Made by a program: the position numbers and the translations under genes
From: Eledone cirrhosa
Lineage: Eukaryota
NCBI GenBank assembly: GCA_964016885.1
Contig: OZ024740.1
Coordinates: forward strand, 42,036,001-42,100,000
Reading direction: 5' to 3'
DNA: 64,000 nucleotides
In this document: positions 1-64,000 of the stretch, in pieces
Numbering within the stretch: position 1 is the stretch's first letter
Layout of the letters: each line of letters opens with the position of its first letter
The notes under the pieces: model-generated
Seen by the model: the letters and a program-made list of their open reading frames with translations, nothing else
The model's database searches: none
What the model was told of the DNA's origin: nothing

Positions 1-2
1 CA

Positions 3-254
3 TCCACCCACGTTGTCTATACCCTCTGGTGTTCCCTTTGCGGGTCTTTATATATCGGACAAACGGGACGCCGTATGGCGGACCGTTTTGCCGAACATTT
101 GAGGAACATACGACTCGGTTTGGATACTCCTGTCGCCCGTCATTTCTGTTCTCCTGGTCATTCTTCCCTACATGTTTCAGTCCTGAGTGTTCTAAAAAAC
201 AAATCATACAGAAAACACCAGCTCCCAACAGTTTTGCAAGAGATGTCAACATGA
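3..254 (+). pseudogene. GIY-YIG endonuclease C-terminal fragment of a Penelope-like element (Neptune/Poseidon-like)
   Basis: Frame from nt 3 (not in the ORF track) reads STHVVYTLWCSLCGSLYIGQTGRRMADRFAEHLRNIR...PVARHF: VVY..C..C..YIG motif with conserved R and H; degenerate after ~195. Confidence 0.85.
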
Positions 255-335
255 ATGGACCTATTATTTTTATCTAAAGACATTTTTTTCCAATTCCATC
301 CCGCCCGTCCCCTTAATTTATTTTATTTCTCATTC

Positions 336-374
336 TTTTTTCTGATGAAGGACTAGCGTCCGAAACGTTAAGAC
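336..374 (+). ncRNA. Minimal hammerhead ribozyme in PLE 3' end
   Basis: CTGATGA (342-348), a-GGAC-tagc-GTCC stem II, GAAA, palindromic AACGTT stem III, UUA triplet; stem I weak. Confidence 0.65.
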
Positions 375-458
375 CCTCTTCTTGCTATTTCAAGCGTTAA
401 CCTAATATATACCTTCCATATACTGTACCGATTGTGTTGTTACTTCTGCTTACCTTTT

Positions 459-800
<342 letters not shown>

Positions 801-807
801 AATGTAT

Positions 808-1300
808 ATTCAAAATAGGGAGCGCACGGGACAAAGACAATGGAAAAAAAACAACAACGGAAAGACGACAGATCATCCCATCTCCTCAGTCAAAAACTGG
901 AAATCACTACGGTTTCGGTGTATTAACAACGATACCGTTCATTCCAGTGGACATTGGGACACAACAAACAGGTAGAGACAAGTTATGTCTTTACTCAAAT
1001 CACACAAATACAGAGTGCGCAAGTGTTTAGCCAAAGTAGAAAAATATAGAAAGGTGGGAAATAGTAAAACAAAAGGGAATAAACACTGTTGTCCGACGTG
1101 CAGACAATGAAGGACACTGAGGTGTAGAAAAGGTAAGAAGGAACAATAGGGGAAAACAAGCCGGGTGGTGTGTGGTCTATTATATGATAGTTTAAAAAGG
1201 CCCGCCTGGCTAAGTCTTTAGAATATTAATTCAAAATAAGGAGCGCACAGGACAAAGACAATGAAAAAAACAACGGAGAGGCGGACAGTCCCATCTCCTC
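808..1300. repeat. Unclassified repeat with ~70 bp diverged direct duplication (808-887 vs 1229-1300), probably a pLTR remnant
   Basis: ttcaaaatagggagcgcacgggacaaagacaatg...cccatctcctc occurs twice. Confidence 0.45.
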
Positions 1301-2013
1301 ATAATATACCCCCCCCACACACACATATATATGTATATATATCTTTGTTGTCTTCTTTGTTCTGTCCTACACCATCTTGAAAAAACAAGATGCTGTAGGA
1401 CAAAACAAAGGTGAGACACAAAATAACAAAAAAAGTAGGCACCGAGGTCACAGAATGTATGTCGAAAGAGATTTGACAATCAACAACTAAACAACCATCC
1501 GGTTATCAAACCAGCCGACTGGGAATTTATAATAAATGGAAGTGAAATCCAACAGGTGCGTGTGGTTTATTGGCAACCTGACCCTCCCAAACTATAACAA
1601 TATACATATATACATGCATACATATATATATCTGGAGTCGCGACCGATAGTTAGTATTAGCAATTGGAAAGACTAATGGAAACATTGTTTCCTCGGTCCG
1701 ATTTGACGAAAGTCGATCAACTGTCGATATATATATATATATACATACATATATATATAATAATATTCATACTGAACCCAGTCGTTGAAATGTTCATAGT
1801 ACAATAAACCTTTAAGGAATTACATCAGTCCAGCCTCCTGTTATTTTATTATAATTAACTCCGTACTCGCACCACCAACAACACAAACGAAGACGGGTGA
1901 GTTGCATTACGTCAATTGCTCTCCCTAATATTACATCAAGGTTGACTATACGGAATGACCAGTTCTATCCAGTGGTGAACCAACAAACCTAAATGTACAT
2001 ATATATATATATG

Positions 2014-2047
<34 letters not shown>

Positions 2048-2051
2048 CATG

Positions 2052-2130
<79 letters not shown>

Positions 2131-2142
2131 ATATATATATAT

Positions 2143-2218
<76 letters not shown>

Positions 2219-2674
2219 TTCGACGGCTAATTCTGGACTAAATAAGAATTTTTAGCCTGGTAAATAAATAGCCGAACTTCTCAGGGGGTAATTCCTTATA
2301 TGGGAAGATAGTAATTGTCAAAAGGATTGGTCAAAAATTTGTTGTAAAGAAAGATGATTCTATCATGGCATTTAGTGGGAGGTAGGGGTGGCTGAACTTG
2401 CTGGTAGAACAAAGAGGGAGTGGGGGAAACCCAGTCAAGCGGTGAAAATGAAATCTATACACCAGATTCTAAGGATAGTGTATAGAAGGTCGAAAAAAGT
2501 GTACTGGAGAAGGAGAGGAGGGGTTGAAAGAATGGGTAAATCGAAAGGGAGTAAACAAAAAAAAAACATTATAAAAATAAGGAAATAAATATATAAAAAC
2601 AATTTCAGGTTACTACTCCATCCCCACAATCACCAAATCTCTCATTGGTATTGCTAAGCTATAGATAAGTTTAA

Positions 2675-2820
2675 GGACGCCGTCCGTGTAACTTATGCTC
2701 GGAGGAAACATTACAAATGCTGTTTTCGAAGGACCAACTCCTAAACAAGAAAGACGAACTGGTAACTGCATGCAAACACAGATTGCGTAGGACTTACCTC
2801 GCCCTCAAACTCCATAATGA
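2675..2820 (+). pseudogene. Naiad-type PLE ORF C-terminus
   Basis: GRRPCNLCSEETLQMLFSKDQLLNKKDELVTACKHRLRRT matches the CxLC...LLNK..EL...C.H tail of the other PLE ORFs in this window. Confidence 0.8.
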
Positions 2821-3781
2821 CCCGGGGGGGGGGGGTAGACAAGGGCTGAAACACCTCACTTGCCGATTTTGTAAGGGGTAACCCCTGCCTACAAAGGTAG
2901 ACGTAACTTTTTTATCTTTTCCTTTATTTCCTTCTTCCCCCCATCTCTTCCTAGTCCTTCCACCCCAGATCTCCTTCCTTGTCTTTTTTTCACCTTTTCT
3001 CCCACCCCGATGCAGCCCATCGGTCCTCTGTAGCCTCAGTACCCCCACCCCCATAATTTTAAGATAGAATTGGCCGATTACGCTTTTTATAGCAGATGTG
3101 TTAGACCCCAGTAAATTGTTTTCTTTCTGGTTGCTGCTCCTTTTCCGTGATTTCTAAATTTCTTAGTGGTATTTTTGTATTAGTATTCTTGTATTAGTAT
3201 TTATGTATTAGTATTCTGAATTAATATTTCGTATTAGTATTTTTGTAGTAGTATTTTAGTATGTTTGTTCTTAACTTATTAACCTGTCATTGTAAGATAG
3301 CATTGGCTGATTACTAATAACTATAGCAGTGGTGTTAGACCCCCTGTAAAGCCAGCTTTATAAAATTCTTTCACTACAATCTCGTATTTAGTATTTTTCT
3401 CCACCTATTAAACTTATCTATAGCTTAGCAATACCAATGGTGATTGTGGGGATGGAGTAGTAACCTGAAATTGTTTTTTATATATTTATTTCCTTATTTA
3501 TATAATGTTTTTTTGTTTACTCCCTTTCGATTTACCCATTCTTTCAACCCCTCCTCTCCTTCTCCAGTACACTTTTTTCGACCTTCTATACACTATCCTT
3601 AGAATCTGCTGTATAGATTTCACTTTCACCGCTTGACTGGGTTTCCCCCACTCCCTCTTTGTTCTACCGACAAGTTCAGCTACCCCTACCTCCCACTAAA
3701 TGCCATGATAGAATCATCTGTCTTTACAACAAATTTTTGACCAATCCTGTTGACAGTTACTATCTTCCCATATAAGGAATT

Positions 3782-3877
3782 ACCCCCTGAGAAGTTCGGG
3801 TATTTATTTACCGGACTAAAAATTCTTATTTAGTCCAGAATTAGCCGTCGAAACGTTTTAAGCTCTGCCGTCGGGGT
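3782..3877 (+). ncRNA. Hammerhead-like motif with long stem II (degenerate copy, core CUGAGAA)
   Basis: ACCCC/GGGGT stem I, GAAA at 3850, GUC at 3870-3872; same family as 63051-63144. Confidence 0.55.
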
Positions 3878-3889
3878 CATACTTGTTCC

Positions 3890-3924
<35 letters not shown>

Positions 3925-4074
3925 ACATTCATTTACTCTGGGAGTTTCACATGTGCACTCGCAGGATCAAGAATAACAAGACTCACTACTTAACCATAAC
4001 AAATGAATTTAAACTCTACTTCAGTATTGGGTACTCTTTTCTCCAGTCCGTCAACTACATTCGTATATATATAT

Positions 4075-4306
4075 AACTACGTATCTCTCCAGTCTTTCTC
4101 CCTGACGTAAAGACTTAATTCATTCAACCTCTGAGAGTAGCTCATCTCTCTCAGTAAAGCAATTTTCTTGGTATAGCATCGTTCGATTTGACAGAGTGTG
4201 GTGAGCACCGTAGAGAAATTGTCCTGGTGGTTGAAGGAAAATGTCTTCTACAGATTCAACGTACTTTCCAGGTCTCTTATCCTAAATGATTTCAGAATCC
4301 ACCCGG

Positions 4307-4307
<1 letters not shown>
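4075..4307 (-). mobile_element. Degenerate CR1/L2-group LINE ORF2 C-terminal fragment
   Basis: Minus strand reads AGWILKSFRIRD...RCYTKKIALLREMSYSQRLNELSLY, resembling the post-RT SY.ERL..L.L.SL motif; contains a stop. Confidence 0.55.
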
Positions 4308-4344
<37 letters not shown>

Positions 4345-4348
<4 letters not shown>

Positions 4349-5387
4349 GTACACAAGAGATGTAGCGGGATCTCAGGAAGCTTAATTAAGAATGTAGGAT
4401 TCACATGCAGCAGCTGTGCTGAAACAGCAAGCAAACAGCCACAGGAAACAAGTACCACCAATCTCTGGGAGGGCCCTGTAGAAACAGTAGACAGCTTCTG
4501 CTACCTAGGTGACCGAATTAGCAACGGAGGTGGGTGCTCAGAAAGTACAATAACTAGGGTAAGAACGGGATGGAAGAAGTTTAGGGAACTACTACCACTG
4601 CTAGCTGCAAAAGGCTTCTCCCTCAGAATGAAAGGCAGACTGTATGATGCGTGTATCCGAACAGCGATGTTGCATGGTAGTGAGACCTGGGCGCTGAAGG
4701 TGGAAGACTTACGTAGATTAGAGAGAAACGAAGCCTGCATGCTCCGATGGATGTGTAACAGTAATATACGTGAACGACAAAGCATAAAGGAATTGAGAGA
4801 GAGACTGAGCATAAGAGGAATCAAATGCTGCGTGCAGGAGAGGCGGTTACGCTGGTATGTACATGTGATGCGTATGAAGGATGACAGCTGCATAAAAAGG
4901 TGCAGAGCACTAGAAGTTGATGGAAACCGCGGAGTGGGGAGACCTAAGATGACTTGGGATGAGGTGATAAAAGCCGACCTTACCCAACTACACCTCTCAA
5001 AGACAATGACACACGACCGTGACTTCTGGCGTCACGCAGTAATACAGGGTACCCGACCTCCCATGGGTACATGCTGAAGCATATAAACAATATGCCCCCA
5101 CTCCCCCCACCGCATGGTGGTCGTGGAGGTGCCACGGCAAAAAAGCACCCAGCCCACACTGTAAAGTGGACGTGTAGGCGCCACGAAAAAGCACCCAGCA
5201 CTCACTGTAAATGAGGTTGGTGTTAGGAAGGGCATCCAGCTGTAGAAATCAAGCCAGATCAGTTCCTGTATGAGCAAGGCATGGTCAGCCGACCAGACAC
5301 TGCCCACAACAGGACAACCCGTCTAACCCATGCTAGCGTGGAAGAACGGACGTAAAACGGTGATGATGATGATGATGATGATGATGT
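4345..5387 (+). mobile_element. 5'-truncated RTE-clade LINE (ORF C-terminus to 5077, 3'UTR, (GAT)n tail)
   Basis: VDSFCYLGD...GWKKFRELLPLL...LHGSETW...RRLRWY.HV.R...RG.GRPKMTW; ends acgtaaaacgg(tga)n. Confidence 0.9.
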
Positions 5388-6371
5388 GCGTGTGTGTGTG
5401 TATTTGTGTATGTGTATATATATACATACATTTATAAACATATGTGTGTGCTTGCGTGTATATGTGGGCATACACATATATATTCGTGTGCATATGTATG
5501 TTTGCATTCATGGGTGCTAATGTATGCCGCATGTGCATGTGTGCGTGTGTCAACAAGAACGATCTTTGTATACTAATCTGTACGTGTGTATGTGTGTATA
5601 CTAATCTGTATATGTGTATACGTATCAAACATATATCATGTATCTTATGTTTTTTCATCTTGCTGCACATATATAATTGTATTTTGACTTGTTCATTATA
5701 TTCAGTTGTAATACAACAAACTTCACAAAAATCAATTCATCAGTAAATATACTATAAACATTTGAATTAAAAAATCCATTACGAGATATTTTTTTCTAAA
5801 TCATATTATGATGTCAAGAGTTAAATCTTCCTTTTAAGATAATGCTGCTTTGTTTATCAATAGACTGCAATCTAATTAAATCAACTAGCAGAAAAACCAC
5901 CCTTCGAGTGGTTTTCTGTTAGCATGTGTAGTGTGCATATTGATATTATGCGCAAGAATATATGCATGTAGATATGATACATCAAATAAAATCGTAATTG
6001 ACAATATACACAGAAATTGAACGAAGACTGCGTTACACTCTCTTATGTAATCAGTAACGTAAACCATGATACATTTAAAGAAGACGATATATATAATCTG
6101 CATTAGGAGAAAATTAGTGACGGAAATATATGAATGTTTATTTAAGCGATCGCTAACCGGAAGTGTTGACATTTGAAAATTTTAAAGAAGTGAATCTTAA
6201 AATAAGCAACAATATCATTTATATTTAATCAACGAAACTTAGTAGATACATTATGTAATATTCATTCATTATTTATTCAAAGTAATCCAACTTATTTTAC
6301 AAACGGGATTAAAAAAATATATTCTGGATGCAGTCCGCATTCCTTACTTTATTATAGTTTAGATAGTTTAA

Positions 6372-6572
6372 CGGTGCTGGATAGGCTGAATCATTAACAG
6401 CCGCACAAAAATGCTTTGCAGTATTTCGTTATGACTCATTATTTTCTGAGCTAAAATCTCGCCGAGGTTAAATTTATTTTTCATTCTTCCGAGGTCGATA
6501 CAATAAAGTACCAGTCAAGTACTGGAGTTGATATAATCGGCTTTCGCCCCTTAAAACTGGCTCTGTGTTTGA
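6372..6572 (+). mobile_element. Diverged tRNA-derived SINE related to the 11936 family
   Basis: Shares the gccgaggtt...tcattcttccgaggtcgatacaataaagtaccagt core. Confidence 0.6.
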
Positions 6573-6649
6573 TGTTTCTTTGCCCATGAACGAGTGTGTG
6601 TGTATAGAAAAATAATTCTGTATTATATATATATATATGTATATATATA

Positions 6650-6860
6650 TAGTGGTAGAACACGGGTGGGTAATATCCGTAGTGGTAGAGCACTCAGTCC
6701 ATGGGACGAGTTAGATAGAAGTGGTTACACAACAGTTAGTTCACCATACCGAGAACAATTGTTTCACCTTAGCGGATCATCAGCTCGTAATGGGGGATCC
6801 GCTAAGGTGAAATAATTGTTCTCGGTATGGTGAACTAACTGTTGTGTAACCACTTCTATA
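6650..6860. mobile_element. Fold-back PLE pLTR remnant (arms ~6716-6778 and ~6795-6858)
   Basis: Near-perfect palindrome flanked by (TA)n; contains an HHR. Confidence 0.75.
6744..6793 (-). ncRNA. Minimal hammerhead ribozyme
   Basis: cgag-CTGATGA-t.cc.gctaa.gg.t-GAAA-caattg-tt-ctcg; palindromic ACAATTGT stem III, GUU triplet. Confidence 0.8.
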
Positions 6861-6871
6861 TATATATATGA

Positions 6872-6931
<60 letters not shown>

Positions 6932-6968
6932 TATATATATATATATATATATAGTTTTAATATAGATG

Positions 6969-7019
6969 AGATTCTACAGGACTAGAACTGTTTCATTCAT
7001 TAGAAATCATCAGGAATCT
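6969..7019 (-). ncRNA. Hammerhead ribozyme in pLTR remnant (~6955-7440)
   Basis: agattc-CTGATGA-t.ttc.taat.gaa.t-GAAA-cag..ctg-ta-gaatct; 6-bp stem I, GUA triplet; second copy at 33746-33796. Confidence 0.8.
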
Positions 7020-7559
7020 GGGTATCAAAAAATAAATATGGTATTTATAGGTCTCTACAAGTGGTAGGAGAGGGTGGGGAGTGGGATGGGTGCAGGTCAT
7101 TGGTTGATAGAGAAGGGAATTCATTAAAGGCTAATTCTACATAGCTATAGTTAATTTATATTTATTTATGTTATTAGAGTAACAAAGGCAGACAGAATTC
7201 TATAAACAGGTTCCGGATGGCATACCATTCCTTGTCAATAAGTTTCTCTTAAGCTAGCAGATGTCTATAAAATCAGTGGGGGGTCATTCATGCTCGATAG
7301 AATTAAAGAAAAGGGAGATTCTTTAAAAGCTAAAGTCATTAAGTTCTGCTAAGTGACAAAGGTCTAGGGAATTCTGCAGACAGATTCAAAATACTGAGTG
7401 CATATCTTACTATTATCTTCGAACTTCTCTTAAACTAATCAACAATATGCCAAATCAACAGACACATTCACAAAAAAACAAAAAAAACCCAAAAAACAAA
7501 AAAACAGAAAAACAAAAAAAAAAACCACACCTAAAAAAACAAAAAAACACACATACTCA

Positions 7560-7744
7560 CTCACACACTTACGCGCAACCATAAACACACACATAAACAC
7601 ATATACACACATAAAAACACACACACATATATAAAAAAAATATATAAATATATACAAATATATATTCATGTACACGCACATACATACACACATACATACA
7701 TACATACATATATAAAATACATATACACATATACATACGCACAC

Positions 7745-7816
<72 letters not shown>

Positions 7817-7928
7817 TATATACATACACATATATATATATATACAGACACATACACACACACACACATACATACATATATATATACACATATATATATA
7901 TATACATACATATATATACACAAATATA

Positions 7929-7984
<56 letters not shown>

Positions 7985-8109
7985 CACAGATACACACACA
8001 CATACACATACATACACACATACACACATATATACACAAATAAATACACTCACACGCATACATACAAACACGAGTATACATATGTATAAATATCTATACA
8101 CACACACAT

Positions 8110-8152
<43 letters not shown>

Positions 8153-8181
8153 CATATACACACATACATACACACACATAT

Positions 8182-8226
<45 letters not shown>

Positions 8227-8329
8227 CATATATACATATATATACATACATACATACATATATACATACATACACACACACACATATACATATATATATA
8301 TATATATCCCTCTATACACACACATACAA

Positions 8330-8400
<71 letters not shown>

Positions 8401-8524
8401 TACACACACATATATATATATATCCATACATACACAAACATACACATGCATACACAGACCTATACATAAATATACACATATATATACAGAGATATAACGC
8501 ACATATACACACACATATATACAT

Positions 8525-8578
<54 letters not shown>

Positions 8579-8594
8579 GCATACACACACACAT

Positions 8595-8638
<44 letters not shown>

Positions 8639-8694
8639 GCGTGCATACACACACACACAAAATATATATACACACACACATTCTCTCTCTCATG

Positions 8695-8744
<50 letters not shown>

Positions 8745-8746
8745 TA

Positions 8747-8814
<68 letters not shown>

Positions 8815-8815
8815 C

Positions 8816-8858
<43 letters not shown>

Positions 8859-8892
8859 TATATATATATACATTATATATATATATATATAC
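7560..8892. repeat. Degenerate (TA)n/(CA)n array
   Basis: Direct reading. Confidence 0.95.
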
Positions 8893-8893
8893 A

Positions 8894-10758
8894 TTTCGGA
8901 ATAGAAGCAATTCCTTCCAGCAAGACCTGAAGAATAGAATTCGTTCTATTAAGGATTCTAATGCCGTGCACGTCCATTCCGACAAAACTGGCAACTTATA
9001 TCAAGTGGAGCGCAGTACTTACCATCAACTACTACATAATGCTGTAACTAAGGATTACCGTAAAACTAATTGGTGTGTCATCAATGAAATCAACGATGTT
9101 GGGTTTAAAATCACATCTGATCTCAACATCCTGGACCGGACCGAACCTCTGGACCCTATCTCTCCCCACTTTACCCTGAAGGATCACAAATCCAATTTTC
9201 CGAACAACCCCTCTATTCGGCTTATTAACCCTACGAAATCCGATTTAGGTAGACTTAGTAAAACGATTCTTGATAGAATTATACCTGAAATTAGAAGTTT
9301 GGCCCCTCTCGCACTGTGGAACAATTCTTTCGCGGTGATTGATTGGTTCAACGGCATATGTAACAAGGAACATTGCCGTTTTATCCAATTCGACATCAAC
9401 AATTACTACTCCTCCATCACTTTACCACTTCTCCTTAGAGCTATCAATTTCGCTAAAACACTCACAGTGGTAAAGGATTTCGAAGTTGATGTCATCCTTA
9501 ATGCCCGAAAGTCGGTGATTAATTTCGACGACTCTATTTGGATTAAAAAATCCAATAGTACCCCATTTGACGTAAGTATGGGCGCCAGTGATTCTGCGGA
9601 GGTTACTGATCTTATTGGCCTTTTCCTTCTTTTCTCTATCAAAGACGAATTCACCAACGCGGGCGGTGGTTTGTACCGTGACGATGGTTTTTTGACCATG
9701 ACTAAGTGCGGACCTCGTGCTTGCGACAGGTTCAGAAAAGAACTCACAGCCTTCTTTAAAGGCTTCAACCTCTCTATACAGGTTGAGGCCAATCTCTCGG
9801 TCGTTAATTACCTCGACGTTACCCTCAATTTATTGAATGGGTTGTATTACCCGTATAGAAAGCCGAATGATACGCTTAATTACATAAGTAAGCATTCCAA
9901 CCATCCTGCCAGCATAAACAAGAACCTGGTAAAAAACGTTTCGTTGAGGCTTTCTCGTCTTTCCACCAACAAGCGCATTTTCAACGATCATTCCACTTAT
10001 TACAATGAAGCTCTTGCTCGAAGTGGATTTGTCGATAAGGTAGCATATACAGAGTACGAAAATAGACCTAGAAGAAATAGATCCCGTCGCATTTGTTGGT
10101 TTAACCCACCCTATAATATGGAGGTGGCCACACCATTAGCTAAGATCTTTCTTTCCCTTATAACGAAGCATTTTCCCCCTACACATAAATATAGTAAAAT
10201 TTTTAATAGAAATACTATTAAAATTTCTTACTCTACGACTCCTAACCTTGCACATAACATCACAGCTTCAAATTTAGCTAAACTACCTAGCCGTAGGAAC
10301 ACGTGCAACCCTGTAGTTAGTACTAACTGTAATTGTAGGATTCGGGCTGATTGCCCCCTATCCGGGAAATGCCTCTCTAGTAACATTGTCTACAAATGTA
10401 AGGTTGTTACACCCACGTCCCGTAGGGCCTACATAGGGTTAACCGCCAATAGTTTCAAGCAGCGTCTTTACATGCATACCCATTCTTTTCGTTACCCTCT
10501 AAGAAGGAATATAACGTCACTTTCAGCTTATATCTGGAGTCTAAAAGACAACCACACCCAATATAAGTTACACTAGCTAGGGCTAGATCGTATAACGGAA
10601 ATGAAAGACCATGTGACCTCTGCGCCGCTGAGGCCCTGGAAATACTCTACGCCACAGACCACATCTTAAACAAAAAATCTGGGGCAATTTCGGCTTGTAA
10701 ACATAAATTGCACAAAACTTTCCTGTATTACAGCCCCACGTTATACCCTAACGGATAG
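8894..10758 (+). pseudogene. PLE reverse transcriptase + GIY-YIG endonuclease (one frameshift at ~10573)
   Basis: SDKTGN, TLKDHK.NF...[37 protein letters not shown]....CPL.G.C....IVY.C...YIGLT...FKQR..H; the shifted frame continues RPCDLC..E....ILNKKS..ISACKHK. Confidence 0.92.
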
Positions 10759-11685
10759 CACTATCTATACGTGGATATTTTACGTCTTGATGTGGGAGCT
10801 AAGTATATGTTTTGTTTATTCCCTTACTTATTTGCATAGGTAAGTATATATTACCCGTATGTTTTATGAAGGTATGTATACCTTCTCGTACGTATATTTG
10901 ACTGTTTGGCGTATACTTTTTACATATTCTGGTATTTAGGGTTTGGCTATGTGTATACGGGAGTTTTGCGTCTGCGTGAGTATGCAGGTTCATACGTATG
11001 GTGGGTGTGTGTATATGTGTACTTCTTGTTTTAGTTGACTTACGTCTCCGAACATTCGTGTATTTATTTGTAGGTATGTGTGTGCTGTTTTTATATACGT
11101 ATTTATTTACTTATATAGGTTTATATAATTATTTATTTATTTGTACACAAGCATACACACACACACATATTTATATGTGCGTGGTTTTGTATACCTATGG
11201 TAAGGTTTTGCGTATGCTTGTGTATGTACGTATCTGTTTGCGAGTATGTATTTATTTGTTTCTATTACTTCTGTATTGTATTTATTTACTTTGTTCTTAA
11301 CTCTGTAGCGGAGATTCATTTGGTCTCCTAGTTAGAATTTTAGTCTACGACTTCTGCTATACCATTTACGTGGTTTTGTCTTTGCGTGCTATTGTTCTCC
11401 ACGCTCCACATATGACTTATTATCTTCGTTTTTTCGTTCATTGCCAGAGAACGTCTCTATGCACCACCTAAGAGAAAATTAGTCTACGACCTCTTTTATA
11501 CCATAAACGTGGTTCTGTCTTTGCGCGTAATTGTTTTTCACCGCTCCTATTAATGACGTATTATTCGTTTTTTCCCGTTCTTTGCCAGCGAACGTTACCA
11601 CGAACCAAAGTATCGTCTTCCTGTCTTCCTCCGGTTGCAACGTTTTTTGAAATATCCAGTTCTGCGTTTACAGATTGACTTTGTT

Positions 11686-11736
11686 AGTTTCAGAAGATCC
11701 CGTTAAGGGTGAAAGCAGCGATTCTTTGCTTAAACT
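11686..11736 (+). ncRNA. Hammerhead ribozyme (core CAGAAGA, U4 substituted)
   Basis: agttt-CAGAAGA-t.ccc.gttaa.ggg.t-GAAA-gca...tgc-tt-aaact; all three stems pair. Confidence 0.65.
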
Positions 11737-11759
11737 TTAATCTCTATTTTAATAAATAC

Positions 11760-11806
<47 letters not shown>

Positions 11807-11879
11807 TATATATATATATATACATTATATATATATATATACATATATATATACACATTATATATATATATATGTACAC

Positions 11880-11928
<49 letters not shown>

Positions 11929-11935
11929 TATATAT

Positions 11936-12122
11936 GGCGGTGGATTGGCAGTATCGGTAGAGAGTCGGACGCCATGCTTTCCAGCATAGTTACGTCCCTT
12001 TACGATCTGAGTTCAAATACCGCCGAGGTTGACTTTGCCTTTCATCCTTACGGGGTCGATACAATAAACTACCAGTAATGCACTGGGTTATTGCTGGCCT
12101 TGTGCCTAAAGTAGAAACAATT
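11936..12122 (+). mobile_element. tRNA-derived SINE (full length)
   Basis: A-box TGGCAGTATCGG, B-box GTTCAAATAC, core gactttgcctttcatccttacggggtcgat; five or more copies in the window. Confidence 0.85.
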
Positions 12123-12142
12123 ATATATATATATATATATAC

Positions 12143-12184
<42 letters not shown>

Positions 12185-12242
12185 TATATATATATATAAA
12201 AGAGAACATTTTCGCTCTACATGGCTGAATACAGTAAATGTT

Positions 12243-12478
12243 ATCTGAGTTCTTCGAATATTAATAATAACATTCGATTCGTTTGCAATTATGCAAACAA
12301 GCCTCAATTTTATAGCCATGTCAGTAGAATGAACCCTTCATTCTTGCTTTTCTGTTCGCATGCCAACACAAGAGCAAGAATGAAGGGTTCATTCTATTGA
12401 CATGGCTAAAAAATTGAGGCTTGTTTGCATAATTGCAAAAGAATCGAATGTTATTATTAATATTCGAAAAACTCAGAT
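12243..12478. repeat. ~108 bp-arm palindrome (MITE-like or fold-back)
   Basis: atctgagt...ttcttgct / agcaagaa...actcagat with ~20 nt spacer. Confidence 0.85.
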
Positions 12479-12502
12479 TATATTTATTATATATATATAT
12501 AT

Positions 12503-12681
12503 AACTGTTTCTACTTAAGGCACAAGGCCAGCAATTACGCAGTGCATTACTGGTACTTTATTTTATCGACCCCGTAAGGATGAAAGGCAAAGTCAACCTC
12601 GGCGGGATTTGAACTCAGATCGTAAAGGGACGTAACTATTCTGGAAAGCATGATGTCCAAACCTCTACCGATACTGCCAAT
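12503..12681 (-). mobile_element. tRNA-derived SINE
   Basis: Reverse-complement copy of the 11936 family. Confidence 0.85.
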
Positions 12682-13045
12682 TATATATATATATATAACA
12701 GTTGGTCATAAATGATAAACAATCAGAAAAGTCATACTTATTTTATATATATATTCTATTGTACCAAGTATTTATATCTATATATATATCATACGATTGA
12801 TCCTTTTATAATGAGGGTGCACGTTGTCTGTCTCTGATTTATCCGACTACGTGAATATAAAACAAAGTATTCATTAATCTTTAGTCAAAATGAGAGGATG
12901 ATCTATAAATTATTAACTATATATAATGGAGCATCAGCAAGGTGTTACTTTCTTTACTTTTCCTTTGTAAAAATAATAAAATCACTTAATTTTTAGCTTA
13001 CCGATTTTTGGCATCATTATAAACATACATATATGTTTGTATGTA

Positions 13046-13124
<79 letters not shown>

Positions 13125-13256
13125 ATATACGTGTATATATATATATATATATATATATACGTGTATATATATATATATATTAGGATTGGTGCTCTGAAAT
13201 AGCGATGTATACATGAATGAATGTATAGTATATTTGGCAATATAACGTATGTTTAA

Positions 13257-13291
<35 letters not shown>

Positions 13292-13294
<3 letters not shown>

Positions 13295-13412
13295 ATGCGA
13301 GAAAAACAACAAACCCTCCATCTCAATTCTACTTGGAAACCGATAAAGGAAACAAATAAATATTTTTAAAAAGACTCCAGTTGCATTTTCGATTTCACCT
13401 TTTTTCCTTATA
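13292..13412 (+). mobile_element. Degenerate pLTR fragment of the 16974 family
   Basis: ccctccatctcaa...gactccagttgcattttcgatttca shared; HHR partly deleted. Confidence 0.65.
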
Positions 13413-13418
13413 TATATT

Positions 13419-14089
<671 letters not shown>

Positions 14090-14267
14090 GTATATATATA
14101 TATGTATATATATATATATGTATATATATATGTATATATATGTAGGAGGTGAGTTTTATTGTAGTACAATAAAGCAATGCAGATATCGGATAAGAAGCAC
14201 TCTACAGTTTGTAGGACTGGAGTATACATAATATATAAGATCAAAAGATGGTTAAATGAGTTCCATG

Positions 14268-14338
14268 TATTTTATTATGCGCATTTCAAAAACAAATATC
14301 ATCATGCAATAACATTTGTGTTTTCATCAGATAAAATA
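14268..14338 (-). ncRNA. Hammerhead ribozyme (inverted pLTR copy)
   Basis: Reverse complement of 16678-16747. Confidence 0.82.
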
Positions 14339-14846
14339 GCAGGACATGATATGAAGGTTAAAAACACAAGTAGTTTTAGATTGATGTGTGATATTGGCGA
14401 ACATTTTTTCAGGGGGGGGGGGGGAAAGGATGAAAAAGAGGAGGAGATGAGAGTAAAAAGTGGAGGGGGAGGAGTATAATGAGGAAGGATGAGATAGGAG
14501 GAGGCGTGGCTGATAGAGAGAGAGAGATAGCTTTTATAACTGAGAAAAATATATTGTTTTACATAGAGAGGTTGAAAAACCGTTGGAAGATAATGTATAA
14601 ATTAAAAGAATTTGAAAATTAACGAAGAGAAAAATAATGTAAAGTTAAGGTTATGTAAAGTTAAGGTTTGTATATTGAAGGGTTTAATAATATGTGCGAT
14701 GAAAAGAAATTGTTAATATGTATTAAGAATAATATTTAAGGGTTTAATAATATGTGCGATGGAAAGAAAATGTTAATATGTATTAAGAATAATTTTAGGG
14801 TTTAATAATATGTGCGATGGAAAGAAAATGTTTATATGTATTATTA

Positions 14847-15739
14847 AAAAAAAAAGACCTAGATACAAAAACATAATCTGGTATAATGCTCCTTTCTCCA
14901 TCTCTATTAATAATAATATTCCTAAATTATTCTTTAGTGCCTTAAATAAATGCTTCCCTCCCTCACATATCTATAGTAAAATATTTAACAAACACACTAT
15001 AAAATTTTCCTATTTGACATCCTCCAACATTTCCAACATTATCTCTAAACACAACAATAAAATACTAAATACTAAATCTCTTCCTTCCAACACTGAATAT
15101 CATAATAATAGTAATAGTACTCCCGACGTCATTGTAAACCCTAGGCTAATTTCTGCAAACCCAAATACAACGTCAAACACAACTTCGCTAAATGTTCTTA
15201 ATCCCATTCTAAATCAAGAAACTATTATTCCTATCGCAAATAACTTCTCCAATCCAATTCCTTCTATAGATAACACTGGGTCACTCGTTAATAATCTCTT
15301 TAATTGCAATTGCAATTGCCCTGCTAAAAATAAATGTCCTCTCAACAACCATTGTGTTGATAAAAACTTAATTTACGAATGTAAAGTTATAACTGACACC
15401 AATTCCTTCACATATTTTGGCTCCACTTCAACCTCCTTTAAAGCTCGTCTTTATAATCATCATTCGTCTTTTAAATATAAACTTAAAAGAACCAACACGG
15501 CTCTCTCAGAACTCATATGGTCCTTGAAAGACAAAAATATTAAATATAACATCTCTTGGAAGAAGGTTTCCTCTGTTTCCTCATACTTGAACAGTTCTCT
15601 ATCCAAGTCTTGCAATCTCTGTCTGAATGAAAAATTTACCATTATATCTAATTTAGATTCTATAATAAATATACGCACTGACTTGTTTTCTATCTGCTTG
15701 CATAAATTCCACAGAACTTTCCATAAAGTATACAGCTAA
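14847..15739 (+). pseudogene. PLE RT thumb/linker + GIY-YIG endonuclease (5'-truncated, open frame)
   Basis: IIWYNAPFS...FP..H.YSKIFN..TIK.SY; CNC...CPL...C...LIYEC...YFGST...FKARLYNH; CNLCLNEK. Confidence 0.88.
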
Positions 15740-16677
15740 TATCCTAAACTTTATCAATTCAGAATCCTTTTCTCAAAGGCACATATATATATATATATAC
15801 TTCTTTAAAAATATACCCATCTTTCTACCTTATTTCAAAGTTATTTATCATATTCTATATCATTCATATTCATCACTTCTCTTTCTTCCTTTTCCTTTTC
15901 TTTTCTTTTGCTTTTTCTTTTAATTTCTAACCCCTAATCTGTACCTTTTCTCACTGTGCCTAACATAGAAACAATTATTACACATACACTATATTCTTAC
16001 TTTATATCACCTTGAAAAAATCCTTCGTAAACATTAACATTTTTTTTGACGTTAGATTATTCATCCTCTATTCATTATTTTTTTCTCACTTTCATCTAAA
16101 TTATTCATGCTCATCTCACAATATATCCTTACTTACATTACTTCTGTGTTTTTTTAATAATACATATCAATATTTTCTTTCCATCGCACATATTATTAAA
16201 CCCTTAAAATTATTCTTAATACTTATTAACATTTTCTTTCCATCGCACATATTATTAAACCCTTAAATATTATTCTTAATACATATTAACAATTTCTTTT
16301 CATCGCACATATTATTAAACCCTTCAATATACAAACCTTAAATTTACATTATTTTTCTCTTCGTAAATTTTCAAATTCTTTTAATTCATACATTATCTTC
16401 CAACGGTTTTTCAACTTCTCTATGTAAAACAATATATTTTTCTCAGTTATAAAAGCTATCTCTCTCTCTCTATCAGCCATCTCTCCTCCTATCTCATCCT
16501 TCCTCATTATACTCCTCCCCCTCCACTTTTTACTCTCATCTCCTCCTCTTTTTCATCACCCCCACCTCAACATTTTTTTTCTCCCCAATATCACACATCA
16601 ATCTAGAACTACTTTTCATATGTTGATTTAAAACTGCACTATCCACAAGTGTTTTTAACCTTCATGTCATGTCCTGC

Positions 16678-16747
16678 TATTTTATCTGATGAAACACAAA
16701 TGTTATTGCATGATGATATTTGTTTTTGAAATGCGCATAATAAAATA
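16678..16747 (+). ncRNA. Hammerhead ribozyme
   Basis: tattttat-CTGATGA-long stem II-GAAA-tgcgca-ta-ataaaata; 8-bp stem I, palindromic ATGCGCAT, AUA triplet (predicted cut after 16739). Confidence 0.87.
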
Positions 16748-16848
16748 CATGGAACTCATTTAACCATCTTTTGATCTTATATATTATATGTATATATATA
16801 TATGTATATATATATATGTATATATATATATATGTATATATATATATG

Positions 16849-16897
<49 letters not shown>

Positions 16898-16920
16898 GTA
16901 TATATATGTATATATATATG

Positions 16921-16960
<40 letters not shown>

Positions 16961-16973
16961 GTATATATATATA

Positions 16974-17332
16974 TTAGAAAGTGAGGTTTTTTTTACAAAA
17001 TGAAAAATAACCGAGGTGTCCTACACGAGTGGAAGTATAAAGAAAAAGGGATGAAATCGAAAATGCAACTGAAGTCTTATTTTTTAAAAATATATATATT
17101 TATTTGGTTCCTTTACCGGTTTCGCAGTTCTTCTGCTTTTCAATAAGGTGAGTTGAGATGGAGGGTCTGGGGCTTTTCTCACATCTGATGTGAGAAAAAC
17201 CTCAGACCCTCTATCTCAACTCACCGTTTGAAAAGCAGAAGAACTGCGAACCGGTAAAGGAACCAAAATAGATATATATATTTTTAAAAAATAAGACTTC
17301 AGTTGCATTTTCGATTCATCCCTTTTTCTTTA
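16974..17332. mobile_element. Fold-back pLTR element (symmetry centre ~17186) with variant HHR in each arm
   Basis: ~150 bp inverted arms in (TA)n; family recurs at 13292, 25975 and 27811. Confidence 0.8.
17110..17148 (-). ncRNA. Variant minimal hammerhead (core UUGAAAA)
   Basis: cctt(a)-TTGAAAA-gcag.aagaa.ctgc-GAAA-ccgg-ta-aagg; further copies at 17224-17260 (+), 26084-26121 (+) and 27948-27985 (-). Confidence 0.7.
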
Positions 17333-20487
<3,155 letters not shown>

Positions 20488-20737
20488 GCGGCGATGAATT
20501 AGTTTTGCGAGGTTTTTTATATGAAATCGTGTGTCGAAACAGATATTGTTATATTTGGGGAGGGTCATATTTGCGTAATATTGCCAGAATTAATAACAGA
20601 ACACACTCACTGTTTGGTTGGTTTTCGCTTCTCGCTGTCTTTTATATATATATATCTGCGATCTAACTTACTCGGTCCTCAATGTTGCCATTGACTGACC
20701 GGCGGTCAAAAATAATACAGATACAATATAGACAAAC

Positions 20738-20808
20738 ACATATATATATAGTTTACATAATTTACATAAATCTTTCGTTGCACATCTGCAACATCGTCAG
20801 TGGTGTTA
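20738..20808 (-). ncRNA. Hammerhead-like motif in pLTR
   Basis: CTGACGA-t-gttgca.gatg.tgcaac-GAAA, long stem III, CUA triplet; stem I poorly paired (TA run follows the triplet). Confidence 0.55.
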
Positions 20809-21072
20809 TATTCATTGTTCCTCCTGTTGTGTTGTATGTCTACGCCATTTTTTTTGTTCAGTCTGTCTATATATTTATTTATTTATTTGCTTGTTTGTTT
20901 ATCTTATTTTATTTTGTCTTCTTTGCGCATGCGTTTGCGTGTGTGTATAGTGTTATGTGTGATGTGTGACTAGTGTGTATAGTGTTGTGTCTGCTGGGTG
21001 ACTAGTGTGTGTTTATGTGCTTGTGTATGTATTTATTTATCTTATTTTATTTAATTTAATTTACTTATTTAT

Positions 21073-24000
21073 TTATACTTCTCTTAGGTCAGTGTTGTTT
21101 GTTTGGGTGTTGTTGTTGTTCCACTCATTCTTTCTGTTTAGCTTTGGTCTTCTAATTTCTATTTCACTGGCCTCTCTGATTTGCCTATCTGCTGGGTCAT
21201 TCCTATGTTTAGATATTATTCTAATTTCTATGTTGTCTATGTTACCGTCATGTTGTTGTCTAGCATGTTCGTATAGTACTGACCCGTTTTTTCGTCCTTT
21301 TAGTTCCCCCCAGTGTTGGTCTATCCTTTCACCTATGCTACGAGCTGTCTCACCTATGTATGTTGTTGTCGTGTTTCTGCAAGTACCCTCTGTACATCTT
21401 ATGCTATAGACTACGTTTCTAGTTTTACAGTTTATCCGGGGGTTCACCTTACATATGATACATTTCCTATTGGTACAGTGGGTTTTTTTAAAAGGGTAGG
21501 TTTTGCTGATCAGGGATTTTATGGTGGTTCCTGGCTTTTCTACCACCTTTATTTTTAAGTGGGTCTTTCTCAGGGCCTTTCTACACTGGTTAGCTAATTT
21601 CCCTCCAGGGGTGGCGTCCACAAACATGACACTCTGATATCTCTGGTTGTCGTACCATGATGTGGCCTTCCCTATCTTATGTCTAGCCCTATCTAAGCTA
21701 TTCCATGATTTGCTCCTGTATAGTGGGCAAATTCCTTTCATGTCCAGTTCTATGAGGGTCTTATACTTTTCCATGGCTCCTTCGTATACTCTGACTCTGT
21801 CTCTTTGGTTGTAGCCAGAGAACTGCATGCGGTTGATGAAGTGTTGGATGTGTCCTTCCATTTCTGTTGGGTCGCACATGCTGGACACATTCTTCATCAC
21901 TCGTACCAAATCTGCGATCAGAATATTAAACTTAGCAGTACTGGACATTGCTGAGTTTTGAGTATCAGGTATTTGGAGGCCATGGGTTTAGCATAGTGTG
22001 AGTGGAGAATTTGGGCTCTCTCGTCTATAGTGTTAATCCAGAGTTCTGTGTCTAATACAGGTAGTCTATTGTTAGGGTGTTTGGAAGGGAAGTCTATAGT
22101 TACAGTTATACTCTGGTGTATGGAATTAGCTATCTGCTGGATGCTTTCCATCGTGCTACGTTCTAAATCAAACTTGTTAGTGCTCTCTAGTGGGGGTGTT
22201 CTTATAACTATATTGATATCGTCTACATAACGAGAGTACATGATGAGGTCTATGGAGCTTTCATTAAGGAGATCTTTAAGTCTCCTTTCCCACCATACCA
22301 TGAAAAGGTTGGCAACATCACCAGCTATGCTGACGCCGATGGCTGCTCCCTCATTTTGGGTGTAGATTTTCTCATTGAACTTAAATATGTGGCCCTTTAG
22401 GGTAGTTTTGATACTAGCCCCTATTGCATGTGCGACCATTTTTCTTACCTGATCAGTGTTTTGGGGGGTCCGTATAGCTTTGGTCCACCCAATCCACCTT
22501 CCTATGGGAGTCTTTTTAGCCATTGAGGTTATGGTGGGGGGTCTACCTCTTATAGGTCTACTAGGGCAGAAACATCTAAGGTCATGGCTGTCTAGGTAGT
22601 CAGTGTCGTAGGTAAGTCTAAGTAGGAGGCCCAGTTCGTCTGTGTCGACGTCGCAGAACTCCACCTCACTCTCAATGATCATCTCCACACATCTTTTCAC
22701 AGCAAAATCAATGTTAATGGATGGGTACAGTGACACCACATCCATGCTGCCTATTATGCAGTTGGATAGGCTCCTGTTTTTGTTGCACTCACTGATTCTG
22801 CTGAGGAGGTCCTCTGTACTTTCACATACATCTGGGGACATCTTGATTATGGGGCGTATAACCATTGAGAGGAAGTAGGAGATCCTGTAGTTGCTAGCTA
22901 TATTAGCTCCGCATACGGGTCTTGTTGGTGGTCCTGTTGTCGGGTCGTCGACTGTCTTGTGGTCTTTGCGGAGCCCATACAAGGGTGGTATGCCATTGTT
23001 AGACGCCTGGAAGTTGTTGGCAGTGCGTCTGCTTGGCTTTAGTCCACATCATCATGTGAGCGTTGAGGATTTTTTCTCTCCCATCGTGTGTTAGTTGTGC
23101 AACTTCGCTCGTGTTGGTGATGTGGGGTTGCATTGCCTCGATGTAGTTCGGCATGCTATCTATTGACATCCTACCAGACTTATCTGTGGGTAGACACACT
23201 ACCTCACCATCCCTTGTGCGCTGCTTGAGGCTAACCAAGCCTTCTACAGGTTTTATCCCAAGTTGTTGGGCCTCTGGTCTGCTCTGTCTCATAGTGTACC
23301 TGTCTACTACTTGTCTAATCTTATTTCTAGCTATGGTGAACTGTGCCTCCGTCTCGTCATCTATTTGCTGTGGTATGCAAACTCTTTTATTAAAGGGTAA
23401 CCTCGTAGGATAGATATTACCCATCTTATATGTTTTGTCAGCTGGGTTGAAAATAGTTTCTCTAAGGGGTTGTCGTTATTTCTATCGTCATAGTTGTGTG
23501 TGTTGCTATTATTGTTATCATGGTGGTTGTTGTTGTTTCTATCATTAGCATTAATATTATTATTGTTATGATTGCTAGATGTATTGTTGTTTACTTCACC
23601 GTTATTGTTGTTGTTGTTACTGCTATTTCTACCATTGTGGTTGTTACTATTATTATGTTTCTTGTTTTTGTTGATGTTGCTACATGTACTATTTCCATTA
23701 TTACCACTGTGGTTATTGTTGTTGTTGTTGTTCGTATTGTTACCGTTATTACTACTGTGGTCACTGTTGCTGTGTCTGTGGTTAACGTTTCTATTATTAT
23801 TATTATTGTGGTTGTTGTTGTTCTGTCTATCGCTAGTATTATTACCATTATCACTATTTCTCACTTTCCTGCCATTGTTATGGTTATGGCTGTTATTTCT
23901 ATACCCAGAGTTATTGTTTATATTACTACTACCGTTATTATTGTTGTTGTTGTTTACCTTTGCATTCCAACGTATTTTTGTGAAACACTTTTCCAGCTCC

Positions 24001-24430
24001 GTTTTGCATTCCATAGGGTTAATCTTTTTGTAGATGGCAAATTTTGGTGGTAACTTTAGGATTTGTTGTTCTTGTTCACTGATTAAAGTGTTCCCATAGA
24101 TATTTACTGTGTGGTCATTGGTAAATTCTTCCGGTAGTTTTACATCACTCATACGGATGTTGTCGATGTTATCTGGGTATTTTTGAGAATATTCGATTTT
24201 CCTTTCTTGTAGTTTTTTCTTATTCATCCATTCTAATTTCTTCTTGAAATGCCTACAGCATTCGTTTTGAGCATATTTCGTTTCGCGTCGGATGACGCTC
24301 ATGAAGTCATCTCTCTCGTTTGCTGTGATGAGATTTCGGATTTCCTTACCGTTGATGCGTTTTTGTCTGTAGAGTGCGTTGACTTTTGTGTATGTTGTTC
24401 TTTTCATATTAACTGTTATTGTGTGTTTTA
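21073..24430 (-). pseudogene. PLE RT + GIY-YIG polyprotein broken by three frameshifts, with an Asn-rich tract
   Basis: ILKLPPKFA, PTDKSGR, YGLRKDHK, TRPVCG, GSMDVVSLYPSI, Q.EG..IG, RYVDD, LPVLD, C..C...CKTRNVVY..C...YIGETARS..ER...H. Confidence 0.92.
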
Positions 24431-24974
24431 GCCGACAGCTCGTAGCATAGGTGAAAGGATAGACCAACACTGGGGGGAACTAAAAGGACGAAAAAACGGG
24501 TCAGTACTATACGAACATGCTAGACAACAACATGACGGTAACATAGACAACATAGAAATTAGAATAATATCTAAACATAGGAATGACCCAGCAGATAGGC
24601 AAATCAGAGAGGCCAGTGAAATAGAAATTAGAAGACCAAAGCTAAACAGAAAGAATGAGTGGAACAACAACAACACCCAAACAAACAACACTGACCTAAG
24701 AGAAGTATAAATAAATAAGTAAATTAAATTAAATAAAATAAGATAAATAAATACATACACAAGCACATAAACACACACTAGTCACCCAGCAGACACAACA
24801 CTATACACACTAGTCACACATCACACATAACACTATACACACACGCAAACGCATGCGCAAAGAAGACAAAATAAAATAAGATAAACAAACAAGCAAATAA
24901 ATAAATAAATATATAGACAGACTGAACAAAAAAATGGCGTAGACATACAACACAACAGGAGGAACAATGAATAT

Positions 24975-25045
24975 AACACCACTGACGATGTTGCAGATGT
25001 GCAACGAAAGATTTATGTAAATTATGTAAACTATATATATATGTG
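24975..25045 (+). ncRNA. Hammerhead-like motif (inverted pLTR copy)
   Basis: CTGACGA at 24982-24988, GAAA at 25006-25009. Confidence 0.55.
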
Positions 25046-25238
25046 TTTGTCTATATTGTATCTGTATTATTTTTGACCGCCGGTCAGTCAATGGCAACAT
25101 TGAGGACCGAGTAAGTTAGATCGCAGATATATATATATAAAAGACAGCGAGAAGCGAAAACCAACCAAACAGTGAGTGTGTTCTGTTATTAATTCTGGCA
25201 ATATTACGCAAATATGACCCTCCCCAAATATAACAATA

Positions 25239-25274
<36 letters not shown>

Positions 25275-25281
25275 AATATAC

Positions 25282-25368
<87 letters not shown>

Positions 25369-25405
25369 CTCATATATATATATATATATAGATATATATA
25401 TATGC

Positions 25406-25436
<31 letters not shown>

Positions 25437-25582
25437 CACATATATATATATATACATATATATATATACATATATATATATACATATATATATATACATA
25501 TATATATATACATATATATATACATATATATACATATATATATACATATATATATATACATATATACATATACATATATATG

Positions 25583-25613
<31 letters not shown>

Positions 25614-25638
25614 GTATATATATATGTATATATATATG

Positions 25639-25672
<34 letters not shown>

Positions 25673-25680
25673 CATATATG

Positions 25681-25836
<156 letters not shown>

Positions 25837-25867
25837 GTATATATATATATATGTATATATATATATG

Positions 25868-25916
<49 letters not shown>

Positions 25917-25933
25917 GTATATATATATATATG

Positions 25934-25974
<41 letters not shown>

Positions 25975-25984
<10 letters not shown>

Positions 25985-26189
25985 GACGTTTTTTTTTTTT
26001 TTTTTTTTTACAAAATGAAAAATAACCGAGGTGTCCTACACGAGTGAAAGTAAAAAAACCCACAGACCCTCCATCTCAACTCACCCTTTGAAATGCAGAA
26101 GAACTGCGAAACCGGTAAAGGAACCAAATAAATATATATATATTTTTTAAAAATAGACTCCAGTTGCATTTTCGATTTCATCTCTTTTT

Positions 26190-26195
<6 letters not shown>
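25975..26195. mobile_element. Inverted pLTR mini-element of the 16974 family
   Basis: Short minus-orientation end joined to a plus-orientation HHR-bearing end; (TA)n flanks. Confidence 0.75.
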
Positions 26196-26241
<46 letters not shown>

Positions 26242-26875
26242 TATATATATATGTATATATATGTTGTGTGTGTGTGTGCCCGTGAAGTATGTAAGATGTA
26301 CTTAACTTCTAATGTAGGTGTAATACGGCTGATTTCTTCCAGAGAGAGAATGAAAACGGAACCAAGTGCTAGACTGCTGCTTTATTTGTCGACAACCAAA
26401 TTCTGAGGGAGTTGAACACTTGAAATCAGAGCGTCGTGTACTGGAACAACACACCGAGATATTGTTGCTTCGTCATCCTATATATATATATATATATATA
26501 TATGAAAAGATTCAGGACACCACATATATGTGTGCGTGTGTGTGTGTGAAGATGGGAATATATATATACATGTTATCTTTTCTTTCTAATATTAATGATT
26601 TTAACTCTTTCTATACAGAAACTAGTTTCCGGACAAAACAAGTGGTAGTAAGTTAGATAGCAACATTGGTGAGGGGTTAATTTCTAAGATTTATAAAAGT
26701 TTTCCAAGTATATATATATATTATCACCATTGCTCCTTGTAATCGTGATCTCTGAAGCATAACATTCTTTTCACTCCCGATTCTCTACATGATGTCTAGG
26801 ACACTGACAACAGTTATGTATCTTGCTAAATGTTATGAAGACTTGGATTTTAATCACCTGTTTAGAAATTCCCTA

Positions 26876-26922
26876 TGCTCCGATGATTCCAAACATCCCT
26901 CTGGAAGAAACAATTGTCAGCA
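26876..26922 (+). ncRNA. Minimal hammerhead (core CCGAUGA) in pLTR remnant ~26720-26966
   Basis: tgct-CCGATGA-ttcca...tggaa-GAAA-caattg-tc-agca, followed by aataaa; GUC triplet. Confidence 0.7.
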
Positions 26923-26963
26923 AATAAATGTATTAAATTAAGATTTGATTGTTTTAACACTTG

Positions 26964-27010
<47 letters not shown>

Positions 27011-27011
<1 letters not shown>

Positions 27012-27798
27012 AGGGTGCGGACGATATTTGAGGACAGATTTATGTTTAAAAAACGCTTAGATAATAGCAACATTCATCCTAAGGCCTTGTGGAAAAAAGT
27101 GAGGAGGCATCACATATCCTTCATTGCTAACAACACCCAAAACCATGACACATGCAGGAAATTTTGTGTGCATTACTCTTGGAACCTCAGAAGGGTTTGC
27201 ACATAGCCACCTGTCATTTCTTCTGTTAGTTTTATGGTCCTGGTAAAAGTTTTTCTCATCTGAGTAAAACCAAATCACATCATCTTCTGATGGATTTTTA
27301 AGTTTGTTTAAAAGTCTTTTGGATCTGATTAAACGCTTTTCTTTTCTTTTTTCTGACATGAATTGACCTCTCCTCATCACGTAACATTTGTATCTGATGT
27401 CTTCATGCACAACATTTCTGATTGTTTTTCTGACACACCAACATTTTTTGCAACTGACCTCATTGATTTTCCTCTGTCATCAATGTTTTGCTTAACTTCC
27501 TGAATAAATTCAGGTGTCCTGATAGAATCAGAGAGTTTGGAATGTTTTGATACAGGTAATATGCTTCCATCTTTCTCTAACTCACACCGAATCTTGTGGA
27601 CAAAAAATCTTGCAACTTTCAGAAAACGAGAAATTTCTAAATCCTCATGCTTCGCTTTCAAAGCCTCAGCATGCCTTTTCATTTCATTAGTAAGCATAGT
27701 TATTTTCATTGTTATTTTCTGAAATGGAAGTTTAATAAAAATTAGTCATATAAAATAATGACTAAAAATATATGTGTCCTCAAATACCGTTCGCACCA
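27011..27798 (-). mobile_element. Internally deleted Tc1/mariner (maT/DD37D-like) DNA transposon
   Basis: Imperfect ~28 bp TIRs (cagggtgcggacgatatttgaggaca / tgtcctcaaataccgttcgcacca); frameshifted transposase with WFYSDEKNF...TKFPACVMVLGVVSNEG..MPPHFF. Confidence 0.85.
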
Positions 27799-27810
27799 TA
27801 TATATATATA

Positions 27811-28098
27811 TTAGAAAGTGTTTTTTTTTTTACAAAGTGAAAAATAACCGAGGTGTTCTACACGAGTGAAAGTATAAAGAAAAATAGATGAAATCGAAAA
27901 TGCAACTGGAGTCTTATTTTTTAAAAAATATATATATTTATTTGGTTCCTTTACCGGTTTCACAGTTCTTCTGCTTTTCAAAAGTAGAGTTGAGATGGAG
28001 GGTCTGTGGTTTTTCTCACATGTGAACCAAATAAATATATATATTTAAAAAAAATAAGACTCCAGTTGCATTTTCGATTTCATCTTTTTTTCTTTATA
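27811..28098. mobile_element. Inverted pLTR mini-element of the 16974 family
   Basis: Long minus arm with HHR (27948-27985) and short plus arm from ~28024. Confidence 0.78.
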
Positions 28099-28126
28099 TA
28101 TATATATAGTCTCTAAAGTCTATCTC

Positions 28127-28325
28127 AAACCATGAGGCTCGTCATGCGCGTACTTATTCTGGTTTCATGGCGAGAAGCAACTAAGAGTACAAGACTCCCC
28201 CCACACCACTGAACAGAACGCCAGTCCATTGCAAAGTTAAATCCCCACCAGTTATTGCCGGTACTCAATTTCAGCCGAATATACTGGAGCAACGTGAAAT
28301 GAAGTTCTTTTCAAAAACTCAACAC
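28127..28325 (-). mobile_element. Diverged 5'-truncated SINE (CORE/V-like body, from recall)
   Basis: Minus strand cttcatttcacgttgctccagt...gagtaccggc...gcaatggactggcgt...gaaacc. Confidence 0.5.
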
Positions 28326-28449
28326 AAACCAACCAGGAATAGTTTCCAACAAAGAAATTTCGAAGTTAGATAACAACAACGGCGAGGGGTTACTTACTGA
28401 GATTTACACACGTTTTCCAAGTATATATATATATATATCTATATATATA

Positions 28450-28653
28450 CGAAAAGAGTCAGGACCCCGACGGCTGAGCTTCGGCCGTTTCGACAGCTAG
28501 ATCCGAACTAAACCATCGGATCTAGCTGTCGAAACGGCCGGAGCTCAGCCGTCGGGGTCCAGACTCTTTTCATATTACCCACTCTACTACCATAAGTATC
28601 GGGTACTCTGGTGCGTCATGGTCCATCTGGTATCTTACCACACCTTCTTTGTT
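28450..28653. mobile_element. Fold-back pLTR mini-element (near-perfect palindrome 28451-28571) carrying the 3' half of an HHR
   Basis: gtcGAAAcggccggagctcagccGTCggggtc; downstream sequence is homologous to the reverse complement of 62957-63050. Confidence 0.8.
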
Positions 28654-29121
28654 ATATATATATATAATATATATATAATATATATATAATATATATATAT
28701 ATCTTTATATATGTATGTATATACATATATATATTTTTTTATTATTATTCTGTAATTGTATATATATATATGGATTTGTGTGTCCGAAACGTTGAACAAT
28801 TTTCTCCTAGCGTAAACCTAATATAACTGTGTATTTATGCATTCCTGTGTTTGTCTTGTCCCCCCCCCCCACACACATACATATATATATATATTACTCC
28901 GTTTTTCCAACCTCCTCTCTCTCCGAACTTTGCTCTTTCCCGGGAAACGTCCGATACGTCGAAACATTTCTTTATTTACTTCTTTATCTTCATTCCCAAG
29001 CGTGAAACCAATACGAATTTCTATTTTTGCTTCTCTTTGTCTTGTTTATTCTCGAATTATGTATACACACTTACAAATATATACATATACACATACATAT
29101 GTACATATGTATGTGAAGACA

Positions 29122-29352
29122 CTTGCTTAAGTGTTTATTGTGTTCGGCTAATGATCGTTAGGTCGTGAGCTTCATTCCCGTCGGCACATTTCCCACTTCA
29201 TTTCCCATTACTTCAGTCAACTCAGCTGGCAAAAATTAGTTGTACTTGTAATTCGAAGGCTCAGCCATGTCACACTCTGTGGAATGCTCAGTCACTTGCA
29301 CGTTAATTTCACGAGCAAACTGTTCTGTTGATCGTATCAACTGGAACATTCA
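29122..29352 (+). mobile_element. Diverged tRNA-derived SINE (second family)
   Basis: Decayed A/B boxes (tgcttaagtgtt; gcttcattccc) and cacttcattt...cagtcaactcagctg body shared with the 28127 copy. Confidence 0.5.
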
Positions 29353-29355
29353 TAT

Positions 29356-30566
<1,211 letters not shown>

Positions 30567-30770
30567 GACCCCTTAGCCTTTGTCAAGGCAGAATTCTAGG
30601 AGAAGGAAAACTCTGATATAACTCTGCAACCCTGATGGTATCCAATGATGTTGACTTGTTCTTCTTTTTGGTAAATATCATCTTGGTTAAGAGAGTGGGA
30701 CTGGCTTTGTCAAGATAAATTAATAAAATAATGAATAAACAAAGAAACAGTTCCTTATATTTAAAAAATT

Positions 30771-30910
30771 CAACATTTTACGATCGTTTCTAGGATATAT
30801 ATGTGTTAGAGTTGGTATGCATATTCTATAGATCTATGTACAATATTTATACAAACTATCAGAGGGAATATACATACCTACACATATATATGCTGTCTTC
30901 AGAAATAATG
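30771..30910 (-). ncRNA. Hammerhead ribozyme with ~105 nt stem II insertion
   Basis: cattattt-CTGAAGA-[extended hairpin including ggtatgtatattc/gaatatgcatacc]-GAAA-cgatcg-ta-aaatgttg. Confidence 0.7.
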
Positions 30911-31715
30911 ATATTTGTTTATTGAAAAAAACAAAGATTCAATACAATAGGTCTGTTTGGGAACAGGTTTTGAATTGACCAATAGAGAGATAGTGAGGGT
31001 CAGGATAGTAATATAGTAGTAGAAGAACCTTAAATTATGGGTAGAGGAAGGTAGATTTCAGTTTTGGATGGAAAAGAATATTATGAATGAAGGATTATTT
31101 TAGGGAAGAATTAGGTCTTATGCTGACCTCAGAAATAATTTTATTTTTTCATTGAATAAAACCAACAAAGATCTGTCTGTTTGGTAAGAGGTTTAGAATT
31201 AACCAATAGAAGGTTAATAATTGGCCAAATGGTAAAATAGTAGTAATTGAAGCTTATTTTAGGTGTGAAAATAGGTCAGGTGGTCAGTAAAAGGTATACA
31301 AGCAGTTGCTGTTATAAAATAGTAATGCCAATACAAATATCTAAGGTGACTAAAGTTTGAAGATAAGAATGTTAGTGAAAAAAATACATCTATGAAAAGA
31401 ATATAAATTAATTTAATTGATGGGTATATTTATATTGATAAAATTATACTAATACATATAGATATGATAAATAAGAGTTAGATGCAGTTGAAAAGTGCTG
31501 TTAAAGATGAGGGGAAATTAAAAGAATATAAAAATAATAATATATATATATATATATACTTATACATATATATATATATACATATATATACACATACACA
31601 CACATATATATATATATACATATATATACACTTATATATATACATATATATACATATATAAACACATACACACACACACATACACACATATATACATATA
31701 CATATACATATATAT

Positions 31716-31756
<41 letters not shown>

Positions 31757-31946
31757 GATATATACATGCACATATACATACATACACATACATATACACA
31801 CACATATACACTTATATATACATATAATTATTGGGGGGGGGGGATTAAATTTATTAGTGAGAAATAGTAAATATATATAGTTTTCAAGGAACATAGAGTC
31901 ATAACCTGAAGTTAAAGCATTATATATATTTACTTAATGGTATCAG

Positions 31947-32126
31947 TGGAGTGTGCTCAAAAGGGCCACACCTTATCAAAATAGTAGAAACGAATGTAGA
32001 TTATGTTCCCAAGAACTTTTTGAAATAATGAAATCTAAGGATATCCTATTAAATAAACGACAGGAATTAATAATATCGTGTAATCATAAACTGAGAAAAA
32101 CCTTTAAATATTATAAACCTAATTAA
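31947..32126 (+). pseudogene. Naiad-type PLE ORF C-terminus
   Basis: WSVLKRATPYQNSRNECRLCSQELFEIMKSKDILLNKRQELIISCNHKLRKTFKYYKPN*. Confidence 0.85.
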
Positions 32127-32546
32127 TATACACTTTAGAAATTAATTTATAAATTATTTTTAATTTAGTTAACCTATAATTAATATTCTACTACTGATGA
32201 ACTACATAATTCTGCTTTAAAAATTATGAACCTAATTAATATACACTTTTGAAATTAATATATAAACTATTTTTAATTTAGTTAACCTATAATTAATATT
32301 CTACTACTGATGAACTACATAATTTTGCTTTCCTTCTTACAAACATCATTTTCTAAAACTGATACCATTAAGTAAACATATATAATGCTTTAACTTCAGG
32401 TTATGACTCTATGTTCTTTGAAAACTATATATATTTACTATTTCTCACTAATAAATTTAATCCCCCGCCCAATAATTATATGTATATATAAGTGTATATG
32501 TGTGTGTATATGTATGTGTATGTATGTATATGTGCATGTATATATC

Positions 32547-32603
<57 letters not shown>

Positions 32604-32850
32604 ATATATATATATGTATATGTATATATGTGTGTATGTGTGTGTGTGTATGTGTATATATATGTATATATATGTATATATATAAGTGTATATATATGTA
32701 TATATATATATATGTGTGTATGTGTATATATATGCATATATATATGTATATATATATATGTATAAGTATATATATATATATATTATTATTTTTATATTCT
32801 TTTAATTTCCCCTCATCTTTAACAGCACTTATCAACTGCATCTAACACTT

Positions 32851-33290
32851 ATACACAGAAACACAACCATACAAACATACACCTATACACCGACACACAA
32901 CCATACACACATACACGTATACACAGACACACAACCATACACACATACACATATACACAGACACACAACCATACACACATACACATATACACAGACACAC
33001 AACCATACACACATACACCTATACACAGACACACAACTATACACACATACACCTATACACCGACACACAACCATACTCACATACACGTATACACAGACAC
33101 ACAACCATACACACATACACATATACACAGACACACAACCATACACACATACACATATACACAGACACACAACCATACACACATACACTTATACACAGAC
33201 ACAGAACCATACACACATACACTTATACACAGACACAGAACCATACACACATACACCTATACACAGACACACAACCATACACACACAATG
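32851..33290. repeat. 34 bp minisatellite, ~13 copies
   Basis: Unit atacacagacacacaaccatacacacatacacNt. Confidence 0.85.
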
Positions 33291-33661
33291 TATAAACAGA
33301 CGCACACAAATATTTATGTTCTATTTTAAGTACAATTTGAGTCTCCAGTGTACTCCAGTGTACTCCAGTGTACTCCTGTGGTCTCAGAGGATCATCAGAT
33401 ATGATTGTTTTGTCACAGGACATTGAGTACATAGGAGAATCGCCATAATAACAGTAATCAAACTTTGCCTTAAAAAAGAAAATATTTAGCTCTACTATGA
33501 TATTGAGTACACATTCTCGCAACGGTCAATACTAAGTGTTTATACACACACACACACACATATATGTACATATATATATATGTATGTATATATATATGTA
33601 TATATATATGTGTATATATATATATTTATGTATATATATGTATGTATACATATATATATAT

Positions 33662-33837
33662 ACGTTATTCCGGGTTGAATCGGAGGTAACCACAGTAAGT
33701 AAGGTACTCAATACATACCAGAGTATAAAAGTTTTAATATAGATGAGATTCTACAGGACTAGAACTGTTTCATTCTTTAGAAATAATCAGGAATCTGATG
33801 ATTTCTAAAGAATGAAATAGTCCTGTAGAATCTCATC

Positions 33838-33840
<3 letters not shown>
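33662..33840. mobile_element. Fold-back pLTR mini-element with two damaged HHR copies (6969 family)
   Basis: Minus copy 33746-33796 (core CTGATTA); plus copy from 33795 with a stem III deletion. Confidence 0.75.
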
Positions 33841-33916
<76 letters not shown>

Positions 33917-34308
33917 GCCCGGACATGGCCACTGCTCAATCACTAAAACCAGGAAAAGAATAATATATATAAAAACACACACATATATCCGTATGTATGA
34001 TAACACTGGGAGACGCCAGCGAAACTGCAGGTAACAGGATTCACTATTTAGCCTTAAGAAAATGAATATATAGACAGATATAGAGATTCTTATTTTGGGG
34101 GATTTTGTATTGAATTTTCATTTGGAACTTGTCTTACACTTTTAGTAAGAAATTAACACATTCATCTTCGCACAAACACACACACATGGATTAGTGAACA
34201 CTTGTGTTTACAAACGAAGAGAAACGAAAAGTACTAAATACTTGAGTGTATTTCATTAGAAGCTGAAAGTTCGTGAAGTGTAACTCAGATATTCATTTTG
34301 TCGATCAT

Positions 34309-34310
34309 TA

Positions 34311-34342
<32 letters not shown>

Positions 34343-34424
34343 GTATTTGTCCCCTTCTTTTGTGCCCCTGTGGCTAATAAAGAAATATATCTATCTATCT
34401 ATCTATCTATCTATCTCTCTCTCT
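34309..34424 (+). repeat. (CTAT)n - 44 bp Tx1 3'-end stub (34342-34385) - (CTAT)n(CT)n
   Basis: Stub identical to 40222-40265. Confidence 0.85.
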
Positions 34425-34646
34425 ATAAGACGTGTGTAACTTCGCGGAGAAGTTTCCGTTAATTTATGTAAGAAAAAAACGTGAGTTTTCAATTAAATTT
34501 TATATTATTGTGTAACTTGGTCCCCCGTTTGGACCTTCAGGTGGTGGGTCAACTCATTTTCGCCCCTACAGGGGCGAAATATTCGTTTTAAAAATTTTTT
34601 CTCCATCGAAATTTGGAAAAAAAATATTATAAGTTTGATTACGTTA

Positions 34647-36560
34647 TGAACGCTGCGTTCAACGATAATGGTGGTGGAGAGTCGGTGAGACTACAGAGCT
34701 CGCAGTCAACATCGTCTTCTTCCCTTTCCTTCTCAATAGCTACTATAGAGATGGAAAGACGAAATGAAAATGTAAAAACAAATTCATGTCCAAACAACAC
34801 AAATGACACCAAACAGTTCAATGGCAACAAAAATAACAGCAACACCAATAATGATGATAAAAACAACAATGATAACAACAACAAAGAAAAAAATAAAGAC
34901 AACACCAATAACACCAGCATCAAAGACAACAACAACACCAACACCAACACCAAGGAAAATACGAATAATATCAACATCGGTGACAACAAGAATAACAACA
35001 ACAATAACAAGAATAATGACAACACCACCAACACGGATAATTCCACAAAGAAACCAAAATCTCCTTTGCACAGACAGTTCAGAAAAAGGAGGAACTGACA
35101 TATCTCGACATAACAAATGCCGAACAACTTTTAAAGAACGCTAGGAGATATGTCACTTTCGAAAAAAATGGTGCTTTCAGCATCAATTCTCCGGTAGAAA
35201 TTCGCAAGGAAACTGCTCTCAAAACGATAGTTTTTAGGACAGTTTCCAATTCTACCCGAAAACCAGTCCAATTGTCACAGAAAGAAATTGGATGGTTTTC
35301 AAAAATTCAATGAATGATATTGCATTCATTCAAAGAAGCAAACTTTTTGGGAGTATTTCGGTACTCATGAAGGATCAATTGACGGCCCAAAATTACTCTG
35401 TGTCGCCAATTGTATCCAACCTGTACACCTTTTTCCCTACATACATGGGAAAAAGGACACAAAAGATCAAAATCACGAGTGTCACACCAAAGGTAAACAT
35501 ATGGTGGATACTGTGCGGCTTCATCAATTTTGATGAAGACAGAATACTGTCAGTAGGAAAGACCCCCAGAGATGTATTCAATGGGACTAGCATTGAAGTT
35601 CTGGTGCAAATGAGCCCAGAGCGAATAGCTATGATCCCACAACGTGTACTCCTGGACGGACTCACCTACATAAACTTCATGTTACCATTGCTTTAGCAGG
35701 GGTCACCTGAGGGCTTCCTGTCCTAAATTAATGAGTAAAAAAAAGGCTCTTCTGCCGACACCCATCAAAACAACACAACCACCAACACCACCACAACAAC
35801 AACAACACCAACACACAAAAATAACCACAACAAACACAGTCGCACCCAACCCCACTCCACCTAAAACCACTGCAAAATCACAAACAGACACAACAGCTCC
35901 CCAAGACATGCCCCTCCCCAATCACACAGACTATACAACAGATGAGGCTATCTCGCCATCACCCAGTGAAGACGAGGGAGAACCCCATCGCTCGAAAAGA
36001 AAGAAAAGACATCACAAAAGCAAAAAACCAGCACTACCACAAACATACAACCACCAACACAAACAACAAAAACATCACAAACAAAACCCCCACCTCCTGA
36101 AAACAAAATACCTACAACAAAACGAAAGCACACACAAGAACTACAGACAAAAACAAACACAACACAAGAAAATTACACTTACACTTACATAAACACTGAA
36201 AACAAAACACTAATGGAGACCATCACGAACGACCCTTCGGTGAAAACCGAAGAGAAAACTTCGCCCACTCTATTAAAAATAACAAAAAACTGAACCTAAA
36301 ACTGATTAGGGTCCGTATACAAACTTATAGGTCCCTAAAAGAAACATTTGAGAAGGATGTGGGGAATTCCTGCGTGAAACCACTTAACCGCGTCCTTCTC
36401 AAATGTCTCCCCACCCCATACACCCCCATCCCACCAGACCCCACCACACCAAACACTCCGTCCCCACCCCGCCGGAAACCACCACCCATCCAGACAACCC
36501 CTCCAGCACCCCCATGGAAATCGTGCAGCCTGGTCCCCGGGAGACGAAGGGTGAGTGATC
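34647..36560 (+). pseudogene. Tx1 ORF1 (gag-like), frameshifted, boundaries approximate
   Basis: Asn-rich N-terminus; CCHC knuckle CYHCFSRGHLRASC at 35680-35721; Pro/Thr-rich tail. Confidence 0.7.
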
Positions 36561-36591
36561 TATTTTCCTCTTTTAACTTTTCAGCACCAAC

Positions 36592-39500
36592 ATGGCCAAT
36601 ATAAGAGTTGGATGTGTGAACGAATGCGGCCTGGGGATGCCCTGGAAACAGGGCAAACTCTTAAACGACCTCAGGTCGCACAGTATGGATGTGGTAGCCA
36701 TTTGCGAGTCCAGGATCCACAGCGAGCGACAGCTGGCCCCCATCTTCGATGACTTTGAGATCTACGCATCTCTCTGTCAACCGGGGGGTGGGGGCGGAGT
36801 TGCCGTTTTGCTGCGGAAACACCTGGGCCTCGTAACACAGACGGTACATCTGGACCCGGAGGGTCGACTGGTGGTCCTAGACGTTGACGGTAGTGAAGGT
36901 GGAGCCTTCAGGCTGGTGGCCGCATATGCCCCATCCGGGACACCGCGGCCAGACTTCTTCAAACGTCTAGAGACTTTTCTGGGAACGTCCCGCTCCTTGC
37001 TTTTAGTGGGGGACTGGAATGGAATCCTAGATGCACGTTGGGACTATGTTGGAGCATGTCCCGATAAAGGGGGGTGTAACAGCCTCAAATAGTTAATCGA
37101 CCGGTTTGACCTGCCCGATAGATATCGACTAGATTTTCAGACTGCGCCACCGTGGACGTGGAGTAATCGTAGTGGAACATCTAGATCGTACCTAGATAAG
37201 GTTCTAGTTAGAAATAAGGATAGGGACATGTTAAGCTGTCCACAAATGTTCATGGTTGCCTATTCAGATCACAAACTAGTGACCTGCATGGCCAACCTTG
37301 ATAGAACCCATAGACAAGGACCCGGCTACTGGAAGCTGAATTTGTCGTTACCAACAAGCAAAGCCTACAGTAGACGGATTAGCACTTTAGTTAAACAGCA
37401 CTTGACAGGGGCCATTGTCAACAACAGATGGTGGTACTCTCTCAAGAGGGCAGTTAGATTAGACTCGTTAGTTTTTAGTAAAGAATTAGCGTTAGATAGA
37501 AATAGAACCGAGAAGGAACTGGTAGATAAAGTAGAAGAGGCAATTAGAAGTGGCAACGTAGCCAGCGTGCTAGCAACGAGAACGGCCTTGGACCAGTTCT
37601 TCGACGCAAAGCACGAGGGCTGCGTTGTCAGAAGCAAAATAGGTGCTCTAGGTAACGAGGGAGCCAAAGCTGTTAGCTGGGCCCGGGTGACGGAAGCAAA
37701 AAGTGGCAATAAGTCCACGATTCGGTCTTTCAAGGACCAAGACGGACGCGTGATACGTAAGCCGAAGCAGATGTGTGCGGCCTTTCAGCGGCACTTTGCT
37801 CAGCTGTTCGGGCAGGACGCCGCGCCGGGAGGGGCTATGGATTTCGGTCCATACCTCGACGGCCTACCGCGACTCTCGGACAGCGAGGCAAAGTTCTGCG
37901 AAAAGCCGATTTCAGCCGCTGAGATAGGGGACGCGCTGAGTCAATGCGGCAAACTCAAATCTCCAGGTCTCGACGGTCTACCCTACGAATATTACGTAGC
38001 AATGCCGGATTGTTCTCCGGTCTCCTGGAAGCGGTCTACTGCAACTGGCAACAGAACGGGAGAATTCCCAGTTCTGTAACCGGGGGCGTGGTCACACTAA
38101 TCAGGAAGGACGAGAATAAGGGGGATGACATAGGCAACTTCCGGCCCATAACTCTGCTAAACACAGAGTTACAGATTTTGGCCAAGGTGTTGGCAAAGAG
38201 GCTGGTGCTTTTCGCCGAGAACCTGGTGGGAGAAGCGCAGACATGCGCGATCCCGACCAGGTCCATACACGACAACCTCCACCTCATGCGATACATCATA
38301 GAGAGGGTAGGGTGTAAACCCGGCTTCGGTGGGGCCCTGATCAACTTGGATCAGTCTAAGGCTTTCGATAGGGTTGACCATCGTTACCTGGATGCGGTGC
38401 TCGAGGCGGCAGGCTTCGGACCCGTGTTCAGGGGCTGGATTGCTGCAATGCACAACAGCAACATCTGCTCAAGGGTCAAGGTGAACGGTTACCTCTCGGA
38501 GCCGTTCCATATTACGCGATCCATTCGACAGGGATGCCCTCTCTCCTCCCTTCTGTACGTACTGACTCTCGAGCCACTACTGCGGAAGCTGGAGCTATTG
38601 CAGGGCATCCCTCTGGAACCGGGACTGCCGAAAGCGGCGTCGGCCTACGCCGACGACGTGACAGTAATGGTGTCGAGCGCCTCGCAAATCGAGGAAGTCG
38701 GCACCTTACTAAAGGAATACGAAAGTCTCACAGGAGCGAAGCTGAACCGGGACAAGTCCATCGGTTTGCAACTCGGATCGTGGAGAGGCAGACCGATGCC
38801 TTCCGATGGCGTCGTCGGACGCTGGACGGAAGGACCGGTAAAGCTGCTCGGGGTCTGGTTTGGTCCGGACCTCCAGGTGGAGAAGAACTGGAACGAAGTG
38901 ACGGCCAAGGTGTTTGCACTCACCCAGAAGTGGGCCGAGTGCAAACTATCCTTGAAAGGTCGAGCGGAGGTGGCGAACACTTTTATAGCGTCCGCCATCT
39001 ACTACCGCTTGACCGTCGTGCCTTGTCCAGCCAAAACGCTCGCCAAAATGGAGCGCGCCCTCTTCCGATTCCTTTGGAAGAGGCGGGCTCCTTTGGTAAG
39101 AAGATCCATCTGCTGCCAACACCCTTCTAACGGAGGGCTGGGGATGCCGTGGTTGACGATGCGCAAACACGCGCTCAGGCTGCGGCATCTCTACGTATTC
39201 CTCACCGGACAACCGGTGTGGGCCCCGTTCGTGAGGCGAGCCTTCCCACGACTCGTCTCGCTGACCGAGCTGCAGTCCTGGGTCAAGCAGAGACCGAGGA
39301 AAATGGGCGACTGGCACATCGAATGTGCTCAGGCGCTCACAGCCCTCTGGCAGGCGGACCCGGCGATCAGTGGAGACTCCACTTCGTCATTCTATAGAGG
39401 GTTGGTCCGCAGCAAGTGCGACGACGCGCTCGGTGAAACTCTAGGCGTGGAGGAAGATGAACTGGCCAGTCTGTTCGGTAGGACCTTCCGCCCGGGACCG

Positions 39501-40028
39501 ATGGACAACTTCCAAAAGTCCCTGGCCTGGCAGTGCTACCGAGGAGCTCTACCAGTTCGAGACAAGCTCTACAGACATGGGCGCCCGGGCAGGGACCCTG
39601 CAAAAAAGATCTGTCCGAGGTGCGTGCGAGACGAAGAAACCGTCGCGCACGCATTCATACACTGCCCGGGCGTCACTGACCTGTGGGGCTATGTGGAACG
39701 ACTATTGTCGCGGGTGGGACCAATCCAGTTGACCACCGAGTCCATTGTCATGATCAAACCGCCACCCTCCTTCAAAAACGAAGGAGAGGCGGTTTTCCTT
39801 TGTGTGATAGCTATGGCGAAAGAGGTTGTATGGTGGACAAGGTTGAAAGGGCTGAGGTCAGACACCTTTCTCTCCGGCCAACAACTGATTCTTTTTTTCA
39901 AATACCACTTTGGAAGAAGAATCAGGATGGAGAGAGAGGTGCTGTACCCCAGCAAGTTTTATGAAAGGTGGGTGAAAGTGGCGAGAATGGCCCGAGTGAA
40001 TGGGCCTTCTCTCTATATCAGCCTGTAG
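36592..40028 (+). pseudogene. Tx1 ORF2: APE endonuclease, reverse transcriptase, C-terminal zinc finger
   Basis: VNECGL, ICES, GDWN, YLD, SDH, GPGYWKLN, KSPGLDGL, FRPITLLN, DQSKAFDRVDH, RQGCPLS, AYADD, CPRC..EET..H...C; stop at 37090-37092 and frameshift ~38010. Confidence 0.93.
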
Positions 40029-40267
40029 GTTGAGGAAAAGGAGGAGGAGAGGAAAGGAGTACAAGCTCTTCGTACTCCTGGAGATGAGGGTTGCACATTT
40101 TTTTCGGGGGTCTGTGTTACCCATATAAACTGTCTCCCTCTATTGGGGAAAATCGACTAACTTTTAAATTCCATCTGTGATAACATTTTACACGTTTTTA
40201 TTGTATGTAAACTTCCCCCTTTGTATTTGTCCCCTTCTTTTGTGCCCCTGTGGCTAATAAAGAAATA

Positions 40268-40300
<33 letters not shown>

Positions 40301-40308
40301 CTCTCTCT

Positions 40309-43300
40309 ATAAGACGTGTGTAACTTCGCGGAGAAGTTTCCGTTAATTTATGTAAGAAAAAAACGCGAGTTTTCAATTAAATTTTATATTATTGTGTAAC
40401 TTGGTCCCCCGTTTGGACCTTCAGGTGGTGGGTCAACTCATTTTCGCCCCTACAGGGGCGAAATATTCGTTTTAAAAATTTTTTCTCCATCGAAATTTGG
40501 AAAAAAAATATTATAAGTTTGATTACGTTATGAACGCTGCGTTCAACGATAATGGTGGTGGAGAGTCGGTGAGACTACAGAGCTCGCAGTCAACATCGTC
40601 TTCTTCCCTTTCCTTCTCAATAGCTACTATAGAGATGGAAAGACGAAATGAAAATGTAAAAACAAATTCATGTCCAAACAACACAAATGACACCAAACAG
40701 TTCAATGGCAACAAAAATAACAGCAACACCAATAATGATGATAAAAACAACAATGATAACAACAACAAAGAAAAAAATAAAGACAACACCAATAACACCA
40801 GCATCAAAGACAACAACAACACCAACACCAACACCAAGGAAAATACGAATAATATCAACATCGGTGACAACAAGAATAACAACAACAATAACAAGAATAA
40901 TGACAACACCACCAACACGGATAATTCCACAAAGAAACCAAAATCTCCTTTGCACAGACAGTTCAGAAAAAGGAGGAACTGACATATCTCGACATAACAA
41001 ATGCCGAACAACTTTTAAAGAACGCTAGGAGATATGTCACTTTCGAAAAAAATGGTGCTTTCAGCATCAATTCTCCGGTAGAAATTCGCAAGGAAACTGC
41101 TCTCAAAACGATAGTTTTTAGGACAGTTTCCAATTCTACCCGAAAACCAGTCCAATTGTCACAGAAAGAAATTGGATGGTTTTCAAAAATTCAATGAATG
41201 ATATTGCATTCATTCAAAGAAGCAAACTTTTTGGGAGTATTTCGGTACTCATGAAGGATCAATTGACGGCCCAAAATTACTCTGTGTCGCCAATTGTATC
41301 CAACCTGTACACCTTTTTCCCTACATACATGGGAAAAAGGACACAAAAGATCAAAATCACGAGTGTCACACCAAAGGTAAACATATGGTGGATACTGTGC
41401 GGCTTCATCAATTTTGATGAAGACAGAATACTGTCAGTAGGAAAGACCCCCAGAGATGTATTCAATGGGACTAGCATTGAAGTTCTGGTGCAAATGAGCC
41501 CAGAGCGAATAGCTATGATCCCACAACGTGTACTCCTGGACGGACTCACCTACATAAACTTCATGTTACCATTGCTTTAGCAGGGGTCACCTGAGGGCTT
41601 CCTGTCCTAAATTAATGAGTAAAAAAAAGGCTCTTCTGCCGACACCCATCAAAACAACACAACCACCAACACCACCACAACAACAACAACACCAACACAC
41701 AAAAATAACCACAACAAACACAGTCGCACCCAACCCCACTCCACCTAAAACCACTGCAAAATCACAAACAGACACAACAGCTCCCCAAGACATGCCCCTC
41801 CCCAATCACACAGACTATACAACAGATGAGGCTATCTCGCCATCACCCAGTGAAGACGAGGGAGAACCCCATCGCTCGAAAAGAAAGAAAAGACATCACA
41901 AAAGCAAAAAACCAGCACTACCACAAACATACAACCACCAACACAAACAACAAAAACATCACAAACAAAACCCCCACCTCCTGAAAACAAAATACCTACA
42001 ACAAAACGAAAGCACACACAAGAACTACAGACAAAAACAAACACAACACAAGAAAATTACACTTACACTTACATAAACACTGAAAACAAAACACTAATGG
42101 AGACCATCACGAACGACCCTTCGGTGAAAACCGAAGAGAAAACTTCGCCCACTCTATTAAAAATAACAAAAAACTGAACCTAAAACTGATTAGGGTCCGT
42201 ATACAAACTTATAGGTCCCTAAAAGAAACATTTGAGAAGGATGTGGGGAATTCCTGCGTGAAACCACTTAACCGCGTCCTTCTCAAATGTCTCCCCACCC
42301 CATACACCCCCATCCCACCAGACCCCACCACACCAAACACTCCGTCCCCACCCCGCCGGAAACCACCACCCATCCAGACAACCCCTCCAGCACCCCCATG
42401 GAAATCGTGCAGCCTGGTCCCCGGGAGACGAAGGGTGAGTGATCTATTTTCCTCTTTTAACTTTTCAGCACCAACATGGCCAATATAAGAGTTGGATGTG
42501 TGAACGAATGCGGCCTGGGGATGCCCTGGAAACAGGGCAAACTCTTAAACGACCTCAGGTCGCACAGTATGGATGTGGTAGCCATTTGCGAGTCCAGGAT
42601 CCACAGCGAGCGACAGCTGGCCCCCATCTTCGATGACTTTGAGATCTACGCATCTCTCTGTCAACCGGGGGGTGGGGGCGGAGTTGCCGTTTTGCTGCGG
42701 AAACACCTGGGCCTCGTAACACAGACGGTACATCTGGACCCGGAGGGTCGACTGGTGGTCCTAGACGTTGACGGTAGTGAAGGTGGAGCCTTCAGGCTGG
42801 TGGCCGCATATGCCCCATCCGGGACACCGCGGCCAGACTTCTTCAAACGTCTAGAGACTTTTCTGGGAACGTCCCGCTCCTTGCTTTTAGTGGGGGACTG
42901 GAATGGAATCCTAGATGCACGTTGGGACTATGTTGGAGCATGTCCCGATAAAGGGGGGTGTAACAGCCTCAAATAGTTAATCGACCGGTTTGACCTGCCC
43001 GATAGATATCGACTAGATTTTCAGACTGCGCCACCGTGGACGTGGAGTAATCGTAGTGGAACATCTAGATCGTACCTAGATAAGGTTCTAGTTAGAAATA
43101 AGGATAGGGACATGTTAAGCTGTCCACAAATGTTCATGGTTGCCTATTCAGATCACAAACTAGTGACCTGCATGGCCAACCTTGATAGAACCCATAGACA
43201 AGGACCCGGCTACTGGAAGCTGAATTTGTCGTTACCAACAAGCAAAGCCTACAGTAGACGGATTAGCACTTTAGTTAAACAGCACTTGACAGGGGCCATT

Positions 43301-46148
43301 GTCAACAACAGATGGTGGTACTCTCTCAAGAGGGCAGTTAGATTAGACTCGTTAGTTTTTAGTAAAGAATTAGCGTTAGATAGAAATAGAACCGAGAAGG
43401 AACTGGTAGATAAAGTAGAAGAGGCAATTAGAAGTGGCAACGTAGCCAGCGTGCTAGCAACGAGAACGGCCTTGGACCAGTTCTTCGACGCAAAGCACGA
43501 GGGCTGCGTTGTCAGAAGCAAAATAGGTGCTCTAGGTAACGAGGGAGCCAAAGCTGTTAGCTGGGCCCGGGTGACGGAAGCAAAAAGTGGCAATAAGTCC
43601 ACGATTCGGTCTTTCAAGGACCAAGACGGACGCGTGATACGTAAGCCGAAGCAGATGTGTGCGGCCTTTCAGCGGCACTTTGCTCAGCTGTTCGGGCAGG
43701 ACGCCGCGCCGGGAGGGGCTATGGATTTCGGTCCATACCTCGACGGCCTACCGCGACTCTCGGACAGCGAGGCAAAGTTCTGCGAAAAGCCGATTTCAGC
43801 CGCTGAGATAGGGGACGCGCTGAGTCAATGCGGCAAACTCAAATCTCCAGGTCTCGACGGTCTACCCTACGAATATTACGTAGCAATGCCGGATTGTTCT
43901 CCGGTCTCCTGGAAGCGGTCTACTGCAACTGGCAACAGAACGGGAGAATTCCCAGTTCTGTAACCGGGGGCGTGGTCACACTAATCAGGAAGGACGAGAA
44001 TAAGGGGGATGACATAGGCAACTTCCGGCCCATAACTCTGCTAAACACAGAGTTACAGATTTTGGCCAAGGTGTTGGCAAAGAGGCTGGTGCTTTTCGCC
44101 GAGAACCTGGTGGGAGAAGCGCAAACATGCGCAATCCCGACCAGGTACATACACGGCAACCTCCACCTCATGCGATACATCATAGACAGGGTAGGGTGTA
44201 AACCCGGCTTCGGTGAGGCCCTGATCAACTTGGATCAGTCTAAGGCTTTCGATAGGGTTGACCATCGTTACCTGGATGCGATGCTCGAGGCGGCAGGCTT
44301 CGGACCCGTGTTCAGGGGCTAGATTGCTGCAATGCACAACAGCAACATCTGCTCAAGGGTCAAGGTAAACGGCTACTTCTCGGAGCCGTTCCATATTACG
44401 CGATCCATTCGACAGGGATGCCCTCTCTCCTCCCTTCTGTACGTACTGACTCTCGAGCCACTACTGCGGAAGTTGGAGCTATTGCAGGGCATCCCTCTGG
44501 AACCGAGACTGCGGAAAGCGGCGTCGGCCTACGCCGACGACGTGACAGTAATGGTGTCGAGCGCCTCGCAAATCGAGGAAGTCGGCACCTTACTGAAGGA
44601 ATACGAAAGTTTCACAGGAGCGAAGCTGAACCGGGACAAGTCCATCGGTTTGCAACTCGGATCGTGGAGAGGCAAACCGATGCCTTGCGATGGCGTCGTC
44701 GGACGCTGGACGGAAGGACCGGTAATGCTGCTCGGGGTCTGGTTTGGTCCGGACCTCCAGGTGGAAAAGAACTGGAACGAAGTGACGGCCAAGGTGTTTG
44801 CACTCACCCAGAAGTGGGCCGAGTGCAAACTATCCTTGAAAGGTCGAGCGGAGGTGGCGAACACTTTTATAGCGTCCGCCATCTACTACCGCTTGACCGT
44901 CGTGCCATGTCCAGCCAAAACGCTCGCCAAAATGGAGCGCGCGCTCTTCCAATTCCTTTGGAAGAGGCGGGCTCCTTTGGTGAGAAGATCCATCTGCTGC
45001 CAACACCCTTCTAACGGAGGGCTGGGGATGCCGTGGTTGACGATGCGCAAACACGCGCTCAGGCTGCGGCATCTCTACGTATTCCTTACCGGACAACCGG
45101 TGTGGGCCCCGTTCGTGAGGCGAGCCTTCCCACGACTCGTCTCGCTGACTGAGCTGCAGTCTTGGGTCAAGCAAAGACCGAGGAAAATGGGCGACTGGCA
45201 CATAGAATGTGCTCAGGCGCTCACAGCCCTCTGGCAGGCGGATCCGGCGATCAGTGGAGACTCCACTTCGTCATTCTATAGAGGGTTGATCCGCAGCAAG
45301 TGCGACGACGCGCTCGGTGAAACTCTAGGCATAGAGGAAGATGAACTGGCCAGTCTGTTCGGTAGGACCTTCCGCCCGGGACCGATGGACAACTTCCAAA
45401 AGTCCCTGGCCTGGCAGTGCTACTGAGGAGCTCTACCAGTTCGAGACAAGCTCTACAGACATGGGCGCCCGGGCAGGGACCCTGCAAAAAAGATCTGTCC
45501 GAGGTGCGTGCGAGACGAAGAAACCGTCGCGCACGCATTCATACACTGCCCGGGCGTCACTGACCTGTGGGGCTATGTAGAACGACTATTGTCGCGGGTG
45601 GGACCAATCCGGTTGACCACCGAGTCCATTGTCATGATCAAACCGCCATCTCCTTCAAAAACGAAGGAGAGGCGGTTTTCCTTTGTGTGATAGCTATGGC
45701 GAAAGAGGTTGTATGGTGGACAAGGTTGAAAGGGTTGAAGTCAGACACCTTTCTCTCCGGCCAACAACTGATTCTTTTTTTCAAATACCACTTTGGAAGA
45801 AGAATCAGGATGGAGAGAGAGGTGCTGTACCCCAGCAAGTTTTATGAAAGGTGGGTGAAAGTCGCCAGAATGGCCCGAGTGAATGGGCCTTCTCTCTATA
45901 TCAGCCTGTAGGTTGAGGAAAAGGAGGAGGAGAGGAAAGGAGTACAAACTCTTCGTACTCCTGGAGATGAGGGTTGCACATTTATTCGGGGGTATTTGTT
46001 ACCCATATAAACTGTCTTCCTCTATTGGGGAAAATCGACTAACTTTTTAAATTGCATTTGTGATAACATTTTACACGTTTTTATCGTATGTAAACTTCCC
46101 CCTTTGTATTTGTCCTCTTCTTTTGTGCCCCTGTGGCTAATAAAGAAA
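40309..46148 (+). mobile_element. Tx1-clade non-LTR retrotransposon, copy 2 (offset 5884 bp from copy 1)
   Basis: Tandem copy; 5' ~3.8 kb nearly identical to copy 1, 3' ~2 kb diverged. Confidence 0.92.
42476..45911 (+). pseudogene. Tx1 ORF2 copy 2
   Basis: Same lesions as copy 1, plus stops at 44320 and 45424 and a frameshift ~45648. Confidence 0.92.
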
Positions 46149-46176
46149 CATATCTAACTATCTGTCTATCTATCTT

Positions 46177-47829
46177 GTCGGCCTACGCCGATGACGTAAC
46201 AGTTATGGTGTCGACGGCCTCGGAAATCGGGGCGATCGGCACCTTACTGGAGGAGTACGAAAGGTTGACAGGGGCTAAGCTGAACCGGGACAAGTCGATC
46301 GGTCTGCAACTCGGCACGTGGAGGGGCAGATCGATGCCCTCCAATGGCGTCGTCGGGCGCTGGACGGAGGGCCCGGTGAAGTTGCTCGGTGTCTGGTTCG
46401 GACCAGACCTCCAGGTGGAGAAGAACTGGGGTGAGGTAACGAACAGGGTGTTTGCACTGACCCAGAAGTGGGCCGAGTGCAAACAGTCCCTGAAAGGTCG
46501 GGCGGAGGTGGCGAACACTTATATAGCGTCCGTCATCTACTACCGCCTGACGGTTGTGCCTTGCCCAAGGGAAACGCTCGCCAAAATGGAGCGCGCACTC
46601 TTCCAATTCCTTTGAAAGAAGCGGGCTCCTATGGTGAGGAGATCCATCTGCTGTCAACACCCTTCGAAAGGAGGGCTGGGGATGCCGTGGCTAATGATGC
46701 GTAAACACGCATTAAGGCTACGGCACCTCCAGGTATTCCTCACCGGTCAACCGGTGTGGGCCCCGTTTGTGAGGCGAGCCTTTCCCAGACTCGTCTCACT
46801 CACCGAGCTGCAATCCTGGGTCAAGCAAAGACCGAGAAAACTGGGCGCCTGGCACACCGAGTGTGCCCAGGCGCTCACGGCTCTCTGGCAGGCGGACCCG
46901 GCTGTCAGTGGAGAATCCACCTCGTCATTCTATAGAGGGCTGGTGGTTAGCAGGTGCGACGACGCCCTCGGAGAAGCCCTAGGCATGGAGGAAGACGAAC
47001 TGGCCAACCTGTTCGGTAGGACATTCAGCCCGGGATACATGGATAACTTCTAGAGGTCCCTGGCCTGGCAGTGCTACCGAGGGGCTCTGCCCGTTCGAGA
47101 AAGGCTCTACAGACACGGGCGCCCGGGTAGGGACCCCTCGAAATAAATCTGTCCCAGATGCGTGTGCGACGAGGAAACCGATGCACACGCATTGGTACAC
47201 TGCTCGGGCATTGCCGATCTGTGGGGCTATGTCGAACAACTGCTGTCAAGGGTGGGACCGATCCGGTTGACCACCGAGTCTATTGTAACGATCAAGCCGC
47301 CTCCCCTCTTCAAAAAAGAAGGAGAGGCGGTGTTTCTGTGCGTAATAGCCATGGCGAAAGAGGTTGTATGGTGGACGCGTCTGAAAGGACTGAGGTCAGA
47401 CACCTTTCTCTCTGGCCAACAACTGGTCTGTTTCTTCCGATATCATTTCGGAAGAAGGATCAGGATGGAGAGAGAGGCGCTGCACCCCAGCCGTTTCTAT
47501 GAAAGATGGGTGAAAGTGGCGAGAATCGCCCGTGTGAATGGGCCTTCACTCTACAACAGACTATAGGTGAGGAAGATGAAAGACCAAGGGAGCACCCCCT
47601 CTCTGCGCTCCTGAGGAGAAGTGTTGCACACTTTTTTTCGGGGGTGTGTGCGACCCCCAAGGCGCCTCCTCCCTATTGAGGAATTTGTTATAAAATTTAT
47701 TTTGTTACATTTTATTTTATTTTTATATATTGTTACTGCTTCCTCCTTATTGAGGACGCCTTGTTATGTAAACTCCCCCCATTGTACTTGTCCCACTTTT
47801 TGATGCCCTGGTGGCAAATAAAAAGAAAA
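46177..47829 (+). mobile_element. 5'-truncated Tx1 element of a diverged subfamily (copy 3)
   Basis: Starts at SAYADD directly after copy 2's (CTAT)n; many synonymous differences, different 3'UTR, ends aataaaaagaaaat(tatc)n. Confidence 0.9.
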
Positions 47830-47902
47830 TTATCTATCTATCTATCTATCTCTCTCTCACACACTACATACATACATAGACACACACATATATCTATATA
47901 AA

Positions 47903-47973
<71 letters not shown>

Positions 47974-48125
47974 GATATATCTCATATGATACAGCCAATT
48001 CTCCACGCAATACAATTAGTTAGCACCCCGAACGTTTAATTAGGAATATACCCAGTTATTTCCTAATGTTTGTTGAGTGAGTTGGGATTTGGCCGGAGTA
48101 TCGCTATTAGCTTTCTCCGTTTATG

Positions 48126-50385
<2,260 letters not shown>

Positions 50386-50389
<4 letters not shown>

Positions 50390-50940
50390 TGTTATACTTG
50401 GGGAGGGTCATATTGTTTGTAATAATATTACCAGAAATAATAACAGAACACACTCACTGTTTGGTTGGCTTTCGCTTCTGTATCTTTTATATCTCCACAG
50501 TTAATTAATTCGGTCCTCAATGTCTACCATTGACTGACCAACGGTCAAAAATACAGGGCAGTATTGGTAGAGGGCTGGACGCCATGCTTTCTAGGATAGT
50601 TACGTTCCTTTACGGTCTGAGTTCAAATCCCACCGAGGTTAACATTGCCGTTCATCCTTACGGGGTCGATAAAATAAAGTACCAGTAATGTACTGGTTAT
50701 TTGCTGGCCTTGTGCCAAAAAGTAGAAACAATTATATCTGTATTTTTGACCGTTGGTCAGTCAATGGTAAACATTGAGGACCGAATTAATTAACTGTGGA
50801 GATATGAAAGATACAGAAGCGAAAACCAACCAAACAGTGAGTGTGTTGTGTTATTATTTATGGCCATATTATTACAACAATATGACCCTCCCCAAGTACA
50901 ACAATACTTGTTTCGACACACGATTTCATCTCAAAAACCT
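50386..50940. mobile_element. Inverted pLTR mini-element (20488 family) with a SINE at the symmetry centre
   Basis: 50386-50556 is the reverse complement of ~50738-50907; the right arm extends to the family terminus. Confidence 0.82.
50557..50733 (+). mobile_element. tRNA-derived SINE, slightly 5'-truncated
   Basis: 11936 family; B-box gttcaaatcc. Confidence 0.85.
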
Positions 50941-51029
50941 TATATATATATATATACATACATATAGGAAAAGAGTCAGAACCCCAAACGGCTGACCTCC
51001 GGCCGTATATATATACCGACATATTCACA

Positions 51030-53549
<2,520 letters not shown>

Positions 53550-53814
53550 CAAGAGTGAACAACTACATAGCAACAATATGCATGGCAGAAGAGAGATAAA
53601 TAAAAACCTACCTCAACTTCAGTAGACTTTCAAGTTACACAAGTAAAAGCAAATCCAGTTTGCGTCTATTGAGAAACGAAAGTTTTGCTTGCTTGGAACT
53701 TCTGTTGTCGTCTGCTAACGCACAAAATATCCATAGCAGTGGTTGTAGCAGCAGAAGCTACGGCAGCAGTAGCAACACTATCACTAGTAGTAATGGTAGT
53801 GTTATAGTAATCGC

Positions 53815-53892
<78 letters not shown>

Positions 53893-53893
53893 T

Positions 53894-53937
<44 letters not shown>

Positions 53938-53950
53938 GGTAGTAGTAGTT
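53815..53950. repeat. (AGT)n joined to inverted (ACT)n
   Basis: Direct reading. Confidence 0.9.
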
Positions 53951-54095
53951 AATAGTTGTAAATTTACACAATACGAATATGATTGTGTGTGTATATATAT
54001 ATATATATACACACACACAATCATATTCGTATTGTGTAAATTTATATATAAATGTGTGGTAAAGGGTGCCTATGAACGTGTGCGCTAATGTATGC

Positions 54096-54140
<45 letters not shown>

Positions 54141-54675
54141 GGTGTGTGTGTGTGTGTATAAAAAGAATTAGTTTTTGCGAATTTCTTTCTTTAAAACTCC
54201 CCTTGTTTTCCTGGGACAAAAGCATCAAGAACACATATACTGAGTTATTTAATCAAGGTCTCCATTTTTGCAGAGACAGTAGTTAAATTGCTGTGAACAT
54301 ATTTTGTGCAGTTAGCATAAAAAAGTTTGTTTTTGTTGAATTATTTTGTATTTTCTAAAACACAAAAGAACAAAATAAAAATTTCTTTAAATAATAGTTG
54401 ATATTTACTTTTTTGTTTTGTTTATTGTCTCGTTTCTTTACGGTTCGTACACAAACGCTAACTTGTTCGTTATCTTAATGAAATTAAATTCTTGTCTTGT
54501 CTTTCATACCGAAGTAGCCCGCCACTAGATTATGGTCTTACAAGTCATTGAGAATTCTTAGTTACTCTGGTTGATATTGTAGTTTCTGACAAATCTTCAT
54601 CTACTCAGAGACTTATGGAATTCATTTAAACAAATTCTAGCCGTATCCATTCAGTGTCCAAAATTAATTATTATT

Positions 54676-54845
54676 GTTAAGAGCGTCGGACGCCATGCTT
54701 TGCAGCATAGACTTACGACCCTTTACATTCTGAGTTCAAATCACGCCGAGTTTCACTTTGCCTTTCATCCTTACTGGGTCGATAAAATAAAGTAGCAGTA
54801 ATGCACTGGGGTATTGCTGGCCTTGTGCCAAAAGTAGAAACAATT
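54676..54845 (+). mobile_element. tRNA-derived SINE, 5'-truncated
   Basis: 11936 family. Confidence 0.82.
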
Positions 54846-55222
54846 ATTATTATTATTTTATTTTATTTTCAAATCAGTGGAGTGTATTACCTAACGTTTC
54901 CCTCATTGTTTTTTACTGAAAGTGTGCCGTAATGTCAGCTCCAGATGGCAACAGACCGAACGGTGAGGGAGTCGGCTGTTATTTCGTGTTTGTTGTTTGT
55001 GGTTCTTAACAAACAAAAACGAAACATTTTCTATAACATTTCATCTCAAGATTTCTGGCATTTGTTTTATACATAGTGAAGACATGAAGGTAAGGGAGGG
55101 GTGTAAACAAAAACAATATGTATGATGGGAGAGGAAGGAGAGTGAGAGGGGGAGAGATGAGGGACAGAGGGAAGAAAGAGGAAGAGAGGAAGGGTGGCAA
55201 TAAGAGAGATAGATAGAGGTAG

Positions 55223-55286
<64 letters not shown>

Positions 55287-55288
<2 letters not shown>

Positions 55289-55367
55289 CAAAGGAATTGT
55301 GGTAAGGAGCGTCCAGAAATAGCCGTCGAAACGGCTTGAGCTCTGCCGTCGGGGTCATACTTTTTCC

Positions 55368-55368
<1 letters not shown>
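55287..55368. mobile_element. ~80 bp inverted pLTR micro-insertion (63051 family)
   Basis: aacaaaggaattgtggtaagga (inverted terminus) joined to tagccgtcGAAAcggcttgagctctgccGTCggggt; (TA)n on both sides. Confidence 0.72.
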
Positions 55369-55400
<32 letters not shown>

Positions 55401-55531
55401 CGAGAGAGAGAGTACCAGTGATTAAAAGAGTTTATAAAAATCTGAAAACAGGAAACCAGCGAGAAGGGTCAGCTCTGAGTACATGTATTAATTCAACATG
55501 TATTAAGGTTTCACGTTTGCAGAGCTGAACC

Positions 55532-55563
<32 letters not shown>

Positions 55564-55592
55564 ATAAATATATATATATATATATGTATATA

Positions 55593-55764
<172 letters not shown>

Positions 55765-56029
55765 GTGTATATGTTTGGGGGAAGCGATTAAAGTAAAAAC
55801 ACAGAGAAATATAAGGGGATAAAAATAAAAGCAATGAGGAGGAAATGAATGAAGAAGTCGAGAAAAGATGAAGAAGAAGAAAAATAAAAGGTGTTTTCTT
55901 TTTTGGGGGAATGAGGGTGGTGGTGGATATTAGCGAGATGATGTTCCTGGGAGGTTTTACGAAAAACCTAGATAGAATCGAACCAAGGCCGTGCCGGTTA
56001 GTATTTAAGCTGCTGTATTAATACTTAGG

Positions 56030-56515
56030 TGGTTGTTGGTGTTTAACTAAGTCAATCCTGATCAAGTAGGGTTTAAGATCAAATATGTTCTAGCCATAAC
56101 ATCTACGACTTCTAGTATCTTAAGGACTACACTATCAAATGTACACTTCCTTCTTTCCCTTTAGTAAGACTTTAGCGAAGGAATTGCGGAAAGGAGGGGG
56201 ATTTAGCTGCTATTTCTAGCAAAAAAAACTGACTGCGCAGGGAACCTCGTCCTTGGCTTTGTTGTCGTTTAGGCTCTCTCATTGTTGTTGTTATTGTTCT
56301 GCCGGACGCCAGCTTTGATCACGTAGACCCATGATAAAATATGTGTGCCATCCCGTCTGGTCATTTATTTAGTTTTGGGACATTTATTTAGTATTCTCTA
56401 AGAATACATTATCTAACCTGTCCTTCCTTACTAAATTTTCTTTTTTAGGCCGTAGGCTAAGGAGAAAGACTTGGCTGTTATTTCTAGCAAGTTGAGAGAC
56501 CATGTAGAAGCTGAC
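56030..56515 (-). mobile_element. Two tandem diverged copies of a SINE/LINE-tail repeat
   Basis: gttgtt...gatttagctgctatttctagca motif twice; opposite-strand relative at 58538. Confidence 0.5.
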
Positions 56516-57097
56516 TGAGGATTAAACAAGCCAGCTCAGTGGTTTCTAAGTGCTGTGTCTTAGCTGACGACTCTGTGTACAACTAAGACAGTGTGTTAAC
56601 TGATTGTTGTTTTTATCGTAGGTTTCTTTCACATAATTATACAAGGGCGGTGCCCCAGCATGGCCTCAGCCGGATGGCTGGAACAGGTAGAAGAGTTAAA
56701 GAGTATAATCCCCTTCTACTGCTGTTGTAGAGTTTCGTCCTTTTCTTTTGGGCTGGGACATCACTTTCCCTATCTCTTCCTACCTTTTTTTCAACACACA
56801 CTCCTCTTTATTCCTTTCTTTCGCTCTCTCATTTCTTCTTCTCTCCACTTCTACTATCTACCTCCCTCAATTTTTCTCTCTTCTCTCTCCTCTACTCTCT
56901 CTTACACCCTCTCTCAGGGCTAATTTCTGTCTTATATGGAACTATCTGCCCCCCCCCCCCTCACTGTACATGTTTAGCCCCCCCCCCCACTCTCAACATC
57001 TCTTGGTCTATTATTCTCTTTTCTCTAACAGTCCTCCACTCACGCTCTCTCTGTCCTTACCATCATTCCAGCTCTCCTTTCATTGATCCTACATTTC

Positions 57098-58045
57098 AGA
57101 GACACACACACACACGCACGAACAAACACATACACACACATGCACAAACACACAAACAAACACACACACACACACACACACAAACAAACACATACACACA
57201 CACACACGCACAAACAAACACATACACACACAAACAAACACATACACAGACACACACGCACAAACAAACACATACACACACACACACAAACAAACACATA
57301 CACACATACGTACAAACAAACACATACACACACACGCACAAACAAACACACACACACAAACAAACAAACACATACACACACCACAAACAAACACATACAC
57401 ACATGCACAAACACACACACACACAAACAAATACATACACACACATGCCCAAACAAACACATACGCACACATGCACAAACAAACACATACGCACACACTT
57501 GCATAAACAAATATATACATACACACGCACAAACGAACACGTACACACACACACAAACACATACACACACACACGCACAAACAAACACATACACACACAT
57601 GCACAAACAAACACATACACATGCACAAACAAACACATACACATACATGGACAAACACATACACACACATGCACAAACAAACATACACACAAACACACAC
57701 ACACTAACAAACACATACACACACACACTCACAAATAAACACATACACACACACGCACAAACAAACACATACGCAGACACTCACAAATATAGGGACACAC
57801 ACTCACGTACATATATACACACACTCACAAACGAACACATACACACGTACGCACACACTCACAAATATAGGGGCACACACTCACGTACATATACACACAC
57901 TCACAAACAAACAAATACACACACATGCACAAACAAACATATACACACACACGCACAAACAAACACATACGCACACACTCACAAATGTAGGGACACACAC
58001 TCACGTACATATACACACGCCAATTCACAAACGCGCAGGTACACA
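57098..58045. repeat. CA-rich degenerate minisatellite (gcacaaacaaacacatacacac)
   Basis: Direct reading. Confidence 0.9.
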
Positions 58046-58054
58046 TTGGCACAA

Positions 58055-58248
58055 GGGGGGTGGATTGGCAGTATAGGTAGGTAGAGGGTCGGACGCCATG
58101 ATTTGTTGCATAGAGTTACGGCCCTTGCCATTCTGAGTTCAAATCCCGCCGAAGTTAACTTTGCCTTCCATCCTTACGGGGTCTATAAAATGAAGTACCA
58201 GTAATGTACTGGCTAATTGCTGGCCTTATGCCAAAAGTAAAAACAATT
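58055..58248 (+). mobile_element. tRNA-derived SINE (full length)
   Basis: 11936 family; A and B boxes present. Confidence 0.85.
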
Positions 58249-58629
58249 ATTTTTGTCACTAACAAAGCATTTTTCACTATTCTTTGAAAACCTTTTTTTC
58301 CTCCTTTTCCCATCTCCATCCTCTTCCCCTCCCATCTCTTCCTCCCTTCCTTTCTCTTCATCTCTTCTTCCACTTCTCCCTCTTTTGCCTTTTTCTCTCC
58401 ACCCTCTTCTTCTCTCCTCCATCTCTTAATACCCCCCTCTGATGATGATGACTTTCACCACCAGCAGGATCACCACCACCATCATCACCCTCCCCCCCTC
58501 TCTTCATTTACTTCCACCTTACCATCATCAACACCATCGACTTGTTACAAATAGCAACCAAATCTCCCTCCAGCCACTTCTTACCGGAAAATAGTATGTC
58601 TAGACGTAGGTAGGAAGAGATGGGCATGG

Positions 58630-59115
58630 CTAGAATGTCTTTGGTCTTGGCTCAACACTGGATTGTATTTGGTCTTGGCTCAACACTGGATTGTCTTTTA
58701 TCGTGGCTCATCAATAGATTGTCTTTGATCGTGGCTCATCAATGGATTGTCTTTGATCGTGGTTCATCAATGGATTGTCTTTGATCGTGGCTCATCAATG
58801 GATTGTCTTTGATCGTGGCTCAACACTGGGTTGTCTTTGATCATGGCTCACCACTGGATTGTCTTTGATCGTGGCTCATCACTGGATTGTGTTTGATCTT
58901 GGCTCATAACTGGATTGTCTTTGATCGTGGTTCATCACTGGGTTGTTTTTGATCGTAGCTCAACACTGGAATGTCTTTGAATAGGGTTCAACACTGGGTT
59001 GTCTTTGGTCTTGGCTCATCACTGGATTGTCTTTGATCGTGGCTCAACACTGGAATGTCTTTGACCGGGGTTCAACACAGGAATTTCTTTCATTTTAGAT
59101 CAACACTGGAATATG
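58630..59115. repeat. 28 bp minisatellite, ~17 copies
   Basis: Unit ggattgtctttgatcgtggctcatcact. Confidence 0.9.
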
Positions 59116-59552
59116 TTTTGGAAGTGGCAGAACACCTTCAACAACAATAAACTACCAGACCAACTAATTAACCAATCAGCATCAATCAGTACTAACATCC
59201 ATATCGCAACTAACATCAACAGCAGTTATTAAATCTTCACCATCATTTAACTCTTTTCATTATAGGTCCGGATCAACCAGTGCTGATAAACCATCACCAC
59301 CACCACCACATCCACCACCACCACCACCGCCGCCGCTGCTATCACCACAATTACAACGACGTGTCGTATACCCAGATGAAGTAATTACTATGATTATTTA
59401 AATAATTTGAGATTATCCCTGCAATTTAACCTGTTGACTGCCGCGTATATTTTACACAGCTACAATTGCTCTGCCCCCCCCCCCCCCAGTAAAATGAATA
59501 TTTTTGATTGACAAATATCACTTCAATAAACTACAATAGTAACGCCATATAG

Positions 59553-59695
59553 CTTTGAAGCTATGAACTGTTGGAAACGAGTTCATAACTTTGAAGTTAT
59601 GAAGTGTTGGAAACGAGTTCATAACTTTGAAGTTATGAAGTGTTGGAAACGAGTTCATAACTTTGAAGTTATGAAATGTTTGAAAGGAGTTCAAA
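59553..59695. repeat. 36 bp tandem repeat (~4 copies) with internal hairpin
   Basis: tgttggaaacgagTTCATAACTTtgAAGTTATGAAg. Confidence 0.9.
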
Positions 59696-62624
59696 CATGT
59701 TTGGATGAGTTATCTCGTCCGTGGCACTTGAATACATGCATGTTAGGACGAGCTAGCTCGTCTACAGCACTGAAGAGGTTAAAGACAAGCCTCCCTTTAG
59801 GAGTGTTCAAATCTAGAAACAGCAAGTAATAGAGGCAGTTCATATAATATCAGTTGATCCATTATTTTTTGAAAAAAATGAGAACATAGAGTAAACGAGG
59901 TCATTGTGGTAATAACATCAGTTGATTGAAAACTCTCCACTGAGTTTATCAATTTATTGTTGAACTTATGTATGGAATAATGAAAGTATTTAAAGAAGGG
60001 ATAAAAATAATAAACAGAAAGAGAGAAAATGAAAGGAAAAAAGGAGTGGAAGAAAATAATGTAAATACCCCCCCCCCCCTCCTTCAAAAGAGGTGAGGGA
60101 GGTGGTAAAATCTACACCCCTGTTGACGTGGTATATCTAAGGTGCGCCCCGAGGATAAGATGGCGAAAGCATTATCGTGGACAACATCCAGCGATACTCA
60201 CTGTATCAGTCATTCCACCTAGGAGCCCCCTGCCTCAGACAGATGCACTCCTCTCGCTTTTGTAGAGTAAAATTGCATTCTGGGGACCAAGGATACCGGA
60301 TGCGCCGACGTTTACCGGTACAAAGAGGAAGCGGTCGATCAAGTTCCGGCATTTGCATATTTTCCTCACCTTTCTTCTTATGGGCGGCGGTGTTTTGCTT
60401 TGAGATCAAAACGACAAGGTTGGAACCAGAGAATGCCCCGCAGTATTTGGTGTTACAGATTAGTGATATATTCAATGTAACGGGAAGACGGTTATCACGT
60501 CGGGGCGCTTGCCGTCACCACAGTGAAGTCTAGCAAGATCTAGTTGTAATGGGAAACCGGTCATGGGAGCTCTCTTCTCATGACATCATAGAAGGCGTAA
60601 TTCAGAGGGAACTGATTAAGACTAATGTATATACATACATATATTGATGGCTGCAAACTCTGCTAAGAGAATTGCAATCGCTTGTCAGATTACAGAAAAT
60701 AGTGCACTTTTAAGCTACGTCCAGCCACACGAACCTGTAACATAACATGAACAAGCAATGCCTGTGCTTTGAAGGTTTTTTAAGTGGGCAAAGGCCTTGC
60801 ACTCGACCAATCCCACTCTTTGAGCATCGAAAACACTATCCGAAAAGGAGAACTAGTCAACATCATCGGATGCTCCCGAAGCCGCAGGTTTTTTTTTTCA
60901 GAAAGGTGTTGTGACAACTGGGGTCTTTCACTCCCAGGTGAAAAAAAAAGAAGTACTATTTGGATGGCCGTTGACTCTGCTGAGTTCCTCCGCCCTTTGC
61001 CGGGTCTTGTATTTCATCCGACAGGGTGTCCAAACATCACCCTCCTCACCAAGCAAGTTTGGTAGGGTTGCCGGTTTAGTTTCCGACGACCCAACCATGA
61101 GACAGGTTGTACTGGGTTACATGTTAGCAGTAGCACTCGAGAGCAACCTGACATGCATACATACACACATACATATATATATACATACATCAGCTTAAAC
61201 ACTCCCACGGTGTATTTTTCCTTCATCCAATGCTGACATATTTTGCATTGATTTCAACGTAAATTCCAGATTTTTTCTATATATTTTGTATATATAAAAT
61301 CAAGTCTGTTACAAGTGAATATGCATCGTTGAAGATCGAAACATGTCCGTTGTTTTAACCAGTTGGCTATAGATCCGTTTTTACTGTATTGTCTACAGAT
61401 TCCTCTCAAAATTTAGATCAGCTGACCTTGCTGGATATTTTAAGATTTACACACCCACGAAAGGAATTTTTGCCATTAAATCACGGGGATAATCACTTCT
61501 GGCTGAATGTTTTCAATAACTATATTTAGTATGTAAATCTCCACCGTCTATATACACACACACATGCATGCATATATATATATATATATATATTGGAAAA
61601 TGTGTGTAATCCTTGGTACAGTTAGGTATATTAAGACAGGGGGGAAGAAAAAAATGGCTTCACTTGTGCTTTCAACAAATTTATTTTCTTCACAAAATCC
61701 AAAAAGAATTTTTTTCCGGATTAGAAAAAATTTGTTTTTCTTAAAAATTTTCTTTTTTATTTTTTTTAATAAAATAAGTTGTTGGTTGTTGGTTAGGTCT
61801 TAGGAGTTCTTGGTTAACGTAGGAGGTATTGTTTCGTTTTTAGAAAGACCTTTCACGCCGAGGTGCGCTTGTCAAACTGATGTGTATGTGGTGTGTTGTG
61901 TTGTTCTATATATAGGGATTTAACATGTCTGTGGTGTGGTGGGTTTTTTTTTTCCTCTCCCTTTAATAAGTGTAGGGGTGTAGGTGTGTTGAAAAAATGT
62001 TAATAGCAGTAATGAGTTGAGACAAGGGAAAATTTATAATCTTCCCTTTCTTCAAGATATGGTCGGATAACGAACATTTCCGCAGATATAAAGAAGAATT
62101 CTTCATTGAAAAATTTAAACCACTACTGAACACGAAAAAATGAATTAACACTCGGAGGTAAAATTCCATTTCACTAACCCCCCCTCTTCTTATGTGTACA
62201 CATGAATATCTGAGTGAACGGTGAGACACACACATATATGTGTGTAGGTATGTATGGATGTATGTACGTGTGGGTATATATGTATGTGAGTGTGTGTATG
62301 TGTGTATATATATGTATGGATGTGTGTATGTTTGTATGTGTGTGTGTATATATATATATATATATGTGTGTATGTGTGTATATATATGTATATGTATATG
62401 TATGTATATGTATATTTGTATATATATATATATGGATATATATATATGTTTATATGTGTGTGTATGTTTATGTATGTATCTATATATGTGTGTGTGTGTA
62501 TGTATGTGCATATATGTATATATGTGTGTACATATATGTATATTTCTGTATGTGTATATGTATGTATGTATGTAGATGTATATATATATATGTATATATA
62601 TATATATGTGTCTTTATGTTTTTG

Positions 62625-62687
<63 letters not shown>

Positions 62688-62823
62688 ATGTATGTGTATG
62701 TATGTATATATATATATATATGTATATATGTGTATATATATATATATGTATGTATATGTATGTGTATATATGTATGTGTGTATGTATGTGTTTGTATGTG
62801 TATGTGTATGTGTATGTATATAG

Positions 62824-62893
<70 letters not shown>

Positions 62894-62956
62894 ATATATG
62901 TGTATATGTGTGTATGTGTCTGTATGTGTTTATGTGTGTGTATATATATATATATA

Positions 62957-64000
62957 TAACGAAGGAAATGTGGTAAGGAACCAGGTGGACCATAACGCAC
63001 CAAAGTACTCAATACTTGAGGTAGTAGAGTGGGTAATAGGAACCAGTAAGACCCCGACAGCTGAGCTCAAGCCGTTTCGACGGCTAATTCTGGACTAAAT
63101 GAAAATTTATCCTGGTATTTAAATAGCCGATCTTCTCAAGGGGTAATTCCATATATGGTCAAAGTGATTGTCAAAAATCAGTAGTAATTCTATGGTTGCA
63201 AATTAGTAGGGGAGATGGTGGCTAAACCTGCCAGTAGGAGAAAGAGGGGAGGGGGTGGAGTAGCTCCAATCAAGCGTTTGTAGTGCCAGCTACAGCTGGG
63301 CATGAGGTCAAAGAAGATACAGGGGAGGGGGAGGGGGAGGAAGTCGGAACGGTAGGTAGAACAATGGGGGGTAGAAATATATAGGAAAGAAAAAATACGT
63401 GTAAAGAAAAACATATGAGTGTAAAGAAAAAAGTAAAGTAAATTAAATTCTACGACCTAGGTCTCTAGCTAATGTTAGTCTAGAATAAATAAATAAATAA
63501 AGAAAGAAAGAAGTAAAGAAAGAAATAAAGAAATAACGAAATAAGTAAAAGAACTAGGTGGGACGGAATAGGCGAGGACCCTTTTAAGAGGTATAAGTAC
63601 GTAAATGATACGGTGACGGGTCAACAAAAGGGGCCAAAATACTAAAGAGACTACCACGAAATAAACAATAAAGGTTTCCATCCCGGGCACAATTCCAGCA
63701 ACCACCCAGTGCCGCAAAGTGAACTAATACGAGATAATAATTCTGAGTCCCGGGAAAAATATATACTAATGCTAACTCTAAAAGATCTAAAACAAGCTAC
63801 ATGAAAGTTCGTACGAAGTAAAGGTAGAATACGGAAGAATAAATTCAGAATCCACCCCGCCCAAAAGAAAAGCGAAGAAAGAAATACTGAAACGAAAAAA
63901 TAAGGCATAAGTGCCACTAAGAAATATAGAGGGCACAGAGAATGGTGGGAGCGGTCGGAAAAAGGGGACAAGTATCCGGGGTCTAAACCAACTGCTATAT
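62957..64000 (-). mobile_element. PLE pLTR/3' region running out of the window
   Basis: Homologous to the 2217/3893 arms and 28571-28653; begins at (TA)n; contains an HHR. Confidence 0.75.
63051..63144 (-). ncRNA. Type I hammerhead with U3-A8 core (UUGAGAA)
   Basis: acccc-TTGAGAA-ga(t)cggcta...tagccgtc-GAAA-cggct.tgagctc.agctg-tc-ggggt. Confidence 0.75.

What the first reader, a model, noticed from the sequence alone, without database searches (positions are those of the whole stretch)
34309..47850. Tx1-clade LINE array in which every junction is (CTAT)n: candidate GATA/TATC-microsatellite-specific family
Seen: (CTAT)8 - 44 bp stub - (CTAT)n - copy 1 - (CTAT)n - copy 2 - (CTAT)n - diverged 5'-truncated copy 3 - (TATC)n, all in the same orientation. 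Copy 3 is a different subfamily, so at least two independent insertions chose this repeat. Established: the Tx1 clade includes sequence-specific families, such as Kibi and Koshi on TC/TTC repeats. Inference: the APE endonuclease targets (CTAT)n, and each insertion regenerates the target, producing arrays. I do not know of a described CTAT-specific Tx1 family but cannot exclude one.
Basis: partly seen in the sequence, partly recalled or inferred. Interest (0 to 1): 0.7.

Follow-up and report, generated by a model that had tools for sequence, protein, structure and literature searches.

The report
LINEs stacking inside GATA microsatellites
This is a chain of jumping-gene copies (LINEs) from a young, abundant family whose copies sit in one orientation inside TATC/GATA repeats across the genome, likely because their own enzyme cuts that repeat; repeat-seeking LINEs are known, but I found no report of this target, and the first copy here is an old/young hybrid rather than a separate full insertion.

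Summary
Observation confirmed. The (CTAT)n repeat is a target, not only a tail. Among 34 5'-truncated copies of the young family elsewhere in the genome, 28 abut at least 8 bp of CTAT, all in one orientation. Only 0.12% of background positions do, and 0 of 17 junctions of a control RTE LINE. Target-site duplications are 10-21 bp, and 32 of 39 copies have a lineage neighbour. Intact copies encode a zinc-knuckle ORF1 and an APE-RT ORF2 (1145 aa). Tx1-clade placement is probable, not proven.

The first 3.8 kb of copy 1 duplicates the broken copy 2 (1 difference), and its last 2 kb equals the young family. A second hybrid of this kind lies elsewhere (L026). Both likely arise when new cDNA switches onto the neighbouring old copy.

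A sister lineage (RT 78% identical) sits in (ATT)n instead. Eight paper searches found no GATA-targeting Tx1; Repbase and Dfam could not be searched. The scan already noted this lineage at least eight times on other DNA of this genome; my look-up found no note on the hybrids. Verdict: a new target variant of the Kibi/Koshi kind.

The parts
34311..34342 (+). (CTAT)8, left target tract
34343..34387 (+). Stub: 3'-terminal ~45 bp of the young family (either an extremely 5'-truncated insertion or the edge of the duplicated unit)
   Evidence: matches the end of copy 1 (48 of 49 bp from 34339) and carries the young-type end rather than copy 2's
34388..34415 (+). (TATC)7 junction tract
34416..38215 (+). 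Copy 1, old-type 5' part: (CT)n head, 5' UTR, broken ORF1 (34649-36558), first part of ORF2 from ATG 36592 with a stop at 37090-37092 and a frameshift near 38009; a local duplicate of copy 2's 5' part
   Evidence: 1 difference from copy 2 in 3.8 kb; about 150 substitutions against intact natural copy L046; 100% matches only to the two window copies among 40 scored; lesions; Exo_endo_phos E 3e-8
38216..38239 (+). Switch interval between old-type and young-type sequence in copy 1
   Evidence: last old-type difference at copy-1 position 3800, first young-type allele at 3825
38240..40267 (+). Copy 1, young-type 3' part: RT, zinc-binding C-terminus (ORF2 stop 40028), 3' UTR with AATAAA, no poly(A)
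   Evidence: 1 difference from L046; RVT_1 E 1e-26 and zf-RVT; 40 genomic matches 100% identical over its last 568 bp
40268..40299 (+). (TATC)8 junction tract
40300..46150 (+). Copy 2: older full-length element, both ORFs broken (same 5' lesions as copy 1, plus stops ending frames at 44322 and 45426 and a frameshift near 45648)
46151..46175 (+). Degenerate (TATC)6 junction tract (older junction)
   Evidence: sequence
46176..47830 (+). Copy 3: 5'-truncated copy of a different subfamily (RT C-terminal half to 3' end)
   Evidence: 83-84% identical to copies 1/2; its own family is 95-97% identical, 2509 candidates
47831..47850 (+). (TATC)5, right target tract, followed by (TC)n

Best explanation
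This is a head-to-tail array of an L1/Tx1-group LINE lineage whose copies sit in one orientation inside (TATC)n microsatellites, likely because the element's APE endonuclease nicks the (GATA)n strand and primes reverse transcription there. Shown: the flanks, the fixed orientation, 10-21 bp target-site duplications, excess 5' microhomology with the repeat, intact APE-RT copies, and arrays genome-wide. Inferred steps: (1) APE nicks the bottom strand; (2) the RNA's short 3' end (about UAUCU, no poly(A)) pairs with the freed strand; (3) the top strand is cut 10-21 nt downstream and its CTAT end anneals to the cDNA; (4) each insertion leaves repeat on both sides, which is hit again by the same or sister subfamilies. 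In this array copy 3 and copy 2 are older insertions. A young element then likely inserted just upstream of copy 2, and after about 2 kb its cDNA likely switched onto the homologous part of copy 2, duplicating copy 2's first 3.8 kb and making hybrid copy 1. The array therefore holds at least three, probably four, insertion events.
For: Young family, 39 copies chosen by 3' identity alone: 28 of 34 truncated copies abut 8 bp or more of CTAT (26 by script, L004 and L035 by eye); all 5 full-length copies follow (CTAT)n; 38 of 39 3' flanks begin TATCT; 0 of 39 show the reverse repeat on either side. Background is 0.12%. RTE control: 0 of 17 junctions. Copy-3 family: 9 of 17. Duplications containing non-repeat bases, read by eye: L029 11, L040 21, L065 12, L079 10, L091 15 bp. 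Microhomology averages 1.56 nt against 0.60 expected (25 junctions; 0 of 20,000 simulations). At off-target sites the tail is short (L013, L039, L044, L091), so long tracts come from the target. 32 of 39 copies have a lineage neighbour. Intact ORF1 638 aa and ORF2 1145 aa with APE, RT and zf-RVT. Hybrid; second case L026, whose first 422 bp are identical to its downstream neighbour. Contigs of another organism (run X5, another study) join the end of the TATC tract back to internal positions: 9 of the 12 rows shown.
Against: No nicking assay, so the APE role is inferred. 4 of 34 young truncated copies lack upstream CTAT (L013 in (TA)n, L039 in (CA)n, L042, L044), and L042 has a long 3' tract regardless. 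8 of 17 copy-3-family junctions lack 8 perfect bp. The one randomly met full-ORF2 copy (L091) sits at a site without a tract. The sample is the top 40 of 715 candidates, all on two chromosomes, and L020/L021 are one insertion duplicated (27 of 33 without it). The nick position cannot be read inside perfect repeats. The stub and the hybrid also fit unequal crossover.
Confidence: 0.75

Rival explanations
1. Targeting comes mainly from RNA-DNA pairing: a non-specific or absent nick is used wherever the RNA's TATC tail can anneal, and the APE domain has little sequence preference.
For: The 3' end carries TATCT even at off-target sites (L039, L044). Full-length heads begin in (CTAT)n(CT)n, suggesting read-through RNA. 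The ATT sister lineage has a matching ATT tail.
Against: The retained tail is only about 3-5 nt at off-target sites. The fixed 10-21 bp duplications imply programmed staggered cuts. The catalytic APE motifs are intact. Published work attributes target choice mainly to the endonuclease (PMC4494074, PMC3812793, passages).
Confidence: 0.15
2. CTAT is merely an element-encoded tail; copies insert at random, and arrays arise by passive accumulation or recombination.
For: Local duplications do occur (L004, L008, L020/L021). 4 of 34 copies lack upstream CTAT.
Against: 28 of 34 truncated copies have CTAT upstream against 0.12% background, often flanked by unique DNA. Arrays mix subfamilies 70-100% identical with different truncation points. 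5 of 6 random genomic tracts are not next to an element.
Confidence: 0.03
3. For copy 1 only: the hybrid arose after insertion, by unequal crossover or gene conversion between a young copy and copy 2, not during reverse transcription.
For: Homologous tandem copies invite unequal exchange, and other tandem duplications exist (L004, L008). One substitution and a different tract length separate the duplicated halves.
Against: Simple unequal crossover should leave a young copy of at least 2 kb to the left, but only a 45-bp stub is there. L026 shows the same polarity (old 5' part, young 3' part, old neighbour downstream) with nothing to its left.
Confidence: 0.3
4. For copy 1 only: the duplication is an assembly artefact joining two haplotypes.
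For: The 3.8 kb halves are nearly identical.
Against: The switch is clean within 24 bp, and a second locus (L026) has the same structure.
Confidence: 0.1

Closest known systems
Kibi (TC)n, Koshi (TTC)n and crocodilian Tx1 families in (TTCC)n/(TTTC)n (PMC4494074: passages and section 15; PMC3812793: passages)
   Same: APE-type LINE of the L1/Tx1 group inserted specifically in a microsatellite. It passes the paper's own criterion of more than 20% of flanks.
   Different: The unit is (TATC)n, which is in neither paper's list. The host is a different animal, probably an octopod (my inference and earlier scan notes, not tested). Many subfamilies 70-100% identical share the target and stack. Closeness to Kibi/Koshi in a tree was not tested because no labelled sequence was available.
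Fish elements BAC82621.1 (Danio) and BAD04856.1 (Takifugu), probably Keno (label inferred from neighbouring accessions in PMC4746887 and PMC4889948 passages, plus recall)
   Same: ORF2 length (1145 vs 1148/1154 aa) and domain order. They fall in the same 25-row group of the RT tree (UFBoot 90/SH 91).
   Different: RT is only 34-36% identical and APE 24%. Keno targets U2 snRNA genes.
Waldo (ACAY)n, Mino (AC)n and Dong (TAA)n (PMC3812793, passages)
   Same: Microsatellite-targeting non-LTR elements.
   Different: Different repeat units; that they belong to other clades is recalled.
Chimeric L1 insertions that duplicate nearby DNA by a synthesis-dependent-strand-annealing-like switch (bioRxiv 10.1101/2024.08.27.596794, passages; Gilbert et al. 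2002/2005, recalled, not read)
   Same: Nascent cDNA pairing with nearby homologous DNA, producing a hybrid and a duplication.
   Different: Templates there are typically under 250 bp; here they are 422 bp and 3.8 kb, and targeting routinely places new copies beside homologous old ones.
L1-Tx1 families of Octopus vulgaris (PMC13282606, passages: 13 recently active families, 421 insertions)
   Same: Recently active Tx1-class LINEs in a cephalopod.
   Different: The main text has no occurrence of 'GATA' or 'target site'. Identity with these families was not tested, and supplements were not read.

Membership tests
APE-type non-LTR retrotransposon, L1 group | ORF2 with N-terminal APE, RT and C-terminal zinc-binding region | tested here: met
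   Pfam on intact natural copies; best PDB match is human L1 ORF2p, E 6.7e-52, ahead of R2 at 1.7e-22
APE-type non-LTR retrotransposon, L1 group | TPRT hallmarks: 5' truncation, fixed 3' end, short target-site duplication | tested here: met
   34 of 39 copies truncated; duplications of 10-21 bp at 5 informative loci
Tx1 clade | RT groups with known Tx1 elements rather than with L1 proper | tested here: inconclusive
   Groups with fish BAC82621.1/BAD04856.1 in a 25-row group at UFBoot 90/SH 91, with plant L1 and fish P0067 outside; an exclusive clade with them is not rejected, p-AU 0.52. No labelled Tx1L, Kibi, Koshi or mammalian L1 was in the tree.
Tx1 clade | ORF1 with a CCHC zinc knuckle rather than the vertebrate-L1 type (criterion recalled) | tested here: met
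   CX2CX4HX4C visible in both ORF1s; zf-CCHC only E 0.04-0.24, below Pfam's cut-off; no other family matched
Microsatellite-specific Tx1 families (Kibi/Koshi kind) | More than 20% of flanks are one repeat type (criterion in PMC4494074) | tested here: met
   28 of 34 (young family) and 9 of 17 (copy-3 family) 5' junctions
Kibi or Koshi families themselves | Target (TC)n or (TTC)n | tested here: not met
   Junctions are TATC; short (CT)n occurs only in full-length heads and some flanks
Microsatellite-specific Tx1 families (Kibi/Koshi kind) | The endonuclease cleaves the target repeat | not testable with these tools
   needs a nicking assay
A family already in Repbase or Dfam | Sequence match to a deposited consensus with an annotated target | not testable with these tools
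   neither library is held

The most novel reading that the evidence does not exclude
One recent radiation of Tx1-group LINEs has split the genome's microsatellites among sister lineages ((TATC)n versus (ATT)n, APE domains 60-64% identical) through a few endonuclease changes. Because each lineage lands beside its own older copies, insertion routinely triggers cDNA switching that duplicates and recombines neighbours, so the arrays both seed fresh GATA tracts and shuffle subfamilies.
Probability: 0.35. Interest if true: 0.7.

Novelty: new variant of a known kind. Interest (0 to 1): 0.5.

Why it matters
The review PMC3812793 states that how APE-type elements target microsatellites is not well understood. 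Here there are intact, very recently mobile copies with a strict target and orientation, and a close sister lineage sitting in a different repeat. That is a natural pair for mapping which endonuclease residues or RNA ends set the target. The lineage is also abundant: 6 of 40 evenly spaced 10-kb stretches hold a piece of it or of its sisters. Many GATA 'markers' in this animal are therefore element junctions. The hybrids suggest that site-specific stacking promotes exchange between subfamilies.

Tried and rejected
- CTAT as a tail only: rejected.
- Copies 1 and 2 as members of a defective subfamily moved in trans: rejected; only the two window copies match the broken 5' half at 100%, the other 38 scored at 98%.
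- Check of the hybrid junction in contigs of four runs: no contig covered 38208-38215; a hole proves nothing, so no verdict.
- No RNA holder listed.
- Raw reads of run X21: none laid.
- Related loci: none in viral contigs. The 71 metagenome loci were distant (mostly 23-34% identity), and I did not analyse their flanks.
- Close protein relatives (P0001 70%, P0002-P0015 about 40%) carry no names, and their flanks could not be fetched.
- A third homologue search to label the 1250-aa group gave no useful names.
- The protein atlas gave no result.
- Automated duplication search was uninformative inside perfect repeats, so lengths were read by eye at five loci.
- Kojima and Fujiwara 2004 and a Gilbert et al. 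paper are not held. Supplements of PMC4494074 could not be read; its Fig. 3 target list, which I did not see, could contain a TATC family.
- My notebook says '14 of 14' full-length ATT copies and '14 organisms'; the calls give 15 of 15, and 14 runs from 11 organisms.
Full report
OBSERVATION. The layout is as described: (CTAT)8, a 45-bp stub equal to the young family's 3' end, (TATC)7, copy 1 (34416-40267), (TATC)8, copy 2 (40300-46150), a degenerate tract, the 5'-truncated copy 3 (46176-47830; 83-84% identical to copies 1/2) and (TATC)5. The window is full of (AT)n, yet its only four perfect tracts of 3 or more CTAT units are these junctions. The window lies in a 3.0-Gb animal genome. An octopod host is my inference and that of earlier scan notes; it was not tested.

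THE ELEMENT. The window copies are broken: ORF1 has frameshifts, and ORF2 has a stop at 37090 and a frameshift near 38009. Intact natural copies exist elsewhere (L032, L045, L046), with ORF1 of 638 aa carrying one CCHC knuckle and ORF2 of 1145 aa carrying APE, RT and zf-RVT. The best solved relative is human L1 ORF2p (E 6.7e-52). The family is very young: the last 568 bp of copy 1 gave 715 candidates, the 40 scored gave 40 full-length matches at 100%, and full-length copies differ from each other at about 10-17 positions. In a 34-row RT tree (22 of the 56 rows left out, including four of the six long branches) the lineage joins unnamed relatives. It falls in a 25-row group with two fish elements, BAC82621.1 and BAD04856.1 (UFBoot 90/SH 91). 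That these two are Keno is inferred from neighbouring accession numbers and recall. Tx1 membership is therefore probable but not proven.

TARGET TEST. I took the 39 non-window copies, selected only by 3' identity with a query that stopped before the tail, and mapped their 5' junctions. Five are full length, and all follow (CTAT)n. Of the 34 truncated copies, 28 abut 8 bp or more of CTAT (26 by script, 2 by eye). One more (L040) has the tract just upstream, at the start of its duplication; one (L003) is a composite; four lack it. 38 of 39 3' flanks begin TATCT, and none of 39 shows the reverse repeat. Controls: 0.12% of positions in 400 kb of evenly spaced genome, and 0 of 17 junctions of a young RTE-like family (12 of its 29 mapped copies had no junction inside the locus). 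The older copy-3 family gives 9 of 17 (13 of 30 had no junction in the locus), with several more degenerate. CTAT tracts exist independently of the element: 5 of 6 random tracts are not beside one. Still, 32 of 39 young copies have a lineage neighbour, from subfamilies 70-100% identical. Caveats: the sample is the top-scoring copies on two chromosomes, and L020/L021 are one event. L091, met at random, sits at a site without a tract.

MECHANISM. Shown: target-site duplications of 10-21 bp at five loci with non-repeat bases (read by eye). Also shown: 5' microhomology with the repeat, mean 1.56 nt against 0.60 expected (25 junctions; 0 of 20,000 simulations), and short tails at off-target sites. 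Inferred from established TPRT biology and the passages of PMC4494074 and PMC3812793: APE nicks the (GATA)n strand, the RNA's short TATCT end pairs with the primer, and a staggered top-strand cut leaves repeat on both sides as new targets. How much specificity comes from APE and how much from RNA pairing is untested.

CORRECTION: COPY 1 IS A HYBRID. Copies 1 and 2 differ once in 3.8 kb and 55 times in the last 2.03 kb. Against intact L046, copy 1 carries copy 2's differences up to window 38215 and then only one more. The broken 5' half matches at 100% only in the two window copies among 40 scored, so it was duplicated locally. L026 shows the same structure: 422 bp identical to its downstream older neighbour, then young sequence. 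The likely route is that cDNA of a new insertion switched onto the homologous neighbour, a process described for L1 (bioRxiv 10.1101/2024.08.27.596794, passages; Gilbert et al., recalled). Unequal crossover (0.3) and misassembly (0.1) remain open.

SISTER LINEAGE AND OTHER ORGANISMS. A lineage met in the random sample is sister to the CTAT group (UFBoot 98/SH 96; RT 78%; APE 60-64%). It ends in (ATT)n (the query included part of the tail). All 15 copies with an intact 5' end follow (ATT)n, but none of 5 truncated focal copies does, so ATT targeting is likely but less cleanly shown. Contigs from another organism and study join the TATC tract back into internal positions of the element (9 of the 12 rows shown, 188 not shown), suggesting the same arrays there.

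WHAT IS KNOWN. Described microsatellite targets are (TC)n, (TTC)n, (TTCC)n and (TTTC)n for Tx1, and ACAY, AC and TAA for other elements. Eight full-text searches turned up no GATA/TATC-targeting family. Passages of two cephalopod repeat papers mention L1-Tx1 without targets. I read passages only, plus section 15 of PMC4494074, and also passages of PMC2684134, which added nothing. Repbase, Dfam, Kojima and Fujiwara 2004 and the supplements and figure of PMC4494074 were not seen and could hold such a family. The scan's own notes list at least eight earlier findings of this lineage in this genome, including the ATT sister and further targets that I did not test. A word look-up for the hybrids returned none. 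These notes are not independent support; my reading was set before I saw them.

VERDICT. A real and well-supported (TATC)n-specific LINE lineage: a new target variant of a known kind. Interest 0.5; most novel reading 0.35 probable, worth 0.7 if true.

Noticed in passing
L116:9160-9700 (-), L222-L271: Sister lineage (RT 78%, APE 60-64% identical) with an (ATT)n tail; the query included part of the tail. 15 of 15 copies with an intact 5' end follow (ATT)n, but 0 of 5 truncated focal copies do, although several truncated neighbours do. No (CTAT)3 in 20 loci.
   Followed up: partly
L026:297-2068: Second old/young hybrid: the first 422 bp are identical to the downstream older copy and start at the same truncation point.
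   Followed up: yes
L003:808-854: Young copy joined to 47 bp of an older subfamily, a possible hybrid with deletion.
   Followed up: no
L004, L008, L020/L021: Tandem or nearby duplications of whole truncated copies or of two-copy units.
   Followed up: no
runs X4, X5, X7: 14 runs from 11 coded organisms hold at least 0.23 of the element's sampled words. Organism C shows very high depth and tail-to-truncated-copy joints; organism B holds pieces with 0-1 differences over 100-190 bp. Close relatives or horizontal transfer, not resolved.
   Followed up: partly
window 4346-5386 (+): 5'-truncated young RTE-like LINE (copies 99% identical, 1363 candidates) with a (TGA)n tail; several 5' junctions lie in (TA)n. 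Used as the control; the RTE label is recalled, as Pfam gave no hit.
   Followed up: partly
window about 8980-10576 (+), 13418-14155 (-), 14777-15739 (+), 21073-24479 (-): Pieces that look like Penelope-type retroelements (label recalled; RVT_1 E 3e-5 for 21918-23045).
   Followed up: no
L032, L033, L034, L045, L046, L022 5' ends: Full-length heads vary in (CT)n/CTAT content just before the fixed start, as expected if transcription begins in the upstream repeat.
   Followed up: no
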